DNA of 64,000 nt from a virus (Duplodnaviria; Caudoviricetes), in IMG/VR virus record IMGVR_UViG_3300028833_000053. One strand, 5' to 3'. The notes beneath the pieces were generated by a model. It did no database searches. It saw nothing but the letters and a program-made list of their open reading frames with translations, and was not told the DNA's origin. Positions 1-64,000 of this stretch are shown in pieces. Numbering within the stretch: position 1 is the first letter of the stretch; every line of letters starts with the position of its first letter. The position numbers and the translations under genes are program-made.

Positions 1-164
1 CTGAGACGCAGGAACTTGTCCCGCTTCTTGTAGAACTCCTTGACCTTCTTGGCGTTCGGAGCCTTGCCACCGACGATGCGCCCGTTTTCATGGACATACT
101 CGCAGTTGGCAACAATCACCTCGGAAGCCCTGCGCTCCCAACTCCTCAATACGGTGTTCTTCAT
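1..164 (-). CDS. Hypothetical early protein, runs off window edge
   Basis: ATG at 164 with GGAG RBS, downstream of a sigma70-type promoter; MKNTVLRSWERRASEVIV... stays open to position 1. Confidence 0.7.
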   Translation of the reverse strand, partial: MKNTVLRSWERRASEVIVANCEYVHENGRIVGGKAPNAKKVKEFYKKRDKFLRL

Positions 165-197
165 TTTCACTTCTCCTTGTTTTCTCTTGACACCTAC

Positions 198-226
198 AGT
201 ATACCAAATGCGGTGGGGAAAGTCAA
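198..226 (-). promoter_or_regulatory. Sigma70-type early promoter
   Basis: TTGACT-N17-TATACT with extended TG. Confidence 0.8.
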
Positions 227-260
227 GGGGGGTCGGGAAGATTTATGTTGAATTCAATTA

Positions 261-3200
261 TCAACCAAACTTGTATTTTCTGTCGTCCAAGGCGCGGTTT
301 ATGAGAGTTTTGCCTTGAATATGGATTGACTGGGAGTCCGTTCCATAGCACTCAAATTCCAGCATGACCTTGTTTATGTCCTTTGTGGGTTCGTTTATCT
401 CCGTGACCTCTCCAGTCCAACGGCTTTCAAGCGCAATAGAATCATAGAAACCGTTGTTTGGAACGTCACGGTATATCTGCAAAGGTATGGAGTTGCCGGA
501 AATCTCCACAAGTTCCACGTTACCAATTGAGATATACTTCTTGTCAATGTATATGCGCAGCTTCGTGGTGGATTCGTCAAGGTTGTTCGCCATAGTCTCG
601 TCACCGAAATTACGCCTTGTCCTTGTGTCATCCGCCCGAACTTGCGTAGTGCCATTCTCCTTCAACGTTCCGGCAATCCTGTTCAAATACTTTGTCCTTG
701 TTGTCGGGATGTTGATGTAGAGGTCGTAGGTGTTGTTGGAGTTGATTATGTAGATGAATGGAATCGCGTACAAGTCCATCAACGTGTTGCCCTTCTGATC
801 ATAGATGAAGTCATAGAACTCCGTTCCCTCCAATGACGGGTTCCTTTGGGACTTTGGAAACACCTGGTCATCGTCATATGTCGTTGCTGGGTTTGACACG
901 GCTGCCGTTATGATTCCGGGGTTGGTGTCCGTGTATGCGAACATTCCACCCGCGGCGAATATGTCCGTTGAAACTTGAATTGAATCAACTCTATGATCGG
1001 TAACTTCGTCAACGTTGTCAACGGGACTTTCCGGAATAACGCCAATGTCCTGCGTCTCCGTGAACTCGGTCGGCACCAATTGAAACGGGGAGAAATTCTC
1101 CGCATATTGGTTTACCTTCGCCGAAATAACGTCAAAGTAATACGCCTGGTCTCCGTGGTGCTTCTAGTCCATGTGCTTCTTGATGACATAGGACTTCAAG
1201 GTTTCGGATAGGGCGGTCTTCAAGTCGTCCATGTTGTCTATGGAAACCTGACCAAGTACGGTCTTGTAGAACACCTTGAAGAAGCCCTTGTTTGTCAGCA
1301 CGAAAAAACAGCTCTTGGCGTTCATCAGCTTGAAACTGCCAGCTATGATGTCGTATATCACCAAAGGTTCAACATTATTATTTCTGTTGTCTATCGTGAA
1401 GTTGCTGTTCGGTTGCCTTGAATAGTTTTGGAGAATTTCGTATATGTCTATCTTGCGATGGGCGTATAGGTCGATGTCGGGAACCGTTATTTCCCTCAGT
1501 TGTGGCTTGGTGAAGTCCTCTTCCTTGTCTTGAATCTTCGTAATGACGTAAAGTGAGTAGAGGGAATCCGCAGTTCTGAACATATGCGGGTTTATTATCT
1601 CGTATGGAAGTTTCTGGATTACACCACCATCCTTCGCTGGACGGCACTTGAAAACGGCATAGCCGTCCTCTCGTCCCTGTTGCTCATCGTGGAACATGCC
1701 ATAGTAACATCCATCTATCTCGTTGATGTCAAGGATGTCCACCATGTCCTTGTTCTTGGATATGTTCTGGAAACGCAGTTGGCTTTCGTCGAACAAGGTG
1801 TCGCCGAATATTATGTTGTTGTACCTTTGGAAGTCAATTGCAAGGTTGCCCGGACATTCGGGCCATTCCTCGATGTCAACATATTTGTTCCACTTTCCAT
1901 AAAGGCGTATAGTCCATTTCCTCGGAAGGTTGGAATCAAGTTCCTCGGTCGACCCTTCCTTGAAATTGCTCTTGTAGTCCAAGTAGATGTTCTGGAATTC
2001 AAGATCATGTGGGGTTATAAGCACGGAATGGAACGTCTCAATCTTCATCGTGGCGTTCTCCTTCTGAATCAGTATTTGCCCCTTGGAGTCCTTCAACTCC
2101 GCGGCGTGGTCGAATCTGTACAGATAGTTGTCGTCCTTGAACAACACATAGAGGCTGTCCCAATTCTGTTCATACGCCATGTCAAGTATCTCATACTTCG
2201 TGGCATATACATATCCAGTAAGGTTGGAAACGTACCACAAATCGGCCGCCGGGGGATCTGAGGGATACAGTCTTGCGTTTTCCTCGTTGTAGCACAATAT
2301 GGAATAGGAATCCTTTATGGACGTTGTGTCAACCATTGACAGGTCTCTGTTGAGGAACTTGAATATCCACTTGTTTTCAACGTCAGTGTTTATCGGGAAG
2401 TCGGTCCATTGGAAAGATGGCGTATATTGGTATTCACCGTTCACCAACCTCTTGTTCTCCAGCAACTGGCTGGCGTAGTCGCCATGTGCCAAGAACTTGT
2501 ACCACATCACGCGCTCATATTCTATCTCATCTGGATTGTCTGGATTCTTCTTCACCTGCTTCACGAAGAGGTTGTAGTACCCATCAAACACGTATGCGCC
2601 AACGACATGCCCATAGATGGTTGTCTCAATGACATTGAGATAGCGCACTATGTACGTCAAATCTTCGGTATCGGAATAGTCTCCGCCGAATATCTCAACG
2701 ATGATGTCACTGTTGTCGTCAACTCTGTTGAGACGTTTATACAACTCCAGCAAAGTGCGGTCTCTCAAGGCAAATATCCCCGTGCGAACCCCATCCAAAA
2801 CGGCGGCGCCGTTATGCGTAATGTCGGTTGGGGCCGTGCCAATCTTGTAGTATTGATCACCAAACCTTTCAACTAGATGTTTCAACACATGCAAATAGTC
2901 CCTATCGGCGAATCCCGTGATTCGCTTTTCACTGTAGTTGGAGAAGTCGTTGAAGAATTGGTTGAACAAATAGGTGTCCAGTGCCTCCTTGCTCTGGTCG
3001 TATTCCTGTGCTGCATCACCCTCTTTGTACCCAAACAAGCCAGTGGCTCCGTTCCAATCACCCTAATGCGTTGGGAAATCAACCTGCACGTCATAGTCAA
3101 ACCTGCACAGGTCACGTATGTCGGAAACAGAAAGACTTTGCACCAATTCATCGTATATCAACGTCATGAAGGAGTGGAACTGCGTCAAGAGCAACCTGAA

Positions 3201-6200
3201 ATACTCATCGTTCTTCAACGTCATGCGCGTTACAAGTTGCTGTACCTTCTCGCGCATTGCGATAGGAACAACGGTGTCAATCGCCCCCGTTGACTTGTAT
3301 ATCAAGTTCTTCCATTGATCGTCGGTTATGGACGTGCGAATGGTTTTCACAGTACTCGCAACGTCCATCCATATCTTGTACTTGCCCTCCGTGAACGCAT
3401 CGGAATCCAACGGAACATGAATGATTGGGAGGTATATGTTGTGTTCAACCTGATACTGCCTGCCATATATGTCGCCTGAAAATTGGAAACTCTCTCCTGG
3501 AGGCAGAACGGTCAAAAGCGTCGGAACGTCTATGCAACCTGAATCTATTGCCAGAGGACTTCTTTTCAACTTGATGTAGTATGAATAATCAGTCCATTCC
3601 AAATCCTCATATTTGCTCACCGTACCCAGGTTCGTTGGAATCGTGGCAAATCCATAATCCAAGTCACCTACCGACTGGCTGTTTGCGTCAATCATCGGTA
3701 TGACATTTTGCACGGACAATATTCCACTTGGGTCTTTGCTGACAAGAAGATTCTGCTGTACATATGCCTAGCCATTTGCCGGTATATGCATCCAAAGATA
3801 CTTCAACCTCTTTATCTGCAACCTGAACTTAAGAACCGTTTTGGTTTCGGTTATATATGGCGGGTCATAATCAGGATCGGTTGGGGGAACTGTATAATCC
3901 GGGTCTACCACATCGGCGGTGACAGTCTCCTTAACAACACCCATGCAAGCAACGGGTTGGTTTTCATACACGTAAAACGCCTGGTCGGTGCCACTTGGAA
4001 CGCCTGTTATTGTATAGCAGGATGTTTTTCCCTCAGAAAGTAGTTCTCCCGTTGGTTCGTCCCCCTGAAGTCCGGAAAACTTCACTTTGAAAGAACCATT
4101 AATCCCAACCCATCCGTTGTCATAGTTCACCGTATTTCCTTGACCATTAACATAAGAACCCTAGACCAAGCCAGTGAGCGGCATGACAACATCCAAAGAC
4201 TCGTCTTCACTTCCTTCTGGAATTGAATACTCAAACGATGCACTTTCATCAAGTCCTTGTCCTACAACAATATCACTTGATTCATTCTTTTGCTTGACCC
4301 ACAAAACGTCTTTTCCCCCCACTGCGGGCCAATCCTCAAAGACTATGCCTCGTGCGTCTGAATTCACGACATTATCTTTGATAAGGCAATATGTTCCCTT
4401 GCTCACAAAAGCCAAGTCGGAATTCTTGAACGTCAAATACACGTCCGCTGAATGGGAACTTCCAATTGAAGATATCTTGAAATTGGACGTGAGAAAACTT
4501 TTAGTCAGACCAGGGGCTTCATTTCCAAATGCCGCCTTTTGCGAACAATGAGCCTTCGTACCCTCTTTCTTGTGGCTGATAATGTCTTTTATATCATATA
4601 TGCCTGCGCCATCCTTTTGACCCAGATACAGTTCCTTGACTCCAGACTTGTCCCTTTCCTTCACTTGATACACGTCGCCATATATAATGGTTTCACCCAA
4701 ATTCACTTGGGTGATGGTTCCTCCAACATCCTTGTCCGACGGCAAGGGTTTGCTCAATTCCCAGATGCTGTTGTCCTCTTGCGAATTTATCAACGTTTCC
4801 GTTTCGACAAGTTTCTTTGTTATGTCTGGAGCGGTGTCGGGAACGGAGTTGTTTATCCTTATGAACAACTAACGTATGAGTTCAGGCTTAAATATTTGCT
4901 TTGATGTGTTCTCTTCCTTAAGCATTGCACTCACAATTTCTGACGTAAATCCATCATCTGGCGTTTCCCCAATATCCTTTATGGCATCTGAGCGCATCAA
5001 CCTATCACTGAATCCCGACAATGAAAACCTAATAGTGTCTTTTTGTATTGACTTGTGCTTTGTCTTCTCCTTCAAGTTGTACACAATTTGATCGTATTCA
5101 ACTTCATGGGTGTTGCTTCCACTGTCTTGCAAAATCGTATAGGTCACGAGATATTGCATCCCCCCATGACCCCTATCAAACACCGGAACAAACTTCACTT
5201 GACACACAACGTTCTTGACTATTGCATTGCATATCATGAACTTCTCGTCATATGTGCTTTCAGCGGTGTCAAGAAGATATTCCATCAACTTCTTGTTCTG
5301 CATCAAGTACAAATCAAACACGCACTCGTATGTGAACTGGTCAACCTTGGACACGCGCCTTACCTCAAACGCCGGCTTGTCAACCAATGGAATCGACGAC
5401 AACGGCGCTTTTGGTGCTGTTTTCGTCTGGAACGTGTCTTGAATCTCCTTGTACAAATACTGGTACAATCTACCGTCCTGTATATGGGAATCGTCAATGT
5501 CATGAAGGTTGTTCTTGAACACCTCTTGGTACTTGTTCTAGTCTTGACCGCTGCACCTGTTCTCCCAAGCCTGCATATAGTTGTCAAAAGAAGCACTGTC
5601 AGTGAATAGGTCAAGATAAAGGTCAAGGTTCCGTGGTGATATGGTCACTGAACTTGCCGTATTTCCAGAATAGTCCAACAGGCTTTGGACAATCTGATTC
5701 ATCATATACTGCTTTATGTTCGCCAAGAGATTGTCCCTCAACTGCTCAAACGTGTACATGGTTGAGAAATCAAACGTCAATGCGTCTATATCGGAGAACT
5801 GCAACTTGAATATGCGCATCGTGTTCAAGTTTATTATGTACCGTCCAATGCTTCCGTTCGCGCCTCTTGCCGTCAAATGTATGAACTTACCTTCGTTTCC
5901 ATTATAGTTCGTGTTGAAATCCACAATGCGCTGTCCGGTTCCATTCAACCTATCCGTTACGGCGAATCCACTTACATAGGTCAACTTGTTTCCTTCGGAA
6001 TCCGTGACGCCGCCCTTGTCCTCGGCAAGCACAGGTGCAATCTTGAGGATTTCCGGTGGGTCAAAGGCGTCCGCAGTGGAATACCAGATGACGGTCATTT
6101 CCCTTGTCTCTTCATCTTCCTCTATTTCGCCAATTCCAATTTGCTTGTTCTTTGGAGTACCATCTTCTTCAACGGGCGACTCAAGAACGTCACCACCGAC

Positions 6201-9200
6201 AATGGTATAGGTTTCGGACCACGCGGACCAATCAAGCCAAACGGAATTCACGTTGTTTCTGGCGTCCGATTCAACGTCCTTCAAGATGAACGCCTTGCTT
6301 CCTGTTTCACTTTCGGTAATCAATCCATTCGTGTCAATCGTGCCTCGGACGATTCTTCCGGGAGAAATGGACAGGTTCTTGTCGAACAAATCACCTATTA
6401 CCTGTGAACGTGTTTCGCCATTCACGTCTATTGTCATTACAAGTTTGCTGACTACATCACGTCCCTGGGTTTCATGTACAAGGCTCAATCTGCATTTTGT
6501 GTTCTTCAACAATCCAGAGAACAAAGTTCCATCCCCAAGGTTTGAAAGCGTTGCGACCGTCATTGGGTAGGATTCCCTCATCCTCTGTATTTCATTAGCC
6601 AAGTACCAGCCAAAGGTGCGGTCCTTGTTCCAAAGCAAATCCCATCTGAAAACGCCCTTATCCGCCCACATGGATTCACCAGACCCCGCATCCGTGTAGA
6701 AACTGTCGTAAATGCACCATTCGTTTGAAAGGCGGTCAATCACGGGGGTCTGAAAACGCCTAAACGCCTATATGACGTTCCAATCAATGTTCGCGCCATC
6801 CTTCAAGAACTGGAATTCAAGATTCCATTTCGGGAACGTGGCGTAGCCGTCCATTGAGACTTCCAGCATCGTAAGTTTGTTGTCGTCAACCCCTGCGTAC
6901 TTCAACCTCTTGTACTCGCCGCCCTGCTTCTCCAAAATGTACCTGATACCGTCAAACTTGAACTTGTCGTTGATGACCTCAACCTTGAACTCCTTTCCGT
7001 CAGAATCACTTGGCACAAACTCCGTCGTGGCGGCGTCGAGGGTTATCACCGTCTTTCCGTCAACAGTCTCTATGGCATACTCGCAACCGTTGATTTTGAA
7101 CTTGTTGTCAACGATTTCAATTTGATCGCAAGCCGCCTCCATGTCCTTTTGGAACTCGTTGAAGTAAAGCGCATTGATCTTTCCCTCAACTTCCACTGCA
7201 TAGTATTCAATGTCGTTGAACACAAACTTCCTGTCAATGAGCTTTATCTTGTCATAGTAAAGGTAGTATTCAAGGTAGTTCGTCAACTTGAAATAACTTA
7301 TGTCCTCTATGTCAAAGTTGTCGCCCGCTTGTCTGTCCAAATGTGAGGCATCCTTGTCCACCAGCGGGGCGGATGACTCGGGTCCCTTTCCATCGACAAA
7401 GACCAATGGATATTCAAGTCCCTCATGGTTAACATAGAACTTGTCCGTTGTACAATAGTACATATCCTCGTCTTTCGTGAAAGTCACATAATCGTCGTGC
7501 TTGAAATACGCGGGTCTGTACAATTGCGTCCTGACAAAAGCCTTCAACAACTCGCTTTGGGTTTGGTTTTCAACAGGGTACAACCAACCAGAAACCTTGT
7601 CCCATTTTCTCACGCCAACTCCCCCATCGGGATTGTTGAAACGAAGCCTTGAACCATCAAACATCTTGGACTCCTTGAGGAAGTCCACGTTGTGATCTGG
7701 AACGAACAAATTGTCTATCTTCCCCGTTTTTCCAGATGGAGCGTCATCTACCTGCACAAACAATTCCATGTACGTGTTGTAGTCGGTGAAGAACGGCATT
7801 GACTTCACGCCGGCGATGACCTCTGTTTTAACGTTGGAGGCGGACATTATGTCCATGACGTCCGGTTTTGACAGAAAAACCTTGTCTTGGTATATGTATG
7901 GTCCGATTCTGGGATAGCGGTTATTGTCCTCGGGAAGGACGTTGCCGAAAGAATCGGTTGACGTGTACTCACCCAAAATCAAGGCAGTCATAACCCTGTC
8001 CTTGATATACGCCTGTATGTTTTGAATGGTTTGCCTGAAACTGGCTTCCGTTATGGTGACAAGTCCGCCAGAGGGGAATGTATTGTAGTCGGCATGCAGA
8101 TGCTTGCGCATATATTCCCTGAAATATCCAAGTAGGGGATATGTGTCAACAAGGACATCGCAAAGATGCTCTATGAAAGCATCCCTTTGTTCTGGGGTTT
8201 CATAAAGCCCCTGAACCCAAGTTGAACCCTCGTAATATCCAGCGTATTCATCCAAGATTCTCTTCAGCAACGTTTCTTTGCTTGTCTTGCCGGAATCTGG
8301 GGTCTGTATCAACCAATTCCAACCAGCGTCTCCGGCTGCGTCTATATCCTATATGTTTTTGTCCGTGACCAGAAGGTTCAACGCATCGCAGTAGTCATAC
8401 AACGATGTCGCAGAACCGTTCTTTGACTTCACGAATTTTTCAATTGACGAGAATTTCCCGTTGTTGGCAATCAAGGTTTCCGAATGGGATGTCGCACCTA
8501 TCTTGAACGAGAGGTTGTCAAACAACTTGTTGGTGACAAGATCATTCAATGTCTTGCAAAAGTAGTTCCTTGAAGTGTCTGTTGCAGAATAATGGTTCTG
8601 CTCCAAATACCATTCACAACGCTCCGGACGTGCCACTTGGTTGTAGAGCCACTTTATGAACGCACTGACCAATCCCGGCATGGAAAACAGCAAGGTCTCA
8701 AACTGGAATTGGGTCATATGCACCAAAATTTGGATAGGATCAGTGCCCTCTTCGTCTTGATCGTAAATGGCAAAATACTTTGTTCCACCCATGAACGGGT
8801 GCGCCTTGTTTGCCAAGCTGTATATCTATGCAAGATAGGATGGATAGTCATAGTTGCCCGAACCGTGTGGTTCTTGATGTTCAGGATGTTCCTAGTCATC
8901 TGAAGTCAACACGTCTCCGACATAGAAGCACTTGTAGTAGGTATCGTTGATCTGCTTCCATATCTTGTCATACTCAACAACCTTGTCAAGTTCAACGTCA
9001 TAACGTTTATCGTCTTCTTCCAAAGAACTGTCGTTGAACATGCTTGTCGGGAATATCGTCGGAACAATGACCTTGTTTATGTGCCCGTTGTATTCCTTCA
9101 GAACCCCATCCGGATTGGAAACCGAGGGCGTATGGGTCTTGCTTGTGCGCGTGTAGGAATACGTTATGTCGCGTGTGTTGTTTGGCTCTATGTCCCAAAA

Positions 9201-10331
9201 GCCATAGTTGGTCATAAGCACGTTCACCGTGTCAAGTGTCTTTATGGAATCAACCTTGGCAAACACGTCTTTCGGATGCACAACCAACTGGTCAACCACA
9301 AGGGTGTTTACCGTACTGAATCCATACAACTTGTCATAGGACTCGTTGTTGAAATAGAAGTAGCGGTACTCGTCATCGTTCTCGCGCTTGAACACCACAA
9401 ACAACGTGAGGCGGTTGTCTATCACATGGAATCCACAGAAAATAAATTCATATACACCATCCAAGTTTGGAATCAACTTGCCTATGTCATACAAGGTCAT
9501 TCCTTGGAAAGTTGTCTTTTTGGTTCCGTCGTCAAGGGTTTCCGTTGTGTATGTTGGACTCAAACCATACAGTCCCATTGAAAGACACACTATGTACTTG
9601 CAAGCTGGTATTACCTTGCCGAACATAACTGCTGATGAAGTATCTGGCTCAATCTTGTTCCTATACAGTTGATTCTCTATTGCGGTGTTAACCCTCTATT
9701 TTGCAAATTGAAGGAACTCGTTGAACGTTTGGGGTGATGTGGTTCCAGAGAAGATATTGGCGGAAGCATCCAAGGTCAAAGGCGCATTGAAGGGGTTGAC
9801 GTTTTTCCCCCAGGGGTTGGGGTTGGTGAAGAAGTCGTTCATGCCCTCGGCTATGTTTATCTAATCATACTCCTTTTTTGCAACTTCGTCCGTTTTCCTA
9901 ACAATGCCATACCACACCGCGTCAAGGTTCAAGAAACTGATTGTACCGGGTTCATATGGAATGTCGCATACGTCATATTCGAGTTTGCGAGACTTGAAGC
10001 TTCCAACACCATCATCAACTTCAAGAATCAACTTCGTGTTGTCATCCAACTCTCGCACATCGCTCTCCTCCAATTTGCTTCTCATGTCGAAGTAGGAATC
10101 CCGCGTTCCATATACTGGAGAGTCAAGCAAGCCCCATGCATACTGCAAGTTCACGATGTAGTTTGACAAAAGCGAGTTCAACGTCACGGAGTTCGCTATC
10201 TGGTAATCGTGTATCAAGATGTCGTCACGCTCGGGCTTGCGCAATCCACTTCCGGAAGCCAATATGAACTGCTTAAGCGTGTTGCTCTCAACCAATGTCC
10301 TGTTCTTCAAGTCTGCTACGTTGTTTATCAT
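261..10331 (-). CDS. Giant 3356-aa protein (TAG=Gln), probable virion/baseplate-tail structural protein
   Basis: Eleven track ORFs share one frame, separated only by 12 TAGs (9861, 9696, 8892, 8826, 8349, 6768, 5538, 4869, 4161, 3768, 3063, 1164); ends TGA TAA; late motif 30 nt upstream. Function is inferred from size and context. Confidence 0.85.
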
Positions 10332-10360
10332 GGTATTCTTCCAATCTAACCTATATAGTG

Positions 10361-10406
10361 GTATTTACCATTCCAAAACATTTTCAACTTTGACGATGGT
10401 AAATAC
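10361..10406. promoter_or_regulatory. Back-to-back pair of late-promoter motifs TGGTAAATAC
   Basis: Minus copy 10361-10370 and plus copy 10397-10406 between divergent genes. Confidence 0.75.
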
Positions 10407-10425
10407 AACGTGAAAGGTGCAAGAT

Positions 10426-11148
10426 ATGTCAGAGGAAAATCTTAACGATAGTCAACCTGTTGAAAGAGGACAAATGGGGGCGAAGATAGGTGGGCAGGCG
10501 GGAAAAGCGGCAGGTCAATCCATCGGCGCGGCATATGGCGGTCCGATAGGAAGCATGGTTGGCGGCTATATTGGAGAGAAAGTGGGTTCTTGGGCTGGGG
10601 ATAAAGCAGAGGATGCCATACTCGATCAGTTGTCGCAAACCACAGATAAAAAATCTCAAAGCAGTAATGAAAGCGGTGGTGGTTCAGGCGGCGGTGGCTC
10701 AGGTGGAGGAAGCGGCGGCCCTAGTGGAAGCAGCGATGATGGTGGAAAGCAAAAGTCTGGCGGGGGTTGCGGAGGCGGCGCTGGAGGTGCTGGCGTTGGT
10801 GAATATTCCTGCTCGGATGGTCAGTGCCACAAGACGCCGAAAACACCCTACTACAAACTTGAAATAGAGGAAAACAAACTTCCTGAAAATTGGTGGGACA
10901 AGCTGCCTGACTTTGACCCAAGGGTTTATGACGCAATCGCAATGGAACAGGCCGCCGCCTGCGTTGACTACATATTCAAGGGATTGCCTGACATGCGTGA
11001 ATTGGAGCATGAAATGGAAGCACGAAAGAACCGGAAGACTTGCCCACGTCTCAAGACACAGGTTCCAAGGACAAAGGTAATCAAGCCAAAGGAAGTTAAG
11101 TGCGAAACCACAATAGACACCTTCATCAAGAAGGACTAGACCTATTGA
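10426..11148 (+). CDS. Glycine-zipper protein with Gly/Ser-rich linker
   Basis: GAKIGGQAGKAAGQSIGAAYGGPIGSMVGGYIG (GxxxG repeats); TAG at 11137 followed by ACC TAT TGA. Confidence 0.7.
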
Positions 11149-11150
11149 TA

Positions 11151-12776
11151 TTAGGCAAATTGCTCCATCTTCACAAGTTCTATCAAGGACTCTCTGAAAT
11201 TCCTTATTCCCAACGTTGCGTCATTGTACGTCAAGTGGCGGCAACGTGTCAACGATCCGGAAATGTTCTCCGGCTTGAACACGCTCTTGTGGTCAAACCT
11301 CTTTGGCGGGTCTTTCAAGTTAATCCAATTGAACCACAAAGACATCACCATGACATTTTCCTCGTTCAAGTAGTCTATCTGCTTGCACATTTCTCGGAAA
11401 TAGTGCTTGTTTATCGGGGCGAAGATATGCGGCTCGTAGAAGTAGATGTGTTCGCGCAGTCCAACGAATCTATCCAAAGTTTTCAGCAAAAGGGTGTCCC
11501 ATTTGTTCTTTCTTGAGTCTTGATAAAGCTCCTTTCTGAATTCATCATTCTGTTGAAATTCAAATATGTACCTTGGAATGAAATCTTCCCAGTCGGAGGT
11601 TTTCGTAACCAATATATCATCGGAGCAGAACAATAAATTGTCTGTCAATGTCGGGACTTTCCATATCGCAGTGAGAATCTTGAAAATGATGTTCGCGTCC
11701 TTGTTGTTCTTTGTGATGTCCGGCGTCTGGATATGATGAACCTTTGGATGGTTTATCTGGGGATCTTCCCCAATGACATATATCTCCCCAACCCAATGTG
11801 AACAGAACTTCAACATCGAAGTTATGGAAATTCGTATCTCCAAGTTGTTGTACTTGCTTCCACGTCCAAGGACGTAAACCAGGTCATGTTTTTGGGGTTT
11901 TTTCAGGTTTCGCTTGTATTGGAACAACTTGTCAATCTCAAACGTGGGACATTCCTTGAGCGTGATTTCCGGCAATCCGCTTTTGGGCTTAAGTTCCATC
12001 AAAGGAGCCGTCTTTTCCACCTGCTTTTGAATACGCTTGGGCTTTGGAGTCTTTTCATTGAACAAGCCGAAGCAATCAACGATCTAACGTCCATTTGACA
12101 GTTCGGAGATAATCGTCGCAACCGCCTAATCGTACTTTGTACCAACCATGTACCGGTAGCTTGAATGTGGCATCAAAGGCAAACGTGTAGCACCATTTCT
12201 GGATTCCCCAACGCAGTAGTTTGTGCATGGTTTCAACACAAATCCATTCAAGTAAAGGAGATAAAGATATGTCCTGTCGTCATTGAACGTGTTCAACACC
12301 TGCTTCACCATGAACTTCTCGTATCCGGCAAGCATCCTCTTCTGGAAAAGGGAATATGACGACAGCACCAGGCTGTCAATCCCCACAACTGAGTTTTGGT
12401 TTGACGTTATGGGATGTTCCTGGTCATTGTCATTGAAGTCCTTTATTCGGGATTCTATGAAGTCCTTTGGCAACAGCATATCATCGTCAATGTCTATGAT
12501 GATGTCATCGTTTTCAAGGAACGGCAAAATCGGAAAAACCTTCTTGAAAGACTTTGTGTTTTCCTCAACCCAATTCAAAATGACCCGATTGGAAGTCATA
12601 ACCAACTTGTAGAGATCCTCCGGAAGGTCTTGCTCCCAGTTTGGAAACTCGGAATGCGCCAACGTCAAATATATTCTGTCGGGAAGCAACGTGTTTGCAA
12701 GAACGGACTCTATCACCTGGACGCAATTCGTAATCCTCTTCGGATATGATGTCAATGCTATGTTTATCGTGGACAT
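11151..12776 (-). CDS. Two-domain glycosyltransferase: GT2-like plus Stealth-like domain (541 aa, 1 TAG)
   Basis: IALTSYPKR...IIIDIDDD in the N-half; DLVYV...LEIRISITSMLKFCSHWVGEIYVIG...FCSDD resembles Stealth CR1/CR2; TAG at 12126 in frame. Confidence 0.7.
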
Positions 12777-12791
12777 TATGTAAATGCTCCT

Positions 12792-13850
12792 TCATACGGA
12801 ATATTTACCATATTTATTGCAAAGCCCAATCACCATATTCTTCAACTAACTTCCGGTCATTCCATGCCAATCGCCACTCCTGTTCAATGCGTCCAAGTGC
12901 TCTTCAAATGGAAGGTAATCAAAATGTTCTTTGACAAATTCATTTGCCAACCCCCCGTCATTCAATATGGTCATGAAGTTCTTTGCGACATCTATAAACC
13001 AATACCCCGTGTTTGTCCATTTAAGCAAACCTTGTCCATCTTCAACTATGATATTATCCACAACTGGCAACTGGGTCATTAGCAGAAACTGTCTCTGCAA
13101 ATACGAGCGTGTCTTTACTCCACCATGCCAGAAATGGTTTACCTCAACTTCAACATCACGCAACAAGGGACGGTTATGTTCTTGACAAAAGGATTGAATT
13201 TTGTCCTATACATCTGTCCGTTTGAATATCTCGAACCAAAACTTGTCATTTCCTTTCCCCAGAATTTCATGCCAGAACAAATTGTCCCCTCCACCAAAGG
13301 GAAGGTAGTTGAAATAACCAATGTTTGACATAACCTTCTTGTGTGTTGCAAAACACATGCCTGCCGCCTATATATTCAACTGCACCTCTAAATTGTTGGT
13401 GAATATATGTGTGTATGACAGTTTCTCCTTTATTACCCTTTCATCCTTTGCCAGCATATTGCACTTTGAGAACCCCTGGGTCAGCAAACAGCCATCAAGT
13501 GCATTGCTCAATTTGCTGAACCAATCTACGTCATTCATCGGTGCTATGTCAGAATCCAAGAACATCAACTTTTCGTGTTTGGCTTTTCTAGCCATCATAT
13601 TCCACAGATGCTCCTTTTGAAAAAGATACTTGTTGGAATCGTTGCCGTCTATGCGAACGTAGTTGATGCAATCCGGGAAATCCCCCTATGAAAACGTAAA
13701 CTGTCCATTGAACCCAAGTTCAATGAACAGTATTTCGTCAGGAAGCTGTGATTGCTCCATCCAATGAGATACGGCCTTCAATGTTGCGTTTTTACGTATT
13801 GGATTTATTCCCGCGTCATAGAAAACGGATATTAGGGACAGATCAACCAC
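12792..13850 (-). CDS. GT-A fold glycosyltransferase, paralog 1 (352 aa, 4 TAG)
   Basis: FQKEHLWN, LMFLDSD (DxD), FNYLPFGGGD, HFWHG; TAGs at 13686, 13368, 13206, 12846; GTG start inferred. Confidence 0.75.
12802..12810 (-). promoter_or_regulatory. Late-promoter motif TGGTAAATA
   Basis: 26 nt upstream of ATG 12776. Confidence 0.65.
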
Positions 13851-13872
13851 GTCATATGTCCTTTCTCCGTGA

Positions 13873-14655
13873 TTACCTGTCCTCGCCCCGGAACTCAATG
13901 TTCAGCTTCTTCAACGGGTCAAGCAACTTGCCCAATGGAGTGTACCTGAACATTTTTTCCAAGGCGTTGACATCCTTTGAGAATGTGTTTCCTGGATAGC
14001 CAAACTTTCCGTCCGGCCCAGGCACGTTGGTGTGCATTGGATCAACATAGGATGAACTCAACACGCACTGTCTCACAACACTGTAGTCCAAGTTGAGTTT
14101 CTTGCAGATGTCGTATATTGAATTGAAATACGTAATCTTCAAGGCACAGAACACGTTATGCGCGTACTTCGCAAGCTCTGCCTCCTCACTGGTCATTTCA
14201 ATGTATTCCTTGTTGACGAATATCTGCTTCAAAAGGTTCTTATGCTCTTCGGAACCGGTAATGACCACAGGCTGCTTGCTGAAATCCTCTAGGAACATCA
14301 CCTGGGTCAGGAAGTGTGGCATAAAATACACCGTGCGGCCTGTCTCTCCTGTCAACTTCTAGGCCGTTCCGGGAAGTATGGTGGAACGCACCCATATTGG
14401 CTTGTCAACAGGAAGCCCATTGATTACTTCCGTCAACGTGGAAAGATCCTGTGTTCCATTTTCCATCGTTGGAACGTGAATCTGGATGAAATACGCATCG
14501 CAGTCGGACACGTCATCCCGATATCCCTTCCAAGGATCATATACGCGGAGAACGCAAGATGGATTGTTTTTCTCCAACCAGTGTTTCAACGCGCTGCCTA
14601 CAAAGCCACAACCTATTATTCCTATTGTCATTTCAAGTACCTCTTCATTGAGCAT
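13873..14655 (-). CDS. UDP-glucose/GDP-mannose dehydrogenase family protein, atypical active site (1 TAG)
   Basis: IGIIGCGFVG, HVPT, RSTILPGT[TAG], EAELAKYAHN; GYPGNTFSKD where the family has GxGGxCxxKD; start may be 14631. Confidence 0.8.
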
Positions 14656-14684
14656 TGTTTTCTCGTCAAATGCTCCTTTGCATA

Positions 14685-14694
14685 GTATTTACCA
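14685..14694 (-). promoter_or_regulatory. Late-promoter motif TGGTAAATAC
   Basis: 30 nt upstream of ATG 14655. Confidence 0.7.
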
Positions 14695-14775
14695 TTCATT
14701 TCATTTTTTCAAAATCATAATCTATATCCTACTGATTGCCATTGACAGAATAAACAATTACATTAGTCATAATAT

Positions 14776-15309
14776 TCACCTCAAATCAATTATTGTAACT
14801 CCATCTTTATCCAGAACAGTCTATTCATACTCAAAGTCGTGCTGGAACCAACGCCCTGTTGTGAAATCAGTCATGGGAAAGAAATTAATAAGGCGAATCT
14901 GGTCAATTCCACGGTACAGATACTTGTAGAAGTTGTAAAGAAGAAATCCTGTTGTTGGATGCTTCATATGTGGATATTTGAACTGTGGATAGAAGTATGT
15001 CCCAAAATGATGGTCTAGGTTTATTATAATGTCATAATCGTCAAACAATTCCATTTCCTTTCCATACCACTCGTCCCGTGTGAAATACAAGCGTTTCTTG
15101 GGATTCTTAAAATCCTCCACAGGAAAATTCTTCACATTGAACTGCAGATTGTTGTCAAACAACTGAGTTGCGCAAAAAAGAACCTTCCTACATGGCGCAT
15201 CTTTGAACAACTCGTAATTTGTTGCGGTATTTATAAAAACAAGTTCATCGGACTTGTTCAGGTCTTGAATTGTTTTCGTGCATTTGATATTTGATAGTAT
15301 GTATGTCAT
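14776..15309 (-). CDS. Putative GT29 (sialyltransferase-like) glycosyltransferase (177 aa, 1 TAG)
   Basis: HPTTGF resembles sialylmotif S; HDFEYE matches HxxxxE (motif VS); TAG 14821, TGA 14776. Confidence 0.5.
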
Positions 15310-15311
15310 TG

Positions 15312-16703
15312 TCAAACCCCAAATTTCCTTTTTGCATCAATCAACATCCTTTTTACAATGGCTATGTTCTTGTTGACATAGAAATTGTTCTGAATTCTGT
15401 CTATGGCACATTTCCAATCATTCAAGTTCACGTCATTGCCAAGCATTTGATTAGCAATCTTCATGGAATCGTTTATGCCCTCTATGTTTCCAAACATGTC
15501 ATACAACTTGGTGTTGGTTGTCTTCCATGTCAACAAGCCTATGTCGTCCACGAAAAAATAGTTTGAAAATGGAAACATCATAAGGGCAAGATATGTCCTA
15601 ACCCCATATGACCTGTTTGACAAATTACCATGATAGAAATGGAACGTGTCAACATCTACAGAGCCAATTATACTCTTACCTGTTTGTACAGACATTTCAA
15701 GCATTTTCCTATGTACGTTTTTCCTTCCAAGAATGCTTACGGATATGTTCTTCGCACGCTGTTTGCTTTTTTCGTCAAGAATCTCATTGAAGAACAAGTT
15801 GTCTCCACCACCGTAAAAACATGTCCTGTTAAATCCACCAATGGTTTCAAGCGTGGACTTTGCTATGCAAAACGCCCCCCCAGGAACAGGGTTGTTGGAT
15901 TTCTGAACCTCATTCACAATGTCATAGGTTATGGTGTTCTTGTTGAGGGTTATCTATCCATTATCGTCCAAATACATTATTCTCCTGAATCCCTGTGTGA
16001 ATAATGATTTATCAAGTTCATCATACACCTTCTTGAACCAGTCGCAATCCCCAATTGGCGACGTGTCATAGTCCAGGAACATAATCTTCTCGTTTGCGGA
16101 AAGTTTCAATCCAATGTTCCAAAGACATTCTTTCTGAAATATGCTTTTGTTGTTTTTATTCCCACTTATTCTAATATACTATATGTCAGATGGAAAATCG
16201 CTTTGTGAAAACGCAGCATCATCGTCAATCACCAATTCAAGGAAGATTATTTGACTTGGCAAATGCTTCTGCATAAACCAATTTATGATTGCCTTGTTCA
16301 TGGCACTTTTCCTCAATTGGTTCACCGTGCCACCATGGTGGCACGTAATCAGTGTCATGTCAAGGTATTTATGGTTATGTTCAACGAACTGTGGATTATG
16401 AACTTTGTTCAAAACGGTCTTTGTATTCTCAGGCGTGAAAAGAATCACTTCATAGTTCTAATCATCTTTCAATGGATTCTTCCCATCCCAAATGAACTTG
16501 ACTTGCGGATTCTTCGCAACGTATTCAAGAAGTTCCTTTGGCAAATCAAATGTGCGTCTTGGATATTCAATCTACGATAACTTCAAGAAAACAAGGTCAG
16601 GTTTTACAGTGTGGGCAAAAATGGACTCCAACGTGGAAAGGATGTTTCCCTTTCCATTGTCGGATAGCTCAACAACTATTTTCTTCTTATTTTCCATTGT
16701 CAT
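15312..16703 (-). CDS. GT-A glycosyltransferase, paralog 2, with N-terminal partial GT2-like segment (463 aa, 4 TAG)
   Basis: FQKECLWN, IMFLDYD, GGFNRTCFYGGGD, HFYHG; TAGs 16572, 16458, 16179, 15954. Confidence 0.75.
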
Positions 16704-16706
16704 CCT

Positions 16707-18224
16707 TTACCCAAACATAAACCTTCTGAATTCAATTTTACGCTCGCTCCTTTCAGGAACAAGATAATTATACGTTTTTTTGGTGCGTTCAACATTGCCA
16801 TTGAAGTGCAAGGCGTATTTATCCACCGCCCCATCCACATCCGACATGAATTTCACAAACCCCGGGGGACGTTTGGGACTTATTACCCTAATTCCCCTGT
16901 CATGGCATTGCTTCCCGAAAACCATTTCCACGTCATAGTTCTTGTCCAGTTCTTGCTATGTTACCCCGAACTTCATCAATGATGGAACAAACGCAGCTGC
17001 ACCGAGTCCAAAGCGGTAATGCGATACCGGCCAATCCGTGTAAATGTTCCGCACTCTATCTTCCGAAGAACCCTGTCTAAAATCCTTTGATGAGTGAATG
17101 AAATATGCAGCAACAACACCATCGCCATTCCGCTTGAAACAATCCAAAGTGTTCTAAACATAGTCCATTGGATAATCTATATCATCGTCACATATGAAAC
17201 AGTAATCTTCTTGAAGTTCAGGCTTGTTCAAGAACAAATACCTCCCATTTTCCCTCAAGTTCTTCTCCCCCAACGTCACATGCAACTTACCTTGGTCAAA
17301 TTTCTTCAATTCCTCGGGGATCTCCTTGTACTCATTCAACCACAAGTAGAAGTTGTCGCATTGTGGCAACAACCGCTCAATGCACTGAAGCATCCACTTC
17401 TTTCTGTACGGGAACGATGCCATCAAGATAGAAACCTTCCTGGGTTTCTTGTACATTGTTTTGTAGGGTTTGGACTTGTCAACCATATCTATTTTGAATT
17501 CATTTCTGTTTGAATAGGGAGCGTGTATGTAAACATGTCCATCCAATATCTTTATCCGGTATTTTCTTCTGGGAAGCAAGTTCAAGTTAAGGTAGTAGTT
17601 GAAATACGCCTCGTCATAGGTTGATGGTGTCTTGTATTGCCACGTCTCAAAATTGACTTTCTTTCTGTCTTGGTCTACAGAACCCTATATGAAATGCGAA
17701 ATGTCTGACAAGACATTTTTGCTTCCGATGAAATGACAGTTTTGAACATATTGGAATTCGGAGGTATTTATTCTGGAAATATCAACGGATGAGCCAACCT
17801 TGTTGCAGTACAGTCTATAAAAAGATGATTTGGGAAATGCACAATGGGAAAATACCACCAAATCCTATTCATTATCACCAACCAATTCAGACAAATACAC
17901 CGGCTTCAAACAACGTGCATTGGATTGAATGAAACAAAAATAGTCAAAGGAATACTTGTCCATGCAATCCAATATGTATTGAAACTTGTGAAGTTTGTTT
18001 TCAGGTATATTCCTGGTCTATTCTGAATTCACTTCAACGAAGTCAATGTTTTCCCCTCGGAACAACGTCAAAACTTCTTTGTTATCCGTATATACCACAA
18101 ACTGCCTATCACAATCCACAAGGTAATTTTTCTTCATAGAATAATACCAATCCACAACATTCTATGTGAAGTTGTATTTTGGATTCAAGAAATAACTGAA
18201 TACTATGACCTTTGGCTTGAGCAT
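16707..18224 (-). CDS. GT6-like plus GT2-like two-domain glycosyltransferase (505 aa, 6 TAG)
   Basis: N-half KNYLVDCDRQFVVYTD, FDYFCFIQSNA, DEAYFNYY; C-half ILMASFPYR...FICDDDIDYP; TAGs 18162, 18018, 17865, 17685, 17154, 16956. Confidence 0.7.
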
Positions 18225-18231
18225 GTTGCCT

Positions 18232-18241
18232 GTATTTACCA
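18232..18241 (-). promoter_or_regulatory. Late-promoter motif TGGTAAATAC
   Basis: Just upstream of ATG 18224 at the head of the glycosyltransferase operon. Confidence 0.7.
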
Positions 18242-18258
18242 TTCAACATTAAACGAAC

Positions 18259-18282
18259 TGGCCGGTTCTTTCAAACCGGCCA
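18259..18282 (-). terminator. Hairpin, probable terminator of the upstream early operon
   Basis: TGGCCGGTT/AACCGGCCA inverted repeat. Confidence 0.55.
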
Positions 18283-18304
18283 TCGTAGTTTCAATCCAAA
18301 CCCA

Positions 18305-18637
18305 TTAGACGTTTTTCACCTTGTCGAGTATCTGGGAAATCTTCTCCATCAGTTTGTTCTTCAGATTGGTTCTCAACTTGTCCGATTTGGAGAAGAACAT
18401 CTGGATGCTGTACTCAAAGGAGAACTTCACGGTTTCCACGGAACTGACATAATACCCCAACAAAGAGAGGTCAAACAACAGGGAAACCATGTCGTCCTTT
18501 GACTTGTAGTTTGACGACACCCACCTTACAAACCCAGTGCTGTCCTGATAGCAGATGTCAAGCGAGGATTTGGCAAGGCAGTCCATCTTCCCTTCCGCAA
18601 TCCTCAACTGATGGACAACCGTGTATTCCCTCATCAT
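18305..18637 (-). CDS. Hypothetical protein
   Basis: Operonic ORF, TAA stop, no TAG. Confidence 0.65.
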   Translation of the reverse strand: MMREYTVVHQLRIAEGKMDCLAKSSLDICYQDSTGFVRWVSSNYKSKDDMVSLLFDLSLLGYYVSSVETVKFSFEYSIQMFFSKSDKLRTNLKNKLMEKISQILDKVKNV

Positions 18638-18642
18638 GTCAA

Positions 18643-18963
18643 TTACTTCCTGTTTGACTTCTTCCGGAACTTGGATTTCTTGAGATTGTAGAGAACCGCG
18701 TCAAGGCTCTTCCAACAATCGTCAAAGCACATGAAATCCCAAAGGCGGAAGAGGATTTGGGTATCCCAACCATCAGACACGGTGTCCCCGTTTTCCACCT
18801 TGTACAAATTCCTGTCGCAATCCGCCTTGCAACCAAGGGCGTATGCCTGCTTTCCCAGCTTCTTCAACCTGGGCATCAAGGGCTTCAACAAGTCCATCAA
18901 CTCGGACGCCTCCTTCTGGAGGCCCGTAAACTTTTCCTCAAACTGCTCAACCTTCATTTTCAT
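18643..18963 (-). CDS. Hypothetical protein
   Basis: Operonic ORF, TAA stop. Confidence 0.65.
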   Translation of the reverse strand: MKMKVEQFEEKFTGLQKEASELMDLLKPLMPRLKKLGKQAYALGCKADCDRNLYKVENGDTVSDGWDTQILFRLWDFMCFDDCWKSLDAVLYNLKKSKFRKKSNRK

Positions 18964-19126
18964 CTTCCTTGTCTACGTTTGCTTCCTCGAACAATTCCTC
19001 TTCGGCCTCGTCAGCCTCGTCAGCAAGCCCAATGCTTATGCGGAGAAAGGAAACGAACCCATAGCCGGCGGCGGCAATCGCCGCAACCCCTGCGCTGCAT
19101 CCCACGATCAATACTGCACTTGCCAT
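18947..19126 (-). CDS. Small putative membrane protein (59 aa)
   Basis: MASAVLIVGCSAGVAAIAAAGYGFVSFL hydrophobic N-terminus, acidic tail, GGAG RBS after promoter; below the track cutoff. Confidence 0.6.
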   Translation of the reverse strand: MASAVLIVGCSAGVAAIAAAGYGFVSFLRISIGLADEADEAEEELFEEANVDKEDENEG

Positions 19127-19155
19127 TTTCTTTCTCCTGTTTGTTGTTCATCTGA

Positions 19156-19185
19156 AGTATATCACAGATGGGGTGGCTTTGTCAA
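19156..19185 (-). promoter_or_regulatory. Sigma70-type early promoter
   Basis: TTGACA-N18-TATACT. Confidence 0.7.
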
Positions 19186-19189
19186 GGGG

Positions 19190-19390
19190 TCATCTGATAA
19201 TAATTGCATTTATTTCATCATCCCAAGAATGGGCGGGCTTCCAACTGCCCCCGCACATCCCATGTTCCAAAGTCCCACACTGAACCATGGAGGCTTCGGC
19301 ATAGTCCTCATAGTCCGTGGAATTGTCCACCACAACATCCCAATCATCTGGGAATGCCGCAATCCTGGCTTTTAACTCTCCGATTGTCAT
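19190..19390 (-). CDS. Hypothetical protein (MTxxEL-type small phage protein)
   Basis: MTIGELKARIAAFPDDWDVV; GGAGG RBS. Confidence 0.65.
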   Translation of the reverse strand: MTIGELKARIAAFPDDWDVVVDNSTDYEDYAEASMVQCGTLEHGMCGGSWKPAHSWDDEINAIIIR

Positions 19391-19422
19391 TTCTCAATAC
19401 CTCCCGCAAATTGCAACTGCGT

Positions 19423-19602
19423 TCACGTCCACCATCTTTCCATTCCCGTTGAACGTGAATAGTTCATAGCTCTGTTCTCGTTGTAGTGGCCGGGACGCAC
19501 ACCCTCGGCCTCCGTCATTGTGGCGAAATCCTGGACGTTCAACACAACCTCGTAGTCACCGGGATACTGTGCAAGCTGGGCTATCAACTCGTCAACTGTC
19601 AT
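19423..19602 (-). CDS. Paralog of the 19190-19390 protein, possibly frameshifted
   Basis: MTVDELIAQLAQYPGDYEVV; a paralog-like C-terminus (VNAVAIC) lies in another frame ending at 19394. Confidence 0.5.
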   Translation of the reverse strand: MTVDELIAQLAQYPGDYEVVLNVQDFATMTEAEGVRPGHYNENRAMNYSRSTGMERWWT

Positions 19603-19603
19603 T

Positions 19604-20008
19604 TCAAGACTCCTTGATTGGATTTATGTTGCGGGTTACAAGGGAAACAATTATGGTCATGCGGTAAAGAGTGTACTTTTCATCGTTCCACAACTTTATC
19701 TCCTCCTCAGATGCCTTTTGGAAGCGGTTGTTCACGTTCAAGTCAGTCTGCCAATCCATGTTCACGTCAAGTCCCTCCGAATACCATCCACGCCTGACGC
19801 ACCCCCAATGGATGAAATCAATGTCATATCCCAGTTTCCCGTTCACATACAGCAAGGCATCTTCAATGGTCTCAAACACGCGGTCCTTCACATCGTCAAT
19901 TGGAACTTCGCAACGGTTGGGTACGTCCCAACAATTCATGCCCGTCTGAGGATTGTGATCTTCCTCGAACTCGTAGAGCAGCCTTGATATGGAAACTTTA
20001 CTTGTCAT
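19604..20008 (-). CDS. Hypothetical protein
   Basis: Operonic ORF; start set at MTSKV. Confidence 0.6.
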   Translation of the reverse strand: MTSKVSISRLLYEFEEDHNPQTGMNCWDVPNRCEVPIDDVKDRVFETIEDALLYVNGKLGYDIDFIHWGCVRRGWYSEGLDVNMDWQTDLNVNNRFQKASEEEIKLWNDEKYTLYRMTIIVSLVTRNINPIKES

Positions 20009-20210
20009 CGTCTCTGCACAACACGTCATAGACGTTTTGAATCTGAGGATTCTGCTTGAACGTTCCACCAAACTCCCCAAAGTAGTAGCGCAATCTGTCC
20101 TTGGCTTCCTGTATGGTCGCCTTCAAGTTGTTGATTTCATCTTGCAACTTCCGGTGTTCGCAGTACATGGCCCCGCGGAAGGCGCAGTCTTTGCAGTCGC
20201 AAGTCATCAT
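19998..20210 (-). CDS. Small Cys-rich hypothetical protein
   Basis: CDCKDC...YCEH; overlapping operon packing. Confidence 0.6.
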   Translation of the reverse strand: MMTCDCKDCAFRGAMYCEHRKLQDEINNLKATIQEAKDRLRYYFGEFGGTFKQNPQIQNVYDVLCRDDDK

Positions 20211-20521
20211 TTCGCTTTTCCTATCGCAATCGGCTGGTCAATGCGGTTGAACGAACGAATCACAATCCTATCGTTGTTCTTCTTGATGAGTTCCTGCACG
20301 GACTCCGGGAGGGAGTCTTGAAGATATTGCGTAAGCGAGTCCAACAGATGATCTGCGTCAAACTCTCCCGTGATGGTGAGAATCCTGCTTCCCTCTATCT
20401 TGGCGGTATCGTATTCGCCGCCGAAATGCACAAACCAATGCCCGGTCAAGTCCACCATGTTTGGCTTCTTCTTTTTATTGCCGGATTTGGATTTAACGTC
20501 CTTCTTCATCTTCATTGTCAT
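20207..20521 (-). CDS. Hypothetical protein
   Basis: Operonic ORF; start approximate. Confidence 0.55.
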   Translation of the reverse strand: MTMKMKKDVKSKSGNKKKKPNMVDLTGHWFVHFGGEYDTAKIEGSRILTITGEFDADHLLDSLTQYLQDSLPESVQELIKKNNDRIVIRSFNRIDQPIAIGKAK

Positions 20522-20762
20522 TCTCGTTCTCCCTCTGTTCAATCAATTGCTTTCCCTTCACCACAATCGTAACCAGCCCCTTCAAGTCAACCGTCTTGAG
20601 GTCGCAGTCAATCAAGGGCTTCTTCAACTTGGCGAAAAGGTCAATGTCCTTCTTGGCGTTGTCCAACATGTATGGATTAGCCTTTGTCATTTCGGACATG
20701 ACATCCACGGCATACTTGCCATGGGCGCAATACTGGCAAATGAATGTAAACAATTCGTTCAT
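20493..20762 (-). CDS. Hypothetical protein
   Basis: ATGA overlap with the upstream gene. Confidence 0.6.
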   Translation of the reverse strand: MNELFTFICQYCAHGKYAVDVMSEMTKANPYMLDNAKKDIDLFAKLKKPLIDCDLKTVDLKGLVTIVVKGKQLIEQRENENDNEDEEGR

Positions 20763-21004
20763 GCAGCGTACCTTGCGTAGATTTGTTCCAAGTCATCAAC
20801 GTAATTATAGGTGTCCGAAGTTGTGGCAACACCCTTGATGGAAAACGCCATGTGCTGGAACAGCCATCCGGACTTGAACACCTCAATGCTCAATCCTTTG
20901 CTGCAGCAATAGGCGCGTAGGTCGGCCTCCAACGGGCCAATCCACCAACGAAGTCCATCCGCAGTGTTGCGGATTGTGAACTCTCTCTTCAACGTGTCAT
21001 CCAT
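20759..21004 (-). CDS. Hypothetical protein
   Basis: GGAG RBS, operonic. Confidence 0.65.
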   Translation of the reverse strand: MDDTLKREFTIRNTADGLRWWIGPLEADLRAYCCSKGLSIEVFKSGWLFQHMAFSIKGVATTSDTYNYVDDLEQIYARYAA

Positions 21005-21018
21005 TTCGTTTTCTCTCC

Positions 21019-21330
21019 TTACCTGTTGGCTCGTTCAACGGCATCCCAGTCAATGCCATCCATGATGTGGTCGAGGCATGTCCTTGGATAGTGGAACCAG
21101 AACTTTTCGTGGTCGTCGTCCTCAAGCATCAGACCGTACATGTCTGACTTTGGTCTGACCAAAAGCCTTGAACCTTGGCAATATCCAACTGCTCTGCGCT
21201 TGATTTCGCGTTCCATCGTCTTCATGTCAACGCTTTGGCGATAGTCAAGGTTGAGACGGTCACCATAATCATACTCGTAGTTGTCCCATGTGAACAACTC
21301 AGGATTCAATTCTGGAATTTCAAATGTCAT
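21019..21330 (-). CDS. Hypothetical protein
   Basis: Operonic ORF. Confidence 0.65.
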   Translation of the reverse strand: MTFEIPELNPELFTWDNYEYDYGDRLNLDYRQSVDMKTMEREIKRRAVGYCQGSRLLVRPKSDMYGLMLEDDDHEKFWFHYPRTCLDHIMDGIDWDAVERANR

Positions 21331-21332
21331 TG

Positions 21333-21587
21333 TCAATCCTCAAACAGGCAGTCAAGTCCAATGAACCTCGTAATCCACCAATGGTTGCGCTTGTTGGTCA
21401 TCGCGGGACCGTCAAGGTTCAGCATTTCGTTGTCCTCGGTGATGTAAACGTCCTCAAACGCCTGGTTCTCCGCCCGCTTGCAGGCAATGATGCCAAGGAT
21501 GAGGGGCGAAAGGATGATTTGTATGATGAGCTGAAACGGAAAGTACAGAATCATCAATATGGTCTTTTTCACTTCTTTGCTGTTCAT
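21333..21587 (-). CDS. Small membrane protein
   Basis: ILMILYFPFQLIIQIILSPLILGIIAC; GGAGG RBS. Confidence 0.65.
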   Translation of the reverse strand: MNSKEVKKTILMILYFPFQLIIQIILSPLILGIIACKRAENQAFEDVYITEDNEMLNLDGPAMTNKRNHWWITRFIGLDCLFED

Positions 21588-21599
21588 TGTTTACCTCCA

Positions 21600-22061
21600 T
21601 CACTTTGAAAGTTTCCGAGCAACGATTTTCGCCACTTCTCCGGCAACCATCTTCTCGAACTTCTTGGACTTGAAATCAACGTTTTCGACAATTCGCTCCG
21701 CGGCCTCTTCAACCTTGCAACGCAGCTTTGTCTTTATGATTTCATCAATCATCCCCAGAAGCGGACCCAAATGATTGTCTCCGTACTGCCGCCCATCCTT
21801 GAAAAGGACATAATTCAAGCTGCTGTCATCCTGCAGGATTTTCACCACCCTTTCGGTAATGTACTTGTCAAGATCAATGTGCAACTTCTTCTCCACAAAC
21901 TTGCCAACAACCCCATACGCGACGTTGGTTAAAATTCGCTCCGCGTCATTCCCATTGCACATCTTCTGCATAAGAATGTTTTCCCAAACGTCATGGGAAA
22001 TACGGCTCATTTCATCGTCGCTGAGGTAGTCCTCAAGCTTGAAGTTCATATCAACATTCAT
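21600..22061 (-). CDS. Hypothetical protein
   Basis: Operonic ORF. Confidence 0.65.
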   Translation of the reverse strand: MNVDMNFKLEDYLSDDEMSRISHDVWENILMQKMCNGNDAERILTNVAYGVVGKFVEKKLHIDLDKYITERVVKILQDDSSLNYVLFKDGRQYGDNHLGPLLGMIDEIIKTKLRCKVEEAAERIVENVDFKSKKFEKMVAGEVAKIVARKLSK

Positions 22062-22064
22062 TTG

Positions 22065-22499
22065 TCAGATTCCCTTCATTTCCTCTTGAATGAACTTGTC
22101 CAAGTCCTGCAGGGTCTTGAAATGACGCTTCACGTCAACCTGCGAGACGAAGGTGTAGCCGGAACCCTTGAACTGGTCGGTCTCAATGTCGCGCTCCCAA
22201 CCAAGGTAGTTCATGGTGCAAGCCAGGACGAGGACTGCCCAGGACATGAAGTTGAACCCCCAATTTTTCACCCGTTTGTTGCCATACACAATCCAGCAAC
22301 GCTCGGTGCCCATCTTGTAGCGGCGGCAAACCTCAAAGTGCTGATGCTTGCCCTTGTCTGCGGCATACATTTCCTTCACCCACGCGGAGATGTCCTTCTT
22401 GACATCAGCCTCGTCCTTGACATCAAACTCGCGCTCGTCAACGATGTTGTCCTCGCCACGGCGGTTGTCGGTCCACTCAAAAGTCAAACGCATCTTCAT
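22065..22499 (-). CDS. Hypothetical early protein
   Basis: GGAG RBS; 21-nt leader identical to 162-182. Confidence 0.7.
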   Translation of the reverse strand: MKMRLTFEWTDNRRGEDNIVDEREFDVKDEADVKKDISAWVKEMYAADKGKHQHFEVCRRYKMGTERCWIVYGNKRVKNWGFNFMSWAVLVLACTMNYLGWERDIETDQFKGSGYTFVSQVDVKRHFKTLQDLDKFIQEEMKGI

Positions 22500-22520
22500 T
22501 TTCACTTCTCCTTGTTTGTT

Positions 22521-22850
22521 TCAGTTTCCCTTGCAGAGCGCAAGGAACAACTCGTTGTCGCACTTCGCCCAAAGACGGCGATACTTCAACCCGTACTTCT
22601 CGTTGAGGGCGCAAGCCGTCTTGAAAAGCGCCGTGTTCGCAATCTCGGGGAACTTGGAAAGGGCATCCTGGCACTGTCCACACCACTCCCAACCCTGCCC
22701 ATTTCCACCCGTTATACGGTAGGTGATGCTGGCGTACTCGTCTCCGGGGTGGCGGTGGCTGGTTGTGTCATCAAAGGTGACGAACACGCGGTTGCCCTTG
22801 CGTCCACGGCCATGCAGGTCGATGTTTCCAAGATGGTAAGTTGACTTCAT
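22521..22850 (-). CDS. Hypothetical early protein
   Basis: First gene after promoter 22884-22912; MKSTYHLG start with GGAG RBS. Confidence 0.7.
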   Translation of the reverse strand: MKSTYHLGNIDLHGRGRKGNRVFVTFDDTTSHRHPGDEYASITYRITGGNGQGWEWCGQCQDALSKFPEIANTALFKTACALNEKYGLKYRRLWAKCDNELFLALCKGN

Positions 22851-22857
22851 TTTACTA

Positions 22858-22889
22858 CTCCTTGTTTTCCTCAGAACACCTACAGTATA
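22858..22889 (-). repeat. 32-bp promoter-leader-RBS repeat, copy 1
   Basis: CTCCTTGTTTTCCTCAGAACACCTACAGTATA, identical at 49633-49664, variant at 173-203. Confidence 0.85.
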
Positions 22890-22912
22890 CCAAAAACGGG
22901 TCAGGAAGTCAA
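22884..22912 (-). promoter_or_regulatory. Sigma70-type early promoter
   Basis: TTGACT-N17-TATACT. Confidence 0.8.
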
Positions 22913-22992
22913 TACCCCTTGATAAAATAAAGAATGGTTGGAAAGTGCAATCTTTCCAACCAATTCCCCCTATTTCTTTCAATTATGGAAAC

Positions 22993-23949
22993 TTACCCAA
23001 TCTCGCAACTCCAGTCGCTTGTGTCGCAGGCGTCCCCAAACGCAGGATATGAATTGAACTCGTTTTCGCTTCCTGAAATCGGATGTGAAAGGCGCAAACC
23101 GTCCTTCTCCAAGTCTTGAACGAACTTGTCAACCATTGCAACATCTTCCGGCGTCAGGTTGCTGTCATCCCCGTACATGATATAACAAGTTGCCCAATTG
23201 GGAATTCCCTCAACAACATTGTCGTTGTCGTCAATGCCAACATCATTCCAAACCTGTTCATCGTCAATGTCTGCCATTGTCTCGAACTCCCCATCACTCT
23301 CGTCGTAGGGATAGATGTGGCGGCTAGCCTCATCACCCCAGAACTCGCGCTCGTTAGTGATGTCGAAGTCAGTCTCGTCAAAGTCCAGGTCAGGATACTC
23401 CTTGCGGATTAGGTTGCAAACTTCCTCCTTCAGGCAGTTGCTCTCCATGTCGTAGTCGTTGGGGAGAACCAAATCGTAGTCAACAACGAAGTTGTCTGTG
23501 TTCCCAGCCTCAATCCCAGCTTCGGGGAAATCCCTCGTCCACATTATCTCCACTTCACCCTCGGAAGCTGACCAGTCCCTTGGATCGTCCTCATACCCCT
23601 CCGTGAAGTTGCCACGTATGGGATTGCAGGTCTTTGACTTGTACACATCGTCTCCGTCCTCCTTCTTCTGAAGGGAATTCCACTGAACGGAAAACTCCTT
23701 GAACCCATCCCCCTCGGCATTCTTCATCGTGGTCTCGTAGAGGTCACTGTCCTGAAGCAATTCGTGGATTGTGGTGTCCGCGTTCATAAGATACTTGGAA
23801 TCCGCGTACTTGTGTCCTCTTGGATCATAGAAGAGGATAACGCCGTTTTCGTCATCCGCTATGCACTCGATGCCATTCTGTTCACAACTTGAAATGGCAT
23901 CGGCGATGTATTCAAGTCCAAGTTTACCTTCTGTTACTAAAACTTTCAT
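22993..23949 (-). CDS. Acidic protein (318 aa), candidate internal virion protein
   Basis: Start MKVLVTE 32 nt after TTGTAAATAC (23981-23990); very acidic; no TAG. Confidence 0.65.
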   Translation of the reverse strand: MKVLVTEGKLGLEYIADAISSCEQNGIECIADDENGVILFYDPRGHKYADSKYLMNADTTIHELLQDSDLYETTMKNAEGDGFKEFSVQWNSLQKKEDGDDVYKSKTCNPIRGNFTEGYEDDPRDWSASEGEVEIMWTRDFPEAGIEAGNTDNFVVDYDLVLPNDYDMESNCLKEEVCNLIRKEYPDLDFDETDFDITNEREFWGDEASRHIYPYDESDGEFETMADIDDEQVWNDVGIDDNDNVVEGIPNWATCYIMYGDDSNLTPEDVAMVDKFVQDLEKDGLRLSHPISGSENEFNSYPAFGDACDTSDWSCEIG

Positions 23950-23999
23950 TGTATATGTCCACCTTGATTGGTTATCAAGTGTATTTACAATGAACCACC

Positions 24000-24821
24000 T
24001 CAAAACTGGGGAATGTCTGCGTTCAGCTTCGCCTTGGCTTCGTTCCTCTTCACCCAATCGGTGCAAATGCGCTCGGTAGGCGACTGGAACGTGGAATCAA
24101 CCTCGTGGAACTGGCAACCATCAACGGGGTGGAAGTGGCAGATGAACTTGCGAACCTTGGCATCTGGCTCAATGTAGCCACCCTTCTTCAGAATGCGCTC
24201 GTACATGGAAAGCTGAAGTCCATAGGTTGTGAACTCGCAATCGGGAAGGTCATCAACCGGAGAAAGGAACATCTGCCCCCACTCGTTGTCCTTGCGTATG
24301 CGCTTGTTGGTTTTCCAGTCCACAAGAAGGTACTCGCCAGTCTGCCTGTGCTTCCCAATGAGATCAACGGTACCCGCCACGTTGATGCTTGGGTCAAAGA
24401 TGATTTTCTCGGACTCGAAATCGTAGGGGCGTTCTTTCATCTTGCGCACCACGGCAATGATTTGCTGGAACACGGTCTTCTGATCGTCCGTGAACGTGGA
24501 ATCATCGACGAACTCGCCATTGAAAATGCGCTCGGCGACGGAGTGCATCTTGATTCCGTGGTTGCAAGCCTTTTTGGAAATGTTCGCCCAACGCTTCTTC
24601 ATTTCCTCCTGCGTCACGCCCTCGCGCTGGGCGCATAGAGCAGACATTCCCTCAAGGTCAAAGGGCTTCTGGTACTTGTGTATGAGCGTTGTCACGCTGA
24701 TGGGCTTGTACTTCAACCTCTGGTCTCCGTCAAACACCTTGTAGACGTGTCCAGCCTCGCTGAACTCCACCTTCAATCCATTGTAGTTTACTATTGACTT
24801 CTTTTCCGAACTTACTGCCAT
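24000..24821 (-). CDS. PD-(D/E)XK exonuclease (Cas4/RecB-like)
   Basis: SVTTLI, HSVAE, ESEKII, AGTVDL, VDWKTNK, YGLQLSMY. Confidence 0.85.
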   Translation of the reverse strand: MAVSSEKKSIVNYNGLKVEFSEAGHVYKVFDGDQRLKYKPISVTTLIHKYQKPFDLEGMSALCAQREGVTQEEMKKRWANISKKACNHGIKMHSVAERIFNGEFVDDSTFTDDQKTVFQQIIAVVRKMKERPYDFESEKIIFDPSINVAGTVDLIGKHRQTGEYLLVDWKTNKRIRKDNEWGQMFLSPVDDLPDCEFTTYGLQLSMYERILKKGGYIEPDAKVRKFICHFHPVDGCQFHEVDSTFQSPTERICTDWVKRNEAKAKLNADIPQF

Positions 24822-24839
24822 TGCATTGTTTCCTTTACT

Positions 24840-25544
24840 TTAATACTTCAATCTATGATACTTGTCTGGATTGATGCCAAACTTCAAGAGGGTTTCCCTT
24901 GCCTCGCGGTTGGTTTCGTGGCACTCGTTCATGGAACGCTCCACTGATTCAAGTTGGGTGCGGTTGTAGTCAAGGTTCTTTGCGATGGCGTTCTTGCGGG
25001 ATTTTATGATTCCCTTGTCGTCCTCAATCTCCTGCACGAACTTCCCAACGCGATTCAACATCATATCAACTTCCGCGGCGTCCTTAAAGTTGTGAATCTT
25101 GTCGGGAAACGCCGCTGCCACGGCCAACTCACACCCAAGAGACTCCATGAACTTCAGGGCTTTCGTGTTGAGGCACAACTCCTTGCTTGGATTCAAGAGA
25201 TTCGTACAATCGCAGACCAATCCCCTGAAGAAGATATGTCCGCTGCGCTCCACAATCTGATAGTCATATCCCGCGCCATCCACAAACGCCCTGATGATTT
25301 GGGGAGAGATTGGGACAATCTCCGGACGCATAACGTCAATGAACTTGCGGAAGAACTTCAACTCCACAAGAACATCAGAAGGATCCTTTTTGGACTGGTA
25401 GACTATAAAGCAAGCCTTGAACCGCGTGTTGATGTTCTTCACCTCCACGCCATAACGCTTCTCCGTGAACCACGCACCCCGCTTGTAGTCGGGGATCTCA
25501 ATGGCACCGGCCCGGTCAACCTTTATCTTTACCAAGTTCAACAT
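24840..25544 (-). CDS. Hypothetical protein with C-terminal coiled coil
   Basis: GGAG RBS, upstream TGGTATAAT. Confidence 0.7.
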   Translation of the reverse strand: MLNLVKIKVDRAGAIEIPDYKRGAWFTEKRYGVEVKNINTRFKACFIVYQSKKDPSDVLVELKFFRKFIDVMRPEIVPISPQIIRAFVDGAGYDYQIVERSGHIFFRGLVCDCTNLLNPSKELCLNTKALKFMESLGCELAVAAAFPDKIHNFKDAAEVDMMLNRVGKFVQEIEDDKGIIKSRKNAIAKNLDYNRTQLESVERSMNECHETNREARETLLKFGINPDKYHRLKY

Positions 25545-25593
25545 TGGCTTCTTCTCCTATCCACTCTATTATACCACAAATTGGCCAATTTGT

Positions 25594-26298
25594 TTACAGC
25601 ACAACCTCTATGCCATACTTCTGGCTCAAGGTGTTCATGGCGTCCGCCGCGTCGTCGCATATGTCCTGCAAGTCAGTCTCGCAACTCGCCAAATCGTCCT
25701 GACCCTTCTTCACCAACTTCAAGATGTCATTCCGTTGCTTATCAAAATACTTATCGCGTATCTGCCACTCAGTAGTGTGGAAATCGTCAAAGGCGTTCCA
25801 AGCGGTCTCCGCATCGTCCATGCTCTTCACCCCTGGGTACTTCTCCGCTATGGCAATGAGCCTCCCGGTCTCCGAAACCAAAAACGCTGGAAGGGTGGAT
25901 GCGATGGTGTCAAGGTTTATGCCCCAAACCTGCGTTTTGATGTGCGCCATGGAAAACTTGAACAGAACCCTATCGTCTTTGACAATGACTTCGGCCTTGT
26001 CCGTCCAACTATGGCCAAACCACCATTCGCCTTTCTCCGTCTTGAACAACCGATTGAAAGTTGAGGGGCTTACGGGAGTCCAAATGGTGTTGTTGTCCTC
26101 AACCCCACTGTGGAAGATCTCAAACACGACATCATGCTTTCCAAGATGGGCGGCAACGATGAACGAAAGCATGATGGAGTCCCTTCCATGCACCAGATGG
26201 ATGCGCCTGTTGTACTTGTACAAACGTGTCCTATGGTCGGGAATCTCAGCCGTTTTCAGGCAAGCAAAGTGTTCAATTATCCATTTCCTGTATGCCAT
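25594..26298 (-). CDS. Hypothetical protein with C-terminal coiled coil
   Basis: First gene after promoter 26331-26359. Confidence 0.7.
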   Translation of the reverse strand: MAYRKWIIEHFACLKTAEIPDHRTRLYKYNRRIHLVHGRDSIMLSFIVAAHLGKHDVVFEIFHSGVEDNNTIWTPVSPSTFNRLFKTEKGEWWFGHSWTDKAEVIVKDDRVLFKFSMAHIKTQVWGINLDTIASTLPAFLVSETGRLIAIAEKYPGVKSMDDAETAWNAFDDFHTTEWQIRDKYFDKQRNDILKLVKKGQDDLASCETDLQDICDDAADAMNTLSQKYGIEVVL

Positions 26299-26330
26299 TT
26301 ATGGTTCTCCTAGTCTGTTCAGAGACATAC

Positions 26331-26359
26331 AGTATACCATAAATGGGATGTAAAGTCAA
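26331..26359 (-). promoter_or_regulatory. Sigma70-type early promoter
   Basis: TTGACT-N17-TATACT. Confidence 0.8.
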
Positions 26360-26367
26360 GTGGGTCT

Positions 26368-27165
26368 TCAATCAAACTTCACGGCAAACTCATCAGTGAG
26401 TTTCTTTTTCATTTTATCAGTAAGGGGAATCGGATGGGCAAAATGTAGATTCCCAGTTCCATTCTACTGAACCATATAAGTACCCTAATGACGAAAGTAC
26501 AAATATCCATCCTCACGTGGAATGTCAATATATGTAATTTTCCCATATCGTCCCATCTGTTGCATAGTCTTGGTGTGATTGCAAAACAGTGGACACAATT
26601 TATACCGATATTTTATTTTATGCGTATTAATAATTGATGATTGAAATATTGAATGATGTCCTCCCGTTTTCTATCTATTCCCCCAATATCTAGCCAATAA
26701 CGGTCCATTATTTCCATACGCAAATTTATATCCACTATTATATCCGCATAAAACTATGTCGGAATCCGAATTGGCTTCCAGCACGTCCCTTGTGTCCTGA
26801 ACTGAAAACTTGTTCGCAAAATCATCATCGTCTATTCTGGATAAAATGACAATATCATTTTGCTTCCAAACATTCAACATATAGTTTTCCATACACTTAT
26901 CGTGTGGCATAAACCTATACTGAAAGTTCAATTTTTGTTCTTCAAATTTTTGCTGCAATTCATATAAACGTGTGACCTTCCATTCAGGGTTGATTAGGAT
27001 CATCAACTCAAAATCCAAATTGGTTTGGTTGTTCAAAGAAGGTATTAAATTTGACATCAAATAACCAATGCGTCTCTATATCAAATTTTCATCCATCAAA
27101 TCCATACCAACACCCATATCCTACGATAATAAACGTGTCTATACTATATGCTTTATTTTATCCAT
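26368..27165 (-). CDS. Putative rhamnosyltransferase-like GT-A protein (265 aa, 6 TAG)
   Basis: KHIV[Q]TR, LIPSLNNQTNLDF, SRIDDDD; continuous only with TAG read-through, ends TGA. Confidence 0.7.
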
Positions 27166-27167
27166 TT

Positions 27168-28292
27168 TTAATTTTCCCTAATAGCGTAATTGTTTGCCAA
27201 CTAGCATATCCCCTAAACCCATTCATATTTTGTCAATGGATTCTACTGGTGTGAACGTATCATTTTCCACAACTACCCACTAAAATTATTATAATTCACA
27301 TGTGATTGAACCAGCATTGCCGCCCGTTCTTTTTCATTATTTACATTGGGTAATTCTTCCATAGCCTGGGCAAACCAATGTTCCTTGTCGGTCCATGACA
27401 AAAGCCCCTTGGAATCCTCGCACATTATCTTGTCCAAAACTGGATATTGGGTTGCCAGCAAAATTTGGCGTTGGATGTAGGAACGTCCTTTGCGGTCACC
27501 ATGAAAGAAATGGTTTATCTCAACACCAACGTCCTTCAAGATTGGCTTTTCCAATTTCCCTGACAATCCTTCTGCAATTTTCCTGACTTCATCGCGTGAA
27601 AACACTATGAACCAAGGTTGATCTTGCCTTGCACCATACAACTCGTTCCAGAACAAACTGTCACCGCCACCAAGAGGAAGATAGTTGAAACCCCCTATTG
27701 CATCTACAAATGTCTTTGACGTACAAAACACCATTCCAGGAACGTTCTATTGAACATCTATCGTCCTTCCATTCACGATGCAACTTGTAAACGACTCTCT
27801 ATCAACCGAATCGGGTATTCTATTATTGTCCTAGTCCAAATAATGAACGGTGTGAAAACCCTGAGTAAACAGGCAGTGGTCAAGAGCGTCACTTACCTTG
27901 CTGAACCAATCAACATCCTCCAATGGAGACATATCAGAGTCTATGAACATGAGTTTTTCATTCTTCGCCATTTTTGCGGCCATGTTCCACAGATGTTCCT
28001 TCTGGAAAAGATACTTGTTGGAATCATTGCCATCTATGCGTATGTATTTCATCTATGACGGCAAGTCGGACTTGTTGAATGTGAAAACGCCATTAAACCC
28101 CAATTCAAGGAACATCATTTCATTTGGCAAATGAGACTGTTCCATCCAATGAGATATGGCGTTCAACGTTGCCACTTTGCGGGACTTATTATGCACGGCG
28201 TCATAGAAACAACTGATGGCTGTCATATCCACCAACTAGTTGTTTTTTCTACGAAACCCGGATGCCGTCTTTGGAAGTCCAATGAATATCAT
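27168..28292 (-). CDS. GT-A glycosyltransferase, paralog 3 (374 aa, 8 TAG)
   Basis: Closely similar to 12792-13850 (RIDGNDSNKYLFQKEHLWN identical); DSD, GGFNYLPLGGGD, HFFHG. Confidence 0.78.
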
Positions 28293-28315
28293 ATATTAAT
28301 TATATGAAATTTCAG

Positions 28316-28852
28316 TCAGTACCACGGGTGGTAGAAAACCACATAGTCATCGTCCCAACGGTCCAATGCCTCCTTGAAAGCCCCGCCATAGCCGTCGGCG
28401 ACAATCATTTCCAACCCCGCCTTGCTGAAAAAGATTTCAACAAGATTATCGTTGTTGGGATCGCCATAGTTCTGTATGATGTAGTTGTGCAAGCCCCATT
28501 CCTTGCGCCAATAGCCAATCTCCTCCAACTCATCATCCTTCTCATTCAACCCAAAATCCTCTATGTTGAAGATAGGTTCATAGTTTGAATTCAACTTAAG
28601 CCCATGCTTCTTCGCAAGGCGGCGGTAGGCTCGGCGCATGTTGCGAACCCCATTTTTCTGCTCCTTGGTGTATGACTTCCAGTCACAATAGCCGAACTCG
28701 TTCCTGGGCAAAGACGACATCAACTCTTTCCACTTGGGCTTCTCCCTGAGGGTTTTTCCCTCCTCGATGAAGGCCGCCCGGATCTTGTCGAATTTCTCAA
28801 CAGCTTCCATCCGCCTCTTTGAAGTGCGGAATAGATATTGGTCAAGTCCCAT
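28316..28852 (-). CDS. Phage protein of MGLDxYL...YWRK type
   Basis: MGLDQYLF start with GGAG RBS; EIGYWRKEWGLHNYI. Confidence 0.7.
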   Translation of the reverse strand: MGLDQYLFRTSKRRMEAVEKFDKIRAAFIEEGKTLREKPKWKELMSSLPRNEFGYCDWKSYTKEQKNGVRNMRRAYRRLAKKHGLKLNSNYEPIFNIEDFGLNEKDDELEEIGYWRKEWGLHNYIIQNYGDPNNDNLVEIFFSKAGLEMIVADGYGGAFKEALDRWDDDYVVFYHPWY

Positions 28853-28883
28853 AACTTCTCCTATTAGGTTCAGATACCTATAC

Positions 28884-28912
28884 AGTATACCAGATTTGGG
28901 ACGGAAAGTCAA
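28884..28912 (-). promoter_or_regulatory. Sigma70-type early promoter
   Basis: TTGACT-N17-TATACT. Confidence 0.8.
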
Positions 28913-28918
28913 GTACCC

Positions 28919-30403
28919 TCATGAAAAATTGGAATGGGTGTGAACAACGTCAAAAATGTCCTTCCCCTTGTCGGAGCCAATGACGCGCAAGAGGATTTCG
29001 TTTATCTCGTCTCTGTACTTCTCGGGAAACTTTATGTTCTCCATCATCTTTCCGGAGTTCTTCTTCTTGACTATGCAGGATGGTTCAAGTTGCTGCATCT
29101 CATTGGCAATCTCCAACAGGCGGATTCTGTCCTGTCCCCTAATCTTGTTGAAGAACGTTGGCATATCGTCAAGCATACCCTTCTGGTACGTTATCTCCCC
29201 ATCGTATAGCCTCCAATGCCAATAGCAGAAACTTGAATTCAAAAAACAATATGCAAGGTCTCGCGTTTCCTCATCCTTGAACAGAATGATTCGCTTGCCA
29301 GACCTATACAAATCGGAGACATATCCAACAGTGAAGTAGCGGCAAGTTGTGGCGAAGTTGATGTAGTAGTCCCCATCTTCGTCTATGAAGTCCTTGAACG
29401 TTTCATTCTCGGAAAACTTCCGCCACCTCTGCAAAGTCTCTTCAAGTTGGGGAAAGCACTTGGCGTATCTATCTTCCCTGGGTCTCTGGGGAATGTTGCC
29501 AACCATGCTTTCCAAGAACTCGGGTTGAAGCACCTTGTCCCGCTCCCCATTCCTGAAACGAACCATCCCGGCTATGCGCAGTCCAATGCCCCAATTGCGG
29601 TTGTCCGTCACCAAAATGGCTGGACGTACCTGGTTTTGCGTGTTGGAGTTGAACACGCCATGCTTCCTCCCATTGAATATCTGACCAGGCGTGTTGTCAA
29701 ATGGAATGATGAAACCAGAATATCCCGAACTCAATTTCTTGCGCAGCAACTTGAACTTCTCGCGTCCCAAATAGTTTTGAGGTGTGAGAAGCACAGTCCC
29801 TTTGCATCCGCTCTCACATAGAATTTTCTCCATCATCGCGGCATAGAGTTCATGCGTCTCCTGCACTATCATTGTCTCCCACCAACTTTTCGGAACCTCT
29901 TCAACCTTGGCATAAGGTGGATTGGAAATCACCTTGCAGTCAACAGGAAGGTTCACGTTTTCGTCAAGAAAGTCGCCGGGCCTTGAATGAATGTACCCCA
30001 CAACGTCGTCACCATATATCTTGCCAATGGCATTGACGCAAATATAGAGGGCAAGGGCATCTTTGTCATAAAGCCACAACCTCCCAGACCTTATGAGTTC
30101 CCTCGCTTGTTCTCTTCCAATCAACTTCAAGTACGCCAATATGAGATTCCCAACGCCGCAACACACATCGCAAACGTTCTTGCCGGGAAGTTTGTCAAAC
30201 CATTTCGCCATGAGAGTTGCAACGTCATCCGGTGTGAAATACTTGCCCAAGGACTTCTTGCTGTACTTGTTGACGTGCGCAAGCCCAATCTCGTAAAGTT
30301 CCCAGTATTTTTCAACAGGGACATCCGACTTCAAGATGATGTCCCATGCTGCGTCAAAGCCAAATTCGTCTATGGCGTTCAAGTATGTTTCCACGTTTTC
30401 CAT
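28919..30403 (-). CDS. N6-adenine DNA methyltransferase (orphan, with C-terminal recognition region)
   Basis: GKYFTP, DVCCGVGNL (motif I), ISNPPY (motif IV); no TAG. Confidence 0.88.
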   Translation of the reverse strand: MENVETYLNAIDEFGFDAAWDIILKSDVPVEKYWELYEIGLAHVNKYSKKSLGKYFTPDDVATLMAKWFDKLPGKNVCDVCCGVGNLILAYLKLIGREQARELIRSGRLWLYDKDALALYICVNAIGKIYGDDVVGYIHSRPGDFLDENVNLPVDCKVISNPPYAKVEEVPKSWWETMIVQETHELYAAMMEKILCESGCKGTVLLTPQNYLGREKFKLLRKKLSSGYSGFIIPFDNTPGQIFNGRKHGVFNSNTQNQVRPAILVTDNRNWGIGLRIAGMVRFRNGERDKVLQPEFLESMVGNIPQRPREDRYAKCFPQLEETLQRWRKFSENETFKDFIDEDGDYYINFATTCRYFTVGYVSDLYRSGKRIILFKDEETRDLAYCFLNSSFCYWHWRLYDGEITYQKGMLDDMPTFFNKIRGQDRIRLLEIANEMQQLEPSCIVKKKNSGKMMENIKFPEKYRDEINEILLRVIGSDKGKDIFDVVHTHSNFS

Positions 30404-30427
30404 CACGGTCAATTATACCTTGGCGAA

Positions 30428-30437
30428 TGGTAAATAC
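30428..30437 (+). promoter_or_regulatory. Late-promoter motif TGGTAAATAC
   Basis: Upstream of ATG 30462. Confidence 0.7.
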
Positions 30438-30461
30438 TCGAAACACCAATGGGACAATGAA

Positions 30462-31055
30462 ATGGCTGAACATACATATACTAGATTCGTTTTTGACAAT
30501 GAAACGCATGAGGACTGTGAAATAACAGGAACATTGGATTAGCAGTGGTTCATAGACAAAGGTTGGTTCAGCGAAGATGAATTGGAATGGCACGTCACAT
30601 TCATTGAGATTGACATCGGAAGCACTGTTGAAAACATTGGGGACGGTGCCCTTGCCGAACAAATCGCCCTGGGGAAAATACATATACCCGATACGGTGAA
30701 GAGCATTGGAAATGGAACATTCTATGGATGCACCAAATTGGCAAACGAAGATGGATTTGTCATTGTCAGAGACTGGCTATACGATTACCGCAACGATGGC
30801 ACAAAAATAAGAATTCCCGGCAATGTCACAAACATTGGAGAGGGGGCTTTCAACTGGTGTGAAACGATTGAAGAAGTTTTCATACCCAACAACGTGAAAT
30901 ACATTGGAGAACGTGTCTTTGACGGTTGCGACAAACTTATGTGCGTGAATACGGAAAAAACCAAGGCTGAAATCCAGTCCATGAACTATCCTATTTGGGA
31001 TCTTTACCCTGGTTGCGTCATACATTGTCAAGATGGTGACATAATCATAGAATAA
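30462..31055 (+). CDS. BspA-type leucine-rich repeat protein (197 aa, 1 TAG)
   Basis: IPDTVKSIGNGTFYGC, IPGNVTNIGEGAFNWC, IPNNVKYIGERVFDGC; TAG at 30540 joins the N-terminus. Confidence 0.85.
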
Positions 31056-31084
31056 GCCTGTCCCTTCTTTCAAGTATAATTGAA

Positions 31085-31354
31085 ATGAAAGGACAGCGCA
31101 ACATGACTGTACTCACGATATATACCAACAAATTTGATTCAAGGGAAAGCGTATTTGGAACCGGGATGTCCGGCAAGGTGTTTTTGGAAGAGGCGAATGG
31201 AAATAGCGAATCCGGACAGGAATTCAGAACAATTGACGAAGCTTTGGACTTCTGCGAAAACAAGAAAACAAAAATTGACGGAATAGAATTCATGTACTTA
31301 TCCAATGACGGAACACAGAAGTTTGCAAAGTTCGGAACGTCGAAGGAATGGTAA
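31085..31354 (+). CDS. Hypothetical protein
   Basis: ORF with TAA stop. Confidence 0.6.
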   Translation: MKGQRNMTVLTIYTNKFDSRESVFGTGMSGKVFLEEANGNSESGQEFRTIDEALDFCENKKTKIDGIEFMYLSNDGTQKFAKFGTSKEW

Positions 31355-31357
31355 ATA
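31349..31357 (+). promoter_or_regulatory. Late-promoter motif TGGTAAATA
   Basis: Upstream of ATG 31367. Confidence 0.65.
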
Positions 31358-31366
31358 GAAACTGTC

Positions 31367-32395
31367 ATGAAAATACTTAACACATCATACAGAGACGTAG
31401 TTGCAACTGAGGACGCACTTCAAAAAACTCCCGTGTCTGAACTCCAGTTGACAACCGAACTCATTGAAAATTCCCTCATACACATAGTCCAATACATTTC
31501 GGGTGATGCGTCAAAGAACACCGCGAAATACGAATCAATGAAAATGAGGGTTCAGGACTTTGAGCAGAAGATATACGAGGCTGTGCAAAACACGTTCAAC
31601 ACCTCATATTGGGACACGCATTCGGTGGCGTGGAAGACTAGCCACGCAGACAGTACAGAAACCCTGCCAACTGCCCTGGCTGAAGCATCATTCGAGAAGA
31701 TGATTGCCTATCTTGATAGTGACGCACCAGCAGAAATTCCTGCAATTGATCCAAACCGTTTCATAAAGCATTTGTTCTTTGACTTTGACGTGGTGAAAAG
31801 ATACATAGTGAAAAAGAACAACGGGTTCAACAGAAGACTGGATGACATAGAAATACGGCTTGACTACCTTGATTGCTTTTTCCAGACCAACATGAATTTC
31901 CACACAACCGACAGCAAGGGATGGACAAGCAAATCGGTGAACCACGACAAAAACGAAAACAACGATTATTGCCAAATGGTCATCCTTGATGGAAACAAAA
32001 TCTCTAATGAATGGCGTTGCCGTGCCACAGGAAATCTGGTTGTATATGGTTGGTTGGACTCGACATCTTCGTTGAACAATAAGGCGTTGCAATCATCATT
32101 CTGCGTTCTTGAAGCGAATATCAACGGCTCGGGTGAAAACCGCAACTGGGAGATAATCGGAGTGCAAACGGTAATCCCGGCAAAGAACTTGACATACGTT
32201 GGGTTCAACGTTCCAGTGAAGAAGGGCTTGATTGTGAGAGTGAGAACTGGATTCACCGTTGGGGCGAAGTCCAGCCAATGGGCAAATGAAAACGACGGTT
32301 ATGACACGTTGTCCAACAACACCGCGAATGGCTTCAAGTGCATGATTTATTCCAACACACTATACAATGACGCAGACACAAGTAGAGTAGAATAA
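31367..32395 (+). CDS. Putative virion/tail-associated protein
   Basis: 342-aa ORF after a late motif; beta-rich C-terminus. Confidence 0.6.
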   Translation: MKILNTSYRDVVATEDALQKTPVSELQLTTELIENSLIHIVQYISGDASKNTAKYESMKMRVQDFEQKIYEAVQNTFNTSYWDTHSVAWKTSHADSTETLPTALAEASFEKMIAYLDSDAPAEIPAIDPNRFIKHLFFDFDVVKRYIVKKNNGFNRRLDDIEIRLDYLDCFFQTNMNFHTTDSKGWTSKSVNHDKNENNDYCQMVILDGNKISNEWRCRATGNLVVYGWLDSTSSLNNKALQSSFCVLEANINGSGENRNWEIIGVQTVIPAKNLTYVGFNVPVKKGLIVRVRTGFTVGAKSSQWANENDGYDTLSNNTANGFKCMIYSNTLYNDADTSRVE

Positions 32396-32808
32396 TGACA
32401 ATACTAGATAAAGTAAACGGCGCTCAGCCAAAGAACAAACCCGAACGCAAAAAAGCAATTGAGCAAAAACCCGAAACCAACAACGAATCGTCGGATTCGC
32501 AAATGCTCACTGCGGTGGAAACCCAGTTCAAGAACATGATGTCTGAGTTCCAGGCAAACGCCGGGTTCAGCGTGAACACTGGCGAACAACCAGTGGACAC
32601 CATGATTGAAGTTCTTTCTGGAAAGGACGTTGTGGTTTCAATCGCCGTTCTGCTTTCCTACATCCGCTATTGCGTCAACCACGGGATAAAGAAGGACATC
32701 ACCCTGAAGATTGGCTACAACAAACCACCATCCGTGCCAATGAACTTCGCCATAAACGAGGAGCTTCTAGGCGAAATCTATCCCGGCGACGTTGTTGAAA
32801 TAAATTAA
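32395..32808 (+). CDS. Hypothetical protein
   Basis: TAATG overlap with the upstream gene. Confidence 0.7.
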   Translation: MTILDKVNGAQPKNKPERKKAIEQKPETNNESSDSQMLTAVETQFKNMMSEFQANAGFSVNTGEQPVDTMIEVLSGKDVVVSIAVLLSYIRYCVNHGIKKDITLKIGYNKPPSVPMNFAINEELLGEIYPGDVVEIN

Positions 32809-35800
32809 TCCATCACCTTGGCGTTGGCTGTATCGTCTTTCGTCTTTATCTCCTTCAGGGCATATTCCTTCATTTCGTTCATTGCGTCTATCACCATGCT
32901 TTCCTTGACCGTGGAAACGTAATTCACGAAACTGCCAAGCAAGTCCTTCAACGTGGCATCATCGTCACCCGAAAGCTTCAACGTGATTATCTCGTCCTTA
33001 AGTTGCTTGATTGTAGTTATGTTTCCATACCCATCAACCGTGATTGGAGATTCAACGTCCTGATTCACCCTTTCATAAGCGGCCTTTGTAAGTTCAACCT
33101 CGCTTCCCCACACACGGGCAACCACGTCCTGCCTTACTTCCCTCTATTCTTCCGCCTTTGCCTCGTATTCACGCTCAAGAATGAGCTTCTTGTCGGTGGT
33201 ATCTGAATCAGAGGAATCCCCATTGCCGGTTCCATCGTCCTTTATGAATTTCAAGCTCATCTGGTTTTGGAACATGTCATAGAGTGAATTTCCTGAGAGC
33301 ATACCATCTATCTTCGTGAAGTCCTTCATGTCATCGTCCGACAGATAGAACAGGTTTGTCCTGTTGATGTCAAACGCATCTTTTGACCTCACGCAATCAA
33401 CGTCAAGCTGGAGCATACGCAACTTGCGCACGATTCTGTAAACGGTGTCGAAGTCGTTGTAGGAGCAGTTCTTGAACCAATAAATCAGACGCTGCATCTC
33501 ATTCAAGATATAGTCAAGCACCGTGACGCGGAAAAACCAATCTTTGTGGTTCAATATGCCATACTGGTCGTATTTCTCCAATTCACGTATCTTCTCCTGG
33601 AAATAACGTGTCTTTTCCGCGGAAGTGAGATATTGGAGCTTGTCCTTCTCATAGGTGTTCATTATCTTCTCATTCCACACCTGTTTGAACATCCTCGGAG
33701 TTATTTGAGTCTTCTTCACGGACACGGCTTTGTCATGTTCATCAAATGCAATTTGAAGAAGGTCAACGTCAGTCCTTATCATTGCATCAGCCAACGCATC
33801 CCGCTTTGTCTTCAATGCGTTTATGTCACGCACAACGGAAACGCGCTCAATCAACAAGGGGTCGCGTTCACTTAATTCCAACTTCACTGAAAGTTCACGC
33901 TGAATCTTGTCCAACTGGGCTTCACGCAACCTCATTTCGGAATCCACTTTGCGCACTTCCTTCAACTTCTCCCTATATTGCTTCCTCAATACTTGGCGAT
34001 AGTCTGGTTTAATCGTGGTGTATATTTCATCCTAATCGTTTTCCTTGTACCAAAGATTCGTGCTGTTGGCATTGTAGAGCTTTGAAAGGAACTCGTTGGA
34101 TTCGCGTATGACCCTTTGAGCTGCCTTTATCGTAACCACGGCGCTGTCCGTGGTTATGGTTTGATCGCCCATTGAGGTCTTTATGCGCTCCAACTTCTTG
34201 TTGTAGGTGGATTCGTCAAACTTCTCTATTGATTCAACCAAGTCCACCGCGGCATTGGAGAACTCATCTTCTAGCGGTCTTGCCGATATTGCCCTTGTTG
34301 TCTTGCCCCCCTCCCCAGGTGTTGCACCGGGGGCACCGCCACCTGAATCACCTTCACCTCCAGACGCTTCCGGCTCTGTGTATTCTGGTCCCGTTATAAT
34401 GTCCTTAAGACCATCCTCCAACTAATCATACACACTGTCGTTGTTCTCCTGGCCGCCATGTGGCGCACCCGTGTAGTTGTCATAGCCCGTCATCTTGACG
34501 TAGTATTGGAACACGGCGGTGTTCATGTTGTTTGCAAGGCAGCTTTGGAACTTTATCGTCAGCTTGTAGGCATCAGGAACAACCTCTACTTCATCTATAT
34601 GTCCCTTTTCCGTTGGATTCTCTATTATGGCTGTTCTACCATCTGATGAGCCTATTTGGAAGTTCGCGCCCGTCACTTCACCCTTGAAGAACCCAGTAGG
34701 AACTTTTCTGTTCAAGCCAAGAGGAAACAACTGGAAATCACCGGTGCACATCAAATGACGCTGACCCGTTGGCAACCAAACCTCGTACAACGCGCCAGGA
34801 AATGCAAGGATTGCCTTTTGTATGGAACGGTTGTTGTGTATGATGGTATTCACGCACATGTAGTTGTTCCTGGCTTTAACTATGTTGTCGTTTATGAGGA
34901 TAAGGTCAAACTCAAATGAAACCTTGTCCGTGTTGTTGTTCTCCCAAGAAGGTGCCGGGAAGATGTTCGCGGCCTGTGCCTGTGAACCCATCATCATTGA
35001 CGCGACGCCGCCCGCAAAGCTGGCTATCTTCTGAATCATGTCCTTTATGAAGTTGCCGCCGCCGCCATTCCATTCACAATCGTTGCTTGCCTTGTTTATG
35101 ACTGTGGAGTTTGAGGCAATATATGGAAATATGTAGGTGTTTCCATACATTTTCTTCCTGAGACCGCAATAAAGAATATAAGGAAGGTCTATCGCAGCCT
35201 GCTTCAACGTTATGTTGTGGAACTTCTCCTTTATCTTGTCAAGAAGCTTGTTTCCCGTGCCTTTGCTGTCGTCAGAACCTTGGGAAGATGCCTCGTCGGA
35301 GTTGTCACCAGGCTTGTCCTCGTCGGGGTTTGGCGACCCCTCTTTCATTTCATCAACCATGCCCATTATCTTCTTCACGAAGTTCATCATGGAGCTGGCC
35401 GTGTTCTTGAAGAAGTATTCCTTCACCACAACATAGGGAATGTTGTTCAACATCATGTCCATGGACTCTATGGCTTCATAGGACGCTGGAGTTATGGCGA
35501 TTTGCGGATATGGTTCATCGTCGGTGTCAAGTGTGTCACACGGTCTGAATGAATACATTGTCCATGCGGAGTTCGTGCGTCCGTAGGGATTCAGCAACTA
35601 TTGGTCGCCGTCATGCATCATTCCAACAATCCCCTGGGGAATCTCGGGTTCAAAACTCTTCCATCCAATCTTCCTGTACCTGTCCGGTTTCGTTTGAAGT
35701 CCACGGTCGGTGGGTGAACCATCCGAACCCATTGGCGTTGTTGTTGAACTATCGTCAGATGGGTCTGGCTCGTCACCCCAATCGTCATTCCAGTCGGGGC

Positions 35801-37478
35801 TGTCATCCTCGTCACCATCGTCGTCGTCATCGTCTGGGTAGTCGTCATCGTCGTCGGGATAATCGTCGTCATCTTCGGGATCATCGTCCCAATCCTCATC
35901 GTCCCAATCATCCTCCATATCGTCAACGGCGTCGTCGATGTCATCGTAATCGTCTTCCAAATCGTCAATGAGATCGTCAAGATCGTCCATTGCATCGTCA
36001 AAATCGTCATCGGCCTCGTCGGCAGCCGAATCCAAGGCATCGTCTGCCATGTCCTCGGCGTCATCCGCTATATCGTCCGACAAATCATCCATGGCGTCTT
36101 CCAAATCATCGCCCAAATTGTCGTTGTCCTCGCCCTTTGGCACACCCAACTTGTCCTTGATGAAGTTCTTTATGCCATTAATCAACCCACCCGATTCGGA
36201 AGCAGGAGTTGCCGCATTTGTGGCTTTCTGCGCCGCTTCTTTTACCTTGTCCCAAATCTTGCTTCCGGTCTCCTTTGCCTTGTCCGTCAAGGACTTGGCA
36301 TAGTCCTTCATCTTGTCAAGAAAACCCTTACTCTCGCCACTTGCCGAATCGGAGGTCTTTCCAAGCACGTTGTTCACAATGTTCTTTCCTGCGTTTGCAA
36401 GTTTCTTGGCAACGTTTGCCGCGCCGCTCACAAGATTGGAGGCGGCGTTTGAAATCTTGTTGGAAACGCTGCTCGCCAAGTTCTTCGCAGAATCAGCCGC
36501 GCTGCTCACCTTGTTCTTCACTGACTCATACGCGCTCTTGAAAAAGCCACCGATACCCCTTCTGACCGGTGGAAACTCATAGTCGCCCAAGCCAAATTCA
36601 ATCAAGACGCTCTTTGCCATCATGTCCCCATCTTCCGCACCCATCAATTCCCGTGCTATGGAAACAACTTCGTTTACCATGGACTGATTCCGCGCACGGG
36701 CCTCGGCCAAAACACCTTCCTTCTCGGTTTTTGCAGATGCCAACAACTCCCTAGCCTTTTCCTGAGCATGTTCAACAATGACCTTGGCATCATCCGCTGT
36801 TGAAGAGGAAAACGTGGACACTGGTTCAAGAACCTCGCGTATTGCGCGCTTGGCTTCGTTCTTGTCATATGCGTAAATTGAATTGAATGTAGTGCTTGCC
36901 CTGTCCGTCAACTTGCTTGTGAGATTGGCCGTCTGGGTTATCATGGTATTCGCCACGTTCCTCGCTGACCTGACGTTCCTGACTGCAGCCTTGTTCGCAA
37001 CATCCTCTATGTTCTGGGCAGTGTGGTTTGCCGCATCGTTGGTTGCTTGGCACACCGCGGCGGCGGTCCTCAATATGTTTTCGACTATTGGACGGGCAGC
37101 CTCCAATATCTTTTCAGGATTCTTGCTTTCATCGTCATCCGCCTTTGTGTCATAGGACTTTGCATCGGCGTTGAATCTGCGCATCAACTATCCCAGTTTC
37201 TTGGGGTTGCCACTTTTTCTCTTTTCATTTCTTGTGGTGGCTTCAAGTTCACGTCCAAGTTTGCGCATATGATCGGCTGCCAAAGTTGCAGTTTGCACCA
37301 AGTTGTCCGCCCTTGTCTATATGCCGTCAAGAACGTCAACAACCTTGCCAAAGGTTTTGTTGGAATCATATAGGTCGGTCATACTGGCGGAACCCTCCAC
37401 CAGACTTTTCCTAACCTCGTCCAATTGCGCAATACGCTCTTGCGCCTCGGTCACTCTGTCATATGCGCTCTTTTTCAT
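32805..37478 (-). CDS. 1557-aa baseplate/tail protein with Asp-rich tract and putative gp48-like tube-cap domain (6 TAG)
   Basis: TAGs 37317, 37188, 35598, 34422, 34032, 33144 in one frame; next to gp25; SFEFDLILIND...PGALYEV...PDAYKLTIKF; fold call is inference. Confidence 0.7.
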
Positions 37479-37487
37479 GTTCAATCA

Positions 37488-37934
37488 TCACTTTCCTAAA
37501 ATCGTTGTCTCTTCCACGAATTCCGCATCTTCCGTCTTGTCACCCACAACTGTATAGGCAACTTTTATCTTCAAGGCGTTGTTCTCCATATCCTCTTCCC
37601 TTGTGGCGTTTACCACCCTGACGTTCGCCCTTGGCTCGTTTTCCTCAATGGCGCGTTTCACCTCTTCGCAAACCTTGTCCTGGTTGAACTTGTTCAACTG
37701 TCCATACATGGATTGATGAAGGTTATGCCCGAACTCGGGACGCAGAACACTCTCTCCAACGCGCCACATAAGAATGTTGCGGATGGACATCTTCACGGCT
37801 TCCACGTCATACGCAACTGGAACGTCCATCTGATTCGGGTTCCTGAACGTCAGCATGTCAATGTCGGAATAATGATGCCTGTTGTCAAGCTTCTTCACCG
37901 TCTTGTTGTCAAGTTTTACCACCAAACTTCCCAT
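37488..37934 (-). CDS. gp25: Baseplate wedge protein, gp25 family
   Basis: YSDID, EAVKMSIRNIL...GE...RPEFG, AIEENEPRA. Confidence 0.88.
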   Translation of the reverse strand: MGSLVVKLDNKTVKKLDNRHHYSDIDMLTFRNPNQMDVPVAYDVEAVKMSIRNILMWRVGESVLRPEFGHNLHQSMYGQLNKFNQDKVCEEVKRAIEENEPRANVRVVNATREEDMENNALKIKVAYTVVGDKTEDAEFVEETTILGK

Positions 37935-37950
37935 GTCAATTGCCTCCTAA

Positions 37951-40455
37951 TCATGCGTCCGTTGAGGACTTCGCGCTCTTCTTCGTCACCATCGTGACAT
38001 AGTTCTCGATTGGCGTTGGCTTGTTTCCATTGCTTGTGACAATCCTGCTTACAATCTAGCCAAACCTTCCAATCACCCCGGAACCCGTGATTGCCTTGCC
38101 GGCCTTCAACACCGTTTGGCAGAACTCACCGATGAACTCCATATTGTCGCAAATTTCATTTGAAGCCGTTGTCAACGCCTTTGACATTCTTCCAACCTGC
38201 TTCACAAGGTTGCCGGACGTCACAGCTTCCCTCATCGCGCCCTCTATGTCAACTTTCCTTGTTTCGCCGGTCAATGACATCCTGTTCATTGAATCGCCCA
38301 TCACGTTTCCGGCCTGTCCTATCCTCTATCCAACGGAAGCAAAGGAAGTCGAAAGGCTTTGACTTATGACACCACCAACAAGAGTTGTCATGTCGGAAGC
38401 ATCCTATGACGTTTCATTAAGCAAATTGGAAGTTCCCTTCTCGGCCTGCAATGCCCCCGTGGAAGGTGCATTGTAGACAACTCCAAACGCAGTCAAGTTC
38501 ATGTTCTATGCACCCTTCAACGCCTTGCCAAGCGCATTGAACGTTCCCGTCTTGTTGTACTGCACTTCCGTGTTTGAATTGAATATGGCATCAACCATCT
38601 GCTTCACGTCACCACCGCCGACGGCACCGGAAGAACCCAGGCTGTGGGCTTTCCCGTCAATGCCCACCGAATGACCCTTGATGTCGTAAATTTCGTTCAA
38701 CACCGTAGCCAAGAGTTCGGACGCGGGTCCGCCAGTAACATGCTTCACAGATGCCACTATCTGCAATTCCCCCGTCTTGGATGGTTCCGTTTCCTTGCTT
38801 GGATATTGAATTTCGGCACCAACGCCAACGGCGGCCCCGGCAAGGCTTGGATTCAACCCCATTCCAACGTTCGTTCCATCCGCCATCCATCCCATGTTGT
38901 CAGATGATTCAGTGGCAACGTCATTTCCAACGTCCATCATATCGGACAGAACTTCATCAAAGAAAGCACTTTCGCGCTCGTCTCTGTTCACGTCCGTTCT
39001 CTTTGCCGGCCCCAATACGCCCCTTGACCTGAATCCCCAAGGCAAATTGTCCTCCTTGTGGGAATTGTCGGATGAATAGCCGCTCAAATCACCATTTGGA
39101 TCGTCAGCGTCCGAATCATCGTCCGAAGTGTCCTGGTCAGAATCTGAATAGTCATCCATGTCCTCGTCATGTGAATCTTCGCCATCGTCCTTGTTGCTGT
39201 CGCCGCTGCTGAACAGAGACTTCACCCAATCCTTTATCTTGTCCAACAAACTTTTGGGTTCTTCTTCCTCTTCATCCTCTGGGTCTTCTTCATCCTCGTC
39301 CATGTCATACTCGTCGTCATCCATCTCCTCATCGCCATAGTCGTCCATGTACTCGTCCGGGTCATAGTCCTCATCGTCCTCGTCCATCCACTCCTCTTCA
39401 TCCTCACCAGGCATATCACCTTCATCTTCCTGGTCAATGTCATCATCGTTGTCGTCGATGTCGTCATTCACGTCGTCAAGTTCATCCTCGTAATCGTCAA
39501 GTTCATCCTCCATATCGTCAACGTCATCTGGATCTTCCTCATCTTCCTCCTCCGGTGAACTTGTGGGGGAATCGGAAAATATGAATTTTGTTCTGTTTCC
39601 AAGGTTGGTGGAACTTGAAGAAGAACCCGCCACGTCCCCGGTCAAGTCAACCAAGCACATATCCGCAACCAAGGTCAATTGGCGCAGAAGGTTGCTTCGA
39701 CCTGCAGAATTCACTTCAAACGCAGCGTAGCTTGTGGGCTTCACGCCAATGAACTTGTAGGCGTAGTATGTATAGTCGGAATCATTCCTTGAATCTTGCG
39801 CCTTGGCGTTTTCCCTATAACGCATCCTCGGACGCTGAACTTCCAACGTAGCCATTGGATATGGCGTTGCCCATTCGTCATACACCATCTCCGGCCTGTA
39901 CCACCAAGGGGAGTTTATGTCCTTCATCCAAGGATAGAACAAGGCATCCAAAATGCAGTACTCCGTATCAATCATCTGAAGGGTTATGCTCTTGGAACCG
40001 TCTGAAGCATAGGGGGAGAAAGCACCAGCCTAAGTCTCGCCAAACAAGGTTTGGATTTTCTCTGCGTTTGCTGGCGCGATTTCAGGCAAGCTGGCTTCCC
40101 TCACAAACGGGGTCAAGTCCACGCACTTGTCGGGCAAGTCCAAGTTGTACGTTCCACTCTATATGCCAGGTTGATTGTAAAGGGAACTGTTCACCGTCTT
40201 GAAGTTCACGGAAGACTTGTCAAGACGGGGCGTATAGCGCAACCAGTCGGTGTAGGGGCAATATATCAAGTTTCCAATGGAATTGTGAAACCAAAGGAAA
40301 ACGTAATACTCAGGGTCCGTGATTATGGTATGGGTAGGTACAGTAGGCTGGTGGAACTTGTCAAGGAAACGCTCCAACCCCTAATGGGCATCATTTCCCA
40401 TCGGGTCCTGAAACCCGTTGTCAGTCATGCTCTTGTTTAGAAATGCCTTTTCCAT
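37951..40455 (-). CDS. 834-aa protein: tail-tube-like N-domain, Asp/Glu tract, Gly/Ala-rich C-terminus (7 TAG)
   Basis: TAGs 40381, 40159, 40030, 38506, 38404, 38326, 38056; FVREASLP, IDTE...FYPWM, YKFIGVKP; late motif 40483-40491; start may be 40428. Confidence 0.7.
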
Positions 40456-40512
40456 CTTTATGCCTTGAAATTTTACTATGGTTATTTACCATTTTTCCGA
40501 GGCATTTGACTG

Positions 40513-41010
40513 TCAAAGTGACTTGGATTCCACAACAACGTATTTGGCATTGTATGTCTTGAGCAAGTCTCGGATGCGCCTTGACTCGTCCTGTGTCTTG
40601 GAGTAGATGTGGAACTGGCTGGAGTCGGAGTTGGAAATTGGAATTTCGGTGTATTGGATTTTCCACGGGTCAAGGTAGGATTTCGCCGCGTAGATTTGAG
40701 GACCCGTGAGAACAACGTCCACCATCCAGAGCCTGTCCCGGCGCACTTTCAATTCAATGTACTTGACAAAATAGGTTCCGACGAAATTGGCAACGGCGGT
40801 CACAGTGGCTTTCATCCACATTGGCAATGGGCATACGGTTATCACTATGATATAGACATAGAAACCAAATGCCACCGCGGACACCAGCGAAGACCAGAAC
40901 AACCCACCCTTCACCGTTACTATAACCCTCGCCGTCTGGAGGATGACGTTCACCACGGTCAACCCCACAAACATCGCCAACAATCCTATGTCAAGATTTG
41001 CCATATCCAT
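40513..41010 (-). CDS. Membrane protein, UPF0316/DUF5698-like
   Basis: Three hydrophobic helices, LQTARVIVTVKG; promoter TTTACA-N17-TATACT at 41018-41046. Confidence 0.65.
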   Translation of the reverse strand: MDMANLDIGLLAMFVGLTVVNVILQTARVIVTVKGGLFWSSLVSAVAFGFYVYIIVITVCPLPMWMKATVTAVANFVGTYFVKYIELKVRRDRLWMVDVVLTGPQIYAAKSYLDPWKIQYTEIPISNSDSSQFHIYSKTQDESRRIRDLLKTYNAKYVVVESKSL

Positions 41011-41050
41011 ACAATATAGTATACGGGAAACAGGGAAAAATGTAAAGCAA

Positions 41051-41077
41051 ATGACCGCCCATCACTGGACGGCCATC
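41051..41077 (-). terminator. Probable intrinsic terminator
   Basis: ATGGCCGTCCA-GTGA-TGGGCGGTCAT hairpin (G:U pairs) followed by T-rich tract. Confidence 0.55.
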
Positions 41078-41102
41078 TGTTCCTGGTTTCTGGATTCAGA
41101 AA

Positions 41103-44100
41103 TCAATCTTCTGAATCGTCACCCTTGCGCTTGATTTCAAGGTTCTGGCTCCAAGCCTCGCCATCCAATCCAAGCATGTCAAGTATTGACGGGAAGTCAA
41201 ATGCGAACGCATCGTTGATTCTCGTGAGGTTGTGGATTTCCATGTCCTCCAGACACTGCATCAGCAATTCCTCGTCAACCAGTTCAGATTCAAGAAGATC
41301 GCGGAGATTCTCCTTGCCCTGTCCCCACAGTATCTCGGACAGCTTCCATGGATCGTCTATTTCCTGCTCAATCGTCATTTCGCAGACGGGCTTCTTTTCC
41401 TCACCCGCAACCAGAGTCTTGGTGTCGCCACCCTGCGTCACTTGCTTCTCGCCATCCTTGACATCACCTGCCTTGACTTCATCGTTGTTCTCTGAAACCT
41501 CTTCGTACTTTGGCTCCAGAATCAACTCGGTGTAGAACTGACCATTCTCGTCCTCCCTTGGCTCGGACGCATCGGCAACCTTCCAGTTCTCCACATTTCC
41601 AAGCAGATAGTCGTTTGCCATCTTCATGACTTCATCGCGCTTGTCGGTGACGGTAAGAACGTCAACGTTCACAATGTCACTGCCTGACGCATAGGCATCG
41701 CACACAACCAGCTTCTTGGAACGGTCTTCCCATCCCTCTATGCTGTCAACCAACTCGTTCGCGTCAAGTTTCTCAGTCAAGTCCTTCCAGTCGGTTCCCT
41801 CGGCGGCCATGGCTTCCTCGTCCTCTCCCCCAACTTCCTCTGCCTCCTCTTCGGCCTCTTCCTTTGCAGCGGCCTGGAACGCCTTTTCGTCATACCCCGC
41901 CTTGTCAAGGATTTCCTGTCCCTCTTCGCTGAGGGTGATGTTGTCCCCAATCAAATGCACGTCTATTGCGTCGATTCGGATGAGTTCTTGCACGTCCTCT
42001 TCCTTGATCTTGCCACCGGAAGTCTGGATGAAGTTCTTCATTGAAGCACCATTCTTTCCAAGGGCTTTCAAGGAGGCGAGAACGAACAACTGTTGGTCGG
42101 TGATGTTCTTAAGGGCCCGGCGCTTGTGGAAGAACTCTTGAACGCCATGCCCAGACCATGCTCCAAAGAGAATTCCAAGCGGACCAAACGAAAGTCCACC
42201 CATCACGGCGCCGGCTGCAAGTCCAAGAACGTCTTTCCAAGCCTCTTCAACAAGCTGCTTGTCGTCGGTTCCCTCCAGTTCCACGGACGTTGGCTTGTCT
42301 GAATCCACGAACTCTCCCGTGTCCTCATACCTTTCAACGTCAAGTCCAAGCATATCCACCAAAGTTGCCATCTGACCTGAAAGCAGCGTGTTCAACTGCT
42401 GTTTTGAAATCATGTCACCCGACAATTCGTCGATTGCATCCATGATTTCCTCTTCGGTGCGCACATGGGAGTTGATGAGACTTGTAAGTTCCTTGTTTGC
42501 AATATCGTTGTCAAGAAGTTCAAGCACGTCCCAAACGTCATTTACGTCAACAGTCACCTTGGCTTCACCAACGGGTTGTCCAATGTCTTTCCAACCATCG
42601 TCGCCTTTCTTCAATTCGTTTTTCATTTTTGCATTTTCCTCGTTCAATTGATTCGTCGCAGGGGAGAACTTCACGTTGATTGCGCACATATCATCGTTGC
42701 CGGCAACCACGGTGTCATCCTTGTCCGCATATGAGAAACCGACAAACTTCCAACCTGCATTCTTCGCTATTGGAGCATATCTCTGTTCAACCTCGGCATA
42801 GGAAACCCTTGGCTTGTTCACGAGCACGTTCAATTCAACCGCCCTGCCATCGTCAATGTTGTATACGTCATAGTTCTCGAAGATGTCCCCTTTCAATGGC
42901 TTCATGGACATCAAATAATCATGAAATTGATTGTCATCAAGTGCGCCCCCATCCTCGTCAAACTGCTCTTCGTCGTCCTCGATTGGGTCTGAATCCCTGG
43001 GGCGTATTTCATGTCCGTACACCTCTACCTCCGAACCGTCCTTCTGTCCCAAGGTATACACGGCATCAAAGTCATTGGGATCTTCTGGCATTTCAAGAAT
43101 CTTCCAGACGCTCTCTTCGCCGCCATCGGGATCTGTCCAAATCACCCACATACCCTTCTCGAAGCCACCATCGTTATAGGAATTCTCGTCATCCCAATTG
43201 ATGCTCCCGTTGTCATCGTCGGATTCCCCAATGCGCATCCCCACGATGTCGTCCATGGAAACCCACTCTGAATCATCGCCCATATTTTTCTTTTCGTTTG
43301 TCATTTTAGAATTGTCCTCTTCTGTAAATTCAAATTCTCCTTGTTCGGTTTTCCACTTACCGGACTTGAAAAGTCTCTTCAACTTTGCAATGACCTCGCG
43401 TTGCTTGATTCCCCTTGAACCCAACATGCCAAACTTCTTGAGGAACTGCAGCACCTTGTCTGAATTATAATAGACCGCGCCCCAACCCGCGTTGTAGTCG
43501 GTGTTCTTTCCAGTCAAGGCATCCACAAGCTGCGTCTCGTAGTCGTTTCCATCCGGGTCGGGCCTGAATCCCATTGCCTTGACAAATTCCCTCACTTCGT
43601 TCTCGTCCATAGTTGATTCATTTACCTCCGCACCACAGTAGGGATTGACGAAATTTATCAGGTCTTGCACCTTGTTGGCAATCTCCCCAATCTTCCCAAT
43701 AGCGAACTTCATGTCGGCAAGCATCGCATCCTCATCGTCCTTCGTAGCCTGCTCATATTCCTCCGCCACAAGTTCCTCGTCAGTGGCAGCACCATCGCCG
43801 GCTTTCATGATTTCGGCCATCAGGTCATCCATCTTTTCGTTGAACTCGTCCATACGTTCCTGGGGAATCTTGCACTTGGACAATATCTCAAACACGGAAC
43901 GCCACCAATTGTACAACTTCTTCTTGACTTCCTCATCTTCATCGGACTTGCAAAGAACCTTGTTAAAGGTCTCCGTGGCGGGGACACCCATAGTCTGGGC
44001 AAGCGAGTTCAGAGACTCAACAAGTTTTGCCTAAAACTCTGGGGGACAATCCTCCAAGGCGTCGAACATCTGGGAGAACTCCAAGGAACTGTCCAATGTC

Positions 44101-44159
44101 TTGAGCTGGATTATGTTCTTGATTGAACCATCTATGGTTTCGGATACGATTTTCTTCAT
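41103..44159 (-). CDS. 1018-aa acidic protein, candidate protease-processed internal head protein (1 TAG)
   Basis: MKKIVSE start, TAG at 44031, TTGTAAATA at 44168-44176; internal duplication ending DMLGLD. Confidence 0.72.
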
Positions 44160-44170
44160 GGTATCTCTAT

Positions 44171-44596
44171 TTACAATAAAACTTCCTAAACGCTCATCAT
44201 GGACGTGACGTATTCAATGAAATCGGGTCCCACGTTGCTGACCCTGCCGGGTTCAATGTCCTTGAACTTAAGCCATAGATTGAAATGCCCTGCCCAATAC
44301 CTTTCAATGCCGACCTTCGTGACGTATTTGGACAGACTGCAGTCAAACAGGGAAGCAATGACTTCACTTGACCTGTAGTGGCGGTGAGCGTCATCCCAAT
44401 CCTCGCCGGTTTTCACAATAACGGCATGACAAGGTTCCGGACGCAAGAGCAAGTTCCAAGTGTCCTTTATGCTCTCAATCGTTTGCTGCTCGGATTGATA
44501 TTCCAAGAAATAAAGGGAGGTTATGTTACCATTGGCTTCCGACACCCTACGGATTCCTGGGAACTTTGAAATGAATTCATTTTGCGCCATGGGCAT
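44171..44596 (-). CDS. Tandem paralog family member 5
   Basis: GRVSNVGPDF motif; TAG at 44186, TAA five codons later. Confidence 0.6.
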
Positions 44597-44600
44597 TCCC

Positions 44601-45098
44601 TCAACTGTTCAAGTATTTCTCAAACTCAATCCAAGGGTCGTCTGGAACAGTAAAGATTGGAACGCCCCAGTGGTTACGGTTTGCCACAATGTTAGCGTCA
44701 AGAGTCCTTTGCCCATCGGGATATGCAAGTTTGGAAAGTCCGCTCCTTGTCAAAACCACTTCAAGGAACTTCATCAACCTCGGAGTTATGTTGGTTTGAT
44801 GGTTGGGGGATTCCTCTATGACAAAGGTGTAGCCTATGATGGGACAGGGACTACCATTGAACGCCCTTATGTTGTCAATGGTGAAGTTATCATAACCTCC
44901 TACATAATGGCGGATATCCACAATGTTCTTCGTCATTGACCACTTGAACAAAGCCTCCATCATTTCGTCAAAACAACACTCTGAAAAACAATAACGCTCT
45001 TTTGTGTCGGATTCCACAACGGTAAGGATGAGGGAATCAGAGGTGTCGCCCAGGATGATGTCGCGCTTAATCCTGTCTATGATGTCCTGGTCAATCAT
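44601..45098 (-). CDS. Tandem paralog family member 4
   Basis: NHQTNITPR motif. Confidence 0.7.
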   Translation of the reverse strand: MIDQDIIDRIKRDIILGDTSDSLILTVVESDTKERYCFSECCFDEMMEALFKWSMTKNIVDIRHYVGGYDNFTIDNIRAFNGSPCPIIGYTFVIEESPNHQTNITPRLMKFLEVVLTRSGLSKLAYPDGQRTLDANIVANRNHWGVPIFTVPDDPWIEFEKYLNS

Positions 45099-45568
45099 GG
45101 CACGTCTCCATCTGCTTCAAAGTAGTCCCAAGGGTTCGTTTCCACAATTGGGGCAATTATGAATCTGCCATTCCAATTCAAGTAGTCCTCCATTTTCTGG
45201 GGCTTTGGTTTCAACGCCTCCACCAAAGTGTCCCTGGAGAAAGGGTCCGCAATTAGCCTGAAGAAGTCAATTATCCGAGGCGTGATGTTCGTCTGATGGT
45301 CTGACGATTCTAAAAGGGAAATCTCAAACGCACTCAAATAACCACACTTGCTCCCATAAGCGAGAATCTCCGAAACCCGCTTGGACATACTGAAATCAAA
45401 CATCTTCCCCACAAGTTCATCAATGTTGCTTATGTTGAACCTGTGCATGTCAGCGATTCCATTCTTCGTTAGGCATGTTAGGTATATGTCAAAGGTGTTC
45501 TCAAATTGGTAAACGCGCATTATGTCCTTAAAATACCCAACAATGTCCTTGTCCGTTTCAACATTCAT
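45095..45568 (-). CDS. Tandem paralog family member 3
   Basis: DHQTNITPR motif; ATGA overlap. Confidence 0.7.
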   Translation of the reverse strand: MNVETDKDIVGYFKDIMRVYQFENTFDIYLTCLTKNGIADMHRFNISNIDELVGKMFDFSMSKRVSEILAYGSKCGYLSAFEISLLESSDHQTNITPRIIDFFRLIADPFSRDTLVEALKPKPQKMEDYLNWNGRFIIAPIVETNPWDYFEADGDVP

Positions 45569-45909
45569 GACAGAACCTCCTTCCACCTGGATATTGCAGA
45601 CACGAATTCCGGAGTTATGTTCGTATGACCATCATTGGAATCCACAAGGTTGAACGAATAGGCGGACAGATAATTGCATCCTTTACCCCTCTGCATATGT
45701 CTGAGCGCATAGATGATGGTTTTTGTACGGGAAATGTCGAACAGAAATGGAATAAGCTCGTCATAGTGGTTGGGCAAAATAAATCCATGAGATGCCACGG
45801 TCGGTTCATGGCACTTGAACTCAAAGCACACAAGTGAACCATGCATCATGTGAAAAATGTCGTGGTTCATCTCCTCTGCGCCATGTTCCATGTCAAATGT
45901 GTATATCAT
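45565..45909 (-). CDS. Tandem paralog family member 2
   Basis: DGHTNITPE motif. Confidence 0.7.
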   Translation of the reverse strand: MIYTFDMEHGAEEMNHDIFHMMHGSLVCFEFKCHEPTVASHGFILPNHYDELIPFLFDISRTKTIIYALRHMQRGKGCNYLSAYSFNLVDSNDGHTNITPEFVSAISRWKEVLS

Positions 45910-46316
45910 TCGCTACATACCTTTTTGGAAAAACGTTCAACCATGTCGGCGTCAATGTTGCGCTCCTGACCATCTTCAAGCCTGTGAAGCCACACTGTGT
46001 ACTCTATGAAGTCGAAGCTCCTTGTTATGAAGACCCGGTAGAGGTTGAACTGAACCGACAAGTCCATCAACTCACCCATCAATCCGCCAACACCATCAAG
46101 AATGGCGTATCTTCCGGGAGCAACGTCCATATAGCAGTCAAAATTCATGGGTGGACGCTTCCCAACGGAAACATATTTATGTATCCCTGTCTCCCCCACC
46201 ACTCTGAACATCACGCATAAGGTGGAGGCAAGGTTGTCAGCCCACCAGGGTTTCTCGTTTTCGAGGAAATCCCAGATGGACATCGTTTCGGATTGATATT
46301 GGGAAATGTCAGTCAT
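45906..46316 (-). CDS. Tandem paralog family member 1
   Basis: ELMDLS...GQERNIDAD. Confidence 0.6.
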   Translation of the reverse strand: MTDISQYQSETMSIWDFLENEKPWWADNLASTLCVMFRVVGETGIHKYVSVGKRPPMNFDCYMDVAPGRYAILDGVGGLMGELMDLSVQFNLYRVFITRSFDFIEYTVWLHRLEDGQERNIDADMVERFSKKVCSE

Positions 46317-46957
46317 GGCGCGTAGAGAACCGTGGGGTTGTCCTTGAGCACCGCAATCTCGGACTCAACCGTAATCTCAGCCTTCTTCAATTCGTTGAAC
46401 TTCTGAAGATTGAATGGCTTGGTTATGAGGTGAGTGCCGGAGCGGGTTGGAATCGTGGCAATGACCTTGCGAAGTCCACCCGTGGTGTCAACGGGCTCGC
46501 AACGCGCTATGATGTCCTTGACATGCCCAACCAGGAAAGAATCGGGTCCAACACCGTCAATGTCCACAAGCCAGGTCTTGTCCTCCTTGTGTCCCTCCGG
46601 ATAACGCCCAATCACGGAATTGATTTCGTTGTAGGTGTTCCCAAATTCCTCGTTCTTGCGGGCCTTCTCAAGGGTCTCTTGCGCATACGCCATCGCAATG
46701 GTCTTGTAGTTGCGCTTGTTGAGGCGAATGTACGCACGGGCGCCGGTCTCATCGCAAATGCGGATGATTTCGTCCCTCAACTCCGCAAGTTGGCTTTCGC
46801 TGGTGATGTGGAAGTCCTTGACCAGACGGCGCTGGTTGTCGGAGCCGTTTGGCACGTCAAGTCCATCCTTCTTGCGTTGGAGCAATTGTAGGAAATAGAA
46901 GTCACCATGCTTACCGAAGTGAAGCAGGGGCTTTATCAGTTCAAAATTGTCTACCAT
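46313..46957 (-). CDS. Phage protein with AEP/PrimPol-like motifs
   Basis: FYFLQLLQRKKD, RAYI, WLVDID, PTRSGTHLI. Confidence 0.5.
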   Translation of the reverse strand: MVDNFELIKPLLHFGKHGDFYFLQLLQRKKDGLDVPNGSDNQRRLVKDFHITSESQLAELRDEIIRICDETGARAYIRLNKRNYKTIAMAYAQETLEKARKNEEFGNTYNEINSVIGRYPEGHKEDKTWLVDIDGVGPDSFLVGHVKDIIARCEPVDTTGGLRKVIATIPTRSGTHLITKPFNLQKFNELKKAEITVESEIAVLKDNPTVLYAP

Positions 46958-46970
46958 TGGTTTTCTCCTT

Positions 46971-47219
46971 TTACTTGATTACTGCGCAGCACATGCGGTC
47001 AACAGAAACCTTCTTGGGGTTCTTCGCCATTTCTACCGCCACATCCACTGGCTTGTTGTAGTTGTCCAGTGTCTTGAGGTAGGACTCCACAAGGACAAGC
47101 CCGCTCTTGCCGAAACCATATACACGCCCCTTTGCGATTTCAAGGGCGGTGCATTTGCTCTTGGATGCGTAGTACACCCAATCGCCAACATGGATTTCGT
47201 TTCCAAACTTGTCAACCAT
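46971..47219 (-). CDS. Small SH3/KOW-like protein
   Basis: DKFGNEIHVGDWVYY; first gene after promoter. Confidence 0.6.
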   Translation of the reverse strand: MVDKFGNEIHVGDWVYYASKSKCTALEIAKGRVYGFGKSGLVLVESYLKTLDNYNKPVDVAVEMAKNPKKVSVDRMCCAVIK

Positions 47220-47243
47220 TTCTTGTTTCTCCTTACGCCATAC

Positions 47244-47272
47244 AGTATATCACATTTCCGATTGAATGTCAA
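47244..47272 (-). promoter_or_regulatory. Sigma70-type early promoter
   Basis: TTGACA-N17-TATACT. Confidence 0.8.
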
Positions 47273-47523
47273 TACGCATCAGCATCAATCTCGCACTTGT
47301 TGGTGAAGTCCCATCTTCCAACCTTGATGAAATTGGGTTCGTTGAATATGACGCATCTTCCCCATTCAAGAAGTTCATATCCGTCTGGATGATATTTGTT
47401 TGGTTCTTGAACCTTGTCAATGCACGGCGTGCCGTCCCAAGTAAAGGCAGTGACAACCCACTTGCCGAGTTTTCCAATCTCAACAAGCACGTCACCATAT
47501 TGGAATTTTTCATTCGTTTCCAT
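47269..47523 (-). CDS. Small SH3/KOW-like protein
   Basis: KFQYGDVLV...FIKVG. Confidence 0.6.
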   Translation of the reverse strand: METNEKFQYGDVLVEIGKLGKWVVTAFTWDGTPCIDKVQEPNKYHPDGYELLEWGRCVIFNEPNFIKVGRWDFTNKCEIDADAY

Positions 47524-47830
47524 ACTTTTCAAATGCCTTTGCTATGCGGATGAGTTTGGCATAAACCTGTTTATCGTCAAATGGGTTCTTGCAGAAATCC
47601 ACCTTCACATAATCGGAATCCAAGTCGAATTTGGATTTGTCAGCATGGTAAACCTTGTTAGACCACAGATACTGGACGCTGTACCACATGGTAGTCTCAT
47701 ACGCACCGTCAATCACAAATGCGTTGCTTCCTCCAATCTGGAGAACAACATCGCCCTTCTTGAACTCACCAATCATCTTGAACTCACCATTAATCTTGAA
47801 CTCGCCATTCATCGTGAACTCTACAATCAT
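47510..47830 (-). CDS. Small SH3/KOW-like protein
   Basis: GEFK repeats then FKKGDVV...YVKVD. Confidence 0.6.
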   Translation of the reverse strand: MIVEFTMNGEFKINGEFKMIGEFKKGDVVLQIGGSNAFVIDGAYETTMWYSVQYLWSNKVYHADKSKFDLDSDYVKVDFCKNPFDDKQVYAKLIRIAKAFEKYGNE

Positions 47831-48048
47831 ACCATCATCCTCAAACGTTCCTCGGTGAGCCAATACGCCACAACATAGCCGGAATCCTTGACCTTCACCT
47901 TGTAGGCCGTCTTGTTGGAATGTATGGGAAACTGGCTCCCATACATCATGTTCATGGAATCCTCCACAACGCCACGCAGCCTGTGATCTTTGCTGCAGAT
48001 GACATCATCCACGATTTCAACCCGATCGCCTTTCTTGAACTTGTCCAT
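47827..48048 (-). CDS. Small SH3/KOW-like protein
   Basis: KFKKGDRVEI. Confidence 0.65.
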   Translation of the reverse strand: MDKFKKGDRVEIVDDVICSKDHRLRGVVEDSMNMMYGSQFPIHSNKTAYKVKVKDSGYVVAYWLTEERLRMMV

Positions 48049-48060
48049 TTTCTTTCTCCT

Positions 48061-48282
48061 TCAATCCTTGAACGGAACATGCCCGTGGAAAAGCAGTTCG
48101 TCTGCGCTTCCCGGAACAATCTTGCCAACTTTGTGGAACAGCAAATCAACGCTACGTATGCCCAACATGGAATCCCCGGAATTCATCCAACGCACATAGT
48201 AGTGCTGTGCGTCATATCCAACCACCTCGGCTATGAGGTCTGACCTCTCCGCTTGGATTATGTCGTAGATGTTGAACTTCAT
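48061..48282 (-). CDS. Small SH3/KOW-like protein
   Basis: KFNIYDII...FHKVG. Confidence 0.6.
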   Translation of the reverse strand: MKFNIYDIIQAERSDLIAEVVGYDAQHYYVRWMNSGDSMLGIRSVDLLFHKVGKIVPGSADELLFHGHVPFKD

Positions 48283-48950
48283 AGCAGGTTCAACTCCCTC
48301 ATTCCACGGAGATACTTCTTCTCCGATTCCAATATCTCCTTCAACCCCTCTTCAAGAAGTTGCTTGCAGAGAAGGGCGTTTTCATAATCGTCGTCCACCT
48401 TCTCCTTGAGCTTCATGTAGTCTTGAAGAAAAATTGGCTGTTCCTTGGGGAAGTAGTTCTCCATCGTTGGTGTCACGGAGAACCGCTCATATCCATTGGA
48501 AGGATAGCCGCCATTAACCCATTCGTCAAAGAAATGGAATCCGTGGTAGGTGTTGTATGTGTGGTAGTCTGTGGTTCCTCCCTTGTTATGCGATATGAAC
48601 ACAGCGCGCTTCGTTTTTTCGTTCCATATAAAAAGGATTCCCTTGTCAAGCCACACATAGAGAATGCCATCGCCTTGCACATAAAAGTGAACCGGATTTT
48701 GCCCAGTCTCCTTTCCAAAACTCTTGTTTGAGAATCTATCGCGCCACCGTATGTTTGGACAGAAGAAGATGTCAATGTTCTTCTCAATAATTTCCCCAAG
48801 TTCAAGGAACAGCATAATTGTCTTGTCGCGCTTTCCAATCAAGTACCGCTCAATTCCCTGAAAGTCGCAAGATGAAAGACGCTTCCTTGTTTCCCTTATG
48901 GATTCAAGGCAGGTCTCAGCGTCAAACTGCTTCTCATTGTTTCTGCACAT
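48279..48950 (-). CDS. Hypothetical protein
   Basis: Start MCRNNE overlaps the TGA of the upstream gene (TGATG). Confidence 0.65.
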   Translation of the reverse strand: MCRNNEKQFDAETCLESIRETRKRLSSCDFQGIERYLIGKRDKTIMLFLELGEIIEKNIDIFFCPNIRWRDRFSNKSFGKETGQNPVHFYVQGDGILYVWLDKGILFIWNEKTKRAVFISHNKGGTTDYHTYNTYHGFHFFDEWVNGGYPSNGYERFSVTPTMENYFPKEQPIFLQDYMKLKEKVDDDYENALLCKQLLEEGLKEILESEKKYLRGMRELNLL

Positions 48951-49219
48951 CAACGGTCTCCCTAAACCAGTTCTTTCTGATTTATGCCCAACCAACCACA
49001 ATACTCGTCAAAGTCAGCCAATTCCGTACGTGCGCAAAACTCGATGAAGTCCCGGGTTGCTGTCGTAAAGAGGAACCTGTACGCATCGTCAAGGTATTCA
49101 CTTTCATCAACACGGCCATAAGGGTAGGCATTCTGGCCGCGGTCCTTCCAGTACTTGCGCCAATACTTGAACGCGCACACGCGCTGGCGCACCTCAACGA
49201 AGATGTCTCCGTACTGCAT
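48950..49219 (-). CDS. Hypothetical protein (near-terminal TAG)
   Basis: GGAGG RBS; TAG 48962 then GGA GAC CGT TGA. Confidence 0.6.
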
Positions 49220-49230
49220 GACACCTCCCA

Positions 49231-49623
49231 TCAATTGAAGAACCACATGCGGACTTCGCGCCAAGTGCCACGCACAATCGGCTTCTCAAAGTCGTTCTCG
49301 TCACCCCAAATGTCGGCCTTGCCATTGGCGTTGGAAGGGGAAACGCAGTAAATCACGTCACCCGTCTCCATGTCGCAAATGCGGAAGTCATCGTACAACT
49401 TGCCGCAGCAAGGGCAGTTGTTCTTGAAGAACACGTAAGTCTTCGTGGGGTCGAACTTGCCCGAACGCGCAAGGCTCTTGAGTTTTGCAAACAAAACCTT
49501 TGCCTTGTTCTTCAGGGAAGAATCCTTGCAGAACCAGTCAAAGAACCCATAGCAGTTCTTCTCATTGAAAGCCTCGTCAAAATCCATCTTGACGAGTTCG
49601 GCAATCGTAATTTCCTTTTCCAT
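49231..49623 (-). CDS. Hypothetical early protein
   Basis: FFDWFCKDSSL, YVFFKNNCP...LYDDFRI; first gene after promoter. Confidence 0.7.
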   Translation of the reverse strand: MEKEITIAELVKMDFDEAFNEKNCYGFFDWFCKDSSLKNKAKVLFAKLKSLARSGKFDPTKTYVFFKNNCPCCGKLYDDFRICDMETGDVIYCVSPSNANGKADIWGDENDFEKPIVRGTWREVRMWFFN

Positions 49624-49632
49624 TGTTATCTT

Positions 49633-49687
49633 CTCCTTGTTTTCCTCAGAACACCTACAGTATAGCATATCCCCTTCCCAAAGTCAA
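49633..49687 (-). promoter_or_regulatory. Sigma70-type early promoter with 32-bp repeat copy 2
   Basis: TTGACT-N17-TATACT (49659-49687); leader identical to 22858-22889. Confidence 0.8.
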
Positions 49688-49717
49688 TGGGGATATGGAA
49701 AATAAATTAAAAGAAAA

Positions 49718-49747
49718 TGTCAGCCATCCCCTGATAAATGGCTGACA
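49718..49747 (-). terminator. Intrinsic terminator
   Basis: TGTCAGCCAT/ATGGCTGACA stem followed by TTTTCTTTT on the minus strand. Confidence 0.7.
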
Positions 49748-49771
49748 CTAGATTATATGCAAAACTTCAAT

Positions 49772-50428
49772 TTAGTGTGCTTCTGACCACGAAATAGTGA
49801 AGTTATACTCAATCGTCCCAACGTCCTTGCCATAGGCTGCGGAACTTGACTCGAACTTGGGGATTGTGAACCCACGGGACTTGTACCAATCCGTGATATG
49901 GGAGATGTTCACCCAATCCTGGGGCGAAACGCGGAACTGAACATTCGTGGAATATCCACCCCGCTGAGTTTCATCATAGATCTTCTTGTTGATTGCCCTG
50001 ATGTAATTCACAATGGACTTGTCCTCGTTCTTTGAAGACTGGTAGAAACACTTTCTTGCGTCAATGTTCAAGTTGTAGCAAGCCTCAACAAACTTCTGTT
50101 GGTTCATTGCAATTGAGCAGGAATCGTTGATTCCCGTTTCCTGTGGATCATAATCATCCGCCTTGCAGCACTCGTCGGGCGTCTCACCATCCAACTCATC
50201 TGCCTTGCAATCACCCTCTGCGTCTTCCTTGACAAGAGCTTTCTCCAAGTTCTCCTTGCCATACCAAGGTTTGCCATCATCGCGCTGTTCCGGTGGCGGA
50301 GGTGGTGGCATTGGAGGCTTTGCCCCATTCGCCATTGTCACGGCACCCGCAAGAGCCGCATCAATCTTGTCCTGGTCAAGTTCCACGGCCTTGCCGTCCT
50401 TGTCCTACACTATTCTTCTTTTAGCCAT
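49772..50428 (-). CDS. Hypothetical protein (218 aa, TAG at codon 8)
   Basis: MAKRRIV[Q]DKDG start overlaps the Lar-like gene stop; polyproline stretch. Confidence 0.7.
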
Positions 50429-50714
50429 TTTTGGTTTCCTTTTCCTTTATCAAATCCACGTCATATGTAAAATCCTCTTCCATAGGATCGTCATCGTGCG
50501 CCGGCTTCCGATACATGGTATTCCAAGATTCAATGGCGAACCTTGGCTCGTATTCCGTCGGGCCCATCGCACCGCAACAACCACATTCCATCTGCCAGAT
50601 GTCGCGCACCTCGGTCTCGCCATCTTCGTACCGTATTTTCACTGTATGATATTTCAGCTTGTGGCCGTGGTGGCCGCAGAAGGGACATATCTTGACTTTA
50701 GATTCTGTTTTCAT
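50421..50714 (-). CDS. Lar-like restriction alleviation zinc-finger protein
   Basis: ICPFCG...ECGCCGAMGP...AIESWN. Confidence 0.75.
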   Translation of the reverse strand: MKTESKVKICPFCGHHGHKLKYHTVKIRYEDGETEVRDIWQMECGCCGAMGPTEYEPRFAIESWNTMYRKPAHDDDPMEEDFTYDVDLIKEKETKNG

Positions 50715-50722
50715 ACATAGAA

Positions 50723-52198
50723 TTATACTTGAATGATGTCAGTGTTCTTAATCCCCCAAGGATAGCCAGACATTCCCTGTACGGCTTCACTGGTCTTTCC
50801 GCTGAACACAACACTATTCAATTCACCACACCCCGCAAATGCGTTTTCCCCAATAGTTGCAACACTGGATGGAATAACCAACGTTGTAAGTCCCGTACAA
50901 CCATAGAACGCCCTGTACCCAATGTTCGTCACGCTGGGTGGTATCGTTATGCTTGTAAGGGAACTGCAATTTTGGAACATCTGCGGACCAATTCCGGTAA
51001 CGGTGTCTCCAAGCACAATGTCAATTGCCCTCAATATGTTTGGAATGGACGTATGCGTAAGTTCACCGGAAATGTCCCCCGTCCAATCGGGCAGTTTTGT
51101 TTGAAGAACATATTGGACAACGGTTGTTGCACTGGTAATTTCGGGCGTTGGATCATCACCACCACCTTCCTCGCCACCATCGTCATTGCCGTCTTCCGCC
51201 ACCCATCTGTCATCCGGCTTCCACCACAACATTGAATTACCGTCGTTGAATGGAATCGTCAGCTTGAAATCGTATCTTTCATTTCCGGTGTTCAACGCCC
51301 TCAAATACTCTTTCGTTCCATATTCCCACAAAATATGTTCGCAATCGGACAATGAAACCACGCCTGTTATGTCAAGTTCCCCATTCGTGTAGAGCTTCAC
51401 CTTTATGTACTTCTCGGATGAACCGCCAATTGGCTTGAACAACTCGTAGAACACGTAATCCAAACGCCCAAAGGAATGCAGTTTGTTCATGGCATCTATG
51501 TAGCGGTCATTCTTTCCAGAGTCCATGTAGTCGTCTGAATCAAACTCGTCAAGGTTCTTGTGAAAGTCAAGTTCGTGGTCTTTCACCATTCCCTGCAACA
51601 TGTTTGCCAAATACTTTATGCGGGAATCTGCCAATGGGTTGTCTTGGTAATCGTCATCCCATTCATCAACTGATGCCATTCCAAGGTTGTCGGTCCAAGT
51701 CTTCGTCAAAATGTAGTCAACCCAATCCTAATCTGAATCCAAACTGCCAACGTTGTTGTCATGCTTCGAGATATACATCTGCATATTGTAGGATTCCTCG
51801 CCAACATCGTATTTTCCATCCAACCTTGCAATGTATTCCGTCATCCTTCCAAAATCACGGCGTCCCTCCCATATTTCATCGGCGGTAACTCCCAGGGCGT
51901 CCGCAACACGGTTTCTGTTGTCAAGAAGAAACTGCAACTTGTCTATGTTGTTCTTGAACATGACTTGTCCCTTGTCATATTCCCTGTACAATCCCCCACG
52001 ATATTGTATCTGGCGTATTTGCTCGTTTCCAAGAATCTCACCACCCGTTATCTTGTTCAATGCCGTGGAGTATCTTTGGAACAAACGGGAAAGGACGTAG
52101 TTGATTGACCGCATGTTCATGGACAACCCCGTAAGGGATTTGTTGAATTCCTCACGCGACTCTTCCTTCTTTTGCAATTCCTTTTCGCTCAGTGCCAT
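50723..52198 (-). CDS. 491-aa protein with C-terminal BspA-type LRR domain (1 TAG)
   Basis: TAG 51728 in frame; IPPSVTNIGYRAFYGC repeats; late motif 52222-52231. Confidence 0.8.
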
Positions 52199-52254
52199 AG
52201 TCTATATCCAATTTACATTTGGTATTTACCATTCTTCGTTTCCAATATAAAGCA

Positions 52255-52284
52255 AAGATGCGTGGAGTTGAATCCACGCATCTT
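52255..52284 (-). terminator. Intrinsic terminator hairpin
   Basis: AAGATGCGTGGA-GTTGAA-TCCACGCATCTT. Confidence 0.75.
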
Positions 52285-52310
52285 CTGTTTCATTGCTGTG
52301 TTCCAATTTG

Positions 52311-52841
52311 TTATGGGGTTGCAATGAACTTGCCGCCACGGCACTTCACGTTGCGCGTTGCGTATACAGCCTTTGCCCTCTGGCACTCTGGGCAGTCCTC
52401 TGGGAGGTTGAGCACCGACTGGCATCCCTTGCCAAACGCAGCCACAACCTTGCTGACCAGCTCGGCGTTTGCCTTGACCTTCTCGTTCGTTGCAAGGTAG
52501 GTGTCAATTCCATTGAGAATGACAACGGAACCCGCGTTGATGAGCGTCTTCTGGTAGTCGTTCAGCTTATCCTGCTTGAGGATGATTTCCTGAACGGCGG
52601 GAAGAACGCTGTCAAGATAGGTCTTGCCCTCGCCAACCGCAACGGTCGCGGTTGTGACGTAGCCAACCACGTCCTTCAGCACGGCCTTCACCTGAGGATC
52701 TGGATTGTCGATGCTGAACCAAGTCAGCATGGCAATGGAACCCGCGGTGTTGGCTGCGCCAACCAGTGTGCTTTCAGAAGGGTCGCATCCCGTAAACAAC
52801 ATGGAAAGGGCTGCGACCATGGTGATAATCATTTTCTTCAT
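52311..52841 (-). CDS. Lipoprotein
   Basis: MKKMIITMVAALSMLFTGC signal peptide with lipobox. Confidence 0.8.
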   Translation of the reverse strand: MKKMIITMVAALSMLFTGCDPSESTLVGAANTAGSIAMLTWFSIDNPDPQVKAVLKDVVGYVTTATVAVGEGKTYLDSVLPAVQEIILKQDKLNDYQKTLINAGSVVILNGIDTYLATNEKVKANAELVSKVVAAFGKGCQSVLNLPEDCPECQRAKAVYATRNVKCRGGKFIATP

Positions 52842-52880
52842 AGTTAGTTTTCCTTCTTTCCTTTGATAGTTCAATTATAC

Positions 52881-52908
52881 AAAAAAGCCAGACCCCTTGG
52901 GTCTGGCT
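52881..52908 (-). terminator. Intrinsic terminator
   Basis: AGCCAGACCC/GGGTCTGGCT stem plus T-tract on the minus strand. Confidence 0.8.
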
Positions 52909-52931
52909 GGTGTGATATGTGGCGCAATCAA

Positions 52932-53453
52932 TTACTCGTCGTCCTCATCTTCGTCATGGTCTTCGCCACACGAAAAATCATCGTCATCTTCCCTCTTGAA
53001 ACCCTCGCGCTCTTCAAGGATGAACTCAAGCCCAATGTAGGGGTCGGGATCAGCAGCCCCCTCGGACTCATACACGGCGCGGAATCCACCAGTGGAGCAT
53101 GTGGTTTCCTCCTGTACCGCGTCAATGAGCAGACGTTCCGCCTCGCGCTTCATTTCCTCAACGGTCGGAACCCCGAACTTCGTTCCAGCCCATTTCCAGT
53201 CCAAGTCCTCCATCACAGACTGAACCTTCTCGAAGTCGAACTGATCCATAATACTCTCGACCTTCTCGCGTTCAACCCTTGAAAGGGCATCGAGTCTGGA
53301 ATATGGGGGAATGACCTGGACGGTCTCCCGCTTCCTTTGCTGCACAAGCGCGTTCTTGATTTCAAGCAGAGTGGATTCAAATGAATTCATCTTGTTCTCA
53401 AGCTCTTCAATCCTCTTTGAATTGTCTATCATGGTGGTTATCCTTTGTTCCAT
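52932..53453 (-). CDS. Hypothetical protein
   Basis: IMDQFDFEKVQSVME..W.W; promoter TTTACT-N17-TATAAT at 53474-53502. Confidence 0.7.
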   Translation of the reverse strand: MEQRITTMIDNSKRIEELENKMNSFESTLLEIKNALVQQRKRETVQVIPPYSRLDALSRVEREKVESIMDQFDFEKVQSVMEDLDWKWAGTKFGVPTVEEMKREAERLLIDAVQEETTCSTGGFRAVYESEGAADPDPYIGLEFILEEREGFKREDDDDFSCGEDHDEDEDDE

Positions 53454-53539
53454 TTGTTTAGTTTACCTACTTCATTATACAACAATTCACTGAAATAGTA
53501 AATAGGTAAAAGAGAATTTTCTGAAACTTTGACACGACC

Positions 53540-54829
53540 ATGAATATTATGTTAAACGAAAAAGACGAAATGTCTGCAAGGGATGGAGGCACTTCCATAT
53601 CCGACTGGGATTGGCAAGACGATTATGCTTTCCACAGGCATTGTCAAAAGACTGTATGTTCTGCAATTGGATATAGTGGAAACGGAAGAACGTGGAGCGT
53701 AATCTATCCAGGTACGGGCCCTTTGCCAAACTTGCAACGTTGCGTCAACGGCACAACCAGCCCAGAAACTTGGCAAAAATATTTCAATGTAAACGTGGAG
53801 AAGTCTGGCAAGAACAACATAACCTATGACTTGAGAGCCATTTTGGAATTGATAAACATGGTTGCGGGGAAATTGTTTGCCAGTCTCGGTCCATTCACGT
53901 TGACGTTCAAGGACGCCGAAGGAAACACCATCGCCTCCAAAGACCTGGACTTGATTAATGATCCATCCAGAGACTATGAATTTGGAGGGTTTGGGCGAAA
54001 CGTCAAACTTAAAGTTGGTGGTGCGCTTGCCGCGTCATTCAACACAATGAAACCGGGGACGCTAATAGATGGACTTCCAGAGCAACTTGACTTGCCATTG
54101 CAGCCACTATCCATATCATTAGGTGAAATGTCGCCTTTTAACATAGTAAAAGTGGTAATGGAAAGCGGTGTTGCGGTTAAAATACCATACAATACATTGA
54201 GCTTTTCATTTGGGAACGCGGCGGCGTTCGCGTCAACAAACGTTGCGATGGCGGCGCCCGTGAAGTTACAAGTACCCTACAACAACGTGAATTTCCAGAT
54301 GCTTGGTAAAACTTTCAATACCATAAAAGCGGCTACCGGACAAAATTGGAATATTACAGTTCCAAAAGATTACAACAGAATTACAACTTCCTATGGTACA
54401 TCAGATCCTCAAGGTGGTGCTGGAACTATTACCCAATCTGGTGCAACATATATAGTCAGACCCCATGCCGGCGTTCATATATACAGAATATCGGCATCCT
54501 CCAATTTCAATCTCAAGTTCAATCTAGCCAATTATCAATCCCGTTGGGATGTGTTTGGCCGAGATTTTGGTCAGCAAATTCTTGAATTTGAAGTGCATAT
54601 ACGCAATGCTTCTGCAAGTGTAATAACATTCGCAAACATTCATGGAACAACGCTTGCCAATTGGTTTACCAGATGGATAGATGCATCTGCTGCGGCAACA
54701 AACTTCACGTATTTGAACGATAAAGACACAATAGAAGCATATAACACTGCGGCCTATGTGTTTAGGATTGACACCTACCAAAGAAGCATGACATGGAGTT
54801 TGGCATATATTTGTCCTACATCAGGCTAA
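53540..54829 (+). CDS. Putative tail fibre/receptor-binding protein
   Basis: 429 aa, beta-rich, Asn/Thr/Gly-rich; AGTAAATA late-like motif upstream. Confidence 0.55.
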   Translation: MNIMLNEKDEMSARDGGTSISDWDWQDDYAFHRHCQKTVCSAIGYSGNGRTWSVIYPGTGPLPNLQRCVNGTTSPETWQKYFNVNVEKSGKNNITYDLRAILELINMVAGKLFASLGPFTLTFKDAEGNTIASKDLDLINDPSRDYEFGGFGRNVKLKVGGALAASFNTMKPGTLIDGLPEQLDLPLQPLSISLGEMSPFNIVKVVMESGVAVKIPYNTLSFSFGNAAAFASTNVAMAAPVKLQVPYNNVNFQMLGKTFNTIKAATGQNWNITVPKDYNRITTSYGTSDPQGGAGTITQSGATYIVRPHAGVHIYRISASSNFNLKFNLANYQSRWDVFGRDFGQQILEFEVHIRNASASVITFANIHGTTLANWFTRWIDASAAATNFTYLNDKDTIEAYNTAAYVFRIDTYQRSMTWSLAYICPTSG

Positions 54830-54841
54830 TGGAGATTCACA

Positions 54842-56824
54842 ATGATACCATACGGATAGAACCCACACGGACTTGAAGACAGGTTGTTGAGCTTTCATGT
54901 GTATACAGTTGAAAACGGCGTAGCAACTGAAGTGGCATCGGCATAGACCAAAAACCGCCTATATTGCCACGCGGTGTTTCCCGCTGAAATGCTGGCATAT
55001 GGACCCGAATGGGCAATAGCGTATGCACCAACGGCAGAATCATACAACGTCCTTCAAAAATACGTGACAAGGGATGAAGAGTGGCGTGACAACCCCCAAC
55101 AATATATGGTAATGGGAAACCAAGATTTTTACCTTGAAATGTTCTATAACTACGCCTATCCAGAATATGCCACTGTTGTCATATTGGACACGTCAGGAAG
55201 TATGAACAATCCCAGTTAGTATACATTCACCAGTCCAAACGTCAAAATTAAATTTGACTATGAACATGCAAAGAACATTGTGTCTGCTGCAATAAGTGAA
55301 TATGCTTGCTTCAAAGTAGACTCCATAGACTCCAAAATAATGATTTATTCAGGAACGTACATATCAAACTTGACATCCAATCTTATCGGTTCTTTGGACT
55401 TGAATTCAGCAAATTGGGCAGATATAATGGGGAAAGTAAGTCCACTTATAAACAGTGTCCCCAAAATAGGGGGTACGGAATCCATGGTCACCTGTTTCTA
55501 CCGGGCATTAATTGAACTACAGAATAGATGGCTTAAAGATTTGGAAATTGGTTCTGATGATCAAAAACTCAAAGGAATTACATTCATTGTCTTTTCGGAT
55601 GAATCGTTGTTCGGAGACAGTGTTGTTAATAACTATTCCGATTTGGTTCATAAAGAATCTGGAAAAGACCCAACATTTCCATGGTTTTATGATTGGCAAA
55701 AAAGAGAGGGAGGCACAAACAATAGATTTCCACATAGTAATTACGACAGCAGAGAAGGAAAAAAAGATTTCATTAATGGCATAACAAATGCCTTAAAGCA
55801 AATGTCATATTACTATGGCGTAAACATCAACTGGGCGTTGGTTCGTGGACCGACAGTGTATACATATAGACATAAGGCAACAGGTATATACCCAGACGGA
55901 TATGATACGGACACATCAAATACTCTTGGGAATTTTGATCAAACCGATTGGACTATGTTTGGAAACAATGGCATTGGTGGGGCGCGACCAACTTTTAACT
56001 GTCTACCATTTATTCATGTAAATTCAAATTACGTTCCTGCGGGTGCCCCAGTGTCATATTAGTGGATTATGCCTGGGTCATATCATGTAAATTCGCTTTA
56101 TATACCAATGTACAGAGTCATCGTTCAAACCCCAATTGGAGCAACAACGTCAATGAGCGTAATGACCTATGATGACCAATTTACCTCATATGCTACAATG
56201 AAATCCAAATGGCATGCAATAAATCAAATTTCCGCGTCGGGAAGTTTTCCAGGATTTTCCCAATATTGTGCATTTAGATTTATGGACACCGTTTATTCTG
56301 GAAACTACAACTTGAACACTGAAACCATTACACTTCCAACTGTCACCGGGGACGCTGGAGCAGTTTGGAAAATAATGTCCAGAACATCACCAAGGGCACT
56401 GGCACAGGGAACTACATATTAGTTGAATGTAAACGACACCGTTGACGGTGATACTTTCTGTTATAGATTCAGGTTGGCATATAAAATAAAACTTCACTTG
56501 AACCGTGCAAATACGGTATGGACATCAGAGGTTGGAACACTTGATTGGGAAAATAACAGAACGGTGCTTGCAGAATGGGGTCAACCATTCCCGACAATCC
56601 CGGGTGTAGCAGCATCGGATGGTGCAACCTTCAAAAACTGGATGATTTCGGGACTAGCACCATCCACAACTGAGGCCGGTTATACAAGTGACGCTTCGGG
56701 ATACTGTCATTTGGCAGATGGAAAAGCCCAACTCACTACATATTGGTACAATATGCGCAGAAACATTGACCTATGGGCGCAATGGATTGAGCCTGCGCCA
56801 CCACCTCCGCCACCTGCGGCTTAA
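54842..56824 (+). CDS. vWA (MIDAS) domain protein (660 aa, 5 TAG)
   Basis: VVILDTSGSM, GGT, FIVFSDE; TAGs 54857, 54944, 55217, 56060, 56420; GGAG RBS; C-terminal TFKNW...LWAQW. Confidence 0.78.
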
Positions 56825-56839
56825 TAACATAAATAAACA

Positions 56840-56865
56840 AAACGGGTTGATTGAATCAACCCGTT
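56840..56865. terminator. Bidirectional terminator between convergent genes
   Basis: AACGGGTTGAT/ATCAACCCGTT stem with A/T flanks. Confidence 0.75.
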
Positions 56866-56894
56866 AATGTTTTTGAAAGCAATTTCCAATTTAC

Positions 56895-57512
56895 TTACTT
56901 CTTTGCAGAAGTTTTCTTCTTGCCCTTGTAAACCTTCTCAACGGCTTCCTTCGCGGCCTTCTCTCCGGCCTCGTCAGCTTCCTTTGCCTTGGCAGCAGCG
57001 GCTTCCTTCTTCGCCTTTCTCTCGGCGCGGCGCTTGCGCTCCTGCTCCTTCTGGTCAAGCGAACCCGCAATGAGCTTGTTGATTTTCTCACCAAGACCCT
57101 TGGACTTCAAGTAGCCGTTGTCGTCGATGTCATTCGCGTAAAGCCGCTTGACGATGGCGTAGATGAGTCCAGTTTCCTTGTTGAACGGGTCCTTCTCGCA
57201 AGCCTTGACGCAAACCTTGCTTCCATCCTTGAACGTGACAATCGTTGCAGGATCGTTGAAGATAATCTGATCGATGTCGTCAAGGATGTTGAGACGTCCG
57301 ATTCTGTCGGACTTGCACCCACTTCCGCCGCAAGTGCAGGTATTTACCGGCTTCACTGTTGAAATTGAGCAACGTCCACTTGCGGGGCTTCTGCTGACCG
57401 CCACACCGTTGCCATTCCTGGAAGCATGAATGAGATCGTCGAGCACTGCGTCAAATACGCCTAATGCCGCCAAAAATTCCGGGCTTCCACATTCGTTGTT
57501 ATTGTATATCAT
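56895..57512 (-). CDS. Phage protein of IFNDPATIV type
   Basis: IIFNDPATIVTFKDGSKVCVK...ETGL; promoter TTTACC-N17-TATAAT at 57581-57609. Confidence 0.7.
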   Translation of the reverse strand: MIYNNNECGSPEFLAALGVFDAVLDDLIHASRNGNGVAVSRSPASGRCSISTVKPVNTCTCGGSGCKSDRIGRLNILDDIDQIIFNDPATIVTFKDGSKVCVKACEKDPFNKETGLIYAIVKRLYANDIDDNGYLKSKGLGEKINKLIAGSLDQKEQERKRRAERKAKKEAAAAKAKEADEAGEKAAKEAVEKVYKGKKKTSAKK

Positions 57513-57613
57513 GGTTATGTTTCCTTTTCTCTGTTAATTATATGGATGTCTACGCGCAATCCACAAACTGTCTTTGCTTTATTATACCACCATAGAGAAT
57601 TTTGGTAAAGTCT

Positions 57614-58336
57614 TTAACCGTTTTCAGTGTCCTCTATGATTTCCTCGTCCTCTTCGTCAATTTCCTGCATCAGTTTCAGCATGTCTATTGCACCGCTTTC
57701 CACCATACCGGGCGGCACGTCCTTTGCGTTCGTGACATCCTCGGCTTCCGCGGGGGTTGAATGCTGGCTGTTCCACTTCTCCATGTCAAGTTGGTATTTC
57801 CTCTCAAGGACTTCAAGCCTATGCTCTTGCTTCAACTGCTCCATCTTCACGTTGTCGAAGAACTTTATCCTTTGCTTGTAGAGCGAGGTGTATTCCGAAA
57901 TCAACTGACGAGTCTCGCCAATCAAGGAAGCTGCGGCCGCAACGGTCTCCGCATCCAAGACATCGCAACTTGAAATGATGCCATAGACGTTCGCTATCAT
58001 CTGCTTCGTGGTGTCCACCAAGTCCTCTATGGACTTGAAAGCGTTTTCCACGTTTACAAGATTGTCTATGCGGACGCTGGCGGACCCGTTTCCATCTTGG
58101 GAGTTCTGCTGGAGTTGGGTCTTGGCGTTGTCAATGACCTGGATGTTCTGTTGGAACTTCTCGTCGATTTCGTCAACCTTCGCCTTTGTCTCCTCAATGA
58201 GTTGCGTGGTCTGGTCAATGACGGACTGTGCGTCATCCACTGGGGAAGTCACTTCGTTCATGTAGTCGTCGAAGGACTGTCCTTCCTGGATTCCGAGAAG
58301 TTCGTTCAACCGGTCTTTGTTGATTTGCTCGGCCAT
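57614..58336 (-). CDS. Helical protein, possible gp16-like terminase small subunit
   Basis: IEDLVD...AETVAAAASLIGE pattern; coupled to the sigma gene by a TGATG overlap; identity uncertain. Confidence 0.4.
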   Translation of the reverse strand: MAEQINKDRLNELLGIQEGQSFDDYMNEVTSPVDDAQSVIDQTTQLIEETKAKVDEIDEKFQQNIQVIDNAKTQLQQNSQDGNGSASVRIDNLVNVENAFKSIEDLVDTTKQMIANVYGIISSCDVLDAETVAAAASLIGETRQLISEYTSLYKQRIKFFDNVKMEQLKQEHRLEVLERKYQLDMEKWNSQHSTPAEAEDVTNAKDVPPGMVESGAIDMLKLMQEIDEEDEEIIEDTENG

Positions 58337-58980
58337 CAGTCCTCGTCGTAGTTGTCTTTCTTTCCGCTGTTGATTTCGGCGATGATGGAGTCCTTTTGCC
58401 TGCGCAGGAACTTCGCATCCTGCTCCGTAATCTGCTCGGAGCCAATCATCGTCTTGAGGAAGTTCATATATGATTTGTCAATGTTTATTGAGGGCATTTC
58501 CTCAACTGCGCGTTCAAGGTTTTCCTTCACCAGCTATCGCTTGAAGTTCAAGTCATTGTAGTAGTCCTTAAGATATGTCATTGCACATGACCAGCAAATC
58601 TATGTGAAGTACGCAAAGGGATTCGTGAACGCAAAGTTGTATTTTGGAAGCGCGTTTATGCATCGTATGCAGGATTGCCCTATGATGTCCTCTTTGATTT
58701 CCTTTGAATATCTAACGTAGTCTGGATGTCCCATGTAGTGAGTTGCAATGTCCAGAATCATCTTCCCAAGATATTCGGAGGGTTGGCGTTTGCTTTCGTC
58801 AGGATCGGAATCCCGCCACTTCTTCAGTTCTTCAAGCAAGTCCTTGTTGCTCACAAACGGCTTGCGTTTGGGGCGTGGATTCAATTTCTCCTGCTCCGCC
58901 CTCTGTTTCTATCGCAAAAGAGATTTTGCTAGGTTCTTTTTCTGGAATTCCTCCAGTGATTCGCTTTTCCTTCTTGGCAT
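58336..58980 (-). CDS. gp55: T4 gp55-like late-transcription sigma factor (214 aa, 3 TAG)
   Basis: FVSNKDLL, SEYLGKMI..IA, Y..Y...ED.I, NPFAYFT[TAG]ICW; TAGs 58909, 58600, 58534. Confidence 0.88.
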
Positions 58981-59090
58981 TGTTTATGTTTCCTGTATTA
59001 TGTGGGACATTGACATTATTTGAATGGTCAAATATTGTAAATAATTCCCTTAATACGCGCTTCTTGCTGACAATTATACAGGAAATTGAA

Positions 59091-59503
59091 TTAGAAAATG
59101 CTGCGCACCTTGTGCTGGGGCTTGGATTCGATGTACGTTTCGTCAATGGTTTGGGTTTGGTTCTTCGGCTCGTCTATGTTGTAGTCCGTCCTGTGCTTGA
59201 CTTTCTTCGTCTGGGTCTTCACAACATTGAACCTTCTTGGCAACGTCAGCTTTGACAAATCGTGCTTCACACGGTATCTTGCAAGTTCATGTGCAGGGTT
59301 CACCTCCACTTTGCATACGCGCCTTTTTATCCTGTGGTTGAAGCGAATGGCGTTTACCAAGGTTTCCATGTTGGGAATGTCAACAGGCGTGTCGCCCTCG
59401 TTTTGCACAAGGCCGCCTTTATCGCCGCAAATGATTATGGTGACTCTATCAGAACTTGTTCTCGAAGTCTTGTTTCGCTTCTGCTTTCGCCTTTGCTTCA
59501 TTG
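59091..59503 (-). CDS. Basic hypothetical protein, start uncertain
   Basis: Lys/Arg-rich ORF, TAA stop; 5' end overlaps the read-through tail of the upstream gene. Confidence 0.5.
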
Positions 59504-60669
59504 TATTTCTTTCCCTCTTGAATTGCAAATTCCGCCCTTGTTTCCAAAAGTTCGGGATCCTCATCTGGATATTTCTACTTTAATGCCACTTCAAGTCTTT
59601 TCTACGCCAATTTGTCGTTTTTCCCCCACAAAGGACTGTTCAAGATTTCCGCTGCCATTTTGTCGTCATCGTCATAGTCGTTTTCGTCAAATTCCTCGTC
59701 CTCATCTTCTTCCTCATCGTCCTCGTCCTCTTCATCCTCATCTTCTTCGTCATAGTCCTCGTCATCGTAGTCATCATACCAATCATCATCCTCGTCCCAC
59801 GGATATTCCTCATCCTCGTCATACTCATCATCTTCATCCCACGGATATTCATCATCGTCATACTCGTCATACTCATCGTCATAGTCATCATCATAGGGAT
59901 CGTCGTAATCTTCTTCGTCCTCATCATCTTCGTAATCGTCATCTTCCCAATCATCTGGATCATACGGCTCTTCATCTTCCGTTGGCTGCTTTGCGCCCTC
60001 TTCCTTTGCAAAGTCCTGTGCAGCCTGGTCATCCGCCTTGCCGCAGTCATATGAGATATGCGTAAACGAACCCGTCAAGTCGAATTCCACGAAACCCGTT
60101 CCGTCTTGAGTCAATTCAACGTCGCCAATTGAAGTTGGATGAAAGTTGTGTATTATCCAATGGTGATGCGTTGCGTCATCCGGTTTGTTCCTCAACCTTA
60201 TTTCCAAAATGTCCTCGTCAGGACTCAAGTTGTATTGGTTGCCGATTGTAGCCCTGGGGTCGCCGGCGACCAATGGATGACCCGTCTGCAAAACCATGTT
60301 GCGCAAGTCGTAGTAGTGGAAACCCTCTTTGTCCGCAATGATGGTCATGGTAATATCCGTGTTCTCATACATAATGTGCGTGGGAATGGATATTGTGAAC
60401 CCGGCATGTGAGAGTTCAAGGGTGTTTACTGAAACCCCGGGAATGGTCACGTTCTTGGCGAAGAATATGGTTCTCGGCCAACGGCTCCAAACAAGTTCGT
60501 ACTTGCACTGGACTATGGGTTGGGACAAGTTGAAAGCGTCAAGGTACGTCTGGAGGTTGGGCTTTCCATCCTACCATCCAGGATATTTGGACTCCGACCC
60601 GCGTTCAACTTCGTTGTACTCAAGGTAGTCCTTTCTGCTGTATCCTTCGTCGTTTTCCTCTATTGCCAT
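59449..60669 (-). CDS. gp19/gp54-like tail-tube-fold protein with Asp/Glu/Tyr tract (406 aa, 3 TAG)
   Basis: FAKNVTIPG, ITMTIIAD, FHPTSIGDVEL...FDLTG; TAGs 60571, 59602, 59575; GGGAG RBS. Confidence 0.78.
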
Positions 60670-60696
60670 GGTTTTCAACTCCCTTGTTTAATCGCA

Positions 60697-60726
60697 AAGG
60701 GATGGAGATTTTCTTCTCCATCCCTT
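60697..60726 (-). terminator. Terminator hairpin after the tail tube gene
   Basis: AAGGGATGGAGA/TCTCCATCCCTT stem. Confidence 0.7.
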
Positions 60727-60770
60727 CACCATTGCAAACCAAAAGAATGGCTATCTCAATGAACGCCAGA

Positions 60771-61514
60771 TTAGTAGTTTGCAGCAACACCACCGCCGGC
60801 GCCAAACTGTGACGCGAACGCGGTAGTGCCTCTATTGCCCTGTCCAGGAGACATTGGGTCTTCGGTTGCGATGTCCATTTCGCCATCGCCATTCGCCTTT
60901 CCGAGCTTGTTGTTTCTGCTCGTGTCGTCGTTCTTCTGGCCGATAGGCGTACCGGCGGACTGCTCCCAATAGACGGACTTGAAGTCAACGGAGAAGGTGG
61001 AAATACCACCAGCGGTGTTGGAAAGTTCAAGACCACCAACCTTGGTCACTCTCGTGCCGTGGATTAGCGTGGATTCAACAACGTCTTGGTAGTTTGGAGC
61101 AAGCAAGTCAACCTGAATCCAAGGCTCGTTGTCTCCGCCGGAGCCAAGCCTTGTAGGACGCCTGTTCGCCTCAAAGTAAGAACCATCCGTGATGTCGGGG
61201 TTGATGCAAGCAGCCTGCCAGTCAAGCATTGCGCGGCGAAGGTCGCCACGGACGTCTGCATACACCGTGATGGAATGATCCTGTCCCATGTCAATCGTCG
61301 TTGGAACCGGAATCTTGTAGGCGCGATACTGCAAGTCCTCGAAGTTCACGGTTCTGTCGGGAAGCGTGAAAGCGTTTCCATAAACCTGCATTCTCTCCAG
61401 AGTCGTGTCAATCACAGCAAAGCCGCTGTGGAACTTGATTTCGTACATTGTCTATGTACGGACTTGGTCTTCGTTGAACAGCGTTATCGCTTGTGTCAGA
61501 TTGTAATTTGCCAT
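60771..61514 (-). CDS. gp19: Major tail tube protein, gp19-like (247 aa, 1 TAG)
   Basis: FTLPDRT...YR...PVP, ITVYAD...R.AM.DW, VGGLELS...STFSVDF; TAG 61452 at codon 21; GAGG RBS; TTGTAAATA at 61559-61567. Confidence 0.8.
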
Positions 61515-61650
61515 GTTTCTGTTACCTCAAATAAAACTGTAGTTTGTTCGTTTGGTATTATTTACAATTTTCCGTTTGGTTTTCGTGGATCGGACATTTC
61601 CTATCCCATCACAGTTTTTATTTACAAACATTTGACGAAAATTGAAGGAT

Positions 61651-61660
61651 TGGTAAATAC
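61651..61660 (+). promoter_or_regulatory. Late-promoter motif TGGTAAATAC
   Basis: Just upstream of ATG 61665. Confidence 0.65.
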
Positions 61661-61664
61661 CAGT

Positions 61665-62522
61665 ATGGCAACATCAGACGACACAGATTCTGGGCTTACA
61701 ACAAAGTTGGATGGAAAATACCTCTTGGTGTCCGATTCAAACGAAATCGGAAACCAATATGACTCCAAAAAACTGTCCAAAGCGGATTTGGTTAACATTG
61801 CGGAAGACAACTTGTTCAAGAGACATCTTGACATAATGTCGCAATACCTGACCAAAACCCAATACCAGACATACAAGGGAATCATAGACGAAAAGCTGCA
61901 ATTGCAACTGGACTTGTGGGACGCTCTCAAAGCCCAAGAGTGGAGTGGAAAGTTCACGGCGGTTGACGGTCAGATTATATTGATTAACGTTGATGAATTC
62001 AACAAACTGAACAAAGCGCGTATGGAATCAGATCCACCCAAAACGGCCTTCACGCCAATGCAATACATCAGAGAATGTTGGCACATAACTTCGGAATACA
62101 GCATAACCCAGTTGAAGGATTGCATGTTGAGGGGAATAACGCAAGTTGACTCACAGACAAAAGAACAAGTCATAAAGACGGGAAACGACAAGATTGGTCT
62201 TAAGGAAGTCAACATACCTCCACACATGCACCATAGCAGCATAACCACAAACGCAAACATCAGAAGCATGGAAGGAAGTGAAGAGCCAACCGACAAGACA
62301 AGGTTGGTGAACGAGGCGTTCGCCTATGACTTGTTCTACAACGATTCATTCGCAACGGGAGTTGACTTCAATGAATTGAATGGTGAGATTGACACGTTCA
62401 ACGTAAAGAACACTGGAATAACGTCAGGTGGACAAGACGAAACACCAAGACTTGACCACAACAACTTGCCAAGGTACACCAAATACTACGCCTTTGTCAT
62501 TCACAAAGGCTCTAATACTTGA
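61665..62522 (+). CDS. Baseplate/short-fibre-type structural protein
   Basis: TGNDKIGL...NIPPHMH...HNNLPRY motif typical of gp10/collar-like C-termini; start MATSD. Confidence 0.65.
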   Translation: MATSDDTDSGLTTKLDGKYLLVSDSNEIGNQYDSKKLSKADLVNIAEDNLFKRHLDIMSQYLTKTQYQTYKGIIDEKLQLQLDLWDALKAQEWSGKFTAVDGQIILINVDEFNKLNKARMESDPPKTAFTPMQYIRECWHITSEYSITQLKDCMLRGITQVDSQTKEQVIKTGNDKIGLKEVNIPPHMHHSSITTNANIRSMEGSEEPTDKTRLVNEAFAYDLFYNDSFATGVDFNELNGEIDTFNVKNTGITSGGQDETPRLDHNNLPRYTKYYAFVIHKGSNT

Positions 62523-62523
62523 T

Positions 62524-63453
62524 TCATTCCCAGGTGCGCAACTTGTAGAACTCGTCAACAACCGCTTGGCTCAATTCAACAGGAATGTTCTTGAAGTCAA
62601 TCAACTTTGAATTCAACAAGAACCTTTGTGCCACCTCTGGCTCTTCGTGAAGCATCTTCTTGAACTCGTCTGTTTTCTCCGTAATGTACTTCAACGCCCG
62701 AATCTCACCAATCTTCGGCTTGATGGGCTTGATGTTGTCCGAGTTGTCCCCGGAGATTATCTTCACCATCAACGCCTGTTGCGGCGTGATGCTTATGACT
62801 TCATTTCCTTTTTTGATTTTGGGAACAACCATTTCCCCATGCGCCCCATACTGGGTAACCGGGCGGTCAATCTGGAGTTGGATGAAGTCGCGGTCGGATG
62901 AAATGAGGATGATTCTCTCGTATTCCTCTCCGATTCTCTCGCTCCTTGCAATTGACGCAATAACGTCGTCGCCTTCCGCACCGATTACTGCAAGTTGCAT
63001 CGTATGTTCGCCAAAGATGGAAGGGAACACGTTGGCGTAGAGTTCATCAAACACGGGACCAATCTTGTACTGGCTTCTCTTGGCACGTTGGATTTTCCTT
63101 GCCAACTTGTACTCTGGATAAAGCCCATATCTGAACGATTTTGTCAGCCTTGAATCCTTTGCTATGATGGTGTCAACGAGAAAGCTGTTGGGATATAGAA
63201 GTCCCGTGTTGTTCTCTATGATGTTGGCTATGCCATTCAACTTGTCAACCGCCGCGTTGTACAAGCACTTCTTGAACCATTGGCTTTCGTTCACGATGTC
63301 CGGGAGATTGTCCTGGTCCGTCTCGTCCGGTGGACGTATGATGCATGTGTCAAGACTTTGGTACTGTTCGCTCCAAGTCTTGAACGCCCTGTAGTTCACG
63401 ACAAACGACAGAAAACTGCCGTCTATCAACAATAAAACCTTTTTCACTGTCAT
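62524..63453 (-). CDS. rnh: RNase H / 5'-3' exonuclease (T4 rnh, FEN family)
   Basis: LLIDGS, R..LYPEYK..R, EGDDVI, SSDRDF.QL, GDNSDNI; no TAG. Confidence 0.88.
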   Translation of the reverse strand: MTVKKVLLLIDGSFLSFVVNYRAFKTWSEQYQSLDTCIIRPPDETDQDNLPDIVNESQWFKKCLYNAAVDKLNGIANIIENNTGLLYPNSFLVDTIIAKDSRLTKSFRYGLYPEYKLARKIQRAKRSQYKIGPVFDELYANVFPSIFGEHTMQLAVIGAEGDDVIASIARSERIGEEYERIILISSDRDFIQLQIDRPVTQYGAHGEMVVPKIKKGNEVISITPQQALMVKIISGDNSDNIKPIKPKIGEIRALKYITEKTDEFKKMLHEEPEVAQRFLLNSKLIDFKNIPVELSQAVVDEFYKLRTWE

Positions 63454-63527
63454 TGGTAGTAAAACCTCATATAATCTTTACATAAATTATACCACATTCT
63501 AGGGCATTTGTACATCTTTGGGGATTT

Positions 63528-63536
63528 TGGTAAATA
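63528..63536 (+). promoter_or_regulatory. Late-promoter motif TGGTAAATA
   Basis: Upstream of ATG 63569. Confidence 0.65.
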
Positions 63537-63568
63537 AACTGTGAAAACTCAACAGAGGGAAACAAAAC

Positions 63569-64000
63569 ATGAAACTGATAAATGCCATAATAGGGTTCTT
63601 CAAGGGTTTGTTCGGAAAGAAAACTGACGAAAACGATGGGGAATGCCTGAATTGCGAGGAAAAAGACGTGTGCCAGACAACAGATAAAAGCAAGAAATAT
63701 GCCTTGATTGTTGGAATGGAAACATCCAAATGGGGTGCTTGCCCGGGTTCCGACAAGGACTCCAGCGTTATGTACGGACTGGTTTCACAGTACGTCAACA
63801 ACGACCACATAATCAAAATCAACAACAAGTTGGCAACAACCGAGAACGTCAGGCAGTCATTGGAGGATCAAATAGCCAAGGTTCCGGAAGATGGTTTGTT
63901 CATCTTCACGTATTCGGGACACGGTGGACAGTACAACCAGTCAAACGATGCCAAGAACGAAACCGATGGACGTGACGAGTTCCTTTGTCTCTACGATGGT
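63569..64000 (+). CDS. Metacaspase / peptidase C14 family protease (partial)
   Basis: KYALIVG, CPG..KD, FIFTYSGHG (catalytic His), ETDGRDEFLC.YD; open to window end, so absent from the ORF track. Confidence 0.85.
   Translation, partial: MKLINAIIGFFKGLFGKKTDENDGECLNCEEKDVCQTTDKSKKYALIVGMETSKWGACPGSDKDSSVMYGLVSQYVNNDHIIKINNKLATTENVRQSLEDQIAKVPEDGLFIFTYSGHGGQYNQSNDAKNETDGRDEFLCLYDG

Follow-up and report, generated by a model that had tools for sequence, protein, structure and literature searches.

A gp55-family late sigma factor gene carrying in-frame TAG codons in a TAG-recoded phage, and its putative place downstream of the code switch

The window considered here, a stretch of 64,000 nucleotides, comes from a circular phage genome of 434 kb in which TAG is read as glutamine and which encodes its own tRNA-CUA. 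Among its virion genes lies a gene for a gp55-family late sigma factor, running on the minus strand from an ATG (58978-58980) to a TGA (58336-58338). The gene, its in-frame TAGs and its immediate neighbours are the following:

57614..58336, minus strand: gene for a 240-aa acidic coiled-coil protein; its ATG overlaps the gp55 stop (TGATG); 21 CAA/CAG glutamine codons and no TAG
58336..58980, minus strand: gp55-family late sigma factor CDS; 214 aa with TAG read as Gln; PHROG, structure-chain and tblastn matches; dN/dS about 0.04 against the closest ortholog
58534..58536, minus strand: in-frame TAG at gp55 codon 149; unique to the source genome within its clade; a TAG stands at the equivalent position in the distant recoded locus L067
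58600..58602, minus strand: in-frame TAG at gp55 codon 127, the Gln of the NPFAYFTQ motif, in the context NPFAYFT[TAG]ICW
58909..58911, minus strand: in-frame TAG at gp55 codon 24, in the basic N-terminal tail; 4/6 clade genomes share a TAG in this column
59091..59564, minus strand: ORF of 157 aa immediately before the gp55 promoter, ending in H[KR]VRGIF-stop, a C-terminus conserved among relatives
59449..60669, minus strand: tail-tube-like gene (PHROG 45) with 3 in-frame TAGs
60771..61514, minus strand: tail-tube-like gene (PHROG 45) with a single in-frame TAG; the co-directional run containing gp55 starts with this gene

The original prediction, made from the letters of the window, was that a gp55-like gene is interrupted by TAGs at codon 24, within NPFAYFT[TAG]I and at 58534. 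All three are present and, codon 24 being TAG, the standard-code product would end after 23 residues, as had been claimed. Translation under table 15 followed by profile alignment likewise upholds the family assignment: PHROG 234 ('late sigma transcription factor') matches the product at E=2e-21, and the T4 gp55 chain 7d7c_F does so at E=1.8e-5, with the T4 glutamine aligned to codon 127. A tblastn search with gp55 matched 491 GenBank phage records, the annotation being gp55 among the matches listed, and reached gp55 genes of T4-like phages at E values down to 4e-9; megablast of the gp55 region against GenBank phages gave no match. We collected 585 representative homologous proteins at E<=0.001, and there is a single good gp55-family match in the genome. 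The helix motif N-P-x-A-Y-x-T-(Q) is present, with NPFAYFT[TAG=Q] aligning to T4 NPHAYITQ; across 150 representatives its columns count N 110, P 104, F 129, Y 129, T 115 and Q 57. Glutamine, which the homologs had been said to carry at position 127, is the commonest residue there (57 of about 138 cluster representatives) but not a universal one (Arg 27, Thr 21). Purifying selection on the gene is strong, and synonymous sites are saturated between relatives. The 214-aa product gave no Pfam match to Sigma70_r2 or Sigma70_r4 above sub-threshold noise and, being small and without sigma70 region 4, it would not be expected to recognise a -35 element. Other weak Pfam matches (Ald_deCOase, tRNA-synt_1c and others) fell below their own cut-offs and were dismissed as noise.

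Recoding extends well beyond this gene. The source genome has 298 in-frame TAGs in 117 of its 513 called genes, and reading TAG as sense restores frames of 3356, 1559 and 834 aa in the window; two complete relatives are recoded in like manner. At positions aligned with TAG, the orthologous residue is Gln in 124 cases (CAG 90, CAA 34), Lys in 37, Glu in 30, and Tyr and Leu in 7 each; TAG stands for glutamine in the source genome. Of the two kinds of gene that had been proposed as worth locating elsewhere in the genome, a suppressor tRNA and a release factor, only the first was found. Among the three complete genomes compared (G000, G001 and G002), G000 carries a tRNA-CUA gene on the minus strand at C1 410487-410576, after a terminator and a TTGGAT-N17-TATAAT promoter, and both complete relatives have one at the same locus with the same -10 element (the G001 copy was overlooked by ARAGORN but folds as a cloverleaf). 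Neither an RF-1 domain nor a GlnRS/GluRS catalytic domain was found in the genome, nor was any release factor or aminoacyl-tRNA synthetase gene.

How TAG is distributed over the genome depends on the kind of promoter in front of a gene. There are same-strand blocks of 19-54 genes with 0.2-0.6 TAG per 1000 codons, which form a set that suits the standard code and could be the first to be expressed. Three promoter classes can be recognised, assignments being made by motif only, and class is associated with the TAG status of the first gene (Fisher p=6e-7). Behind class 3 promoters (TTGACTT-N17-TGaTATACTGT, the strongest sigma70-type), first genes with TAG number 0/29, 0/2 and 0/11 in G000, G001 and G002; behind class 1 promoters with a good -35 (TTTACA-N17-TATAAT) the share is 10%, 9% and 3%; behind the late motif TGGTAAATA it is 57%, 51% and 65%. 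The claim that many late mRNAs need the switch again at translation thus holds for 51-65% of the first genes behind the late motif, and in all three genomes the suppressor would act directly on late proteins too. Intergenic GTAAATA sites number 102; their consensus is ataaTgGTAAATA and they lack a -35. Of the same type, 86 of 110 [GT]GTAAATA sites lie at most 200 nt upstream of a same-strand start.

Might the host itself read TAG as glutamine, so that nothing is gated? To our knowledge no bacterial lineage uses this code. The phage has its own tRNA-CUA at a conserved locus, class 3 first genes are TAG-free in three genomes, and the last 12 codons of genes hold 23 TAGs where 7 are expected, a surplus that may reflect real TAG stops. 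All three argue against a host of this kind, which we find barely credible.

The late promoter target of T4 gp55 is TATAAATA. Given a motif that is -10-only, T4-like and placed upstream of virion genes, we infer that gp55 recognises TGGTAAATA and, from homology and motif together, that it is an activator of late transcription; the form of polymerase reading each class of promoter is likewise assigned from the motif. The original prediction had named a second, TAG-free sigma factor at the late promoters as a finding that would count against it. Two sigma70-family genes above the Pfam cut-off do exist (in one of them region 2 only is detected), and both are TAG-free in all three complete genomes, so that gp55 can be called only the putative sole driver of the late promoters. 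If one of these proteins recognised TGGTAAATA, gp55 would be auxiliary and late transcription would not be code-gated. However, the late motif lacks a -35 and resembles the T4 gp55 target, the sigma70-family genes themselves sit behind early-type promoters, and two further promoter classes with a -35 are available to their products. We therefore regard this reading as very improbable.

Regulatory elements around gp55 bear more directly on how the gene is switched on:

56841..56865, no strand assigned: first terminator-like hairpin downstream of the run containing gp55
59036..59043, plus strand: inverted late-type motif TGTAAATA inside the gp55 5' leader; TGGTAAATA in five relatives
59073..59079, minus strand: sigma70-type -10 element GTATAAT(TG), placed some 90 nt before the gp55 ATG and kept in 6/6 clade genomes
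61559..61566, minus strand: TGTAAATA, a late-type motif 52 nt before the tail-tube gene at 60771..61514
61619..61626, minus strand: another TGTAAATA motif of the late type, 112 nt before the same tail-tube gene

No -35 element accompanies the gp55 -10 (best match 1/6). Both gp55 and tRNA-CUA stand behind a conserved GTATAATTG -10 element and not behind the late motif. Because no terminator-like site separates the late motif at 61559..61566 from gp55, late read-through into gp55 is also possible. The arrangement GTATAAT-N10-45-TATTTAC is found essentially only at the gp55 leader in each complete genome. We also considered TATTTAC(C/A) in this leader as a possible -35 for a further promoter in the sense direction; the idea was rejected, since the six genomes have no conserved -10 at a distance of 16-18 nt downstream.

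The explanation that we favour, with a probability of roughly 60%, is that a functional gp55-type late sigma factor is wired downstream of the TAG code switch, with its TAGs most probably imposing a delay or a threshold on accumulation of the sigma factor. The gp55 mRNA would be made from the gene's own conserved sigma70-type -10 element, and translation past codon 24 would need tRNA-CUA to outcompete host release factor 1; from its sequence, gp55 should be made only with TAG read-through. The tRNA gene, whose conserved locus lies in another part of the genome, would be transcribed from a -10 element of that type too. Finished gp55 would then steer the host's RNA polymerase to the late promoters with TGGTAAATA, which number about 100, and more than half of the first genes behind these would need TAG read-through as well. 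Late transcription would in this way be wired downstream of the code switch. The logic can be written as tRNA-CUA leading to gp55, and tRNA-CUA AND gp55 leading to virion proteins. Taken together, a gp55 that needs read-through, its standing as the only good gp55 in the genome, the TAG-rich genes behind the late motif and the persistence of TAG in relatives give the form of a coherent feed-forward loop. The AND gate of the original prediction survives in part: read-through is required for gp55 and late genes are rich in TAG, but two TAG-free sigma factors exist, and tRNA-CUA and gp55 share a promoter type. Owing to that shared promoter type, the TAGs would act as a delay or threshold and not as a separate temporal stage; any delay would have to come from accumulation of the tRNA against release factor 1.

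Is the TAG load of gp55 exceptional? TAG makes up 3 of its 11 glutamine codons, which ranks it 8th of 362 genes but does not make it a statistical outlier (binomial P=0.04 against the genome rate, 0.17 against TAG-containing genes). Set against TAG-permissive genes in each of the three complete genomes in turn, its TAG density gives Fisher p values of 0.04, 0.13 and 0.54, and a test against neighbours, stratified over dereplicated lineages, indicates a modest excess (p=0.055). A density equal to the neutral expectation had been named in advance as evidence against the circuit; the observed values come close to the TAG-permissive level. Of 209 ortholog triplets, 141 never contain TAG and 24 always do, where about 2 would be expected if genomes were independent. 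gp55 is among these 24 families, the shortest of them and the sole regulator beside TerL, portal, sheath and tube genes. Individual columns are far less stable: those that are TAG in at least two of the three genomes number 12 of 174.

Turning to relatives, gp55 carries 1-3 TAGs in each of the five close relatives (5/5), and all 6 clade genomes have a TAG within codons 24-33. Codon 127 is CAR (or Thr) in the five, so that within the clade the source genome alone has TAG there, yet a TAG at this codon arose independently in the distant recoded lineages L061, L062/63, L066/L169, L157 and L166. The first distant recoded homologs (L061-L063, L066 and L067) had been picked as truncated fragments and were thus biased towards TAG-containing genes; a metagenome scan was run for this reason, with search patterns that contained no Gln. 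It found gp55 with 1-8 TAGs in 13/13 recoded loci and with none in standard-code loci. An IMG/VR scan with alignment A1 returned the same five loci as a single protein and no others; IMG/VR single-protein scans with the L062 and L061 gp55 returned no matches. Alignment A3 returned 80 IMG/VR loci, all of standard code and hence uninformative on recoded gp55. Four A3 loci flagged as possibly recoded with a TAG-free gp55 proved spurious, being either antisense shadow ORFs or neighbouring genes in the same frame, whose RBS and ATG come right after the TAG. A TAG-free gp55 in related recoded phages, which would have spoken against the prediction, was thus found neither in the close relatives nor in the 13 loci; each of the recoded relatives compared shows this wiring, which need not have been selected. 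Under neutrality, the probability that TAG is present in the 8 independent recoded clusters without exception is 0.04, a value due largely to one lineage. TAGs do persist in gp55 of related recoded phages at the level of the gene, but positions turn over and the dereplicated excess is the modest one given above.

These figures invite a rival account, passive drift. Suppose gp55 were translated once suppression is already on: CAG-to-TAG changes would then be neutral, TAGs would build up as they do in other TAG-permissive genes, and the dependency would be real but without a regulatory role or selection. In keeping with this, gp55 has a density close to that of TAG-permissive genes, the columns holding TAG change quickly, two of the gp55 TAGs being private to the source genome, tRNA-CUA and gp55 have the same promoter type, and gp55 sits among virion genes with a late promoter upstream and no intervening terminator. 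Several observations are hard to reconcile with it. All recoded contexts (6 clade genomes and 13 loci) have at least one TAG in gp55, and the gene is strongly enriched over its neighbours in two lightly recoded contexts, with 4 TAG to 8 CAR against 2/73 in L062 (p=0.003) and 4/7 against 1/110 in L169. Other genes behind sigma70-type promoters avoid TAG. Moreover, despite saturated synonymous sites, TAG is concentrated in the N-terminal tail of gp55 (a share of 38-46% against 7-13% in the core), and the clustering is not explained by local charged composition: a neutral attraction of TAG to tails rich in K/R/E/Q was rejected, TAG share being 10-12% in charged windows and about 13% elsewhere. 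On balance we consider drift the less probable account, though one to be taken seriously.

Some of the clustering may reflect a genome-wide tendency. In families with conserved N-termini, TAG accounts for 18.7% of glutamine codons up to codon 40 and for 7.6% of the later ones (p=1e-4). We discounted the view that this 5' bias is an artefact of start calls: it is weaker with promoter- or RBS-anchored starts (p=0.03-0.04) but holds in the families whose N-termini coincide and are conserved. Against this 5' baseline the excess in the gp55 tail is marginal (P=0.03-0.15; 35% against 20% in a wider set, p=0.07). Front-loading is one of the points in favour of dose control, in which inefficient read-through would keep the sigma factor low throughout infection, as an attenuator and not a timer. 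High-copy genes do avoid TAG, such as the scaffold-like neighbour with its 21 CAR codons, and the late motif that lies inverted in the gp55 leader hints at an additional negative control. A TAG number that ranges from 1 to 8 among orthologs is nevertheless hard to square with a tuned dose, and we think this account improbable.

A bolder version of the wiring that we favour can be entertained, tentatively and as an unlikely extension. The TAGs loaded into the N-terminal tail of gp55 might be a selected checkpoint, making the code switch a master timer of late transcription in many independent recoded jumbo-phage lineages, and the conserved inverted late promoter in the leader might add negative autoregulation, giving a natural translational-transcriptional feed-forward circuit with feedback.

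If gp55 is indeed wired in this way, the code switch would control late transcription as well as late translation. With the late-class sigma factor itself recoded, TAG-free late genes would be gated too, so that high-copy products (capsid, scaffold, sheath) would also wait for the suppressor; this might explain a tight late programme in partly recoded genomes. For annotation there is a practical side: standard-code gene calling breaks gp55 into fragments, and distant homologs appear in this form in protein databases.

How does this arrangement compare with known systems? T4 gp55 binds the host RNA polymerase core and works with the co-activator gp33 and the gp45 sliding clamp. The present protein is alike in homologous sequence, including the NPxAYxTQ motif, and in small size (PDB 7d7c chain F; PHROG 234), and the putative late promoter is alike in being -10-only, A/T-rich and placed before virion genes (GTAAATA here, TATAAATA in T4). 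Unlike its T4 counterpart, it has in-frame TAGs needing suppression and a 37-residue basic N-terminal tail, and its gene, surrounded by virion genes, is next to a conserved one for an acidic coiled-coil protein, which also follows gp55 in distant lineages, one of them standard-code. The source genome, again unlike T4, has no match to the Pfam gp45 clamp models PF09116 and PF02916, which a divergent clamp could escape.

In the temporal code-switch model, standard-code genes come first and a suppressor tRNA then allows recoded structural and lysis genes to be read, a form of post-transcriptional control (Borges et al., bioRxiv 10.1101/2021.08.26.457843; Peters et al., PMC9523058). The source genome fits it in having a TAG-poor gene set, its own suppressor tRNA and recoded virion genes. 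It departs from it in lacking any detected release factor or synthetase gene and in that a late-class transcription factor is itself recoded, where the model gates structural and lysis proteins; the word 'sigma' is absent from both papers. The circuit had been put forward as perhaps undescribed: general code-switch gating of late genes is already published, but we found no paper describing a recoded late sigma factor. CrAss-like phages also have in-frame stop codons in transcription-machinery genes, namely those for RNA polymerase, the large RNAP being described as a virion component that transcribes early genes (Yutin et al., PMC7886860). There, however, it is a phage RNAP in a transcription gene block and not a late-class sigma factor, and no feed-forward logic was proposed. 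A further parallel is a synthetic coherent feed-forward 'leak dampener', in which a suppressor tRNA lets the nonsense codons of a regulated gene be read and cuts leaky expression (Ho et al., PMC7969014). That circuit is engineered, inducer-driven and housed in E. coli, whereas the recoded node here is a sigma factor in a natural genome, with a putative function that would make it a natural counterpart of engineered suppressor-tRNA feed-forward circuits.

The gene predicted from sequence to encode a T4-type late sigma factor (gp55) with in-frame TAG codons proves to be one: its frame runs for 214 codons from an ATG to a TGA, with TAG at codons 24, 127 and 149, and under the standard code it would yield the predicted 23-residue peptide. 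The predicted coordinates (window 58336-58980) were right, with the gene lying on the minus strand and hence read in reverse. The product is similar to PHROG 234 'late sigma transcription factor' (E=2e-21) and to the solved T4 gp55 chain 7d7c_F (E=1.8e-5), the latter alignment placing NPFAYFT[TAG] opposite T4 NPHAYITQ. A tblastn search matched 491 GenBank phage records, annotated as gp55 among the matches listed; a Pfam search of the product returned sub-threshold noise alone. dN/dS against the closest ortholog is ~0.04. The expectation that homologs carry Gln at position 127 holds in part: an exhaustive HMMER search supplied 150 cluster representatives, in which no residue occupies this position more often than Gln (57 of ~138), though it is not universal.

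The window belongs to a single circular contig (C1) of 433,895 bp (127-bp terminal overlap; GC 46.6%), the genome G000, for which we retrieved two complete relatives, G001 (414,060 bp) and G002 (418,068 bp). TAG is a glutamine codon in G000. Reading it as sense recovers very long frames in the window (3356, 1559 and 834 aa, for example), and the 513 genes found by a codon-usage gene caller contain 298 in-frame TAGs, spread over 117 genes, against 3876 CAA/CAG codons. The codons aligned with TAG in ortholog triplets of G000, G001 and G002 are CAG (90), CAA (34), AAG (30) and GAG (16), those for Tyr, Leu and Trp being rare. Among 36 tRNA genes in G000 one has a CUA anticodon, the suppressor that the original prediction had proposed to look for elsewhere in the genome; searches of G000 for an RF-1-domain gene and for a GlnRS/GluRS gene found none.

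Does TAG persist in gp55 of related recoded phages, as would be expected of a gate? It does, in five of five close IMG/VR relatives (75-87% identity; one to three TAGs) and in all 13 recoded-flank loci of a metagenome scan (one to eight TAGs). In these close relatives every gp55 TAG lies within codons 24-33, in the basic N-terminal tail; codons 127 and 149 are TAG in G000 alone among the six genomes. Fourfold-site identity in gp55 among relatives is near saturation (0.30-0.59), so simple inheritance does not account for the shared TAGs. Of the families represented by 209 ortholog triplets, 141 never bear TAG and 24 always do; in the latter group gp55 is the shortest gene and the sole regulator, the others including TerL, portal, sheath, sheath-stabiliser and tube genes. 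Further afield, four cluster representatives stop exactly at residue 126, and in their DNA (L061, L062/63 and L066) position 127 is TAG, with two to three more TAGs in the N-tail; in L067 the gp55 TAGs correspond to Gln66 and Gln149. Because these loci (L061-L063, L066, L067) were chosen as fragments and form a biased sample, the metagenome scan used Gln-free patterns, giving 29 loci. It also found TAG-free gp55 in standard-code contexts (L171, L178); two more TAG-free copies, L152 and L177 (the latter in one cluster with L178), are on contigs of insufficient length to tell which code is in use. Three large recoded metagenome phage contigs, L162 (ODAI012083904.1, 432,079 bp), L156 (162 kb) and L150 (105 kb), carry TAG-bearing gp55 homologs with 37-50% identity to the L062 type.

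On a neutral account gp55 would simply share the TAG density of its surroundings. Density is only modestly above neutral expectation, ranking 8th of 362 genes in G000 (binomial P=0.04-0.17), with Fisher values against its own genome of 0.04, 0.13 and 0.54 in the three complete genomes. Comparison with flanking genes in a stratified test yields p=0.002 for the 13 metagenome loci, and p=0.055 after dereplication to 8 clusters; the neutral probability of all 8 clusters bearing TAG is 0.04. The excess is prominent in two lightly recoded contexts, where TAG relative to CAA/CAG is 4/8 in gp55 versus 2/73 in its neighbours (L062) and 4/7 versus 1/110 (L169). Turnover of TAG columns is rapid: of 174, 162 have TAG in one genome only. 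TAG is front-loaded genome-wide: in families with conserved N-termini (G000, G001, G002) it accounts for 18.7% of Gln codons up to codon 40 versus 7.6% thereafter (p=1e-4). The gp55 N-tail (38-46% TAG, versus 7-13% in the core) exceeds this 5' baseline only marginally. Charged composition does not explain the front-loading. The preprint of Borges et al. contains 'position' once, 'N-termin' and 'truncat' being absent from it. TAG is also in excess in the last 12 codons of G000 genes (23 observed versus 7 expected; repeated in G001 and G002), as in an SbcC-like gene (C1 159339-161234); these may be genuine stops with TAA/TGA back-up nearby, in genes translated before the switch.

Enrichment of upstream 8-mers yields three promoter classes in G000:

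Class 1: TTTACA-N17-TATAAT, core GTATAATTg; 73 intergenic sites
Class 2: ataaTgGTAAATA, without a -35; 102 intergenic sites; similar to T4's late TATAAATA
Class 3: TTGACTT-N17-TGaTATACTGT, within a ~60-nt conserved unit; 35 copies

The first downstream gene bears TAG in 0/29 cases (class 3), 11/66 (class 1) and 47/83 (class 2, the late motif); Fisher p=6e-7. The pattern is repeated in G001 and G002 (class 3, 0% in both; class 1 with a good -35, 9% and 3%; late class, 51% and 65%), which supports a partition of TAG use in time, in line with the published model, in which standard-code early genes come first and recoded late and lysis genes follow after the suppressor (Borges et al., bioRxiv 10.1101/2021.08.26.457843; Peters et al., PMC9523058; Kienbeck et al.). 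The 35 class-3 repeats in G000 include a conserved leader with GAGGA; TATACTG heads merely 2 genes in G001 and 11 in G002.

The suppressor of G000 is preceded by a terminator hairpin and TTGGAT-N17-TATAAT, with a GTATAATTGAA core common to the gp55 -10. G001 and G002 have a tRNA-CUA at the corresponding locus behind a matching terminator and -10 element, and the three tRNA bodies are mutually unrelated:

G000, C1 410487-410576 (-): 90 nt, class II, long variable arm, U1-A72, A73
G001, C1 ~297,870-297,950 (L033): 79 nt, Gln-like (U1-A72, G73), 8-nt T-loop
G002, C1 268611-268687 (L053): 77 nt, class I

Judged from sequence, cassettes seem to have been replaced here while the expression site stayed fixed. 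The G001 tRNA was missed by ARAGORN, yet folds as a cloverleaf; Yutin et al. (PMC7886860) have suggested that divergent suppressors may evade detection.

No late motif directly precedes gp55. Instead GTATAATTG lies ~90 nt 5' of its ATG (window 59073-59079, -), without a -35 and kept in six of six genomes (G000 and its five close relatives). The gene run holding gp55 opens with two tail-tube-like genes that bear TAG and have late motifs upstream, and no terminator-like site was found upstream of gp55 within it, so that late read-through into gp55 is also possible. Three features lie close by:

Window 59036-59079: sigma70-type -10 (GTATAAT) and, ~30 nt past it on the opposite strand, an inverted late-type motif (TGGTAAATA)
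Window 57614-58336 (-): 240-aa acidic coiled-coil gene overlapping the gp55 stop (TGATG)
Window 59449-59564 (-): 3' 116 nt of a 406-aa tail-tube-like frame, overlapping the start of a conserved 157-aa ORF in another frame

The first pair, conserved in six genomes (~40-100 nt upstream of the ATG in L001-L005, the close relatives) and essentially confined to the gp55 leader in each complete genome, may point to negative autoregulation or to antisense transcription that gp55 itself initiates. The coiled-coil gene (21 CAA/CAG, no TAG) follows gp55 in distant lineages too (E 1e-19 to 1e-102), among them a 303-kb scaffold with the standard code, and its product may be a gp55 partner or a virion protein of scaffold type. 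Candidate explanations of the tail-tube overlap are a start miscall, a real overlap and a programmed frameshift.

The best-supported scheme has four steps. Host polymerase would transcribe both tRNA-CUA and gp55 mRNA from sigma70-type -10 elements; gp55 would be finished only once the suppressor outcompetes release factor 1; completed gp55 would open TGGTAAATA promoters; and many of their products would need the suppressor again. Such wiring has the form of a coherent feed-forward loop with AND logic. Since tRNA-CUA and gp55 share one promoter type, the gate is more likely to act as a delay or threshold than as a separate stage. Aborting early, at codon 24, would also prevent truncated sigma fragments.

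A further sigma factor could bypass this gate. PHROG 234 has one good match in G000, gp55 itself, and two sigma70-family genes (L008/L009) score above the Pfam cut-off:

C1 423521-424285: regions 2 and 4; promoter of class 3
C1 362807-363838: only region 2 detected; promoter of class 1

Neither has TAG in G000, G001 or G002. A three-tier cascade from host sigma through phage sigma70-type factors to gp55 is plausible on these gene and promoter assignments, and there is a small probability that gp55 shares the role of late factor with another protein.

The original prediction knew of no earlier description of this circuit, and in the literature on recoding and sigma factors or late transcription we found no account of a recoded late sigma. 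The word 'sigma' is absent from the texts of Borges et al., Peters et al. and Kienbeck et al., and Devoto et al. mention sigma factors just generically. What is published is the general code-switch model, together with crAss-like phage RNA polymerase genes that contain in-frame stop codons (Yutin et al.) and a synthetic feed-forward loop built on a suppressor tRNA (Ho et al., PMC7969014).
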